DNA of 39,259 bases, filler included, from an uncultured Methanosarcinales archaeon (GTDB lineage: Archaea > Nanobdellota > Nanobdellia > Woesearchaeales > CAIVOO01): the NCBI GenBank assembly GCA_964485195.1. It is 12 parts of 12 records of this genome, joined end to end, with 100 filler letters (N's around TTAATTAATTAA, not from the genome) between each part and the next. Parts side by side here need not be neighbours in the genome. Positions count along the whole stretch, not along the records: positions 15,797 to 18,983 come from CAZAIK010000025.1; positions 19,084 to 22,103 come from CAZAIK010000026.1; 10 more parts are not named here. One strand, written 5' to 3'. The position numbers were made by a program, and so were the translations under genes. The notes below the pieces were generated by a model that saw only the letters and a program-made list of their open reading frames with translations, made no database searches and was not told the DNA's origin. Below, in pieces: positions 1 to 39,259 of the stretch. Each line of letters begins with the position of its first letter. The first letter of the stretch is position 1.

Positions 1-200
1 ATTATAGCGTTTAAAAAAGATACCCTTCTTGGTTATTTTATTGTTGATGTTAACAAAAAAAATTTAACTCAAGTTTCCCTTACCAGAGTTTATCAAAAAA
101 CTTTTCATACTGCCCTTATTCTCTCCGGCTAAAAAAAGAGAAATGCCTTGATATCCTGATCCGTTAATATTGGGTTCCAGGGGAGGTCGCCACGCTCATT

Positions 201-791
201 TCATTCGCTCGCAATAGAGGTGTCCCTTTGGGGAACGTCCCCCTGTTCTTTTTTATCGACCATTTCTAATTTTTTTATATATTCATTTTTTAGAAATTGA
301 TATTTTATTATATCACCTGCCATAACTATGTTGTTTAAGTTGTCTAAAAGATACAGCTTTATATTATCATTAGTAAATTCTTGTTTTATTACCAAGATGT
401 CATAATTTTCAAGTGATTTATCAATATAAAATTTTATATAACTATATGATTTTTCCTTTGTTATTAGGCAAAATACAATTTCACGAATACTACTTAGTGT
501 GAGATAAAAATCATATATCTCTTTCATCTCTTCTAAACACATTAAACAATCAAAATTCATTTCATAAACTAATTTGAAACTATTCTGTATTTTTTCTGAA
601 TCAAATGGCATATATCCGTTGCTTGTAAATCTTTTTATATTATTTGAAACATTAAATTCTTTACCTATTTGGGAATTTATTTTTTTTATAATGGGCTCTT
701 TTGATTGAATTTTTTTTACATGATGAACAATGAAGGGTATTGATATAAATAAAGCTATAATAAATATTGACTTGCATGTATTTCTTAACAT
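201..791 (-). CDS. Membrane-anchored thioredoxin-like (CxxC) hypothetical protein
   Basis: N-terminal hydrophobic segment, FDCLMC motif, and C-terminal KLYLLDNLNNIVMAGD resembling the last strands of Trx-like proteins found beside BF3164-family genes. Confidence 0.6.
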   Translation of the reverse strand: MLRNTCKSIFIIALFISIPFIVHHVKKIQSKEPIIKKINSQIGKEFNVSNNIKRFTSNGYMPFDSEKIQNSFKLVYEMNFDCLMCLEEMKEIYDFYLTLSSIREIVFCLITKEKSYSYIKFYIDKSLENYDILVIKQEFTNDNIKLYLLDNLNNIVMAGDIIKYQFLKNEYIKKLEMVDKKEQGDVPQRDTSIASE

Positions 792-894
792 AGGGATAAA
801 TTACAAGGAATTATTAATTTAGAAAAGTTTCCTTTTTGATAGAAGTGGTCTCTTTATTAAAATGCTGCTATTAATCTGGGTAGGATTTCTATAG

Positions 895-1086
895 TCATGG
901 ACAAGGACCAGATTCTAAATAATAGTAATTGAAAATATTGCCAGTAGGAGTAACACAGTAAGAATATCGTTGAAAACAGCACGTTCCAGTTGGAGGAGCC
1001 GATGAAATTACGTGGATTGTACAAATAAAAACTAAAACTACTAGAAATATTACTAGACTTATTGATTTTAATGTTTTTTTGCTCAT
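895..1086 (-). CDS. Small secreted cysteine-rich peptide (63 aa)
   Basis: RBS AAGGAGG; Sec-type signal peptide, then APPTGTCCFQRYSYCVTPTGNIFNYYYLESGPCP (CC-x6-C-x17-C); co-oriented in operon. Confidence 0.8.
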   Translation of the reverse strand: MSKKTLKSISLVIFLVVLVFICTIHVISSAPPTGTCCFQRYSYCVTPTGNIFNYYYLESGPCP

Positions 1087-1123
1087 TTTACCCTCCTTTT
1101 TCGATGGTTTTCTTCCTTTTAAT

Positions 1124-2269
1124 TTATATCCCTAAGTTAGTTTTTTCATCATAGTTAAATTTTAATATTTCACTTTCTGTTACTCCAAAAATTGTAGACC
1201 CATCATCAGATATAGTCATTTGATAAACTTCTTTATCTAATTCAATTTGTTCTATAATTATTCCGTTATTATCTAGAACATAGATTATATTGCTGGAATT
1301 AGGTTCCTTGTTTTCTTTATTGTATTGATACTTTCCCGAATATAGCAAAAACAATCTATCTAAATTTTTGCAATAACAAATATCAAGATATCCAAACCTG
1401 GTTTTTTTATTATAAGTCATTGTATGGTAATCTCCAACTGGTACAATTTCGTATTCAGGGAAAAATGAATCAGGACCATAATAAGTAGAAACTAGTTTTT
1501 CATTTTCAATATTATACTTCTCAATTATAGCTCCATACCTAGTTGCTATAAATATTTCTTTGGATTTCTCTTTGAAAATAAATTTTCCAATAAAACCATG
1601 TGAATGTTGAGGCCCAAATCTTTCTTTTTTTAAGATAACGGGAATTTTACCAATGCTTCTAATAAAATCACCATTCATATTATAGATTGATATTCTTCCT
1701 TTAAAAAACGCTCCAACTCCAATTATTTTCTCATCTGGTGTTATTAATAAATGAAAAGGAGCCCCGTTTCCATTTATTATTTCAATGATTTTATCTGGTT
1801 CAAATTTATCATTTAGAATTTCAATTATATTATACTTTTTTGATTTCCTTGTTGTAACATCGAATATCCAGAATACATTTTTATCTTTTGGATCGGGAAT
1901 TATTTCAGAGGCCCCAATAAATTCGTTTGGTCCTTGTCCTAAGCGGCCAAACGATTTTAACAATTTAGTTGATTTTAAACTAAATATTTTAATTATTTTG
2001 TCAGCCTTATGGTCAATGCACAATAGATAATTATTAATTATTGTGATAGAAACCGGAGCATAAATATCAATATTATTAAATACACTTGAATAAAGTTTTT
2101 CTATTTTATTTGATTTTATCAGTTTTTTATAATTGATGTAGTTGTATTTTTTTGATCTGTCCGAACACCCTGTGAATATGATTACAAAAATGATTAAACA
2201 TAGTAATGATTTTACTCCTAATTGTTCAATGAGACTTCCCATCCCTCTTCGGATGAAAATTGAGGTCAT
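1124..2269 (-). CDS. BF3164/TolB-like 6-bladed beta-propeller lipoprotein
   Basis: Lipobox IFTG-C; SFGRLGQGPNEF motif; YLDICY..RLFLLYSG and IYVLD..G blades; start moved to ATG 2269 behind RBS AAAGGAG. Confidence 0.8.
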   Translation of the reverse strand: MTSIFIRRGMGSLIEQLGVKSLLCLIIFVIIFTGCSDRSKKYNYINYKKLIKSNKIEKLYSSVFNNIDIYAPVSITIINNYLLCIDHKADKIIKIFSLKSTKLLKSFGRLGQGPNEFIGASEIIPDPKDKNVFWIFDVTTRKSKKYNIIEILNDKFEPDKIIEIINGNGAPFHLLITPDEKIIGVGAFFKGRISIYNMNGDFIRSIGKIPVILKKERFGPQHSHGFIGKFIFKEKSKEIFIATRYGAIIEKYNIENEKLVSTYYGPDSFFPEYEIVPVGDYHTMTYNKKTRFGYLDICYCKNLDRLFLLYSGKYQYNKENKEPNSSNIIYVLDNNGIIIEQIELDKEVYQMTISDDGSTIFGVTESEILKFNYDEKTNLGI

Positions 2270-2348
2270 CTTTCTCCTTTCAATCACATGCAATGAGATA
2301 TATTTTCTTGTTAATTTCAATCTATGTTTTTATCATTATATTATATAA

Positions 2349-2364
2349 AGCAAGATTTGTGCCA
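2349..2364 (-). promoter_or_regulatory. Sigma54 (-24/-12) promoter
   Basis: Minus strand reads TGGCACAAATCTTGCT, matching TGGCAC-N5-TTGCW; lies between the activator gene and the propeller operon, pointing into the operon. Confidence 0.85.
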
Positions 2365-2437
2365 CATCTCTATTAAACAGTATTTGCAAGAATCTAAACA
2401 AGTTAGATTTACCTCTTAAAAATAATAAGACTCCTTT

Positions 2438-2478
2438 AGTCGAGCTCTAATCCGACTTAAGCGAGCTAGGGCTCGACT
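2438..2478. promoter_or_regulatory. Inverted repeat (terminator of activator gene or upstream activator site)
   Basis: AGTCGAGCTCTA (2438-2449) / TAGGGCTCGACT (2467-2478), 11/12 complementary; directly after activator stop, about 75-115 bp upstream of the -24 element. Confidence 0.45.
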
Positions 2479-2479
2479 T

Positions 2480-3499
2480 TCAGCGAAGGTTGAAGTGCCT
2501 AATAATATCAATGAATTTCTTATAATCCTCCTTGCCCTCTCCCGCATTAAATAAAGATAAAAGCTCTTTATAGGAGCCTCCTGTTTTCTTAAGACCAAGG
2601 GAGATTATTTCTTTTACCTCTCTGCGGTTAAGCTCTCTCTTAAGAAAAGGCTTGTGAACTACCTCCCAGAAACTCTTACCGCCATGAACCATCTTATGGA
2701 AAAGGTTTGTAACCACATCTTCTTCTCTATCGATTGGAGGTTCAATCTTTATATCATCGGGCTTTATTATATTCCCTTCAGCCATAATAAAGGCTCTTAA
2801 TATAATGTTTTCAAGCTCCCTTATATTACCGGGAAATTCATAATCCAGGAGTTTTCTCATGGCCGGGGGAGACATCTTTTTACTCACCTTGTTCCTCTGC
2901 ACTGCCTCTCTTAATATCTCATCTACAAGCAAAGGAATATCCTCTCTCCTTTCTCTTATGGGAGGGATGTATATTTCAAATACATTAAGCCTGAAATATA
3001 AATCCTCCCGAAACCGGCCTGCTTTTACTTCCTCTTTTAAATCTTTGTTGGAAGCTGCTATTATTCTAACATCAATCTCTATCTCTTCTTCTCCTCCAAG
3101 ACGGAAAAACTTCCCTTTATCCAGAAATAGAAGAAGTTTTGACTGACACTCTGAACCGAGATCGGAGACTTCATCTAAAAAGAGAGTGCCCCCGGCTGCA
3201 ATCTCAATTTTCCCCACCTTCCTTCCCACTGCACCGGTAAAAGCACCTTTTTCATGACCGAAGAGTTCACTTTCAAAAAGCTCTTTTGGGATATTGATGC
3301 AGCCTTGTTGAAGAAAGCGCTTATTTTTCCTCCTGCTTAAACGATGGATACACTCTGAAGCCATAGATTTGCCTACTCCTGTCTCCCCGGCGATAAGAAC
3401 CGGGCAATCGTTGCGGGAAGCTTTATGAATCAGGCGGTTTACTTCCCTTATTGCTTGACTCTTTCCTGTCAAGCCATTTAAGGCCGGCTTCAGTACCAT
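2480..3499 (-). CDS. Sigma54-dependent activator (bEBP) lacking an N-terminal regulatory domain
   Basis: Walker A GETGVGKS, ESELFGHEKGAFTGA, GTLFLDEV, RFREDLYFRLN, FPGNIRELEN; starts directly at the AAA+ domain; non-Fis C-terminus SFWEVVHKPF..GGSYK. Confidence 0.93.
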   Translation of the reverse strand: MVLKPALNGLTGKSQAIREVNRLIHKASRNDCPVLIAGETGVGKSMASECIHRLSRRKNKRFLQQGCINIPKELFESELFGHEKGAFTGAVGRKVGKIEIAAGGTLFLDEVSDLGSECQSKLLLFLDKGKFFRLGGEEEIEIDVRIIAASNKDLKEEVKAGRFREDLYFRLNVFEIYIPPIRERREDIPLLVDEILREAVQRNKVSKKMSPPAMRKLLDYEFPGNIRELENIILRAFIMAEGNIIKPDDIKIEPPIDREEDVVTNLFHKMVHGGKSFWEVVHKPFLKRELNRREVKEIISLGLKKTGGSYKELLSLFNAGEGKEDYKKFIDIIRHFNLR

Positions 3500-3929
3500 C
3501 TTTTCCCCCCTCCAAGTTATTACACTTCTATAATATATTCACTCATTACTGTTATCAAGCTTTTTCCGGCTTATGGATCTGGAAATAGTTGCATTTTTTA
3601 TATTCTTTTTTCTTAGAAATTATTCTTTTATTATTTTCTCCAACCCGGGTATTTTCTTTTCTACTCGAATCTTTCCCTCAAAGAACCCGGGAGAATTTCT
3701 TATAAGTAAGAGTTCCACCCTCTCCCCTCCTTATCCACAGCTTTCCCTCTTTTCTCATCTATTTAGTCGGAGGAGGAAGGAATGATCGGGAAAATATTGG
3801 AAAAAAATTATATTACAGGAAAAATTATGATTCTTTTTCTCTAATAAAAAATTCCTTCCAAGTAGTAGGATTCAAAAAATATAAAACAACTTTCCCTCAG
3901 AAACACGATAAGGTAACATGATGATGTGA

Positions 3930-4001
3930 TGCACCTCCTGCGGGAGTCTAAAGTATGATAGACTACCCGCAGTGTCAAATAATTTAAATTATGGAGGTGC
4001 A
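3930..4001 (+). ncRNA. Structured non-coding leader of IS110 element (candidate bridge-RNA portion or RBS-sequestering hairpin)
   Basis: TGCACCTCC (3930-3938) pairs with GGAGGTGCA (3993-4001); nested stem TGCGGG-AGTCTA / TAGACT-A-CCCGCA. Confidence 0.4.
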
Positions 4002-4004
4002 CAA

Positions 4005-4147
4005 ATGGATTATATGGGAATTGACCATCATAAGCAATACTCACACATCACATTGATGGACGAGAAGGGAAAAAAGCTCAAGTCCGGCAGAGTGGCTAAC
4101 TATTACTCAGAGTTGGAGAAGTTTCTTGATGGAAAGAGAGAGGTTAA
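4005..4147 (+). mobile_element. IS110-family transposase, 5' fragment (cut by contig end)
   Basis: MDYMGIDHHKQYSHITLMDEKG..GRVAN fits the DEDD/RuvC-like N-terminus (GID motif); RBS GGAGG. Confidence 0.8.
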
Positions 4148-4247
4148 NNNNNNNNNNNNNNNNNNNNNNNNNNNNNNNNNNNNNNNNNNNNTTAATTAAT
4201 TAANNNNNNNNNNNNNNNNNNNNNNNNNNNNNNNNNNNNNNNNNNNN

Positions 4248-4308
4248 ATTCAGTGATCTCAACCCGGACTTCTTCCAAAGGATTCTTTTTGAATTTACTT
4301 ATCAGCAT
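4248..4308 (-). CDS. PC4/p15-like DNA-binding protein, 5' fragment
   Basis: Manual translation MLISKFKKNPLEEVRVEITE, resembling the PC4-family KN..EE.RV...E start; runs into contig end. Confidence 0.5.
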
Positions 4309-4387
4309 CTTTTTTTTCCAAATAAATCGCATATCCCATAATGCCAAAAACTAAAATAATCATTCCCCAAAATATGTAAACAAACAT
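4295..4387 (-). CDS. 30-aa single-TM peptide
   Basis: RBS GGAGGTG; MFVYIFWGMIILVFGIMGYAIYLEKKDADK; overlaps next start. Confidence 0.55.
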   Translation of the reverse strand: MFVYIFWGMIILVFGIMGYAIYLEKKDADK

Positions 4388-4468
4388 TTTTTCACCTCCA
4401 TTTTAAGCCGGAGGCACCGGTCGCAAGCAAGTCCCGGCACCTCCATTTATAAAAAAAACATGAGATCC

Positions 4469-4813
4469 TCAATCAGGGATAAGGTCATTATCCTCTGAGT
4501 CTTCGTTATCTGAATCAGGAATCAATTCATTTTCATCCTGATCCTTCTTCTTTTTTTTCTCTTCCTCAATTCCTGGGATTAATTCATTTTCATTTTTCAA
4601 TTTTTTCTCCTTTTTGATTTTTTTTTGTTCTTCTTTTAGTTCTTTTTCAGCCTTCCAAGATTCATAATCCACTTCACTTTTTATGATTTTTCCGAACTCT
4701 GGATCCTTTTCTAATTCATCCTTTGAAAATATTTGACTAGGCTGAAGTTTCCTGGCCCTTACTTGAAAAATTAACTCTGATATGTCTATTTTTTTTTCAT
4801 CCATTTTCATCAC
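4469..4813 (-). CDS. Hypothetical protein with three (E/D)N(E/D)LIP repeats
   Basis: ATGA overlap with upstream gene; ENELIP, ENELIP, DNDLIP in acidic tail. Confidence 0.7.
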   Translation of the reverse strand: MMKMDEKKIDISELIFQVRARKLQPSQIFSKDELEKDPEFGKIIKSEVDYESWKAEKELKEEQKKIKKEKKLKNENELIPGIEEEKKKKKDQDENELIPDSDNEDSEDNDLIPD

Positions 4814-5655
4814 TCCATGATTTTGACTCTGTCTGAAGAAATTCTGTGCGTGCCAAAACTTGATACATCAACACTCAAGGGTCTGAGAGTCAAGACAACA
4901 GTGACTTGATCATCTTCATTGAACTTAGAGAGCTGCTCTAAAAATGAAGGGACAAGGCCCTGGGGTAGAATGGGGTCAAACTGGATTTTCCTGGCCTCTT
5001 TTACAGGCATCCGGTCCCACCTATAGCCAGAGGTCAAGGCCTTCCCGGTTGTGAGCTGAAGCCGGTGTTCCATCTGCTGAAGATCACTTCTTGTGCTGTG
5101 ATAGTCTTCAAAGAAAATAGACATCTCTCTATCAGCAAATTCCTTGAGCTTCTCAAGAGTTTCCTTCAGGATCATACCAGGCTGCAATAAGAGCTGTCTC
5201 ACTCGATGCTGAGTCTTTATGAGTTCATGTTCAATGTTCATGATCTCAAGACGCTTTTTCCGTATAGCTTCAAGGCTTTGAGATAGTTCTTTTTGTGTTT
5301 GCTCAACGGCTTCTTTTTGAATATCAGCTTCTCTTTTTCCTTTAGCTTGGAATTCTTTGAGACTGATTTTTCCTTCTTTGACATCTGCTTCAAGTGGAAT
5401 ACCCTTCTTTATTGATTTTTCTTTTTCCTTTAAGATTTTGGACTCAAGAGCCTGAAATTCATCCTCCATTTTAGAAACAACTGAATTAGCTTTTTTCAAT
5501 TTTTCCTTGAGTTCTTTTTCTTTTCTCAACGCACCACGCATGTTTTCTTCAAGTTCTTTTTTCCTGGCTGAAGCTTCTTTTTCTTTTTTAGCCCATTCAT
5601 CCTTAACACGCTTAACCAAATCAGGGATTGAATCAATTCTTATTCCTTCACTCAT
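4810..5655 (-). CDS. Coiled-coil hypothetical protein (paralog of 6279-6983)
   Basis: Start reassigned to MSEGIR; shared C-terminal motifs SG[YF]RW, EAR, DPI.P, PS.LEQLS, VTV. Confidence 0.8.
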   Translation of the reverse strand: MSEGIRIDSIPDLVKRVKDEWAKKEKEASARKKELEENMRGALRKEKELKEKLKKANSVVSKMEDEFQALESKILKEKEKSIKKGIPLEADVKEGKISLKEFQAKGKREADIQKEAVEQTQKELSQSLEAIRKKRLEIMNIEHELIKTQHRVRQLLLQPGMILKETLEKLKEFADREMSIFFEDYHSTRSDLQQMEHRLQLTTGKALTSGYRWDRMPVKEARKIQFDPILPQGLVPSFLEQLSKFNEDDQVTVVLTLRPLSVDVSSFGTHRISSDRVKIME

Positions 5656-5776
5656 TTTCTTCTTCCTCCTGTTCTTTGGCTTTTTTCCTTTCCTCAATTA
5701 TTTGTTCTCTTTTTTTCCTTTCCTCAATTTTCTCAAGGTCAACTTCCCTAGTAGTAATAAACTTTTTTTCTTTCAT
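5648..5776 (-). CDS. Small charged protein (42 aa)
   Basis: RBS GGAGGT; MKEKKFITTREVDLEK..; overlaps next start. Confidence 0.6.
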   Translation of the reverse strand: MKEKKFITTREVDLEKIEERKKREQIIEERKKAKEQEEEENE

Positions 5777-5842
5777 TTTTACCTCCATTTTAAGGGGGGC
5801 CGGGTTAAGAAAAAGAAGTCCAGCCCCCATAAGTCAAAGAGT

Positions 5843-5995
5843 CTATTTTTTACCGAACAAATCAATGCCGGCAATATGCCAGAGTAAACTTTCAAATAAG
5901 CACTGCTTGCCTCTTTCGGTCTGCATAAAAAACCGGCAATTTTCACATTCCAAGTCCTTCCGGAACGGACACTCTTTTTTTTGTTTTTCATTCAT
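5843..5995 (-). CDS. 50-aa Cys4 (putative zinc-binding) protein, not in ORF track
   Basis: ATGA overlap with upstream stop; MNEKQKKECPFRKDLECENCRFFMQTERGKQCLFESLLWHIAGIDLFGKK. Confidence 0.65.
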   Translation of the reverse strand: MNEKQKKECPFRKDLECENCRFFMQTERGKQCLFESLLWHIAGIDLFGKK

Positions 5996-6276
5996 TTTTT
6001 TGCATCCTTTATGTAGTTTTCGATGATGTCTAAATCATCCTGTTTTAAATCCTGAATCGGAGTGACTCCATTTTTTCTGTATTCACCTGAAGCCATACGT
6101 GTAACCTCAAACCCACCTTCAATTTTGATGCTGTCTTTACCAGGAAAAACGTTTCTCAAACCAGCTTCAATTTGTTCTGGTTCTGGCCCTTCAAGGCTCA
6201 TATCATCAACATCAAATTCCTTCTTATCGCCTTCAAGACTCATGTCCTCAATAATATCGTCTTTTTTTTCACTCAT
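5992..6276 (-). CDS. Acidic hypothetical protein with duplicated DMSLEG motif
   Basis: RBS GGAGG; starts 2 nt after upstream stop. Confidence 0.7.
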   Translation of the reverse strand: MSEKKDDIIEDMSLEGDKKEFDVDDMSLEGPEPEQIEAGLRNVFPGKDSIKIEGGFEVTRMASGEYRKNGVTPIQDLKQDDLDIIENYIKDAKK

Positions 6277-6278
6277 TA

Positions 6279-6983
6279 TTAGCCCTCCGATTTTATATTT
6301 GATTTGACAACTCTTGATTCCCCAAAAACTTGGTGAACTTCAACCGGCAATCCAGGATAAAAGAAACCCTTCTGGTGATAACCAACAGTCACTTTTTCTC
6401 CATCCGGGATTTCAGAGAGCTGTTCAAGTAAAGATGGGATCTCTTTCTCAGGAAAAATAGGATCGTGTATCAGCAGCCTTGCTTCTTCTTTGCTGAGATT
6501 CTCCCACCTGAAGCCTGAACTCATACCGGATTTTGCTTTTTCAGCAAGGGATAATTTGTGTTTGATCTGATTTTTTTCGTAGTGGAACTGTCCGCCGCTC
6601 TCCTCAAGAATCTGTACTATTTCATATTCAACGAACTTAGCTAATTCCTTGTATCTATCTGCAAGAAGCTTTCCGGGATAGGTCAAGAAATGGAAAATAT
6701 TCTCTCGCAGCTCACAAATTTTTAGCTCTTTTCGGATTAACTCTGTTCTGAGTTTCCTTATTTCAGGATCCGGTTCATCCAGACTGGCTTTTTGTTCGAG
6801 TTTCTCTATAGCCTTTTTATCAATCTCAACCTCTGCTTGAAGTGACTTTTCTTCTTGTAATAGCTTCTGAAGCTCTTTTTGCTTTGACTTTTCAAGGTCT
6901 AGAGCTTTTTTCTCTTCCTTTTTTCGCAGCTCTTGACATCTTTGAATCAAGTTGAACATAGATTCATTTCTTTGTTTCTTCAT
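6279..6983 (-). CDS. Coiled-coil hypothetical protein (paralog of 4810-5655)
   Basis: RBS GGAGG before MKKQRN (alternative start 6959); shared C-terminal motifs. Confidence 0.8.
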   Translation of the reverse strand: MKKQRNESMFNLIQRCQELRKKEEKKALDLEKSKQKELQKLLQEEKSLQAEVEIDKKAIEKLEQKASLDEPDPEIRKLRTELIRKELKICELRENIFHFLTYPGKLLADRYKELAKFVEYEIVQILEESGGQFHYEKNQIKHKLSLAEKAKSGMSSGFRWENLSKEEARLLIHDPIFPEKEIPSLLEQLSEIPDGEKVTVGYHQKGFFYPGLPVEVHQVFGESRVVKSNIKSEG

Positions 6984-7149
6984 CGCTTTTTTCCTCCGTT
7001 TCTTCCTTTTCAACATCAAACTTTGGCTGTGGTAAATTGATAGGCAAGTCGTGTGTGCTCAGAAACGTGTCTCGCTCTCTCTGCTTTTTCGGCTGTAGGT
7101 TTGAAGTCGTGATAATTCTTTTTCCCTTTTTTTCTTTTGTTTCAGTCAT
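6964..7149 (-). CDS. Small charged protein (61 aa)
   Basis: RBS GGAGGT; KRIITT echoes KFITT of 5648-5776. Confidence 0.6.
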   Translation of the reverse strand: MTETKEKKGKRIITTSNLQPKKQRERDTFLSTHDLPINLPQPKFDVEKEETEEKSDEETKK

Positions 7150-7252
7150 TTTGTTACCTCCACATTTATTTTATTTTAGAGGGGAAAGGGGGACAATCCC
7201 GGAGTCCACGCAAGCAAAATGTCCCCGGTATATAAACCTTTACCTTTCCCCC

Positions 7253-7507
7253 TCATTTTTTGTGTTTCCTTTGTTTTCTTCTCTCTAAATAATCAGGATA
7301 CAACCGGCCATCCGGGCCGATATCATTCGTTGAGATAAATGAGACTTTCCGTCCTTTTATCTTGTCAACAGAACTCCAGATTGACTTTCTCAACTGATAA
7401 ATCAAATCGTTAAGATCACTCTGGTCATAACCTTTTTCATACATGACGCTGGGATTAGGCCTAACGATTTTGATTCCTAGTTTTTTAAGCATTTCAACGA
7501 ATTTCAT
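7253..7507 (-). CDS. Hypothetical protein
   Basis: 84-aa ORF starting 11 nt after terminase stop, same strand. Confidence 0.6.
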   Translation of the reverse strand: MKFVEMLKKLGIKIVRPNPSVMYEKGYDQSDLNDLIYQLRKSIWSSVDKIKGRKVSFISTNDIGPDGRLYPDYLERRKQRKHKK

Positions 7508-7518
7508 TTGTCTATTTT

Positions 7519-8340
7519 TTAATCATTTAAGCCAAAAACTTCATCCAAACTGGGGCCTATTGCAAAAGCACCTTTTTTCCCTTTTCTTGTAGCCATGACA
7601 CAAGCTCCGGCTGCTGAATTAGCCAGGTCATCATGCAAACCCTGAGGATGGTCCACACTGTCTTTTTGTTTCCCTGTTCTTCTCTCTAATTGCCTGAGTT
7701 CTCCGGTTTGACGTTTATGATCCAGGAGTTCAATCTGCTGCTGCATAACTAAGGGTAAAAACTCCAAGTAAATATCACTTTTTGAAAGCTCACTGTTTTT
7801 ATAAGTGATTCCTTCTTTTTCAAATTCAGAAGAACACCAGGAGCCAGAATAACGGTCCCCTTCACAAGCTTTGAGTCCATAGCTTTTTAGCACCTTTGCA
7901 AAGTCTTTGACTGCATCCTGAGGTCTGAAAGGTGGATATTTAGCACGTATGCAGCTCTGGATGATTTTCCCGGATTTCTCTCTAAAACACACTGAAAGGG
8001 TCATTGCATCACCCCGGCCCCCTGAAGGATCCACAAAGGCAAAATGAGAGCGCCCCTCAGTCTTCTCAAGCTCAAAACGTCCGGGAATAACTACAGCATC
8101 AAGTGCTTCAGTTGAAAGAAATGTTTCAAGATCTTCTCTGAACTCTCCAAAATATTCAGCCCTGGCCGCTGAAAAATCTGACTTTAAAGCCTTGTCAATT
8201 GTGCTTTTCTTATATGTGGGATTCATGTCCAGAGTCCCAGCCCTCCAAATCAGTGTCTCAGGATCCTCTGTCCCGTATTTATCCCGGTATGCTTCATAGA
8301 GAACACCTGTCCGGCTGTATCCTGTGCTTATCCCTAAAAG
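7519..8340 (-). CDS. terL: Terminase large subunit-like protein, C-terminal part (5' truncated)
   Basis: Frame open to contig edge ([21 protein letters not shown]); [38 protein letters not shown] fit an RNase H-like terminase nuclease domain. Confidence 0.8.
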
Positions 8341-8443
8341 GNNNNNNNNNNNNNNNNNNNNNNNNNNNNNNNNNNNNNNNNNNNNTTAATTAATTAANNN
8401 NNNNNNNNNNNNNNNNNNNNNNNNNNNNNNNNNNNNNNNNNAG

Positions 8444-9439
8444 AACCTTATCTTCACCCCCTACCCGGAATACGACCTGCGGGATCAGGCTCAGGTGAAT
8501 GCATTTTTCCACAAGGAAAAACCGGACTACGTATTTCTGGCTGCTGCCAAAGTGGGCGGGATCATGGCCAACAGCACCTATCCGGCAGAGTTTATTTATG
8601 ATAATATCATGATCGCTTCCAATGTTATTCATGCGTCGTATAAAAATAAGGTAAAGAAGCTGTTAAATCTGGGCTCATCCTGTATATACCCCAAAATGGC
8701 TCCCCAGCCCCTGAAAGAAGAGTATCTTTTGACCGGCCCCCTGGAACCAACCAATGAACCTTATGCCATTGCCAAGATCGCAGCCATAAAATTATGCCGT
8801 TATTACAATAAGCAGTACGGAACCAATTTTATTTCCGTTATGCCCACCAACTTATACGGTCCTGGAGATAATTTTGATCTGGAAACTTCCCATGTGCTGC
8901 CTGCCCTGATCCGTAAAATGCATCTGGCAGCATGTCTGGAAAATAATGAATTCAACACTATCCGAAAAGACCTGAAACAGTATCCCTTTTCAAAAAAAGA
9001 AATATATTCAGATTCAATGACTGATGAGGATATTCTAAAATTATTACAAAGCTTTGGAATAATTCGTGATAATTCGTGTAATTCGCGGACTGCTTCTCTC
9101 ACCCTATGGGGCAGCGGCTCTCCCCGCCGGGAATTTCTCTATGTGGATGATCTGGCGGATGCAGTGGTGTTTCTTATGCAGAAATACCATGCTTCTGATA
9201 TCGGGGAGTTTGTTAATATCGGGACCGGAAAGGATATTCCCATAAAAGAACTGGCTGAGATGGTCCGGGATATTGTGGGATTTAAAGGAAAAATTGACTG
9301 GGATACGGATAAACCGGACGGCACGCCCCGGAAGCTGCTGGATGTGGGGAGGATCACTACATTAGGGTGGCAGGCAAAAACCGGGCTTACGGAAGGGATT
9401 GGGAAAGCTTATTTATGGTATAAGGAAAATCAGGAGTAA
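8444..9439 (+). CDS. fcl: GDP-L-fucose synthase (5' truncated)
   Basis: FLAAAKVGGI, LGSSCIYP, PTNEPYAIAK, MPTNLYGP, SHVLPALIRK, KPDGTPRK. Confidence 0.95.
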   Translation, partial: NLIFTPYPEYDLRDQAQVNAFFHKEKPDYVFLAAAKVGGIMANSTYPAEFIYDNIMIASNVIHASYKNKVKKLLNLGSSCIYPKMAPQPLKEEYLLTGPLEPTNEPYAIAKIAAIKLCRYYNKQYGTNFISVMPTNLYGPGDNFDLETSHVLPALIRKMHLAACLENNEFNTIRKDLKQYPFSKKEIYSDSMTDEDILKLLQSFGIIRDNSCNSRTASLTLWGSGSPRREFLYVDDLADAVVFLMQKYHASDIGEFVNIGTGKDIPIKELAEMVRDIVGFKGKIDWDTDKPDGTPRKLLDVGRITTLGWQAKTGLTEGIGKAYLWYKENQE

Positions 9440-9528
9440 AGAATACTAATGGATCGTTCAGAAGAAAATATATATCAAAGTCAAGTTATTAGAAAAGACA
9501 ATACATCTTAATGGTAAGTGGAGGAAAA

Positions 9529-10107
9529 GTGAGCAAAGATGTTTTTATACATCAGAGCAGTTTTGTTGATAAGGATGTGAAAATCGGAAAAGGAACGAAA
9601 ATATGGCATTTCAGCCATGTTCAGTCTGGTGCTGTGATTGGTGAGCATTGTACACTGGGTCAGAATGTCAATATTGGGAATAATGTAAGGATCGGCAATT
9701 ATGTAAAGATTCAGAATAATGTTTCTGTGTATGAAGGGGTGGAATTAGAAGATTATGTATTCTGCGGTCCTTCCATGGTGTTTACAAATATTCTAGATCC
9801 CCGCTGCAAGTATCCTCAAAAAGGTTCGGAATTTTATGTAAAAACTTTGGTCAAAGAGGGAGCTTCCATTGGTGCCAATGCTACCATAATATGCGGTAAT
9901 ACCCTGGGAAAGCACTGTTTTATCGGAGCAGGTTCAGTAGTAACCAAAGATGTGCCGGATTTTGCACTTATTGCCGGTGTGCCAGGCAGGATTGCAGGAT
10001 GGGTATGCGAATGCGGCAGTAAGCTTGATTTTAAAACAGAAAAAATAAAATGTAGTAAATGCGGTATTAAGTATGAGAAGAAAGAAGATGTAGTTAAGCA
10101 GATATAG
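9529..10107 (+). CDS. wbpD: WbpD-like UDP-2-acetamido-3-amino-2,3-dideoxy-glucuronate N-acetyltransferase
   Basis: Hexapeptide repeats, KIWHFSH, KIQNNVSVYEGV, CGPSMVFTN, C-terminal CECG..CSKC; GTG start behind GGAGG. Confidence 0.85.
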   Translation: MSKDVFIHQSSFVDKDVKIGKGTKIWHFSHVQSGAVIGEHCTLGQNVNIGNNVRIGNYVKIQNNVSVYEGVELEDYVFCGPSMVFTNILDPRCKYPQKGSEFYVKTLVKEGASIGANATIICGNTLGKHCFIGAGSVVTKDVPDFALIAGVPGRIAGWVCECGSKLDFKTEKIKCSKCGIKYEKKEDVVKQI

Positions 10108-10261
10108 GTTTATAGAGAGTTTTTTAATGAGTAATGAGACTGGATTTTTATAAGTGACCGCAGACGGCTGTGGATGTTTATGTTATAATATTTCAGAATT
10201 TCATAAGAACAACATTCAATAATCAGTAATTTTTATAGGAAATTTAAGTATACGATAAAAA

Positions 10262-11185
10262 GTGAAAAACCGTACAATAAAAAATTTCGCGCTTATAGGA
10301 GCTGCCGGATATGTGGCGCCCAGGCATTTGAGGGCTATCAAGGAAACTAATAATAATTTAGTCTGTGCGCTTGATCCGCATGATTCTGTGGGTATTCTGG
10401 ATAATTATTTTCGTGATGTAAAATTTTTTACTGAATTCGAACGGTTCGACCGTCACATTGAGAAATTACGCCGTGAATGCCCTGAAAAGTGTATTGACAT
10501 AGTTTCTATCTGCTCACCCAATTATTTACATGATGCGCATATCAGATTTGCGTTACGGGTTGGAGCAGATGTTATTTGTGAAAAACCTGTGGTTCTGAAT
10601 CCCTGGAATATTGATGTATTGCAGAGACTTGAAAAAGAAACTGACAATACAGTAAATATAGTGCTTCAGCTGCGTTTGCATGAAGAAGTGCAAAAACTGA
10701 AAAGAAAAATTGAAAAAGAAAAAAGTACAAAAAAACATACAATTGATTTAAAATACATCACTGCCCGCGGGCCCTGGTATGATTTTTCCTGGAAAGGCGA
10801 CATCAATAAATCCGGCGGTATTGTTACTAATATTGGTATTCATTTTTTTGATTTACTGATCTGGATGTTTGGAAAGGTTGAAAATTTTCAGGTAGAGCAG
10901 TTAACTGCAAGAAAAGCAAAAGGTCATCTGGTTCTGGAAAAAGCTGAAGTTAATTGGTTTCTAAGTATAGATTATGATGATTTACCTGAAGAAGTAAAAA
11001 ATACACAAGTAACTACTTATAGAAATATTGATATAGATGGACAGCAATTGGAAATCAGTAAAGGGTTTACAGATTTGCATACAGAGGTTTATAAAAGAGC
11101 AATATCTGGTAAGGGGTTTTTGTTCGAAGATGCCCGGCCTTCGGTAGAGTTGGTTAGTAACATAAGGCGGGAGAGGATAATTTAA
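10262..11185 (+). CDS. wbpB: WbpB-like Gfo/Idh/MocA oxidoreductase
   Basis: FALIGAAGYVAPRH, FFTEFERFDRH, CSPNYLHDAH, CEKP, TNIGIHFFD. Confidence 0.9.
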   Translation: MKNRTIKNFALIGAAGYVAPRHLRAIKETNNNLVCALDPHDSVGILDNYFRDVKFFTEFERFDRHIEKLRRECPEKCIDIVSICSPNYLHDAHIRFALRVGADVICEKPVVLNPWNIDVLQRLEKETDNTVNIVLQLRLHEEVQKLKRKIEKEKSTKKHTIDLKYITARGPWYDFSWKGDINKSGGIVTNIGIHFFDLLIWMFGKVENFQVEQLTARKAKGHLVLEKAEVNWFLSIDYDDLPEEVKNTQVTTYRNIDIDGQQLEISKGFTDLHTEVYKRAISGKGFLFEDARPSVELVSNIRRERII

Positions 11186-11285
11186 AAAAAATTTTTAATA
11201 TTTTAAAAAAGTATTAAATTTGTCTACCTATTTACGACACATATATAATAAATTGCATTAAATTACTTATAGATTAAATTTACAA

Positions 11286-12122
11286 ATGGAAGAAAACCTA
11301 ACAATTATTGAGCCTAAAAAAGGCTGGCAATTAATAAATGTCAAAGAACTGAAAGAATACAAAGATCTGCTCTATTTCTGGGTGTTGCGGGAAATTAAGA
11401 TTTTATATAAACAGACCGTGTTAGGGTTTACCTGGGCGTTGATCCGGCCGGTGGCTTCCATGGTGGTGTTCACTGTCATTTTCGGCAACATGGCCAAGGT
11501 TCCCAGTGACGGTATCCCCTACCCTATTTTTTCTTTTGTTGCCTTAATGCCCTGGACCTATTTTTCCCAGTCTCTTTCAAAATCTACTCAAAGTCTTATC
11601 AGTCAGGCAGGGGTCATTTCCAAGATTTATTTCCCCAGACTGATCATTCCCATGGCCCCGGTCCTGGCCGGATTGCTGGATTTCGCTCTTTCGTTCATTG
11701 TACTTATTATCATGATGTTTGCTTATGGCATTGTACCTACCCTGCAGATTTTTTATCTGCCATTGCTCATCCTGCTTATGATCCTCACTGCCTCTGGCAT
11801 GGGTATGTGGATGAGTGCTCTGGGTATTCAGTACCGGGATGTGCGGCAGGCCATGCAGTTTGTGGTGCGGCTGCTCATGTACGCCACCCCTGTGGTCTGG
11901 CCGGTGTCGTTAATATCAGAAAAATTCGGTCAGACAGTCAAAATGATCTACGGTCTCTACCCCATGGCCGGGGTTATCGAAGGCTTCCGTTCTGCTTTGA
12001 TCGGCAAAAACCCCATGCCCTGGGACCTGATCCTCATGGGCAGCATCGGAGCCTTGGTCATCTTCATCACCGGAGCGTTTTACTTTCAGCGGATGGAGAA
12101 GAATTTTGCAGACGTGGCGTAA
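11286..12122 (+). CDS. wzm: Polysaccharide ABC transporter permease
   Basis: YKQTVLG..W, KIYFPR, YRDV, YATPV, P....IEGFR, FADV; multiple TM helices. Confidence 0.9.
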   Translation: MEENLTIIEPKKGWQLINVKELKEYKDLLYFWVLREIKILYKQTVLGFTWALIRPVASMVVFTVIFGNMAKVPSDGIPYPIFSFVALMPWTYFSQSLSKSTQSLISQAGVISKIYFPRLIIPMAPVLAGLLDFALSFIVLIIMMFAYGIVPTLQIFYLPLLILLMILTASGMGMWMSALGIQYRDVRQAMQFVVRLLMYATPVVWPVSLISEKFGQTVKMIYGLYPMAGVIEGFRSALIGKNPMPWDLILMGSIGALVIFITGAFYFQRMEKNFADVA

Positions 12123-12126
12123 ACAC

Positions 12127-12299
12127 GAGTCTTGGAGTCTGTTGAGTCTTAGGGTCATAGGGTCTGTAGAGTCGTAGGGTCATAGGGTCTGTTGAGTCAT
12201 AGAGTCGTAGAGTCTGTAGGGTCTTTGAGTCATAGAGTCCTTGAGTCATAGGGTCATAGGGTCTGTTGAGTCGTATAGTCATAGAGTCGTAGAGTCATG
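12127..12299. repeat. Degenerate tandem repeat, 21 units of 8-9 bp (GRGTCNTA)
   Basis: Units counted directly; 9-bp variants at units 2, 5, 8, 11 and 17. Confidence 0.9.
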
Positions 12300-12485
12300 G
12301 ATATTCTGTTTTACAAGTTTAGGGTTGTAAAAATATTTAGATTTTAGTTTATTGTTAANNNNNNNNNNNNNNNNNNNNNNNNNNNNNNNNNNNNNNNNNN
12401 NNTTAATTAATTAANNNNNNNNNNNNNNNNNNNNNNNNNNNNNNNNNNNNNNNNNNNNACTTTACCAATGAATACCAACCACTTT

Positions 12486-12515
12486 AAAGGCGTCCTCTCT
12501 GGACGTCTTTTTTTT
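12486..12515 (+). terminator. Intrinsic terminator
   Basis: GGCGTCC-TCTCT-GGACGTC followed by T8. Confidence 0.7.
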
Positions 12516-12582
12516 ATCTTTTGTCTCTCATGCTTATACAATATTTATATATCCCTTATTGTTACTACTATTAAATAAGAAA

Positions 12583-13167
12583 ATGAAGTACAACAATTCA
12601 TATCAGATAAAATATTTAAATGCAGTTCCCTCATATTTGGAAAGCCAACCACCAAAGCCTTTTTATCATGCAGATTTAAAGAAGAATCTTGAAGGTGTTG
12701 TTCTTGATTTGCAACCCATGAAAGACAAAGGAATATTAGAAAGACTGTTTTCTGATAAAACCAAAACCCTTAAATCAACAGTAAAGGCTCTCCTTACAGA
12801 GATAGAACTCCGGGAAAATCTTAATTCTCATATACTCAACAATATTGACGATGATATATGCAGACAGCATACATATCTTGGTCATCTAAAAGTTCTGAAG
12901 CCTCAGTATTCACTTGAGTTGGCCAAAAATGTCTATAAACAAAAAATGCAGCTTGAAGGCAATGTGCTAGAACTCGAAGAGCAAAAAAGAAAGGAATATC
13001 TTGAATGCTGGCGAGATCTGATGTTCTTGAAAAAATACCTTCATTCAGCCTTAAAGGATTACTGGGATTTGGTTAAAAAACAAGAAATGCTTGGAGCTGA
13101 TTCTAATAGTTTCCTTGGGAATGAAATTTCTTATGAAGAAGGAAAAGGCCGGTTTGATCATGATTAA
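12583..13167 (+). CDS. Hypothetical helical protein
   Basis: About 195-aa ORF with coiled C-terminus (KRKEYLECWRDL); start uncertain. Confidence 0.7.
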   Translation: MKYNNSYQIKYLNAVPSYLESQPPKPFYHADLKKNLEGVVLDLQPMKDKGILERLFSDKTKTLKSTVKALLTEIELRENLNSHILNNIDDDICRQHTYLGHLKVLKPQYSLELAKNVYKQKMQLEGNVLELEEQKRKEYLECWRDLMFLKKYLHSALKDYWDLVKKQEMLGADSNSFLGNEISYEEGKGRFDHD

Positions 13168-13174
13168 CTCAGAA

Positions 13175-13387
13175 TTACTCTGAAATTGATTCAGCGTTTT
13201 CAATGACATTATTTGCGTCGCCGTAAAATAGCTTGCTTGCATTTAGAACCTCAATTGAAGTTATACTGCCATCTTTAGCAAACTCAAAAATAACACCATT
13301 TGGCAGTTCAATACTTTTCCAATATTCTTTATCAGATATTTCGATATTTAAAATATCTGCTTTTTTATCATACCATATTTCTTTCAT
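13175..13387 (-). CDS. DUF2283-family antitoxin-like protein
   Basis: MKEIWYDKKADILNI..SIELPNGVIFEFAKDGSITSIEVLNASK fits YD..AD.L.I / G....IE.L.AS. Confidence 0.8.
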   Translation of the reverse strand: MKEIWYDKKADILNIEISDKEYWKSIELPNGVIFEFAKDGSITSIEVLNASKLFYGDANNVIENAESISE

Positions 13388-13389
13388 TT

Positions 13390-13623
13390 TCAGTCTAGCC
13401 AAAAGGCTGTAATAACAAACAGCTTGTTATGTTTAATTTTGTATACGACCTTCAATATTCGGTCTAAAGGAGGGATTCGTGAAACAGCATTCAGTGCATC
13501 TTTCCAATGCTTATCTTTAAATTCCCGTGAATTGTTTAAGGCATATTCAATCATTTCATTCGAAATTGCCTTTTTCTTGGTCTTCTCTTTTTTAATTCAG
13601 TGTTTTGAATATTCGATTTTCAT
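13390..13623 (-). pseudogene. DUF4258/RelE-like toxin with in-frame TGA at codon 9
   Basis: MKIEYSKH*IKKEKTKKKAISNEMIEYALNNS..RILKVVYKIKHNKLFVITAFWLD; stop lies 2 nt before the DUF2283 start. Confidence 0.75.
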
Positions 13624-13789
13624 AGATCCTAATGAATCAGAGTTTTTAAATATTTTGTCATTGAGACTTTGACTAAATTATTGAGAAGAAAGTAGTAAAG
13701 CAAACGCCAATAGTTATTCCTTGAAAGATTTCGATTGCCATCTCCAATCCTTATACAACCATTAAAAATCCACCTCTCACTATTCTTGA

Positions 13790-15696
13790 ATGGTTCTTAG
13801 ATCTGATGAAATTGAAGATTTATGCAAAAAACTTAAGCCTGTCATAGGGGATCAGGCAGACAAATTATGGTATATGTATCTGGCAGAAGATGAAAAAGGC
13901 AAAAAAGACTTGGCCCTGAACATAGAAATAATTACTGAAAAAATCCTAAAGAAAAACGCCCTTGAGAAACAGGAAATTTTCCTTACCCCGCCATCCAAAA
14001 AGGATTCATTCGGGAGTTATTTACTCGGTGATGTTTTCTACAATCAGAAAAAACTTCAGCCTTTATGTTTGAAGCCTGATGATTTTATAAAACAGATAGG
14101 GATATTCGCTGTTACAGGTGAAGGAAAAACAAATCTTGCTTATCTCCTTTCTCTACAGCTTTTAAACTCCAAAATCCCATTTTTGGTAATAGACTGGAAA
14201 AGAAGTTGGAGAAATTTGCTGAGTTTAAATGATAACTTTCCTGAACTAAAAGATGTTCAGGTTTTCACAATAGGCAGGGATTCTTTGCCTTTTCAATGGA
14301 ATCCATTTAGGCCTCCTCCTGGAGCCAATCAGGATTCATGGATAAGCACTGTGGCAGAGGCTCTTGAAAAATCACACCTCTCAGGACTCGGAGTTGCATA
14401 TTACATAAATAAAATCTATCCAAAATTATTCAAGGAATTGAAAGGTGATTTTTTTCCGAATTTTTATGACGGCCTTAGAGAACTCAAAAACATAAAAGCG
14501 ATTCAGAGGGAGTTAAATTGGAAACAGTCAGCCTTGAGAATTTTTCAGAGTTTTATAGTTGGAAATACCTCTAAGGTTTTTAACACCAGAAATCCTATTA
14601 AACTCGAAGAACTGCTTAACAAGCCAGTAATCTTTGAGCTTGATCTTGAAATGCCAAAACCCCTGAGAGTATTTTTTTCTGAAATAATTCTCAGATGGAT
14701 TCATCTTTACAGGTTGAGCCAAGGAGAAACAGAATCCTTGAGACATGTTCTTTTTCTTGAAGAGGCTCATAATCTTTTTCTTAGTTCAGGATTTTTCAAA
14801 GACACCAATAGCCTTGAAAATGTCTATCGTGAAATAAGAGCCTTTGGCCAAGGGATTGTTTCTATTACGCAGCACCCGTCTGTATTGCCAATTTACCTGC
14901 TCGGCAACTGCCACACTCAAATTTATTTTGGCTTGCAACATGCAGATGACATAAAAACTGCGAGAAAATCCTTATTCTTAAAATATGATGAAGAAGTATA
15001 TCCCAGCCTTTTAAATGTGGGTGAGTGTATTGTTAAAATCAAAAACAGGATTGATCCATGTCTGGTAAAAACTCCTCTCGTTCCTGTTAAAAAAGGTTTG
15101 GTAAATGATGATTGGCTTAAAGTAAATACCCCTATGAATGCCATGGTAAAAACCCCCGGTTATTTATTATCTGTCCACGGTAACAAAAACCTTAATTACC
15201 CCCCAAGTTTACCACAGGATAATATAGAAAAAGAAAAAGGCAAACACCCTCAGTTGATTAAAACTCAGGAACAGCCTCATCACAGGCTTCTTATTGATAT
15301 TTTTTTAAACCCGTTTTCTGGCATTACTCAAAGGTATAATCAATTAAAATTCAATCCAAAATACGGAAACAAATTTAAGAACCTGCTTATTTCAGAAGGA
15401 TGCATTCAGCCAAGAAAAATAATTACCAGTAAAGGCTGGATTTCTCTTTTTGACCTTACCCGAAAAGGCAAAACAGTATTAAGAGATTTGGGGTATACTT
15501 TCAACGACACAAGCGAGGGTATTATCCACAAATTCTGGAAAGACAAGATAAGTAAGTATTACATGAATAAAGGGCTGGATGTACGAGTTGAGGAATATCA
15601 CATTAATGGAAGACCTGATATTATTGTCCAGAAAGATGATAAAATTATTGCTCTGGAAATCGAGACAGGAAAATCAGATTTCATTAAAAACATCCA
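13790..15696 (+). CDS. HerA/VirB4-like P-loop ATPase with C-terminal wHTH and PD-(D/E)xK-like region (3' truncated)
   Basis: Walker A AVTGEGKT, VIDWK, WNPF, Walker B FLEEAH, REIRAFGQG, TQHPS; C-terminal RPDIIV..ALEIETGKS. Confidence 0.8.
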
Positions 15697-15796
15697 NNNN
15701 NNNNNNNNNNNNNNNNNNNNNNNNNNNNNNNNNNNNNNNNTTAATTAATTAANNNNNNNNNNNNNNNNNNNNNNNNNNNNNNNNNNNNNNNNNNNN

Positions 15797-15851
15797 TTAG
15801 CCAGTTATATCAAAGTGTAAACAAATTTTTGTTTACAGTTTACAGTTTACA
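15797..15851. repeat. 55-bp sequence identical to 36672-36726 (end of a collapsed multicopy element)
   Basis: Exact match at two contig starts; contains palindrome TGTAAACAAA-TT-TTTGTTTACA and (GTTTACA)x3. Confidence 0.9.
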
Positions 15852-15896
15852 TTTTATGCTGTTCTGATATTTTAGAGAGAGTGAATCATTTTTTTC

Positions 15897-17063
15897 TCAA
15901 TCCGCGATGTATCCAGATCTATGCAGCACTCTGTAATGCTTCCCTTTGATCTTCACTTTGATCTTCTTAAATTTTCCGTCCGATTTATAATCTTTGGGCT
16001 GGTAGTAGATGAGGTAATAATTTTCAGAAGCTTCCATGGCCTTTTGAAAAGAAAATTCCGGATTCCTTGAACTTATGGTAAGGCCTCCCGTGGCATCAGC
16101 CATTTCAGAGAAACCACTGAATATATCTCCCCGGGTATCCACCCAATTTCTACCAAAAAATTCGGTCTGCTCCTGTCCACTCTCAGCAAGAGGAGCTTCT
16201 GTGATATATAGAAAATGACAGGTCACGTTTGCATCTGAAAAAGCTTCTCTGATTTCATCTGAATTAAACGACAAGTCCGGAAAGAGCTCGAATTGATCAT
16301 ACTGGGATAAACCATCAGGGACCGGAATTAAATTCTTCTGATAAAAAAAGAACACATGCTTCTGCCCTTCAATCTGGCTTAAAAACTCACCAAATTGAGA
16401 TATTTTCTGCTTGTCAATATACATATATGACTTGAGTTTTCGAAAAATCTCCAGAAGCATTTGAGTTTTTAGGTCCAAATCCGAAAAAGCTGTGTGCTGC
16501 AAATTTCTGAATTCTCGGAGCATATTATGGTAAGCGGCGCTTCCAAGAGTTGCATCTTTTCTCACTTTTTTCTTCAGCTCTTTGGCTATTTCTTCCCTGG
16601 ATATTTTCTCTAAAGCCTCCTCATTGAAGCGGTAATTTTTCTGAGGGGTCGTGACGATCAAAGAGTCTCCGGGCATAAGAACTTGGTTAAAAAAGTTATC
16701 AATCACTTCCCCCACCCGCGGCATATATTCCACAAGCTCAAACATCAGGATAAAAGTCCTCTTTTGGATAGAAGTGATGGGTTTGATCGGTTGAATCGAT
16801 TCGTCTTTTAATGAAGTGTCCACCAGCTCTCGCTCAATTTTCTTTTCCTTGACCAAATAAACCGCTTCAATTTCCTGGAGCTCCCCGTCCTCATACAGCT
16901 CAAAATCATGGATATCCAGATCATTGATAAACTCATTCCCTTTAAAGACCCTTACATCCACTTCAATGAGTATGGCTCTGGCTTCCTCTTGAATTTGCTG
17001 GCCAAAAGTCAAAAGAATCAAAAAAAGAGCAGCAATAACAAAAATTATTTTTCTAATCTCTAT
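15897..17063 (-). CDS. Secreted VWA-domain protein (acidobacterial VWFA-like)
   Basis: EVDVRVFKG..FINDL...DFELYEDG..QEI; MADATGG; ENYYLIYYQP..DGKFKKIKVK..HRSGY; signal peptide extends in frame to ATA at 17063. Confidence 0.85.
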   Translation of the reverse strand: MEIRKIIFVIAALFLILLTFGQQIQEEARAILIEVDVRVFKGNEFINDLDIHDFELYEDGELQEIEAVYLVKEKKIERELVDTSLKDESIQPIKPITSIQKRTFILMFELVEYMPRVGEVIDNFFNQVLMPGDSLIVTTPQKNYRFNEEALEKISREEIAKELKKKVRKDATLGSAAYHNMLREFRNLQHTAFSDLDLKTQMLLEIFRKLKSYMYIDKQKISQFGEFLSQIEGQKHVFFFYQKNLIPVPDGLSQYDQFELFPDLSFNSDEIREAFSDANVTCHFLYITEAPLAESGQEQTEFFGRNWVDTRGDIFSGFSEMADATGGLTISSRNPEFSFQKAMEASENYYLIYYQPKDYKSDGKFKKIKVKIKGKHYRVLHRSGYIAD

Positions 17064-17195
17064 GTCCCCATGTCCCCCTTATTTTTTCTCCATCTTGTTT
17101 CTAATATATTACAAGAAAAAAATAAAGTCAAACAAATTTGCATCTAAGCAAATACTGAATCTTTTAGTGAGTTCTAAGGTAAAATTTTTTTATTT

Positions 17196-17236
17196 GGGAG
17201 AGATAAGGGGGGACGAAGCCCTCCCTTATCTCCCTC
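17196..17236 (-). terminator. Stable hairpin 3' of the precursor gene
   Basis: Minus strand GAGATAAGGGAGGGC-TTCG-TCCCCCCTTATCTC with UUCG loop; no U-tract on this strand. Confidence 0.55.
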
Positions 17237-17249
17237 TTTTTGCCTTGTT

Positions 17250-17441
17250 TTAAGGTTCGATATTCAAGCCAATATTATATTGTTCTTGTGTCCAGGCGCT
17301 ACATGCACATCCACATGTGTGATTATCGTAACCAGCCATTTGTCCATCACCAAAACTTTGTGTTCCACAATAGCAAGTGCAAAATCCCAAAATAGTGTTA
17401 TTCCTGCCATCATATTTTGTCCCATCATTAATAGTATCCAT
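17250..17441 (-). CDS. Putative RiPP precursor with two CxCxC motifs (63 aa)
   Basis: RBS AAGGAGGAG; MDTINDGTKYDGRNNTILGFCTCYCGTQSFGDGQMAGYDNHTCGCACSAWTQEQYNIGLNIEP; directly downstream of rSAM gene; alternative TTG start 17507. Confidence 0.75.
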   Translation of the reverse strand: MDTINDGTKYDGRNNTILGFCTCYCGTQSFGDGQMAGYDNHTCGCACSAWTQEQYNIGLNIEP

Positions 17442-17568
17442 CTGACTCCTCCTTTCTTTATTATCATTCATGACCGCTAATAATCCCAAATAATATTCTT
17501 TAAACAATCAATTTACCTCACCCCCCTATACAAACCAAAGACTTTTCAAATTATTGATAGTTATATCG

Positions 17569-18981
17569 TTAACCCAATTCCATTTCGTATAAATGATCCA
17601 AACCATTTTTCCTTTTTTCTGTTAAAAAGCAGTAATATTTAAAGTCATCCAGTTTCGATTTGTTTGAGAGTTTACAGTATTTTCTTTTCATTTCGAGATT
17701 TATTTCATCGTTTGTAAAAGCATGCTGATAACATAGATTGCACAATCTGGCCATCCAACATTTTGAACAATCTTTTATGCTTTTTTCAGCATACTCATGT
17801 AGATAAATTTCCATTATTACATCAAAGTTCAATCCTTCATAAATATTGCCGAGTTTGGGTGCTTTATTGATCCTCTCACATAATTCAATATCACCTCTTG
17901 CAGTGACATATAATTTTCTTATGCCTGGTATACAGCAGCCGTTTAATGGGATTTTTTTCATTGGAATATCAAAAACAGGTCTTTTAAATATAATCGCTAG
18001 AGTCTTATTTAAAACATTTGCAAGTGGGTGAAATTCTTTTTCTTTAATATAATTTTTATAATATTCTTCCTCAATCCATTCTGTTAAACTATTATCATGG
18101 GGATGGTTGCTAGAAATGTAATGGGCAGGAATAGTCCCTGTTGATGGATATGTGATATTGATTCTGATATCATCATGTATGCATTCATTAGATGTAATGA
18201 AATTGGCGATTCTTTCTACTCTTTCTATACTGTATGGCGGCGCATATACCATGCTAAGTCCCAATTTATGCAATTTGTTTTCAAAGGCTTTGTGTAGAAT
18301 GCAGAGTCCTCTGAGTGTTCGTTTGAAACTTCCCTTATTTTTTATATCTTTCCTCCATTCATCATGAATATCTTCAGGCCCGTCTATACTAACCAAGACA
18401 GAGAAATTTTCAGAAGACAAAAAGGATGCTATGTCATCATCTACCAATGTGGCATTTGTTGTAACAGCAAAGGTTATTTCTTTATTAATGTGAGCTTTTG
18501 CATAATCAACGATTCTTTTCATTAGGCTAAATTTTAATAATGGTTCTCCTCCATAAAAAGAAATCCCTACTGTATCCTTTTTTTCAGAATGGTCTTTTAA
18601 ATAATCTATGGCTTTTCTAGCGATTTCTTCTGTCATGTCGACATTTGCATAATTTCTCTTTCCTTTGAAAAAATCATTATAGATGCAGTACCCACATCTA
18701 AGATTACATCTTTCTGTTAGTTCTAACTGGATCATTGCTAAGTAATTGTTCACTTTGTCTATAACTGAATCAACATGATCAATGATCTTAAAACCTTCAA
18801 TTTTTGTAATTTTTAATATGTGTTCTTTTTTTATTGCCTGCTCTAATGATGAGAAGATTTTCATTGAAATAGAATCCGAATGACTTGATGAAAATTTATC
18901 AACCGCATCATTAATATCCATAATCATCAGGTCATTCAATAATTCGAACTCCGGATTTTCACATTTCACTATCTTGTTAGT
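17569..18981 (-). CDS. Radical SAM/SPASM peptide maturase (CcpM-like; 5' truncated)
   Basis: CNLRCGYC, FYGGEPLL, TTNATL, VSIDGP; SPASM region CCIPGIRKLYV..G...CERI..CSKCW..LCNLC..C; frame open to contig edge (TNKIVKC). Confidence 0.9.
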   Translation of the reverse strand, partial: TNKIVKCENPEFELLNDLMIMDINDAVDKFSSSHSDSISMKIFSSLEQAIKKEHILKITKIEGFKIIDHVDSVIDKVNNYLAMIQLELTERCNLRCGYCIYNDFFKGKRNYANVDMTEEIARKAIDYLKDHSEKKDTVGISFYGGEPLLKFSLMKRIVDYAKAHINKEITFAVTTNATLVDDDIASFLSSENFSVLVSIDGPEDIHDEWRKDIKNKGSFKRTLRGLCILHKAFENKLHKLGLSMVYAPPYSIERVERIANFITSNECIHDDIRINITYPSTGTIPAHYISSNHPHDNSLTEWIEEEYYKNYIKEKEFHPLANVLNKTLAIIFKRPVFDIPMKKIPLNGCCIPGIRKLYVTARGDIELCERINKAPKLGNIYEGLNFDVIMEIYLHEYAEKSIKDCSKCWMARLCNLCYQHAFTNDEINLEMKRKYCKLSNKSKLDDFKYYCFLTEKRKNGLDHLYEMELG

Positions 18982-19085
18982 TCNNNNNNNNNNNNNNNNN
19001 NNNNNNNNNNNNNNNNNNNNNNNNNNNTTAATTAATTAANNNNNNNNNNNNNNNNNNNNNNNNNNNNNNNNNNNNNNNNNNNNTA

Positions 19086-19526
19086 AAAATAAAAAAACTG
19101 CGGGTCATTCCTGATGAGAGAGGAAGGCTCATGGAAATATTTAGAAATGATGATGACCTGTTTGAAAAATTCGGACAGGTCTACATGAGCAGCACTTATC
19201 CGGGAGTGGTCAAAGCCTGGCATCTGCACCATCATCAGACAGATAATGTGTGCTGTGTGCACGGTATGATCAAGCTGGCTCTCTATGATGACAGAGAAGA
19301 TTCGCCCACCTACAAGCAGGTGGATCAGTTCTATCTCGGGGTCCACAATCCCATGCTGGTTCAGATCCCGGAAAAAGTCTATCATGGGTGGATGTGTGTG
19401 AGTGAAGAGGAAGCCCTGATCATCAACATCCCCACCAAAGAATACAATTATGAGAAACCGGACGAACACCGTCTGGACCCCCATGATAACGACATTCCCT
19501 ATGACTGGAGAAGAAAAGATGGCTGA
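19086..19526 (+). CDS. rfbC: dTDP-4-dehydrorhamnose 3,5-epimerase family (5' truncated)
   Basis: DERGRLME, KAWHLH, LYDDREDSPT, VYHGW; adjacent to rfbB and rfbD. Confidence 0.85.
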   Translation, partial: KIKKLRVIPDERGRLMEIFRNDDDLFEKFGQVYMSSTYPGVVKAWHLHHHQTDNVCCVHGMIKLALYDDREDSPTYKQVDQFYLGVHNPMLVQIPEKVYHGWMCVSEEEALIINIPTKEYNYEKPDEHRLDPHDNDIPYDWRRKDG

Positions 19527-20550
19527 GGACCGGAAGATCAACGGCAAAACCCTGCTTGTCACCGGAGGCGCTGGGTTTATCGGCAGCAATTTTATCCACT
19601 TTTTGCTTGAAAAGTATCCTGACTGCCGGCTCATCAATTTGGACAAGCTCACTTATGCCGGCAATTTGGATAATTTGAAAGATGTTGAAGATGACTCCAG
19701 ATATGAGTTTGTGAAAGCCGATATCCAGGACAGGGATACGGTCAAAGAGGTGATCGACAGAGTGGACGGGGTGGTTCATTTTGCCGCGGAGACCCACGTG
19801 GACCGGTCCATCATGAGCGCGGGTGAATTCATCATGACCGATGTGTTCGGCACCTTCACTCTGCTGGATGCGGTCAAGAACTCAGAGGTGGAGTTTTTTG
19901 TGCATGTGTCTACCGATGAAGTGTACGGAAGCCGGGACAAAGGTTTTTTCAGTGAACAAGACCCCATGTGCCCGTCATCTCCTTATGCCGCCAGCAAGGT
20001 GGGCGCAGACCGTTTGGCTCACTCTTACTGGGTGACCTACAAGCTGCCGGTTGTCATCGTAAGGCCCAGCAATAACTTCGGTCCTTATCAGTATCCGGAA
20101 AAATTCATCCCTCTTTTCACCACCAATGCCATGGATGATAAGCCCCTGCCGCTCTACGGCCAAGGAACCAATGTCAGGGACTGGCTTTATGTGGAAGACA
20201 ACTGCCGGGCTGTTGATGTGGTGATGAGAAGGGGAAAGCTGGGGGAAGCCTATAATATCGGCGCTAACAATGAAGTCCCCAACATCCGGGTAGCGGAGAG
20301 AATCGTGGATACCCTGGGAAAGCCCCGGGAATTGATCACTTTTGTTAAAGACAGACTGGGCCATGACCAGCGCTATGCTCTGGATTGCCGGAAGATCCAT
20401 GAACTGGGCTGGAAGCCGTCGGTGGAGTTTGATGAAGCTCTCGAGAATACCGTGAACTGGTATAAAGACAACAGAGAATGGTGGGAGAAAATAAAGCAAA
20501 AATCCAAAGATTTTAAGGAATTTTATTCTAAGTATTACAAAGACAGATAA
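19519..20550 (+). CDS. rfbB: dTDP-glucose 4,6-dehydratase
   Basis: VTGGAGFIGSN, DKLTYAG, AAETHVDRS, STDEVYG, PYAASK, DRLGHD.RY. Confidence 0.95.
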   Translation: MAEDRKINGKTLLVTGGAGFIGSNFIHFLLEKYPDCRLINLDKLTYAGNLDNLKDVEDDSRYEFVKADIQDRDTVKEVIDRVDGVVHFAAETHVDRSIMSAGEFIMTDVFGTFTLLDAVKNSEVEFFVHVSTDEVYGSRDKGFFSEQDPMCPSSPYAASKVGADRLAHSYWVTYKLPVVIVRPSNNFGPYQYPEKFIPLFTTNAMDDKPLPLYGQGTNVRDWLYVEDNCRAVDVVMRRGKLGEAYNIGANNEVPNIRVAERIVDTLGKPRELITFVKDRLGHDQRYALDCRKIHELGWKPSVEFDEALENTVNWYKDNREWWEKIKQKSKDFKEFYSKYYKDR

Positions 20551-20551
20551 A

Positions 20552-21409
20552 TTGAAAACGCCTAAAAATGTTTTAGTCACAGGAGCCAAAGGCCAGCTGG
20601 GAAGCGAAATCCAGCTTTTATCATCTTCCCAGGATTTTCAATTTGAATTCACAGATATTGAAGAGCTGGACATCACTTCTATGGAGCAGCTGGAGGCTTT
20701 TTTTTCATCCCGAAAATTCGATGCCGTCATCAACTGCGCGGCTTACACAGACGTGGACAAAGCCGAAGAGGAGCGGGAACAGGCTGACCTGATCAATCAC
20801 CGGGCTGCGGAAAATCTGGCTGTGTTTTCCAGAGAGCACAGGGCTCCCTTGATCCACATATCCACAGATTTCGTGTTTGACGGAAAATCATTCGCCCCTT
20901 ACAGAGAAGAGAACCTGCCCCATCCTGTCTCGGTATACGGTAAAACCAAGTGGGCGGGTGAAAATGCGGTGCTCAAAGAAGCGGAAAAAGCTGTCATCAT
21001 CCGGACCTCCTGGCTTTATTCTTCTTTTGGGAACAATTTTGTAAAGACCATACTGAAGTTAGCCAAAGAAAGGGATGAGTTGAATGTGGTTTATGACCAG
21101 ATCGGCACTCCCACTTATGCCCGCGATTTAGCCGGTGCTGTTTTAAGCATTCTGAATCATAAGGATTTTGTGACAGGGATCTATCACTACAGCAATGAAG
21201 GTGTTGCCAGCTGGTATGACTTGGCTCAAGCCATTGTGGAAATCAAAGGATTAGACTGCCGGATAAACCCCATTGAGACCCATCAGTATCCCACGCCAGC
21301 CAAAAGACCGGCTTACAGTCTGCTGAACAAAGCCAAGATCAAAAAAACCTACAACCTGGAGATCCCTCACTGGAGAACCTCCCTCAAATCCTGCCTTGAA
21401 ATATCATAA
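20552..21409 (+). CDS. rfbD: dTDP-4-dehydrorhamnose reductase
   Basis: TGAKGQLG, NCAAYTDVDKAE, ISTDFVFDG, YGKTK, DQIGTPT, AKRP.YS. Confidence 0.95.
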   Translation: MKTPKNVLVTGAKGQLGSEIQLLSSSQDFQFEFTDIEELDITSMEQLEAFFSSRKFDAVINCAAYTDVDKAEEEREQADLINHRAAENLAVFSREHRAPLIHISTDFVFDGKSFAPYREENLPHPVSVYGKTKWAGENAVLKEAEKAVIIRTSWLYSSFGNNFVKTILKLAKERDELNVVYDQIGTPTYARDLAGAVLSILNHKDFVTGIYHYSNEGVASWYDLAQAIVEIKGLDCRINPIETHQYPTPAKRPAYSLLNKAKIKKTYNLEIPHWRTSLKSCLEIS

Positions 21410-21511
21410 AATACAGTACCGTCTTACCTATTTACCCTATTTTTCCCCTTAAAACTATTTTAACTACAGGTATCCATTATTGTGATGATTCTCTCGTTGC
21501 TTCTCTATTTT

Positions 21512-22102
21512 TCATTTTCTGAGCTTCACAGCTTTGAGTATAGTCACCACTACATTATGGTCATTAAAATCTGTGGGGAATTCCACCAACACATCTTGAT
21601 TCACTCTTATTAGCTCAAAGTCAATGCTTTCCCCATCCAGATTCACTCTCAAATCCTGCTTTTGAGGCCCCCTGGTTTGTTCTCCCTTGTTCTGCGGGAT
21701 GAGAATTCTCATGGGTCCCATACCTTTAAACGAGCTTTTGTATTTAAGAGTGATGATGAAATTTTTCTCATCATACTGATAATCATATTCTGCCCACAGA
21801 TCACTGGCTGGCAGGACCACCCGGATGTGTCCTTGTTCTTTCCCTAATTTTGGCTCAAGAGATAAAGACTTCTCACTCAGCTTAACCCCAAAATAGCCTT
21901 CCACCACAGCCTGAGCCATGACTCCGGCGCTTCCGCAGAACAGATCGCTTCCTCTGCCTGTACCTTCCCTGGTGTCCCATTCAAAAAATCCTCTGTTGTT
22001 GAGATTCTTTTCAATAACTTCTATCAATTTATCCCGGGCTTGGGCGCTGTATCCGTTTTCAAACATGGAATAGATAAGCCGCCCCCCGAACCAGTCCCAC
22101 TG
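21512..22102 (-). CDS. Six-hairpin glycosidase-like protein, C-terminal part (5' truncated)
   Basis: QWDWFGGR, FFEW...G.G.GS, EGYFGV, L.L.P.L; family not resolved. Confidence 0.55.
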   Translation of the reverse strand, partial: QWDWFGGRLIYSMFENGYSAQARDKLIEVIEKNLNNRGFFEWDTREGTGRGSDLFCGSAGVMAQAVVEGYFGVKLSEKSLSLEPKLGKEQGHIRVVLPASDLWAEYDYQYDEKNFIITLKYKSSFKGMGPMRILIPQNKGEQTRGPQKQDLRVNLDGESIDFELIRVNQDVLVEFPTDFNDHNVVVTILKAVKLRK

Positions 22103-22329
22103 CNNNNNNNNNNNNNNNNNNNNNNNNNNNNNNNNNNNNNNNNNNNNTTAATTAATTAANNNNNNNNNNNNNNNNNNNNNNNNNNNNNNNNNNNNNNNNN
22201 NNNAGCCTGTCAATACGGTAGGACCAAATTCATTCCTTAAACTGCTGATTTGGGGGGGTCGAATGAGGCTCTAAGGGGGAAAAAAGGGGAATTAAATAAA
22301 GTTAAGTCATTGATAAAAATTGATATGCC

Positions 22330-22401
22330 GTGGTGTGCCGTGGTGCGTCCCCTTAACTGAAGGTAGTGGTGTGCCGTGGTGCGCCCCCTTAACTGAAGGT
22401 A
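22330..22401. repeat. 36-bp tandem duplication (1 mismatch) at gene truncation point
   Basis: GTGGTGTGCCGTGGTGCGYCCCCTTAACTGAAGGTA x2. Confidence 0.85.
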
Positions 22402-23261
22402 AGAAAATCATTCTGAAGAGCCATGGCCTGATCTAGTTTTTGGATGTGTTTTTGAATCAGTTCCTTGCAGTCGTTTGCAGCTTCTTTTATTTCAGCCTCT
22501 GGAGCAGTCATGAGAAAATCCTCCAGCAGGTCCAGAAGAAGATAGGAGCCAGAAGGAGCCAGCCAGTGTTCCTTTTGGATTTCTTCTTGGATATGGTTCA
22601 AAACAGCCTCATAATCCTCCCCATATTCGAGAAGGCGTCCGGCTGCATACAAAAACAGAGGAATTCCGTACTCATCTGATAAAGTGAACGGCTGTGCCAA
22701 AATCTCCTGGTAGTTTGCCAAGGCCTCTGCTTTTTGGGATGATTTTGAAAGCGCACGCGCAAACAAAAGCCTTGCATATTCTTTCTGAATGGGGAATTTC
22801 GCAGAACCCAAGGCCTGCTTGTATAATCGGGCAGCGCGTGTGTAATTTTTCTGTGCGAATTCTTCCGTTTCAGCCTGCCGGATTTTTTGGGCAAAGGCAG
22901 AATTACTTAAATATTGCCTGGCATTCTCTATCTCTTGGTTTCTCTCCCAGGGCAGAACCAGTTGACGCCCATCAACCTGACCAATGAGCACCACTTCCGG
23001 ATTCACGTAATTCATCTCGGCTGGAATGAGCCTCGCTTCTGATAAAGCACTCGCTTCCTGAAGTTTGATGTTTTCCAACCTTACCAGGAAATGCTGGCCG
23101 ATTTCACGGGCTACACGGCGGCGTTCCTCTGCCAGCCGCTTCTGCGTCAGCTCTCTCTCCTGCCCGATCATCCGCACCGTCAGGCCGATAAGGACCAAAC
23201 TCGGAAAAAGCACTGTGACCAAAAAGAGAAGGATTTGTTTGCGGTGACTCCGGCCTTTCAT
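22389..23261 (-). pseudogene. Probable sensor histidine kinase N-terminal region, truncated
   Basis: N-terminal TM (LLFLVTVLFPSLVLIGL), QERE coiled coil, TPR-like extracytoplasmic region; no second TM or kinase domain; stop falls inside the tandem repeat. Confidence 0.55.
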
Positions 23262-23450
23262 TTTAAAAAGATTGTCTATAACCGTTGTAAACGCATTGAC
23301 TAATGTTACATGGTCATGGCGAGTGACCAAAGGGAACGTGGCCATCCAACGGATCGCCCCATCGTTTCACTCCCCGCTATAACAAAGGAATGAATACGTT
23401 CAAAATAGTTAGCCCTAATGAAAAAAATATTCTAATGAAAGGCAGAAGTC

Positions 23451-23472
23451 AAAATGTCACGAAAATGTCATG
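23451..23472. promoter_or_regulatory. 11-bp direct repeat, OmpR/PhoB-type box
   Basis: AAAATGTCACG-AAAATGTCATG about 190 bp upstream of the sensor gene. Confidence 0.45.
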
Positions 23473-23572
23473 AGCCTGCTTAGATTCACCACCCCGTTCG
23501 TCTCTGTCAAAAAAATATTGTCCGCAGCAAGGAGTTCTCTATGCGGTTTTAATCACGTTAGCATCATTATTT

Positions 23573-24355
23573 TTAGATTTCATACACAATTATTCTCGTT
23601 AAAATGACCGTGATGAAACTGCCGACTATGTTGAAGATCATATGGACGACAATAGCTGGGATTATACTCCCGGTTTTTTCCCGGTAATAACCTGCTAAAA
23701 GCCCCAGTACTATAGCATTAAGAACTATTGCTATTACAATATCAGAACTCATTATGCTCAACAAACCCAAATGCCCAAGCCCAAACCATACCGCACAAAT
23801 CATGACAGGAGCACTGAGATAAGCTTTGAACAGCCTTAATCCATATTGTTTCAATGGCATAAAAAAGCTCTGCAAAAATCCCCTGAAAAAAATTTCTTCG
23901 CTAATACTTGCCAAAATCCACACTGACAGAATCGGTTTAAGCAGGCCGCCGGGCATCATCATTTCGCCATCATTCCCACCGGGTGAATCAATAATAATTC
24001 TGAGGACCGCCCCTATAGATACTGCTGCAAAAGACCACACAATACCAAAGAGAACCGGATTTTTCAGTTTGCCTAGTTTCACGCCTTTTAAGCCGTAGTT
24101 GGAAACTTTTCCTCTGGTAAACAAAATAATCAAAACAAGGGACAGAATCAAAAAAGAGGTCTGGGTCACATCGCCCCTAGTGATAAAGGGATGTTTTTCG
24201 ATGAAGCCGCCAATAAAACGAATAGAGGGAATCAAGAATAAAGAGACATAATGTATGAATAGGCCCAAGATGATTCCGAATATCAATCTCATAATTTTTT
24301 TCACTTTGTTTTCCTCCTTCGAGACTTTACTTAATATCAGGTTATTAATTTCCAT
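23573..24355 (-). CDS. CPBP (Abi/CAAX) intramembrane metalloprotease
   Basis: EEIFFRG, FGLGH, TGSIIPAIVVHMIFN; multiple TM helices. Confidence 0.92.
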   Translation of the reverse strand: MEINNLILSKVSKEENKVKKIMRLIFGIILGLFIHYVSLFLIPSIRFIGGFIEKHPFITRGDVTQTSFLILSLVLIILFTRGKVSNYGLKGVKLGKLKNPVLFGIVWSFAAVSIGAVLRIIIDSPGGNDGEMMMPGGLLKPILSVWILASISEEIFFRGFLQSFFMPLKQYGLRLFKAYLSAPVMICAVWFGLGHLGLLSIMSSDIVIAIVLNAIVLGLLAGYYREKTGSIIPAIVVHMIFNIVGSFITVILTRIIVYEI

Positions 24356-24360
24356 TAGTT

Positions 24361-24377
24361 ACTTACCGGTAGGTAAG
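24361..24377. promoter_or_regulatory. Putative TetR operator 2
   Basis: ACTTACCGGTAGGTAAG (CTTAC-N6-GTAAG); 14/17 identical to 25011-25027. Confidence 0.65.
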
Positions 24378-24397
24378 CAAGAAACAAAAAAATTTTC

Positions 24398-24997
24398 TTA
24401 TTTTTCTAACATCTTCCAAATGTTCTTGAACATTTGTTCACCTATTGTTTCTATGTCTACGGATTTGTCCAAATAGCTGATAAGACCAGCCCCTTCTATC
24501 AATGCATGGATTTGAAATGCCAGCAGTTCACAAGCGATATCATTCCTTATTTCTCCCTTCTTCTGGGCCTTACGGAGCTCTTCGGCTAACCGCTGCCTAG
24601 AAATCAAGAATCCTTTTTCGATCATTTTTTGAATGTTTGGTTCTTTTTTGCTTGCAGCCAAGAGAAGTTCTAAAAAGCTGTAGGAGACATCCTTTTTTTC
24701 TGTTCCAAGAAGTATGCTTGTTACTTCCCTGAATGATCGCAGCGATTTCATGAAAGACCTTAACAACTCTTCCAGGTTTTTGCAGTCCTTGAATTGCCGT
24801 AAACTCCACTTTCCCATCTCCTCGAAGAAGAATGTCAGGACTTCGTGAAACAGTTCATCTTTGTTTTTGAAATGATGATAAATTGCCGGTTTGGTGATTC
24901 CCACTTCTTGAGCTATCTGATTCAAGGAAGTCTTTTCGTAGCCGTGCTGAAGAAAAAGCCCCAAGGCTGTTCTAAGAATATTCGACTTGGTGTTCAA
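24398..24997 (-). CDS. TetR/AcrR family regulator
   Basis: IL..A..LF...GYEKTSL.QIA.EVGITKPAIYHHFKNKDEL. Confidence 0.95.
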   Translation of the reverse strand: MNTKSNILRTALGLFLQHGYEKTSLNQIAQEVGITKPAIYHHFKNKDELFHEVLTFFFEEMGKWSLRQFKDCKNLEELLRSFMKSLRSFREVTSILLGTEKKDVSYSFLELLLAASKKEPNIQKMIEKGFLISRQRLAEELRKAQKKGEIRNDIACELLAFQIHALIEGAGLISYLDKSVDIETIGEQMFKNIWKMLEK

Positions 24998-25010
24998 GCT
25001 GGTATTCCTT

Positions 25011-25027
25011 ACTTATCGTTAAGTAAG
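25011..25027. promoter_or_regulatory. Putative TetR operator 1
   Basis: ACTTATCGTTAAGTAAG covering the predicted tetR transcription start. Confidence 0.65.
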
Positions 25028-25054
25028 TTTATTTAAAATTTCGATTGAAGTCAA
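25026..25054 (-). promoter_or_regulatory. Sigma70 promoter of tetR
   Basis: TTGACT-17 bp-TAAACT on minus strand. Confidence 0.6.
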
Positions 25055-25280
25055 ATCATTTTATCGCCCCCGACATCCGGAACGCACCGTGCTTTAGGGA
25101 TATTGTCAAGAGTTGTGTATAAGAACCCAAATAATCGGATAAACCTATCACTAGGGTAAAGGGTCATCGAGATATACCTNNNNNNNNNNNNNNNNNNNNN
25201 NNNNNNNNNNNNNNNNNNNNNNNTTAATTAATTAANNNNNNNNNNNNNNNNNNNNNNNNNNNNNNNNNNNNNNNNNNNNC

Positions 25281-26498
25281 AAAGGCATGCAGAAGAATGT
25301 CACAGATGTGTTTAAAAAAATGGAGCTTTTTAACTACATATCTGTTTTTCCAGATGAGATGCAAACAAATAAACTAAATGAATCGGATGCGTCTGAATCC
25401 CAAAAACCGCAGAGAATCCCCCTGGATGACAACGCCATCCAAAACCTACGCTCCATCAGGGGAGTGGAGACCGCCTACCCGGATATCCGTTTCCCTGCCC
25501 GGATCGAACTGAACGGACAAAGAGAATTCACTCTGGTGCAGGCTCTTCCTGTCAAATTTGCCCGCTCCAAGCTGATCAAAATTCAAGCCGGAAAAACCTT
25601 TTCCAGCGAAGATGAGCCCTCTGTTATCATCCACAGCTCTCTTCTTTCCGGATTTGGAATCAAAGACATCCAGAAGGCCCTGGGCCAAAAAATCAATATC
25701 AGAACTTTCTTTTTTGACCTCTCTTTACTGGACCCCACAAAAATAGGTGCTGTTTTCTCGGGCAGCCGACTCCCTATTGCACAGAAAGTGTATTCTTTCA
25801 CCATTGTGGGCATCTCAGGAAACATAGGGTTTGAAAATCCTTCTCCCTTAAGAAACCAGGTTTTTGTTCCTTTTGGAACGTCACAAAAAATGGATAAGAT
25901 CTCAGTCACCAGCCTCTGGGACCTTTTCAGAAAAGCGGATAGTTCCGGATATTCCATGGTCAATGTGAGACTGTCTTCCCCTAAATTCATCCCTTCTGTC
26001 AAAGAAAAAATCCAGCAACTGGGCTTTCAAAGCTTTGCCTTCAGTGATCAATTTGAAGAGCTCCAGACAGGATTTCTGTTTATGGATATGTTTTTATTTG
26101 CCGTGGGAATGATCGCCATTGTTGTGGCATCGCTCGGAATCACAAACACCATGATCATGTCCATCATGGAACGATACAAAGAAATAGGGATCATGAAAGC
26201 TGTGGGCGCTGCGAACAAGGATATCAAAAAAGTCTTTTTCTTTGAAACCAGTGTGATCGGCTTTCTGGGGGGCATTTTGGGTCTTGTGCTTGGGTGGTTG
26301 GTCAGCGGTCTGATAAACCGGGTGGTGAACTATTTTCTTTCCAAACAAAACATACCTTACATCCATTACTTTGACTTTCCCTGGTGGCTGTGTGCCGGAG
26401 CGGTGATCTTTGCCATCATGATCAGCCTGGCTTCAGGAGTTTATCCGGCCATGAGAGCCGCCAAGGTGGATCCGGCTGTGGCACTCAGGCATGAATAG
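25281..26498 (+). CDS. MacB/FtsX-type ABC transporter permease (5' truncated)
   Basis: GITNTMIMSIMERYKEIGIMKAVGA, YPAMRAAKVDPAVALRHE. Confidence 0.92.
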   Translation, partial: KGMQKNVTDVFKKMELFNYISVFPDEMQTNKLNESDASESQKPQRIPLDDNAIQNLRSIRGVETAYPDIRFPARIELNGQREFTLVQALPVKFARSKLIKIQAGKTFSSEDEPSVIIHSSLLSGFGIKDIQKALGQKINIRTFFFDLSLLDPTKIGAVFSGSRLPIAQKVYSFTIVGISGNIGFENPSPLRNQVFVPFGTSQKMDKISVTSLWDLFRKADSSGYSMVNVRLSSPKFIPSVKEKIQQLGFQSFAFSDQFEELQTGFLFMDMFLFAVGMIAIVVASLGITNTMIMSIMERYKEIGIMKAVGAANKDIKKVFFFETSVIGFLGGILGLVLGWLVSGLINRVVNYFLSKQNIPYIHYFDFPWWLCAGAVIFAIMISLASGVYPAMRAAKVDPAVALRHE

Positions 26499-26564
26499 AC
26501 TATTTTTTTTTAGTAAACCTTAATAAGAGCCACTTCGTAGACAGTGATAAACCTGGATTATTCA

Positions 26565-26662
26565 CGAGTTGAGGTTGCTGTAGATGCAAGGCGCAGGGCA
26601 TGAAGTCGTGGTCCTTCACTTCGAATGCCCTGTAACGACGCAGATGCAGTAAGATCAGCTCG
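26565..26662 (+). repeat. Long interrupted hairpin (palindromic element or ncRNA)
   Basis: CGAGTTGA/TCAGCTCG, TTGCTGTA/TGCAGTAA, CAGGGCAT/ATGCCCTG and GAAGT/ACTTC nested stems. Confidence 0.5.
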
Positions 26663-26823
26663 CCTCAATGGTAAAAAAATGGCGATTAAAATAAAAAATG
26701 TTAACAGAAAAAACATCCAAAACATGGTTCTTGATAAGAACTTGTATATCGCTGAAAACAAATTAGTAATGAAAACATCGCCATTTTTTTATGAATAGGT
26801 CAGGTGAATAAAGGAGGAAGTCC

Positions 26824-28227
26824 ATGAAAAATACTTTGAATAATACCAAAGTCAGGTCTCTTGGCTGTATCTTTTTTGGCTTATTTTTCTTAAGTGCGGG
26901 TCTTCCCTTGCTCTCAGCAAAAGTTCTCAATGACCAGCAGTGGAGAGAGGATCTGCGGTTTTTGGCTGATAAAGTAGCTCAGGAGCACCGGAATCCTTTT
27001 GACCGTGTATCTGCTGAGGTTTTCTGGAAAGAGGTTGAAAAATTGGACCGGCAAATCCCTTCCCTTGAGGACCATGAAATCATAGTGAGTATGGCCCGGC
27101 TGGCGGCCCTGATTCACGACGGCCACTCCCGATTAACCCTTCCTTTGGACCCTGAAGCCGGCACCGGTCAAAGCCACACTCAAACCCGGACCCCGGAGCA
27201 GGATCTCCGGTTTCATTTTCTTCCCCTCCGTCTTTATCTTTATTCTGACGGCCTCCATGTGCAGGAAGTGACCCCTGAATTCAAGGAGCTCCTGGGAGCC
27301 AGAGTGATCAAAGTGGGGGGCAAAAAAGCAGAGGAAGCTCTGGAAGCGGTTCGTCCTGTGGTTCATTATGACAGTGAGATGTGGTTTAAGCTCATCGCTC
27401 CCTCCATGCTGACTATCCCAGAAGTCCTCCATGCCCAAAATCTGAGCGGCAGCAAGGAAAAAGCCTCCTTTGTGTTTCAAACCAAAACCAATGAGAAAAA
27501 AAAATACACCCTCAATCCTCTGGATGCCGGAACCACAATCCGGTGGATCTCGGCAAATGAGGAATCTCAAAATCCTTTGCCTCTTTATTTGAAGAATCAA
27601 GAGGAAAATTTCTGGTACAAATACCTTGCCGATGAAAAGCTTATGTATGTTCAGGTTAACAGCATCCGGGACAAAAGCGAAGAGACCATCGCTCAATTTT
27701 CAAAAAGGCTTTTTGAATCCGTGAATTCCTGTGATGTTGAGAAGTTGGTTCTTGACCTCAGGCAGAATGGGGGAGGGAATAATTATCTAAACCGCCCCTT
27801 GGTCCTTTCTCTCATCCAGTCGGATAAAATCAATCAATACGGCAGGCTGTTCACAGTCATCGGAAGACGCACCTTTTCAGCCGCCATGAATTTAGTGACA
27901 GATATAGAAAAGTGGACTCAGGTCCTCTTTGTGGGAGAGCCTACCGGAAACGCACCCAGTCATTACGGAGATTCCCGGAAATTTGTTCTGCCCCACAGCC
28001 GGCTTACAGCCAGAATATCTTCGGTTTACTGGAGAGACTGGAGTGTGGATGAAAACAGACCCTGGGTGGCCCCGGATATAAGGGTTGAACTCTCCTCTGA
28101 AGAATACGCAGCAAATCAGGACCCGGTGCTTGACAAGATCATATCCTATAAGGCACCGGAAACGCTTTACGGCCAGCTTAAGGAAAAGATCGAGATGTCT
28201 GGAATTGAGGCTGCTGTGTCTCATTAC
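26824..28227 (+). CDS. S41-family peptidase-like secreted protein (3' truncated)
   Basis: Signal peptide; WREDL, DGHS, LVLDLRQNGGG, TFSAA, VGEPTG, PDI. Confidence 0.85.
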
Positions 28228-28357
28228 NNNNNNNNNNNNNNNNNNNNNNNNNNNNNNNNNNNNNNNNNNNNTTAATTAATTAANNNNNNNNNNNNNNNNN
28301 NNNNNNNNNNNNNNNNNNNNNNNNNNNATGTCGTCTGTTGACAACGCACGCTCCAGG

Positions 28358-28433
28358 AAATTCAGGTGTGGCTGAAGCGACATTGAAGAATGGCGTTAAA
28401 AATCTGAACGGAGCGCCAGCCATACCTGAATTT
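28358..28433. repeat. 76-bp element with 17-bp terminal inverted repeats (MITE-like)
   Basis: AAATTCAGGTGTGGCTG / CAGCCATACCTGAATTT, 16/17 complementary. Confidence 0.6.
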
Positions 28434-28497
28434 ATTTCTTGACTTTTTTATGCGATAAAAAATAGAATTGAGCCAAAGTTCGGAGGAGGAATATATA

Positions 28498-30273
28498 ATG
28501 GACACATTAGCACAGATGTTTCTTAATACCATCAAAGCCTATCCTAAACCGGATCTGATGCTTTATAAAGAAGAAGGAGAATACAAACCTATATCTACAG
28601 AAGAATTTAAAAACAGAGTGATTCATCTCTCCTTAGGTCTTCAGGAATTGGGCTTAAAAAAAGGAGACAAACTTGTTATCTTAGCTGAGAACTGTCCGGA
28701 ATGGGTGATAACAGATCTTGCCAACATATGTTTGGGAGGCATTACAGTTCCTATATATACTTCTCTTGTTCCAGAGCAAATCAAATACGTAATAAACAAT
28801 TCAGATGCCAAAGCCGTTGTTTGCTCTGATCTTTCTCTTTGGGAAAAAGTGAATTTTGTTAAAGATAAATTGAATAAGGTCGAAAATTTTATAGTGATTG
28901 GAGCTAAAGCTCCAGAAGGAACTGTGCTTTTATCAGAGGTGACTGAGAGAGGAAAAAAGTTATTTGAGAAAGAACCTGAATTGTTCCAAAAAACAGCTTC
29001 TAAAATTGAGGCTGAAGATATCGCTTCGATTATCTATACTTCGGGCACCACAGGCACTCCTAAAGGGGTGATGCTCACTCATTCCAATTTTATAAGCAAC
29101 AGTCAAGCTACCGCGAGTATCATTGAATTCACGGCTAAGGACACTGTTCTTTCCTTTCTCCCATTATCCCATGTGTTAGAACGGATGGTGACTTTCACCT
29201 ATTTATACAAAGGTTGTTCTATTGCCTATGCTGAGAGCATTGAAACTGTGGCTGAAAATCTTTTAGAGGTAAAACCACATATCATGGTCAGTGTCCCTAG
29301 GGTATTTGAAAAAATTTACGCGAAGGTCATGGATAATGTTCTCGAAGGTTCAGCCTTAAAGAGAAAGATATTTTTCTGGAGTGTTAAAATAGGTAAGCAG
29401 TACGCACAAAAGGAATTAAATAAAGAAAAGATTCCAAAGTGGCTGAGTTTTCGAAGAAATGTCGCTGAAAAGCTTGTTTTTTCCAAAATAGTTAGTCGTA
29501 CAGGGGGAAGAGTGAGGTTTTTTGTCTCTGGAGGCGCTCCACTTTCCAAAGATATTGCTGAATTCTTTTACGGGATGGGTTTGGTTGTTTTAGAAGGATA
29601 TGGATTGACAGAGAGCTCTCCTGTTATTGCTGTGAACACTCTTGAAGAACTCAAATTTGGATCTGTAGGGAAACCTATTCCCGGAGTCACTGTTAAGACA
29701 GAAGACGATGGAGAAATCTTAGCCAAGGGTCCTAACATAATGAAGGGTTATTATAAAGCGGAGGAAGAAACAGAAGAAGTTCTCAAACAAGGTTGGCTTC
29801 ATACAGGAGATATTGGATACTTGGATGAAGATAATTTTCTTTACATTACAGATAGAAAAAAGGATATTATCGTGACAGCCGGAGGGAAAAACATAGCTCC
29901 ACAGATGATAGAGAATCAATTGAAAACAAATCCTTTCATATCAAATGTTGTTATTATAGGAGACAAAAAAAGGTTTATTTCTGCTTTGATTGTTCCTACT
30001 TTTGAAAAACTGGAAGATTATGCCAAAGCCAGCGGTATTGAATATAAATCGCTAGAAGATCTGGTAGAAAATGAAAAAATCATAAACTTTATGATGTCAG
30101 AGATTGATAGATATTCAGCGAATTTTGCCACTTATGAAAGAGTCAAAAAGATTATTCTACTGGACAGGGATTTTGAAATAGAGAAAGGGGAATTGACTCC
30201 TTCACTGAAAGTAAGAAGAAATATTGTTGAAGATAAATACAAAGACAAGATAGATAAGCTTTATCAGGATTGA
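28498..30273 (+). CDS. fadD: Long-chain fatty-acid--CoA ligase
   Basis: YTSGTTGTPKG, LPLSHVLER, EGYGLTE, HTGDIG, DRKKD..GGKN; RBS GGAGG before ATG 28498. Confidence 0.92.
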   Translation: MDTLAQMFLNTIKAYPKPDLMLYKEEGEYKPISTEEFKNRVIHLSLGLQELGLKKGDKLVILAENCPEWVITDLANICLGGITVPIYTSLVPEQIKYVINNSDAKAVVCSDLSLWEKVNFVKDKLNKVENFIVIGAKAPEGTVLLSEVTERGKKLFEKEPELFQKTASKIEAEDIASIIYTSGTTGTPKGVMLTHSNFISNSQATASIIEFTAKDTVLSFLPLSHVLERMVTFTYLYKGCSIAYAESIETVAENLLEVKPHIMVSVPRVFEKIYAKVMDNVLEGSALKRKIFFWSVKIGKQYAQKELNKEKIPKWLSFRRNVAEKLVFSKIVSRTGGRVRFFVSGGAPLSKDIAEFFYGMGLVVLEGYGLTESSPVIAVNTLEELKFGSVGKPIPGVTVKTEDDGEILAKGPNIMKGYYKAEEETEEVLKQGWLHTGDIGYLDEDNFLYITDRKKDIIVTAGGKNIAPQMIENQLKTNPFISNVVIIGDKKRFISALIVPTFEKLEDYAKASGIEYKSLEDLVENEKIINFMMSEIDRYSANFATYERVKKIILLDRDFEIEKGELTPSLKVRRNIVEDKYKDKIDKLYQD

Positions 30274-30974
30274 TCTTTCCAGTAGAGTATCCTGCCGCAG
30301 TTTTCACACAATATGATTTCGTTGCCTTCTTTTAATTCATTGATAATTTGAGGGCGGATTCGTATTTGACATATAGAACAGAAATCATCAGTCACAGGGG
30401 ACAGGGCTATGCCGCTGTTACTTTTATATATGCTTTTATAAAGATTTAACTGGTCATCCGGGATCTGAGGTTCCACTTCTTTTTTTTCTTCAACAAGAAT
30501 TTGCTTTTTTTCTTCCATTTCTCTGCTTTCTTTTATGAGTTTTTCCTTTTCTTTGGAGAGCTTCTCCTCATCTTGCTTTGCTTTTAATTTGGCTTCCTCG
30601 ATCTCTTGCTCAATGTCATCTGAGGCCAACATCTCGCTTATTATTTCCTCTTCCAGATTTTCCACTTTATTTTTTGCCTCTTCGATTTCTTTTAGAAGAG
30701 ATTGGTATTCTTTATTGGTCTTGACATCGTTGAGCTGGCGCTGAAACTTGGCTATCTTTGTTTTTATGTCCTCAGCCTCAGAATCAAGTTCTCTTCGTCT
30801 TTTTTGGTTTTGGAGCAGCCTTTCTTTATGTTTTTCGACTTCCGAGAAGCTTTGTTCAATCTTTCTGTCAATCTCGTTTATTTGGGGGGGAGTTTTTTCG
30901 AGGAAAAGAGAAATGTCTTTGATTTTTTCATCTAGATTTTGAAGTTTGATTAAGTAGTTAAAACTATTAGCCAC
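30264..30974 (-). CDS. Coiled-coil C4 zinc-ribbon protein (DUF164/CT398-like)
   Basis: LQNLD, KTNKEYQSL..EI, CSIC..CENCGRILY. Confidence 0.92.
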   Translation of the reverse strand: MANSFNYLIKLQNLDEKIKDISLFLEKTPPQINEIDRKIEQSFSEVEKHKERLLQNQKRRRELDSEAEDIKTKIAKFQRQLNDVKTNKEYQSLLKEIEEAKNKVENLEEEIISEMLASDDIEQEIEEAKLKAKQDEEKLSKEKEKLIKESREMEEKKQILVEEKKEVEPQIPDDQLNLYKSIYKSNSGIALSPVTDDFCSICQIRIRPQIINELKEGNEIILCENCGRILYWKDQS

Positions 30975-30994
30975 ATCTTTTCCTCTTGAGAAAA

Positions 30995-31045
30995 TGGGCC
31001 TACCAGGATTCGAACCTGGGACCGACCGGTTATGAGCCGGTGGCT
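30995..31045 (-). tRNA. tRNA with CAT anticodon, probably tRNA-Ile2 (5' truncated)
   Basis: ACCGG-CTCATAA-CCGGT anticodon arm, CCAGG-TTCGAAT-CCTGG T-arm, TAGGCCC-A end; CCA not encoded; lacks the initiator GGG/CCC stem. Confidence 0.88.
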
Positions 31046-31210
31046 NNNNNNNNNNNNNNNNNNNNNNNNNNNNNNNNNNNNNNNNNNNNTTAATTAATTA
31101 ANNNNNNNNNNNNNNNNNNNNNNNNNNNNNNNNNNNNNNNNNNNNCTCTCCCCAGTGGATTTTATTATCTCTGGCTTCCTCAGATGGAGCACTAAAAAAG
31201 GCATAAAGCA

Positions 31211-31732
31211 AGCACGCCAACTTTTTGGAATAAATATGATAAGATAATCATATGTAATGGATTATCCAAATCTTACAGGCTTTCAGGATTGAGAGTGGGT
31301 TGGGTGGTGGCTCCCAAAAAAATAATCCAAAATCTATGGAAATACAAAGATTACACCACTATATCTATAAGTGCCTTGAGTGACAAACTGGCGCGTGCCG
31401 CCTTAAATCCCGATAATAGGAAAAAGATATTCAAACGAACCCGGAATATCATAAGGAATAATTATGAGACTCTTGAATCATGGATGAACCGTCAGGAAGG
31501 CCTTTTTAAATGTGTGCCATCCAAAGCAGGCGCTTTTAGCTTTCCTGGCTATGCTATCGATATAAATGCTTCAAAGCTAGCAGAAATAGCCCTTCGAGAG
31601 AAAAGCGTTCTGATCCAACCCAGTGACCACCAAAAAGTTGACTTTCACATCCGGATTGGTCTAGGCGAAAAACCAGAAAAATTCAAAAAAGTTTTGAAGC
31701 GGCTCCAAGAAGTTTTCCAAAAACTTTCTTAA
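31211..31732 (+). pseudogene. Class I/II aminotransferase, C-terminal remnant
   Basis: TPTFWNKYDKIIICNGLSKSYRLSGLRVGW (PLP-Lys motif); in-frame TAA at 31193 upstream, so the N-terminal half is absent. Confidence 0.7.
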
Positions 31733-31824
31733 CCTGACCTATTCATGAAATAATGGCGATGATCATTGTTTTGTTTTGCTTTCAAGGATATACATGGTTT
31801 TTATAAAAATGACGGCAGAAAATT

Positions 31825-32913
31825 TTATTCTTGATCAGCTTCAACTGTGATATTGACTTTTTTCTCCAAAGTTTTTCCTGAAATATTGTCCTTGAGTTCA
31901 ATCACAAAAGTGTATTGACCAGGTTCTATGTCCCGTGTCTCTTTTTTTTCCTCAACCACTTCGTCGCCTTTTTTTGTCTGGACCAGAACTGTTCTTTTAA
32001 GGTATAAGGGTTGACTTATAATCGGAGCATTATAGGTTCCTTCAGCATAACGGACAATCAATTCCCCGTCTTGAGTCAGTTCATATTGAGCAGTCAGATC
32101 GTATTTATTGGTTTCTGGATTAGGCTGGGCTCCGAATATATAGAAAAATACATCCAGAGAATCTCTTTGGGTGAATACATTTTCAAGAACAGGAACAATT
32201 TTCAGAACTGAATAGGTGAAAAATCCTTCATGGATTTTTGCGGTTGTCTCTGGAGACTCCATCTGCTCAATTTTACGGATAAAGAAAATAGGTGTTGTCC
32301 CTAAATTATCAGTAAAACTCTCAGGGGCAGGAAGTTCAAATTCATAATATTGAGTACCTATTTTTTGTAAATCCTTAGTTGTGATCGCCATGGCCAATAA
32401 ATATTTTCCTGGAGGAAGAGGATATCCTACAGTATACATAGATCCCTCTTCAGGGTCATAACTGTCTTTTTCTTCCTTGAGCTGAACAGAAACATATACT
32501 TCTTGGCTATAGTCCCCCTCCATCTGTTGAAACCAAAGAAATGCATTAAGCTCAGTCATAAGTATATCTGGTTCTGTGAAATCTTCTTGGGTTTCAGTTT
32601 CCTCTTCTTTTTCCGCTGTGGGTACATCTGAAGATGAAGCGAATCCAAGGTCTTTATTTTTAGCTTTAAAAAGAAAGATGCTGTAAATATCCTGCCTTGC
32701 GGGTAGATAGATATTCTCAAATATTTCAAAAGGAATATCCATTCGAGGGGTGCGGTTTTCAATTCCTTGTTCCAATTCAGCCTTGACTTGTTTAGGGATA
32801 AATATAGGTTCAGGTTCCTCTTCTTTTTCTTGAGCTGTTGCCGGAACAGGCTGGATCAATAGGACCATGATTCCCAGTATTAGCACTGTAAAAAACATTT
32901 TTTCTTTATTCAT
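31825..32913 (-). CDS. Secreted acidic hypothetical protein with Ig-like domains
   Basis: Signal peptide ending ATA-Q; LPPGKYLL and IEPGQYTF.IEL.D motifs. Confidence 0.85.
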   Translation of the reverse strand: MNKEKMFFTVLILGIMVLLIQPVPATAQEKEEEPEPIFIPKQVKAELEQGIENRTPRMDIPFEIFENIYLPARQDIYSIFLFKAKNKDLGFASSSDVPTAEKEEETETQEDFTEPDILMTELNAFLWFQQMEGDYSQEVYVSVQLKEEKDSYDPEEGSMYTVGYPLPPGKYLLAMAITTKDLQKIGTQYYEFELPAPESFTDNLGTTPIFFIRKIEQMESPETTAKIHEGFFTYSVLKIVPVLENVFTQRDSLDVFFYIFGAQPNPETNKYDLTAQYELTQDGELIVRYAEGTYNAPIISQPLYLKRTVLVQTKKGDEVVEEKKETRDIEPGQYTFVIELKDNISGKTLEKKVNITVEADQE

Positions 32914-33096
32914 TTTTCCATTTTTCCTCCTTGGGTAAAAACGTTGAATTACAGAACTCTTTTGAAGTTACTGAAGAAGTATCACTCCTTGAGCCTTTAA
33001 TATACCAAAAATCAAGAATATTTTCCATAGATGACTGATTTGTCCAGGAAAAAAATACTGATCAAAAAGACATACTAAAGACATACTATTAAACCC

Positions 33097-33768
33097 TCAG
33101 TGTCTCCAATAAATCATTTTCAGTTTATTGACCAGCTGTTTGGCTTTATAAAGGGCAAGAGTGGCTCTGGATAAGGAATAATCAGTGAGAAATTCTTCAG
33201 CCAATTTCTTATCCTTCTCATAAATCTTCAGTGCTGTCTCTTCGACTATTGGCTGCACAGCAAACTGAAGTTGTTCAAACGGATCCCCTTCAGAACGGAC
33301 AATTTTAATGGCTTTTTCATAATCAATATCCACCAAATTCTCAAGCGCATTAAACACATCCAAGGCAAAATGGGGATCAAACTCAAATCTTTGCTCGGGA
33401 TAATCAAAATGCCTGTTTAAATTCATTTCTTCCTCAATATCACCTGGTTTGTAATAAAGGTCAGGCAGTTCATTCTCTGATTCCAAATCAATATTTGCCT
33501 CTTTAACCAGACACTGAGCATACCATTGTCTGGGATCACCCCCATACTTTTCTTTAAAACTTCCTTCCCAGGAAGGGGGTGAAAAAGCTTTTTTAAAGCT
33601 GAGAGATTCCCCTGAGGAAGGGTCATGCCAACCTCTTTCAACCGCATAATCCACCAATCCGGGAGAGGCCATTACATTTTCAGTATCGCTAATATCAGCT
33701 TCAGATCCCACAACATGGATATTAAGAAGAAGAACGACCTGGTCATCCGGGCATTTTTGAGCGATCTA
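33097..33768 (-). pseudogene. Peptidase C69 (dipeptidase)-like remnant
   Basis: *IAQKCPDDQV (TAG where W is expected), YAVERGWHDP..F.KAF, C-terminal helical bundle; catalytic N-terminus and a central segment appear missing. Confidence 0.65.
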
Positions 33769-34088
33769 TAAAAACCAGTGCCGTCTTACTTGTTACCTTA
33801 GTTTTTCTTTAATAATTCTAAAAGTTTAAGGGCAGATAATATCTTTATTCCCATANNNNNNNNNNNNNNNNNNNNNNNNNNNNNNNNNNNNNNNNNNNNT
33901 TAATTAATTAANNNNNNNNNNNNNNNNNNNNNNNNNNNNNNNNNNNNNNNNNNNNAGTAGATCATTTATAGATCTAAAATCATACATCGTTAATCCTTGT
34001 TCTGAGATCAAAATGGGTTCTTTTTGTGTTCTGATAATATATAATAAACGTAAACAAAACACCCGGGGTCTTGTGGTTTTCCAATCCT

Positions 34089-34167
34089 GTCATTCCCGAA
34101 TGTTTGTATCGGGAATTTAGGGGAGAGGGTGCAGGGTGGATCCCCGACAGAGACACTCGGGGATGAC
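34089..34167. repeat. REP-like bipartite palindromic element
   Basis: GTCATTCCCGA..TCGGGAAT and ATCCCCGA..TCGGGGATGAC form two hairpins within outer GTCAT/ATGAC. Confidence 0.75.
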
Positions 34168-34336
34168 GGGAGAAGAGGTATAGAGAACAAAGATGTATTG
34201 TAAACTCTACTTGGAAAAGGAGTTCATATTATTTTCATTTTGTTCCCACGGTTTTCATAGGGATGGCAACAATCGATTGCGATACCGATTCCGATACCGA
34301 AGTTGAATAATAAAAAAAGATTATTAAGGGAGAAGC

Positions 34337-36376
34337 ATGTCTGAAAAAAAATATACCAATCGTCTCATACACCAATCCAGTCCTTATCTGAAGCAGCATG
34401 CGTACAATCCTGTGGACTGGTTTCCCTGGGGAGATGAAGCGTTCAGTCAGGCAGAAAAGCAGCAAAAGTTAGTAATCATCAGTATAGGATACAGCGCCTG
34501 TCACTGGTGCCATGTAATGGAAAAAGAAACGTTTTCTGATCCAAAGGCTGCTGAACTGATGAACAGCTCTTTTATTTCCATTAAAGTTGACCGGGAAGAA
34601 CGACCGGACCTGGACAGTATCTATATGAATGCTGTACAATTGATCACAGGTCAGGGAGGATGGCCGCTGAATATCATTGCTCTGGCAGATGGCCGTCCCT
34701 TTTATGCCGGCACTTATTTCCCCAGACAGGCCTGGATGTCTGTTCTTCGACAGATAATCAATCTGAATAACTCTCAGCCGGATAAAATCAAAGAGCAGGC
34801 TGAGGCAGTTCAGCAAGGTATTTCTAAACTGGAAGAGCTGAATATCAGTCCCAAAGAATCCGAATCTGTTTCTCTTAAAAAAGTAGTTACTTCTGCATCA
34901 GAGAGCATTCTTCAGCAGATGGATTTTTTAGAAGGGGGTACCAAAGGAAATCCCAAATTTCCCATGCCGGATTTACTTTCTTTTCTTCTTGAGTGCAATA
35001 CTTTCAGCCAGGTACCGAATACTGAAAAAGCAGCAGAAATTGTACATCTTACTCTGGAAAAGATGGCCGGAGGCGGAATTTTTGATCAGGTAGGCGGAGG
35101 ATTTGCCCGCTATTCGGTGGACAGTCATTGGAGAGTTCCCCATTTTGAGAAAATGCTGTATGACAATGCTCAGCTGTTAAGCCTTTATTCAGCAGCCTTT
35201 CGTCATAAAAATAACAGTGTATATAAAGATGTAGTGTACAGAACAGTCAGTTTTTTAAAACAGGAACTTTTTTCACCGGAGAATCTTTTTTACAGCTCAC
35301 TGGATGCTGACAGTGAGGGGCAGGAAGGTAAATTCTATGTGTGGACTGAAAAAGAGATTGATCAGTTGCTGGGGGATCGAGCAGCTCTTTTCAAGGAATA
35401 TTTTTCTATCCAGTCAGGAGGAAACTGGGAAAATGACTGGAACATTCTATACAGATCCAGGTCTGTAAGTGAAATCTGTAAAGATCACGGATTAAGTGAG
35501 GAGGAATGCAGGGATCAGATCAGTGCTGGTTTAAAAATACTGAACAAGGTACGTCAAAAACGGGTTAAACCTTCGGTTGATACAAAAAAAATAATTAGCT
35601 GGAATGCTCTTGCTGTAAAAGGAATTACAGATGCCTATATAACTTTCAGGGAAGATGAATATTTATCTTTAGCAACAAAGGTGATGAAACAGCTTCTGAA
35701 ATATGGTATAAATAAAGATGGGAGCATGACGAGACTTCTTACAGATCAAAATTCCACTTCTGCTTTTCTGGATGATTATGCACATGTCATACAGGCTCTT
35801 ATGGCACTCTATTCTGCAGATTTCAGGGAAGAATGGCTGTTCCGGGCTGAAGAGTTCACCCGGTATGCTGTTCAGCATTTTCATGATCCTAAATCTGCAC
35901 TGTTGTTTTATACTTCAGATACAGATCAGCCTCTCATTACCCGGCAGAGACAAACTGCTGATTCGGTTATTCCTTCTTCCAATGCAGTCATGGCACATAA
36001 TTTGTTTCTTCTTGGTCATTATTTCCAGAAAGAGGAATGGATAGAAAGATCCTCGGCTCTGCTCAATATTATGAAGGAATCAATGCATTCCAGGGCTCTT
36101 TATTCTGCCCGTTGGCACAGAGTACTGCTTCAGACGGTGTTTCCCTTCTGGCAGGTCTCTGTTTCAGGGGAAACTTTCCAGAAGAAAATTTCTTTTCTGC
36201 AAAAACAGTTTCTGCCCAATGTTTTGTTTTCCGGCAGTGATGGAAAAGGCAAGTTACCTATAGTTCAGGATAAAAAAAGTACTTCTCACACTCCAATTTA
36301 TCTGTGCAGGGATAAGACCTGTCTAAAACCGATTGAAAATGCAGAAGAAGCATTGGAGGTTATAAGGAAAAAGTAA
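34337..36376 (+). CDS. yyaL: Thioredoxin-domain protein, YyaL/SSP411 (DUF255) family
   Basis: [52 protein letters not shown]. Confidence 0.95.
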
Positions 36377-36404
36377 AAAGGAAAAAGGAAAAATTAGCCA
36401 CGGA

Positions 36405-36474
36405 TTCATCCCGTTGGATAGACTTGTTTCTAAATATAAATCCTGAGACTGATAAAAATATCCTACGGGGTGAA
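36405..36474. mobile_element. 70-bp MITE-like element with 16-bp inverted repeats
   Basis: TTCATCCCGTTGGATA / TATCCTACGGGGTGAA, 14/16 complementary; sits inside a CACGGATT/CACAGATT repeat tract. Confidence 0.6.
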
Positions 36475-36671
36475 CACGGATTCACACAGATTATAATTAT
36501 TTTTTAATTCCGTGAAGATCTGGTACGCCAAGAGGCGTTTATATATCAGTTGGTGAAATTCCAACCCGTCANNNNNNNNNNNNNNNNNNNNNNNNNNNNN
36601 NNNNNNNNNNNNNNNTTAATTAATTAANNNNNNNNNNNNNNNNNNNNNNNNNNNNNNNNNNNNNNNNNNNN

Positions 36672-36726
36672 TTAGCCAGTTATATCAAAGTGTAAACAAA
36701 TTTTTGTTTACAGTTTACAGTTTACA
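36672..36726. repeat. 55-bp sequence identical to 15797-15851
   Basis: Exact match; here the palindrome extends as ATCAAAGTGTAAAC / GTTTACACTTTGAT to 36733. Confidence 0.9.
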
Positions 36727-37464
36727 CTTTGATTCTTACAAAAATAGGTCATTGTAAAAGGCAAGCATAAAGCTAAAAACTATCAAATTTTCTCACTCAA
36801 GAAAGAATTAGTCATGGAGTAAAACGGGGAAATGGGTCTTGTGCCTCTGTATTTTAATGATAAAATACCTTGACAGGCTTAAATAAAAACACAAAAATAT
36901 TTAAAACCCGGACTAGAGAAAAGGAACCGTTCGAAAATGACTTCTTGAGTTATCCATACTTATATTCCTGATATTCCTGATATCTCTTCTTGGCACTCAT
37001 CCGACTTACGCATCAAATAAAGGCATGTTCTGGGGCCAGGTTCTTGACTCAGAGCAAAATCCTTTAAAGGGATTAAAGGATAAGAATTTGGTTTTTCTAT
37101 TGATGATGTTCACTCCATTTCACCAAATTTCCGCCCTCCAAACGACTTTATCACCAATAATACACACAAAAACACGTTTGGTCAAAAAGAAACCCACAGA
37201 AAATAGAGAACATCAGAAAATCAGTCTTAGTAGGGCTTAGAAAGAAGGGAAGGCGGCAGCCGCGCCAGGCGAGAGTCAGTTTTAAGATCAAGTGGTAGGC
37301 AAGTCTTATATTTCCATGTGCTCCGTTCTTGAAATGATCTCGTCCTGAAGGTCTTTATTCAGGTCTCAGAAATAATCGCTCTGAGACTGCGGTCAAATAT
37401 GATGACTACCGCTTTTTCACTGTAAGCGCTGAGGTTAAAGGCTGAGGCTAAGGGCCGGTCCGAT

Positions 37465-37635
37465 ATGTATAAACTGGAAGTGTTTGATGAAGACGGTTTA
37501 CTCCTTCAGGAAATCCCTCTCAATCACTCCTGTCACGGCATCCGAGCCAGTGGAGACCAGCTTCTGCTCTTAGATTATAGTGAGAGCAAGGTTTATCAGT
37601 ATGAGATTGTTGGAAGAGAGAAAATTTTAAATTGA
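37465..37635 (+). pseudogene. C-terminal remnant of a 6-bladed beta-propeller gene
   Basis: MYKLEVFDEDGLLLQEIPL..GIRASGDQLLLLD..KVYQYEIV resembles a last propeller blade. Confidence 0.55.
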
Positions 37636-37659
37636 CATAGATGCCATAATTGCTATAAT
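37632..37659 (+). promoter_or_regulatory. Consensus sigma70 promoter of abiE operon
   Basis: TTGACA-16 bp-TATAAT with TGn extension. Confidence 0.75.
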
Positions 37660-37671
37660 ATGATAGTAAAT

Positions 37672-38265
37672 ATGGAACCTATAACAAAAGCTAAAGCAAT
37701 AAAGATTCTGCATCAAAAAAAAGTCACATTTTTTGACGTCACTGACGCCAGTAAAATATTCGAAACAAAAAAAATTAAGACTCTTTATGAACTCTTGCAA
37801 AGACTGGAAAAAGAGGGAGTGATTCAGAGAATCATTAAGGGCCGATACCATTTTTCTTTAAGGGAGTATAATGATTTTGAATTAGCTAACTTCTTGGTCA
37901 ATCCCTCCTATATTTCTTTAGAAAGCGCTCTTTCTTTCTATGGGATTTTATCTCAATTTCCCTACACAGTTACATCAATCACTCCCTTGAAACCGAGACG
38001 CATCACTTATCAAGAAAAAGAATATGAATTCTCTCATTTAGAGAGTAAGTATTTTTTTGGTTTTGTAAAAAAGCATAAATTCTTAATAGCAACGCCTGAA
38101 AAGGCTTTATTGGATGAGCTTTATTTTATGGCAAAAAAATTAAGAAGAGTACATGTGAGAGACCTAAACTTTGATCCTGTTGATAAAAAAAAGTTTGAAG
38201 AATTGTATAAAAAGCATAAATTTATTCCTTTACGGAAATTAGTCAAAAAATTAGGAATATGTTAG
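37672..38265 (+). CDS. abiEi: Type IV TA antitoxin, AbiEi family
   Basis: N-terminal wHTH (RLEKEG.I.RI.KG.Y), PSYISLESALSFYG, IATPEKALLD; start moved to 37672 because ATG 37660 abuts the -10 box. Confidence 0.9.
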   Translation: MEPITKAKAIKILHQKKVTFFDVTDASKIFETKKIKTLYELLQRLEKEGVIQRIIKGRYHFSLREYNDFELANFLVNPSYISLESALSFYGILSQFPYTVTSITPLKPRRITYQEKEYEFSHLESKYFFGFVKKHKFLIATPEKALLDELYFMAKKLRRVHVRDLNFDPVDKKKFEELYKKHKFIPLRKLVKKLGIC

Positions 38266-39023
38266 ATAAAGATTCAGCTCAAGACTTAAGCCGGGAATTA
38301 AGAATAGATTTATTTACTGTTTATCGCGAATATCTTCAACTATTATTTCTCAAGTATTTTTACAATCAAAAAGAGAGCCAAAAAATTTATTTTAAAGGGG
38401 GGACAGCTTTAAGATTTCTATATGATTCTTTTAGATTTTCCGAAGATTTAGATTTCACAAGCCTTATCTCTGAAAAGAGACTGAAAGGATTGATTGATAA
38501 ATCCCTTCGGAAGCTAAACAAAGAGGCAACAGGAATTAGTTTTAAGAGAATGGAGTCGATTGGGGAATCGTTTTCTGGAAAAATTCGACTTGAACTCTCT
38601 GAGCTTAAATTCCCTCTAACCATAAGATTGGATTTTTCCATGAGAGAAAAACCTGTTCTTGGGGGCGAATCCTCTTATATTGAAACCAATTTTCCAGTGG
38701 GTCCCTATCCATTTGTATCTCATTTAAAAATTGAAGAGCTGCTGGCAGAGAAAGTAAGAGCCATTTTAACAAGAAGCAGGGGGAGGGATATTTTTGATAT
38801 CTGGTTTTTATTCTCGAAAAAAGTTCTTCTTGATTGGAAATTAGTAAACAATAAAATGGCTCTTTATAAAAAGAAAACGGGCAAAAAAGAGTTAATTAAG
38901 GCTGTTGAAGAGTTTGATCAAGATGAAATTAAAAATGATCTAACAAGATTCTTGCCTGCCAGTCACCGCCACCTCATCAATGAGATAAAGGCGTTGACAT
39001 TAAAAAAATTAAAAGAGAATTAA
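38259..39023 (+). CDS. abiEii: Type IV TA toxin, AbiEii nucleotidyltransferase
   Basis: FKGGTALR, RFSEDLDF, AEKVRA..R..GRDIFD; overlaps abiEi. Confidence 0.92.
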   Translation: MLDKDSAQDLSRELRIDLFTVYREYLQLLFLKYFYNQKESQKIYFKGGTALRFLYDSFRFSEDLDFTSLISEKRLKGLIDKSLRKLNKEATGISFKRMESIGESFSGKIRLELSELKFPLTIRLDFSMREKPVLGGESSYIETNFPVGPYPFVSHLKIEELLAEKVRAILTRSRGRDIFDIWFLFSKKVLLDWKLVNNKMALYKKKTGKKELIKAVEEFDQDEIKNDLTRFLPASHRHLINEIKALTLKKLKEN

Positions 39024-39041
39024 TAAGCTGTTTTGACAGAT

Positions 39042-39170
39042 GAAAATTACTATCTCATCTACTACAAGCCTAAAGACTATAAGACAGATGGGAAATTCAA
39101 GAAGATCAAGGTGAAGATCAAAGAGAAAAATTACAAGGTATTTCACCGCGCCGGCTACATTGCGGATTGA
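39042..39170 (+). pseudogene. C-terminal remnant of a VWA-domain gene
   Basis: ENYYLIYYKPKDYKTDGKFKKIKVKIKEKNYKVFHRAGYIAD, 35/42 identical to the C-terminus of the protein at 15897-17063. Confidence 0.85.
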
Positions 39171-39259
39171 TACTTTTGTGCTTTTTTTATCAATATGATA
39201 GAGTCTTTTTCTCTTTCCGCATCATCAAAATATACAAATGATGTTTTCAAATGATATTC

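Follow-up and report, generated by a model that had tools for sequence, protein, structure and literature searches.

A sigma54 activator unit adjoining a propeller, cysteine-peptide and thioredoxin-fold cassette on a probably Aminicenantia-like contig

Do four neighbouring genes, encoding a sigma54-type activator, a propeller lipoprotein, a small cysteine peptide and a CxxC protein, belong to one system, and what would that system do? The initial annotation of this DNA read them as a peptide signalling or antagonism system under dedicated sigma54 control. The window (the whole stretch of DNA that was analysed, 39,259 nucleotides) was assembled from 12 small contigs joined in a row; the contig with the locus, 4,147 bp long, spans only positions 1–4147. 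All four ORFs are found at the places first given for them, on the minus strand. The locus consists of two separable modules: a unit of activator, boxes and promoter, and an AT-rich cassette of propeller, peptide and thioredoxin-fold genes. On balance, and with some reserve, we favour a reading in which the sensor-less activator binds its own boxes and switches on the -24/-12 promoter of an operon that exports the peptide, whose disulfides would be closed by the thioredoxin-fold protein and which would be held or presented on the propeller.

The contig and its host

The contig is bacterial and probably Aminicenantia-like. L31e was found in the assembly that contains it, which marks that genome as archaeal, and the archaeal assembly gave no rpoN match (0/1 genome, 99.5% complete by markers); rpoN was found in 5/5 host genomes tested. 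Because the assembly is archaeal and without an rpoN match, the bacterial contig has most likely been mis-binned with it. The peptide system as a property of the archaeal bin genome was rejected, the contig being bacterial and the bin giving no rpoN match. The IS110 end annotated upstream of the locus is real: a 5' fragment of an IS110-family transposase gene, cut by the contig end, lies on the plus strand at 3972–4147, with a PF01548 match (E 4e-5) that falls below the cut-off. No direct or inverted repeats are shared between the two contig ends.

The activator, its boxes and its promoter

The activator (339 aa, 2480–3499, minus strand) has the AAA+ features of a sigma54 enhancer-binding protein, in agreement with its first description as a GAFTGA activator. 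It matches PF00158 with an E-value of 5.5e-63, and along it lie Walker A (residue 38), GAFTGA (85), Walker B (106), the arginine-finger segment (164) and sensor II (223). An AAA+ domain with GAFTGA is shared with activators of the PspF type and of the GAF type (NifA, NorR), and the NCBIfam models NifA, NtrC and PspF match the AAA part, below their cut-offs. An N-terminal sensor or receiver domain is absent, the ORF beginning 8 residues before the AAA match; activators of the PspF type are likewise without a sensor domain. Upstream of the activator, an in-frame stretch riddled with stops scores 7.1 bits against the N-domain profile of the family, above all 300 shuffles, and may be a remnant. 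For the C-terminal, putative DNA-binding domain, no Pfam family matched at E <= 1, the Fis-type helix-turn-helix PF02954 included, and no PDB sequence either, which sets the protein apart from known sigma54 activators (PspF, NifA, NorR). Its helix-GG-helix-turn-helix pattern looks PF02954-like by eye, and its last helix covaries with the boxes described below. Matches of this domain to protein A repeats are noise.

The consensus -24/-12 promoter proposed for the locus is found at 2349–2364 on the minus strand. The strict pattern occurs nowhere else in the window and in 0/100 shuffles; matches to sigma70-like promoters occur near chance (24 versus 17.4 +/- 3.8). The -12 position predicts a transcription start near 2338.

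Two palindromic boxes of 20 bp, missed in the initial annotation, lie between the activator stop codon and this promoter. Box 1 (2459–2478) begins one base 3' of the stop, box 2 (2438–2457) is 21 bp from box 1, and their centres lie ~110 and ~131 bp upstream of the predicted transcription start. Both are predicted activator sites, placed, as for known sigma54 activators, 80–150 bp upstream of the -24/-12 promoter, a range given as typical for enhancer-binding proteins in the accessible text of PMC7910581. Unlike in known systems, the promoter and boxes here directly follow the activator's own gene, and no anti-activator gene was found on this contig.

The same arrangement recurs in the activator family. 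In the 450 nt 3' of the stop codon, a same-strand sigma54 motif with at most 2 mismatches follows 33/63 activators (3 seeds included), compared with 1 on the reverse strand and 0.65 in shuffles, and among held-out activators the counts are 25/38, 0 and 0.62; the remaining 30/63 and 13/38 have no such motif behind the stop. Tandem 20-bp palindromes adjoin the activator stop codon, and their core covaries with one residue of the last helix. This relation was tested on the 28/63 activators with clear boxes, leaving out 35/63 and, among the held-out set, 30/38 in which the boxes were unclear or the helix unreadable. An Asp five residues after a conserved Tyr accompanies CG at box positions 4–5 in 7/7 cases versus 0/21. 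With a code that permitted several dinucleotides for some residues, box predictions were correct in 5/5 held-out cases (permutation p 0.03; a small test). Asp/CG arises in three separate places on a tree built without the last helix, a quick tree with many open forks, and in one genome (G056) two near-identical activator paralogues differ in residue and box alike. That the boxes change among paralogues together with a single helix residue is a further difference from known sigma54 activators. The window activator has Asp at the code position and CG in its boxes. It is likely, as judged from these sequence patterns, that the activator binds the two palindromes immediately 3' of its own stop codon, and the boxes together with the family-wide statistics make it very likely that in this copy it drives the promoter at 2349–2364.

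That the unit instead adjoins the cassette through a recent rearrangement, and is inactive or does not control it, is barely plausible. Most cassette copies are without an activator unit, the IS110 fragment is nearby, and in one sequencing run (X3) contigs connect what lies upstream of the activator with sequence resembling the far end of the cassette. However, the promoter is intact, 80 nt upstream of the probable propeller start codon, and the boxes fit the helix type of the activator. A second locus, L064, also argues against this: an activator of the same type, with boxes and a promoter, precedes the same three gene families, the activator and boxes differing from the window's own and the gene order being different, so that the pairing with the cassette is repeated. 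In run X2, a contig spans the activator, boxes, promoter and propeller start without differences, although it is possibly not independent because it comes from the same study as the best-matching run. In an oil-field run (X4), the cargo and promoter are on one contig and the activator is on another, the junction not being bridged there.

Activators of this expanded subfamily are present in 57/151 genomes searched, and the cargoes behind them include radical-SAM clusters, C39-peptidase clusters and other peptide/propeller cassettes. The activator, boxes and promoter are likely to be a portable unit, of a subfamily that stands before many clusters for peptides and natural products in Aminicenantia-like bacteria. 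In Myxococcus, natural-product genes are known to be under sigma54 control (PMC7910581). A search of viral contigs gave only generic sigma54 activators (34–46% over the AAA part). No description of the subfamily, and no earlier one of the regulatory unit, was found in the literature searched, whose coverage largely excludes subscription journals. Tentatively, and with slightly less than even confidence, a wider picture may be drawn for Aminicenantia-like bacteria, in which portable, mutually orthogonal sigma54 units, each an activator gene with its own palindrome pair and promoter behind it, are plugged before secreted-peptide, propeller and radical-SAM clusters, their specificity being reset by changes of one or two last-helix residues together with the boxes, and in which the cassette represents an undescribed, cross-phyla class of disulfide mini-protein ligands and propeller receptors. 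The box–helix code, if it holds, would explain in a simple and readily tested way how an unannotated DNA-binding domain recognises its sites, and would supply orthogonal pairs of sigma54 activator and operator from nature. With the activator profile, clusters for peptides and natural products can also be located in an uncultured lineage.

The propeller, peptide and thioredoxin-fold cassette

The three cargo genes are AT-richer than the activator, as had been noticed at the outset: GC is 0.272 for the propeller, 0.318 for the peptide and 0.247 for the CxxC gene versus 0.414 for the activator. In 9/9 loci the GC of the cassette is below that of its flanks. The genes also keep company elsewhere. 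Ten peptide matches in 8/301 genomes have a close-family propeller adjacent in 10/10 cases and a CxxC gene in 8/10; since two pairs are near-identical, these amount to 8 independent loci. A reverse search gave 11 places in 9/301 genomes, of which 8 coincide with loci of the peptide search. Among seven metagenome loci reached through the CxxC alignment, five have the order propeller-peptide-CxxC, in one IS21 genes precede the peptide and CxxC genes, and a contig end truncates the last. Exceptions occur: the propeller stands without partner genes in L002 and L037, and L151 has a propeller and a CxxC gene with the peptide absent. The cassette has a patchy distribution, with IS or resolvase genes in its vicinity. 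The CxxC family was not found in 41 relatives of one genome (G001), the peptide was found in 1/401 genomes of a phylum sample (with only 14 candidates scored per genome), and neither propeller nor peptide had a plasmid match. No exporter or leader peptidase is encoded inside the cassette, and nothing significant in RNA structure was seen 3' of the CxxC gene (z +1.4).

Regulation of the cassette varies among its copies. A sigma54 motif is present upstream in only 2/15 related loci with upstream DNA, and the promoter is therefore not intrinsic to the cassette. Other copies have AraC-type genes upstream (AraC-family genes in L061/L062 and L068) or no evident regulator. Sigma54 control is very likely for this copy, given its boxes and the family statistics, and a dedicated sigma54 control of the system as a whole is not supported, given the 2/15 loci, the AraC types and an activator subfamily that also fronts unrelated cargoes; sigma54 control as a defining trait of the peptide system was rejected. 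No description of the cassette was found in the literature. PMC10352776 does not mention propeller, thioredoxin, TolB or sigma, and the accessible text of PMC10723553 mentions TolB_like merely as enriched.

The first cargo gene (1124–2269, minus strand) encodes the beta-propeller lipoprotein that had been proposed. It matches PF15869 (TolB_like) with an E-value of 6e-24 and a score of 85.3 bits against a cut-off of 29.2, and carries a lipobox-type FTGC whose Cys is conserved in 78% of 143 rows of the alignment; the protein is predicted to be a lipoprotein. The ORF could be extended to a TTG at 2320, and the ATG at 2269, with AGGAG in front, is the likely start. The model (pLDDT 95.8) is a six-bladed propeller of NHL/TolB-like type, and NHL folds stand at the top of the fold search (Z 24.4). 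The peptide-amidating lyase PAL comes third in both propeller fold searches (Z 22.4, rmsd 3.7, 277 aligned), and an HSH motif is conserved at >= 90% in the close family. A propeller that acts as a PAL-like enzyme, with the cassette making a modified peptide, is nevertheless highly improbable. Non-enzymatic NHL domains outrank PAL, no partner hydroxylase gene is present and the peptides have no conserved terminal Gly. The same His positions are mixed in the 143-sequence alignment, with H in 33 and 64 of 143 sequences and none invariant; by fold search the propeller is similar to PAL, whose hallmarks are invariant metal-binding His/Asp/Glu and catalytic Tyr/Arg residues.

The second cargo gene (895–1086, minus strand) encodes a 63-aa peptide with a CC-C-C core of ~34 aa and no Pfam match. 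Its hydrophobic, signal-like leader, also noted initially and judged from sequence, predicts that the peptide is exported. Among 74 homologues, both cysteines of the CC pair are invariant, as is the last Cys, and >= 90% keep the middle one. The core is conserved across phyla, reaching 69% with distant homologues where the sequences align. Searches with the single sequence gave one relative only (92%), and the ESM Atlas just weak leads (0.81).

The third cargo gene (201–791, minus strand) encodes the membrane-anchored CxxC protein (C82, C85), to which the structural model and a fold search now assign a thioredoxin fold. The protein has no Pfam match and its profile no PDB sequence match. As in TlpA/ResA/DsbE-type proteins, a thioredoxin fold is combined with a CxxC that starts helix 1 and with a membrane anchor. 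The CxxC is kept in 23/24 distinct thioredoxin-fold sequences, the exception being a frameshifted fragment. The cis-proline before the third core strand is absent: with the position taken from the secondary structure of the model, a Pro occurs among the four preceding residues in 1/23. In oxidoreductases this cis-proline is more conserved than the CxxC and may prevent metal binding, according to the portion of PMC2757866 available. Sco-like and peroxiredoxin folds top the fold matches (TM ~0.4–0.5 by query length), and chains of NHLRC2 and of a 'quenching protein' also appear as fold matches.

Possible roles of the encoded proteins

In the favoured reading, the sensor-less activator would bind the two palindromic boxes behind its own stop codon and switch on the adjacent -24/-12 promoter, so that the cargo operon is transcribed. 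The small peptide would be exported, the membrane-anchored thioredoxin-fold protein would likely close its four cysteines into two disulfides (the fold fits; the cis-proline is missing), and the propeller lipoprotein would likely hold or present it. The most likely end role is that of an extracellular effector, in antagonism or signalling.

A stricter form of antagonism, with the peptide as a bacteriocin held by disulfides and the propeller lipoprotein as its cognate immunity protein, is considered unlikely. Bacteroidetocins (class IIf) are four-cysteine peptides encoded beside a thiol oxidoreductase gene that is needed for full activity, according to the accessible text of PMC6671954, and the present cassette shares this combination. 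Its patchy, AT-rich occurrence near IS or resolvase genes would fit such a role, as would the C39-peptidase and radical-SAM clusters fronted by the same activator subfamily, and propeller genes that stand by themselves could encode orphan immunity proteins. However, a double-glycine leader and a peptidase-domain ABC transporter are absent from the contig and, within the flanks covered, from the homologous loci. The five-helix membrane protein of bacteroidetocin clusters is also lacking here, while a propeller lipoprotein is present, a word ('propeller') that does not appear in the main text of PMC6671954. The conservation of the core across phyla speaks against toxin and immunity as well, and in a comparison of 12 loci the identity of the peptide core does not track that of the propeller (rho 0.21, p 0.19; ~30 residues, low power). 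It is the propeller and thioredoxin identities that track each other across these loci (rho 0.83, 0/5000 permutations).

This tight co-divergence could also indicate an envelope complex for redox or metal handling, in which the thioredoxin and propeller form a split SOQ1/NHLRC2 and the peptide, not released, serves as a shuttle of dithiols, a carrier of metal or a structural subunit. SOQ1 and NHLRC2 are fused proteins of a thioredoxin-like domain and an NHL propeller; the same two folds are here encoded by separate genes of one operon, the likeness being one of fold. The locus with propeller and thioredoxin but no peptide (L151), the NHLRC2 and 'quenching protein' chains among the fold matches, the Sco-like and peroxiredoxin folds that top the ranking and a missing cis-proline compatible with metal binding at the CxxC all agree with such a complex. 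We regard it as distinctly improbable. The fold matches are generic (thioredoxin TM ~0.4–0.5; many propellers at Z 18–24), peptide leaders and cores vary more than expected of a fixed subunit, and the regulator family fronts mostly secreted-peptide and natural-product genes. Unlike SOQ1 and NHLRC2, the proteins are bacterial and predicted to be exported, and a peptide gene adjoins them.

The exported peptide of the favoured reading had first been tied to NVEALA-type peptides of Bacteroidota. There, neighbourhoods of NVEALA (PF14055), TolB_like (PF15869) and DUF5128 (PF17170) are known as database families of unknown function; no papers on NVEALA were found in the literature search. Differences from these neighbourhoods are the Aminicenantia-like host, the sigma54 unit as regulator and the absence of a PF14055 match in the window peptide, 0/8 close peptides having one. 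With them the locus shares a propeller that passes the PF15869 cut-off, and it may serve as a compact three-gene test case for TolB-like/DUF5128 propellers without assigned function and their small cysteine-rich neighbours. The tie to NVEALA-type peptides is borne out by 1/74 of the wider peptide homologues (P0226), in which a PF14055 leader is joined to this core, the core thus being one cargo of such leaders.

Cargo cassette and its contexts

The locus occupies contig C21 (CAZAIK010000021.1; 1–4147) of the window, which is a string of small contigs. It consists of four minus-strand ORFs encoding an activator with a GAFTGA loop (2480–3499), a propeller (1124–2269), a small peptide (895–1086) and a CxxC protein (201–791). 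The sigma54 promoter motif at 2349–2364 is the only match to a strict pattern in the window (0 of 100 shuffles), and the GC step between activator and cargo genes and the IS110 fragment are both where the initial annotation placed them. All parts fall in known classes (sigma54 activator, TolB-like propeller, thioredoxin fold), and the locus is a real one. No published account of the cassette or the activator subfamily was found in the open-access literature searched.

The cargo genes form a conserved cassette. A peptide profile identified 10 places, including two near-identical pairs, in 8 of 301 genomes. A close-family propeller adjoins all ten and a CxxC gene is found at eight, in one case frameshifted and in another parted by a transposase; one of the remaining two is cut by a contig edge and the other lacks the CxxC gene. 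The reverse search returned 11 places in 9 of the 301 genomes: eight loci already found with the peptide profile, one propeller-CxxC pair without peptide, and two at contig edges. Five of seven metagenome loci found via CxxC alignment carry propeller, peptide and CxxC genes, another has peptide and CxxC genes behind IS21 genes, and the last is truncated by the contig end. Gene order is not fixed (loci L059 and L064 start with the peptide), and the propeller occurs without cassette partners in L002 and L037. The GC content of the cassette is below that of its flanks in all nine loci compared.

The predicted co-occurrence of the cargo genes is supported, but the proposed dedicated sigma54 control is not: the motif lies upstream of the cassette in only 2 of 15 related loci (the window and L064), and AraC-family genes are upstream in L061/L062 and L068. 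Sigma54 control is part of a second module, separate from the cassette. The AraC-family genes, which lie on both sides of the cassette in L061/L062 (L061: 5968–6486 and 8804–9559) and upstream of it in L068 (8593–9372), represent another kind of regulator for the same genes. Other, unrelated propeller cassettes, some including a cysteine-rich peptide or thioredoxin-like gene, lie directly beside it in L047 (26–2420), L065 (11993–14557) and L046 (4164–5746), which suggests that islands accumulate propeller cassettes. In L048 the CxxC gene and another propeller flank a 65-aa ORF (846–1043) that is rich in Cys, Ser and Gly and looks like a RiPP precursor.

A profile built from eight close peptides matched 74 proteins, and the pattern (T/S)CC-C-C fits 71 of 73 among the matches listed. 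The few named homologues are from Ignavibacteriaceae, Longimicrobium and Roseivirga; two paralogues (P0190 and P0193) have adjacent locus tags in one Ignavibacteriaceae genome. Leaders are highly diverse while the core frame is constant, and the window peptide carries a putative signal peptide, judged from its sequence. No Pfam family matches the core. On the feature tested, the window peptide falls outside the NVEALA family, yet one homologue bears an NVEALA (PF14055) leader; the locus likewise falls outside the bacteroidetocin clusters.

Activator subfamily and its predicted recognition boxes

One C-terminal domain, unmatched in Pfam, is common to the activators of the window, L064 and L065. 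Searching 151 genomes with a profile of it brought up 110 matches, spread over 57 genomes; 102 of the matches were examined. In a first set of 63 (the window, L065 and 61 profile matches), 33 have a sigma54 motif on their own strand within 450 nt behind the stop; the reverse strand has one, and shuffled sequence would give 0.65. The held-out set gave 25 of 38, none on the reverse strand and 0.62 from shuffles; three further activators were left out because their flanks were too short. All five hosts tested contain rpoN. The N-terminal domain is absent from 8 of 40 complete activators, and the top four BLAST hits of the window activator are either short or truncated by a contig edge. An in-frame stretch upstream of the window activator may be a remnant of this domain; it matches weakly (7.1 bits, above 300 shuffles) and contains four stops.

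Among 55 downstream proteins scanned (of 69 listed), radical-SAM enzymes lie behind eight subfamily promoters. Other cargo includes DUF5128 propellers, AhpC/TSA-like proteins, a C39 peptidase, an NRPS module, a kinase and an LRR protein. Another propeller and thioredoxin-like pair occurs in at least seven further loci, most with a small, predicted exported peptide. Double-glycine-type precursor genes directly follow activators in L078 (G164:C5, a row of them), L114 (G052:C32) and L111 (G067:C5). Ser/Thr-kinase genes follow those in L091, L096, L112 and L108, three lacking a downstream promoter motif, possibly marking a kinase-linked branch. A further, conserved branch (L172, L183, L184, L187, L190; helix motif YPRF) stands before one recurring pair of exported proteins of about 176 and 186 aa, of no known family.

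In the window, tandem 20-bp palindromes (2459–2478 and 2438–2457) abut the activator stop, as they do in many relatives; spacing is usually 21 bp, with a third copy often ~80 nt further. In the 28 of 63 activators passing a fixed filter, box positions 4–5 are predicted by the residue five after a conserved Tyr in the last helix: Asp goes with CG (7 of 7 versus 0 of 21), Thr, Arg, Ser and Ala mostly with TA, and Asn mostly with CT. Eight of the 38 held-out activators passed, five with a residue for which there was a prediction, and all five predictions were right (p 0.03). Asp/CG appears in three places of a quick tree built without the last helix, and two almost identical paralogues in genome G056 have neither the residue nor the box in common, so relatedness is apparently not the whole explanation. 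The window activator has Asp and its boxes CG, the best evidence that it would act on the 2349–2364 promoter.

A contig from metagenome run X2, which shares a study with the best-matching data set and may not be independent of it, covers the activator-cargo junction with no differences; the junction was not bridged in run X4. In run X3, contigs connect the upstream flank of the activator (3745–3900) with sequence resembling what follows the cassette (58–250), the joints being 3804->58 and 3900->119. Head-to-tail unit arrays or a dispersed repeat would fit this, and activator-cargo units in tandem are present in L099 and L101.

Putative roles of the cargo proteins

The most likely reading, at slightly better than even odds, is that an activator without a sensor, active constitutively or as far as its own expression allows, would drive an operon through which a disulfide mini-protein is exported alongside the partners that fold and bind it. 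In its model (pLDDT 84.6) the CxxC protein consists of an N-terminal helix and a thioredoxin fold whose first helix starts with CxxC, and its structural matches are of the peroxiredoxin, Sco, ResA and TlpA types (E about 2e-5). Of 24 sequences, 23 retain CxxC; only 1 of 23, however, has Pro at the cis-proline position, which sets the protein apart from canonical TlpA enzymes. The disulfide formation originally proposed is therefore plausible but not safe. PMC2757866 describes this proline as conserved more than CxxC and as possibly preventing metal binding. An envelope redox or metal complex is an unlikely reading, somewhat less probable than toxin-immunity.

The propeller, initially read as receptor or immunity protein, scores over the PF15869 cut-off. 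In fold comparisons its model (pLDDT 95.8) scores best against NHL domains (Z 24.4), ahead of PAL (Z 22.4) and a Bacteroides DUF4221 protein (Z 20.7). An alignment of 143 sequences contains no fully conserved His. Over 12 triplets, identity between propellers goes with identity between thioredoxins (rho 0.83), while the peptide core, with ~30 residues and little power, tracks neither (rho 0.21 and 0.02). Cognate immunity would explain this pattern less well than a propeller and thioredoxin that stay together and handle interchangeable peptides, and a toxin-immunity system seems unlikely.

Host of the contig

The assembly (G000) is archaeal: ribosomal L31e is present, and its large contigs look archaeal on inspection. 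No match to rpoN exists in this assembly, and C21 is therefore best explained as a bacterial contig placed in the wrong bin. The closest propeller among genome contigs (L002, 69% identity) is surrounded by housekeeping genes whose clusters include members named Candidatus Aminicenantaceae, the record itself being labelled Eubacteriales; the class of this genome was the one searched and is termed Aminicenantia-like here. Assignment of the host is tentative, since a CxxC protein 96% identical lies on a short contig labelled Atribacterota. Locus DNA is present in microbial-mat and oil-field metagenomes.

Small contigs C17–C32 (1–39259) carry bacterial-looking genes for LPS sugar enzymes, radical SAM, VWA-like and sulfatase-like proteins, so the bin probably contains a block of bacterial contamination, despite a marker contamination of 0.56%. 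A separate contig (4248–8341) contains short coiled-coil ORFs, including two paralogues of 295 and 246 aa, and an ORF that by eye looks like a phage terminase's C-terminal portion; a Pfam scan gave no convincing match for any of them.

Follow-up and report, generated by a model that had tools for sequence, protein, structure and literature searches.

What does a maturase gene followed by a small cysteine-rich reading frame encode, and in which organism, when both lie on a short contig filed under an archaeal genome? The pair was found in a window of 39,259 nucleotides, i.e. the whole stretch of DNA analysed, which joins 12 parts of assembly GCA_964485195.1. Positions 15797-18983 of the window constitute one 3.2-kb contig, and the maturase gene, the peptide gene and a hairpin are all located on its minus strand. 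The Ns and TTAATTAATTAA beyond the contig end are an artificial linker. A first-pass annotation of this DNA had proposed a new RiPP system here; the end coordinate it gave (18983) is that of the contig and not of a gene. The features are as follows.

17569..18981, minus strand: radical SAM/SPASM peptide maturase, 470 codons plus stop, 5' end cut at the contig end
18685..18708, minus strand: CX3CX2C radical SAM cluster motif, CNLRCGYC (C92, C96, C99), invariant in 30 homologues
17674..17937, minus strand: SPASM-type Cys region (C349/350, C368, C405, C408, C414, C417, C436), conserved Cys columns
17447..17453, minus strand: Shine-Dalgarno sequence AGGAGGA, five nt before the ATG, read from the sequence
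17250..17441, minus strand: precursor peptide, 63 aa; open reading frame, NF035954 match, member of a profile family
~17198..17234, minus strand: stable GA-rich/CU-rich hairpin with a UUCG apex, 16 nt after the precursor stop
15897..17057, minus strand: secreted VWA-like protein; TIGR03436 75.3 bits, below the cut-off of 81.25
15816..15851, minus strand: three direct TGTAAAC repeats plus an inverted GTTTACA; 93% identical over 56 nt to DNA upstream of the maturase in cassette C36 of the bacterium G061

Most likely, judging from sequence comparison, the two genes yield a peptide of the antimicrobial type that is stapled by sulfur and akin to ruminococcin C. In particular, we consider it probable that they are the two-gene core of a RumC-type RiPP cassette whose product is a double-hairpin sactipeptide, each hairpin carrying at most three thioethers.

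The 63-residue peptide with two CxCxC clusters is present as annotated (17441..17250, minus strand), and so is the strong ribosome-binding site in front of it (17453-17447). A putative leader of about 19 or 20 residues is followed by CTCYC (21-25), a 17-residue linker that reads C-x5-GxG-x3-G, CGCAC (43-47), and a 16-residue tail ending in Pro. The cysteines thus occupy positions 21, 23, 25 and 43, 45, 47. There is no double glycine before the core, where the sequence is ILG-F, in agreement with the annotated lack of a GG leader. A word-index search with the peptide returned only the window's own protein, and no Pfam family matched. Among curated precursor models, NF035954 aligned to residues 20-58 (25.2 bits, E 1.2e-5), which is below its cut-off of 60 bits. 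The RumC precursor model NF035950 (cut-off 40 bits) gave no match to the peptide at E <= 0.01, while the peptide of locus L008, used as a control, scored 104.5 bits; TIGR04067, the model of the Apre_1838 precursor (cut-off 45 bits), did not match either. One homologue, P0138, was found with 40% identity and an E-value of 9e-17.

The family to which the peptide belongs appeared only with a profile that was built from the neighbours of related maturases. This profile gave 48 matches at E <= 1e-3 among 1.84 billion representative proteins (library clustered at 50% identity), seven of them identical to rows of the query alignment. Including the window peptide, 38 of 43 small peptides contain CxCxC..CxCxC in a common layout, in which about 18 residues separate the two clusters and about 17 follow the second; exactly six cysteines occur in 31 of the 43. 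Across 42 members C23, C43, and C47 are invariant, and C21, C25, and C45 are conserved to at least 90%. A glycine at position -6 before the second cluster (25 of 38) and a glutamate at +6 of the tail (15 of 38) are conserved as well; judged by this conservation, such linker and tail residues are only candidates for acceptors. At E <= 0.01, NF035954 was matched by 21 of the 42 members, and TIGR04149 was touched by a single one. A profile comparison by means of HHalign related the 42 members to 19 Bacillota precursors of the RumC/CA_C0660/Apre_1838 type with a probability of 96.2% (E 2.7e-9, 52 columns). A search of the PDB with the precursor profile yielded nothing significant (best E 0.44, retinoschisin), and no solved sactipeptide was matched.

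The maturase lacks its N-terminal residues: in comparison to homologues, about 44 are absent, including two strands of the putative RRE. In total, 1705 homologues were found; the best are 78-79% identical, and full-length ones comprise 514 residues. Pfam assigned Radical_SAM (73.4 bits) and Fer4_12 (36.5 bits), and the annotated CX3CX2C motif was recovered as CNLRCGYC. The annotated SPASM region stands with regard to its cysteines: a seven-Cys SPASM pattern is matched by C349/C350, G363, C368, C405, C408, C414, C417, and C436, most of which do not vary among 30 homologues. The score against the Pfam SPASM model stays below its threshold (11.6 bits, cut-off 21.5). The assignment is therefore based on this cysteine pattern, on full-length alignment to NCBIfam models of radical SAM/SPASM enzymes, and on the model of a 79% identical homologue, which matches CteB. 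The second stretch of the SPASM-type region was aligned to the C-terminal domain of CteB.

The best NCBIfam match of the maturase is RumMC, NF035951, with 354.9 bits (E 6.8e-106, profile positions 38-507 of 510). The equivalog cut-off of 720 is reached neither by the truncated window protein nor by its full-length, 79% identical homologue P0002 (381.5 bits); among 42 related maturases only that of locus L008 passes it (835.7 bits). The first-pass annotation had cited CcpM-like and GG-Bacteroidales enzymes as maturases that are paired with CxCxC-containing precursors, and had suggested scoring against TIGR04068, TIGR04148, and the SPASM models. All three scores lie below the cut-offs (251.9 versus 500 for CcpM, 152 versus 300 for TIGR04148, and 11.6 versus 21.5), and RumMC with 355 bits is nearer than either family. 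The PapB match has 155 bits, about 200 less than RumMC, and the SCIFF maturase model TIGR03974 reaches 121 bits (cut-off 425). In a tree that was calculated with a quick method, the window maturase falls inside an environmental clade of 31 rows, whose sister is a Bacillota clade holding a true RumMC; a true CcpM (L113, 555 bits) is located in a different clade. Seven precursors are known for the environmental clade, and five of these contain tandem CxCxC, the exceptions being L006 and L196.

The AlphaFold model of P0002 (pLDDT 91.8) contains an RRE-like module of three strands (29-33, 38-42, 48-51) and three helices (53-97) at residues 29-97; the PqqD/RRE HMM did not match. The top structural match of this model is the thioether synthase CteB (5WHY/5WGG; E ~1e-20, ~500 columns), followed by anSME, ChlB, TigE, SuiB, and SkfB. 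CteB, which acts on CteA (SCIFF, thermocellin), is the closest solved structure and combines an RRE, a radical SAM core, and SPASM to form thioethers on a Cys-rich peptide; it differs by its low sequence identity of 18-19% and by the low score of the window maturase against TIGR03974. The bridge made by CteB is not on the alpha carbon. The carbon that is attacked in the window system is therefore not fixed by homology.

The pairing of the two genes, which had been annotated from their adjacency, is borne out by related loci. For maturases with at least 31% identity, among the matches listed, a two-cluster Cys ORF lies directly downstream in 25 of 45 eligible loci, compared to a background of 71 in 5258 other small ORFs (1.35%). 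Tandem CxCxC..CxCxC was found in 8 of 108 loci, compared to a single occurrence among the 5258 other small ORFs of the loci retrieved. These loci are mostly those of 25-42% identical relatives, P0002-P0005 (61-78% identical) having been left out. In the first-pass annotation, homologous maturases that lack similar neighbouring peptides were named as evidence against the proposal; such a peptide was absent directly downstream in 20 of the 45 related loci, only downstream positions being scored, and present in the other 25. The order maturase, precursor is repeated in close paralogues of the bacterium G061. In this related bacterium, one paralogous cassette is immediately preceded by an ABC exporter that lacks a C39 domain, in line with the earlier statement that transporter and protease lie off the contig.

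The peptide is a real gene and not a chance ORF. The reading that it is a chance product or a free metal-binding Cys-rich peptide, the maturase acting on some other substrate, could cite the fruitless word-index search and the missing Pfam family. The strong ribosome-binding site, the homologue P0138, the 48 profile matches, the conserved position directly after related maturases against a background of 1.35%, and the homology to RumC-type precursors all contradict it; this reading is highly improbable and already close to refuted.

How does the system relate to known ones? Ruminococcin C from Ruminococcus gnavus (RumC1-5, RumMC1/2; NF035950/NF035951) provides the best curated maturase match. 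RumC1 is a well-studied sactipeptide antibiotic lead; according to published descriptions, its double-hairpin fold sets it apart from all other sactipeptides (PMC6779426, PMC8172795). In RumC, Cys22/24 and Cys41/45 are bridged to residues 31/35 and 53/61, which gives two hairpin domains (PMC6779426). Its precursor likewise has 63 residues, a leader of about 20 residues, and Cys clusters at 22/24 and 41/45, compared to 21-25 and 43-47 in the window peptide. By profile comparison the precursors are homologous, and two hairpin domains may be expected here too. The systems differ in several respects: the maturase scores 355 against a cut-off of 720, NF035950 does not match the window peptide, and RumC contains two cysteines per cluster whereas the window peptide contains three. 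The leader motif is MxxVKxG in the window family and of the type MKxVNPxGR in Bacillota, and the tail often ends in Pro in the window family, unlike in RumC. The host of the window cassette is likely a Gram-negative-type environmental bacterium, unlike that of RumC, and its maturase clade is separate.

The same architecture is seen in the predicted Clostridia sactipeptides CA_C0660 (NF035954) and Apre_1838/CcpM (TIGR04067/TIGR04068), which supplement 1 of PMC10288494 lists as class 'RumMC' and precursor SSN group 3. Some members of this type contain CxCxC..CxCxC (locus L101, and rows 2546 and 2559 of that supplement), so that tandem-CxCxC precursors from Bacillota are already listed there under 'RumMC'. 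Of the curated precursor models, NF035954 alone touches the window peptide, and the scores are under the cut-offs (peptide 25 versus 60, CcpM 252 versus 500). A literature search found no bench study of the CA_C0660 or Apre_1838/CcpM families, queries with the family names giving unrelated papers. The strings GGCGCGC, GGCGCSC, GGCGCAC, TCGCAC, and TCGCSC, which are characteristic of the environmental branch, had no matches in supplement 1 of PMC10288494. The proposal of a new RiPP goes too far: the precursor is a distant relative of RumC, CA_C0660, and Apre_1838, and the Bacillota tandem-CxCxC forms have been catalogued. Only the environmental branch of precursors is uncatalogued.

StsA/StsB from Streptomyces sparsogenes and BlaA/BlaB are hairpin sactipeptide systems in which one CxCxC forms three nested S-to-alpha-carbon bridges onto residues a few positions downstream (PMC10288494), which a single module here may resemble. 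StsA (CxCxCx4GxGxG) carries three nested Cys-Gly sactionines according to the same description, and the linker of the window peptide is Gly-rich as well. StsB, however, is MftC-like with a separate RRE protein, and StsA has only one module with a GxGxG acceptor motif that is lacking in the window linker. StsA/StsB, likened here by published description (PMC10288494), serves as a mechanistic analogue only. The GG-leader system of Bacteroidales (TIGR04148/TIGR04149) differs in its maturase (152 of 300) and in its leader, there being no GG leader here.

What this work shows directly is that the two genes form a conserved pair, that maturase and peptide are each homologous to their RumC counterparts, and to which fold class the maturase belongs. 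Two alternatives to six alpha-thioethers have to be weighed. Enzymes of the same class link cysteines to beta or gamma side-chain carbons (Asp, Asn, Glu, Gln, Thr) instead of the alpha carbon, and a ranthipeptide of this kind would agree with CteB, the SCIFF/thermocellin maturase, being the nearest solved structure by sequence and fold, with the clear PapB match (155 bits), and with the abundance of D, E, N, Q, and T in linker and tail. The best curated match, however, is RumMC, a proven alpha-thioether enzyme (PMC6779426) that lies about 200 bits above PapB, the precursors share their ancestry with those of the RumC type, and the commonest residues in 38 linkers are Gly (135 occurrences) and Ala (83), comparable to the Cys-Gly sactionines of StsA. 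We thus regard a ranthipeptide as unlikely.

Similarly doubtful is a product with fewer than six bridged cysteines, such as two in each hairpin, the rest being free, in disulfides, or metal-bound. RumC has two cysteines per hairpin, relatives in the wider precursor superfamily contain four to nine cysteines in varying patterns, and unmodified RumC forms disulfides in E. coli (PMC6779426). On the other hand, all six positions are conserved in the 42 members (three invariantly, three to at least 90%), and in StsA every cysteine of the CxCxC is bridged (PMC10288494).

The chemistry of the double-hairpin sactipeptide is inferred throughout, including how many bridges are made and where, at which site the leader is cut, and what the product does; we propose the following scheme. 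The putative N-terminal RRE of the maturase would bind the 63-residue precursor via its leader (M-x-x-[IV]-[KN]-x-G...). The radical SAM core would then take hydrogen from acceptor residues in linker and tail, and the cysteines of each CxCxC would be joined to those carbons as thioethers, a step that presumably involves the radical SAM cluster and two auxiliary SPASM clusters. The most likely product would resemble RumC in having two nested hairpins one after the other, and StsA in its S-to-alpha-carbon bridges, of which there would be at most three per hairpin and six in total. The first-pass annotation had proposed up to six crosslinks in a two-module product; a cross-linked peptide of two modules is the best reading, and six is an upper bound by analogy. 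The leader may be cut off by a putative protease, and export might occur through a half-size ABC exporter without peptidase domain, encoded off the contig. The peptide is likely to be secreted and to play a role in antimicrobial action or competition. As the locus shows, the RumC architecture is not confined to gut Bacillota but reaches far beyond them, into an environmental branch of 48 profile matches with three cysteines per hairpin. If all six cysteines were bridged, the scaffold would be stapled more tightly than the characterised sactipeptides compared here, and it would be a simple target for co-expression.

Most likely, the peptide is produced by a sigma54-bearing relative of the bacterium G061, and not by the archaeon of the genome bin that holds the contig. 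Over a shared gene order the contig is 76-82% identical at the DNA level to G061, a 3.5-Mb bacterium that carries three paralogous cassettes; it is therefore likely, by sequence comparison, that a bacterial contig was mis-binned into an archaeal genome. The uncultured lineage of which the first-pass annotation spoke is probably not that of the genome under which the window is filed. That the cassette genuinely resides in a DPANN-type archaeon after horizontal transfer seems quite unlikely, although the contig was included in the bin, the contamination estimate of the bin is only 0.56%, and homologues elsewhere, among the matches listed, carry the labels of archaeal MAGs (Hodarchaeota, Thermoplasmata, Methanosarcinales). 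A close homologue is absent from 60 relatives of the host genome (best 28% identity, E 5e-25), the GC content is 35% for the contig versus 43% for the bin, and the tetranucleotide distance of 0.375 exceeds the 95th percentile of 0.326. The host genome contains ribosomal protein S8e and neither a sigma70 nor a sigma54 domain was found in it, whereas G061 has 28 sigma70 matches and rpoN. Moreover, each contig end sits in repeats of the G061-type cassette. The case is also a warning that the short contigs assigned to this archaeal bin are probably of bacterial origin. Within the order of G061, a match at E <= 1e-60 was found in only 4 of 151 genomes.

A more far-reaching and tentative interpretation is that the cassette is one of several in a bacteriocin arsenal that is diversifying in Acidobacteriota/Aminicenantes-like bacteria. 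Co-resident cassettes would pair different catalytic cores with different six-Cys precursors, and a common 5' module (sigma54 promoter, upstream repeat element, and the first ~95 enzyme residues, i.e. the RRE) would be kept near-identical via recombination between distant paralogues; no double-hairpin sactipeptide before these products would have had three bridges in each hairpin, six sactionines in total. Such mosaic maturases, with a common RRE and promoter module and divergent cores, would be a natural experiment on recombining leader recognition with core chemistry. A sigma54-like motif is located near the start codon in all three G061 paralogues and in none of 19 other loci, with one distant match in L092. 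It is therefore a feature of the lineage and not of the family.

The annotated UUCG hairpin downstream of the precursor gene was found at ~17198-17234. Its energy is -25.5 kcal/mol (z -3.07), and none of 200 shuffles folds as well. The coding strand continues with AAAUAAAAAAAUUUU, which is not a clean U-tract. A consensus scan called the hairpin a terminator on the plus strand only, and terminator-like sites were not enriched over shuffles (2 found, 1.7 expected). A comparable hairpin follows the precursor gene in six of seven folded loci (z <= -2.8); it is likely a transcript end or a stabiliser.

The VWA-like gene probably forms its own transcription unit. Of the three cassettes seen, that of the window and G061:C63 have it after the precursor, whereas in G061:C36 the distance downstream is 2.7 kb; at least eight further DNA matches occur in G061 away from maturases, and the gene is absent from L005, L006, L007, L085, L096, and L103. 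It is only a possible member of the RiPP system. Promoter-like sites are no commoner in the contig than in shuffles (12 versus 10.9, sd 3.7), and the TTGACT-17-TATATT site before this gene was therefore not relied on. A 50-nt repeat at the contig end was considered as a tRNA, which was ruled out. The region of the TGTAAAC repeats matches a segment about 190-220 nt upstream of the G061:C36 maturase; by this sequence match, it would be the upstream element of a further cassette that starts past the contig end.

The 39-kb window is composed of small contigs (C21 to C32) of the 1.13-Mb, 32-contig genome bin G000. The linkers between these contigs are artificial (44 N, TTAATTAATTAA, 44 N), and ORFs that seem to enter X or N are therefore artefacts. 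The gene pair studied here is located on contig C25, with the following features.

Features of the window relevant to the gene pair
4148-4247, 8342-8441, 12359-12458, 15697-15796, 18984-19083 and onward: artificial linkers
15797-18983: contig C25, 3187 bp, carrying the finding
18981..17569, minus strand: maturase ORF, 470 codons, open at the contig end
127 nt, minus strand: spacer between maturase and peptide
17441..17250, minus strand: precursor ORF, 63 codons, with AGGAGGA five nt 5' of the ATG
~17198-17234, minus strand: strong hairpin 3' of the peptide ORF
after the hairpin, minus strand: gene of a secreted VWA-like protein, 374 codons

The first-pass annotation had described a maturase with rSAM/SPASM motifs, a 63-residue peptide with two CxCxC clusters, a ribosome binding site and a hairpin. 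This description is correct, all elements being read on the minus strand. The underlying idea is largely right as well; corrections concern the maturase family, how new the system is and which organism hosts it. The hairpin has an energy of -25.5 kcal/mol (z -3.07), and equally good folding occurred in 0 of 200 shuffles. No clean U-tract was found 3' of it on the coding strand, and a consensus scan revealed no enrichment of terminator-like sites (2 found vs 1.7 in shuffles). A hairpin with z <= -2.8 follows the precursor in six of the seven loci folded; the exception is L085 (z -0.25). The VWA-like gene seemingly starts at an ATT codon (17055-17057, minus strand); its signal peptide is completed by an upstream in-frame IRKIIFVIAALF, and the homologue from the bacterial genome G061 has a Met at the ATT position.

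The Cys residues of the CX3CX2C motif of the maturase (C92, C96, C99) and the residues of its C-terminal pattern (C350, G363, C368, C405, C408, C414, C417, C436) are invariant among 30 homologues. The Pfam model Radical_SAM matches with 73.4 bits; SPASM (Pfam) is sub-threshold with 11.6 bits (cut-off 21.5). No curated NCBIfam cut-off is reached. The top model is RumMC (NF035951; 354.9 bits, cut-off 720), followed by CcpM (TIGR04068; 251.9 bits, cut-off 500), the lachnocin model (166 bits, cut-off 550), PapB (155.5 bits, cut-off 340) and TIGR04148 (152 bits, cut-off 300). The nearest curated family is RumMC rather than CcpM or the GG-Bacteroidales maturases (TIGR04148). Among 42 related maturases, the RumMC cut-off is passed only by that of L008 (835.7 bits), whose neighbour is a true RumC peptide (104.5 bits), and the CcpM cut-off only by that of L113. 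The best sub-threshold match of the other 40 is RumMC in 39 cases (335-560 bits) and CcpM in L092. When 70 rows were placed in a quick maximum-likelihood tree, the window maturase fell inside a 31-row clade (SH-aLRT 91) of metagenomic and Aminicenantes- or Acidobacteriota-labelled sequences. The sister is a 28-row Bacillota clade containing true RumMC; CcpM proper is placed outside both.

The full-length homologue P0002, which is 79% identical to the window protein, was modelled with AlphaFold2 on the basis of a 41-row alignment (mean pLDDT 91.8). Residues 29-97 form a module of three strands and three helices, matching the expectation for an RRE; the rSAM barrel comes next, and the C-terminal domain is helical and rich in Cys. 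The top Foldseek match is CteB (5WHY/5WGG; E 6e-21 to 2e-20, ~500 aligned columns), which is also the best PDB match by sequence (E 2.2e-24); anSME, ChlB, TigE, SuiB and SkfB come next. The window maturase begins at residue 45 of its full-length counterpart and lacks two strands of this RRE-like module solely because the contig ends there.

The window peptide has the sequence MDTINDGTKYDGRNNTILGF-CTCYC-GTQSFGDGQMAGYDNHT-CGCAC-SAWTQEQYNIGLNIEP, in which the leader boundary is a guess. The only model it touches is NF035954 (CA_C0660 family putative sactipeptide; E 1.2e-5, 25.2 bits, cut-off 60). A word-index search with this peptide yielded nothing beyond the window's own protein; therefore, the neighbourhoods of related maturases were gathered. 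They comprised at least 161 loci with a maturase match, of which 108 were eligible, having a matched C-terminus and at least 450 bp downstream. Linkage was scored, for downstream positions only, as an ORF of 40-110 residues with two Cys clusters that starts at most 350 nt after the maturase. Such an ORF was found in 7/10 loci with a maturase identity to the window of 36% or more, in 18/35 at 31-36%, in 2/53 at 27-31% and in 0/10 below 27%. At 31% identity or more, this amounts to 25/45 loci. As background, 71 of the 5258 remaining small ORFs in these loci have two clusters; the strict CxCxC..CxCxC pattern occurs in 8/108 loci vs 1/5258 background ORFs. Note that loci lacking a two-cluster ORF are not evidence of absence, because upstream positions were unscored.

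A profile of 13 two-cluster peptides from these neighbourhoods was searched against 1.84 billion representatives and gave 48 matches at E <= 1e-3, seven of which already stood as rows in the query alignment. Besides 43 peptides of 57-78 residues, these include one of 148 residues and four long multi-stretch proteins, which were taken as false. For the family set of 43 peptides, 42 small matches were combined with the 63-residue window form, which replaced its own 73-residue match P0001. The tandem CxCxC..CxCxC pattern is present in 38 of the 43, and 31 contain exactly six Cys. In the median, the first Cys is at position 19, the linker has 18 residues and the tail 17. The nearest relative of the window peptide is P0138 (40% identity across all 63 residues, E 9e-17). 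In the 38 tandem peptides, Gly precedes the second cluster at -6 in 25 (G37 in the window), and GG at -2 and -1 in 20 and 24, respectively; the tail has Glu at +6 in 15 (E53 in the window) and Ala or Thr at +12 in 24. The family profile (42 sequences) matches 19 Bacillota precursors of the RumC/CA_C0660/Apre_1838 type (probability 96.2%, E 2.7e-9, 52 columns), with leaders and both Cys clusters in register. A C-terminal Pro occurs in 17 of the 43 peptides, including that of the window, which is far above expectation for a C-terminal residue; it may serve tail protection or as a recognition signal.

In RumC, Cys22/24 are bridged to residues 31/35 and Cys41/45 to 53/61; two independent hairpin domains are formed, the inner bridge first and then outward, and the leader (residues 1-20) is cleaved off by trypsin (PMC6779426). 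StsA (CxCxCx4GxGxG) contains three nested Cys-to-Gly sactionines, Cys6-Gly11, Cys4-Gly13 and Cys2-Gly15 (PMC10288494). The window peptide resembles RumC in its two modules and StsA in having one CxCxC per module. By analogy, we therefore favour a product that would consist of two hairpins, each module carrying at most three alpha-thioethers. Homology does not reveal whether attack would be at the alpha, beta or gamma carbon.

RumC-type thioether RiPPs made by rSAM/SPASM enzymes are already known as a kind. The first-pass claim of newness is too strong, as Bacillota precursors with CxCxC..CxCxC are listed under the class 'RumMC' in supplement 1 of PMC10288494 (rows 2546, 2559). None of five strings characteristic of the environmental branch occurred in that supplement. 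A literature search with subscription journals outside its coverage retrieved neither publications about this branch nor experimental work on a six-Cys RumC-like peptide. The gene pair is real and belongs to a known system, of which it is an uncharacterised variant.

The assignment of C25 to an archaeal host is also questionable. G000 contains ribosomal protein S8e and lacks sigma70 and sigma54 domains; G061 has 28 sigma70 matches and rpoN. No close homologue was found in 60 relatives of G000 (best 28% identity, E 5e-25). C25 has a GC content of 35% vs 43% for the genome, and its tetranucleotide distance of 0.375 exceeds the 95th-percentile value of 0.326 obtained for pieces of the large contigs of equal size. 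Compared with G061, its DNA shows 76% identity in the VWA gene and 82% in the 5' part of the maturase. Domain content, the lack of a close homologue in relatives, composition and DNA identity therefore make it likely that C25 is a mis-binned bacterial contig; horizontal transfer of the cassette into the archaeon is, given the same data, an improbable alternative. Further short contigs of G000 (C21, C24, C29 and C30; window 1-4147, 12459-15696 and others) have a GC content of 0.33-0.38 vs 0.43 and a high tetranucleotide distance, and may be foreign too.

G061 is a 3.5-Mb bacterium with three paralogous maturases that are 57%, 49% and 79% identical to that of the window, the last value referring to the first 170 residues only, where the contig ends. 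A precursor gene follows two of the three: one encodes 64 residues with CSCWC..C..CGCGC and shares the "AGMAG" linker motif with the window peptide, the other 57 residues with CxC..CxCxC. Directly upstream of one cassette is an ABC exporter of half size that lacks a C39 domain and is apparently split into two ORFs, in agreement with the suggestion that an exporter lies beyond the end of C25. L085 and L007 likewise have exporters of this kind close to the cassette; no protease was found in the cassette neighbourhoods.

Identity to P0002 is 87-91% across residues 1-95 for P0011, P0012 and P0014, and 42-45% in their cores (126-514); for ordinary homologues, the N-terminal part is 27-45% identical. 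The trees of the 5' part and the core disagree: the smallest clade with P0002 and P0012 comprises 6/25 tips (support 0.93) for residues 1-95 and the whole tree (26/26 tips) for the core. Mosaic maturases are P0002, P0011, P0012 and P0014, and those of L185/L196 and L087/L197 (G061). The similarity of the G061 paralogues reaches ~215 nt 5' of the start codon. All three carry a sigma54-like TGGCAT-N5-TTGCT 53-54 nt before the ATG (background 0.009 per kb), with TGTAAAC repeats and an inverted copy farther upstream. The same repeat element, ~190-220 nt upstream of a paralogous G061 maturase and ahead of the sigma54-like motif, recurs at the start of C32 and at the far end of C25, where it looks like a putative activator-binding site for another cassette past the contig end. 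Both C25 and G061:C3 break within the shared 5' module. This is consistent with repeat-induced collapse of the assembly and means that the source organism should contain additional cassettes. Contig C32 is probably a further mis-binned piece of the same bacterium; its AbiEi/AbiEii-like pair, NHL/beta-propeller gene fragment and VWA C-terminal fragment all resemble G061 genes.

Repeat elements and genes accompanying the cassettes
15816-15851, minus strand: three direct TGTAAAC, then AAAAATTT, then inverted GTTTACA
36672-39259: contig C32, TGTAAAC palindrome at its position 20, GC 34.8%
L195 8500-10224 (G061:C36), upstream of a paralogous maturase: split ABC exporter, ORF 1 with the transmembrane domain and Walker A part, ORF 2 with the remaining ATPase
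L006 2643-5332; L007 2839-3969; L196 3165-4307, 7768-8826; L085 7825-9678: NHL/beta-propeller or TonB_C proteins

The split of the L195 exporter reflects a frameshift or, alternatively, faulty assembly. Proteins with NHL/six-bladed beta-propeller and TonB_C domains recur beside cassettes of the 31-row clade, and in L006 a second radical-SAM gene follows the propeller gene.
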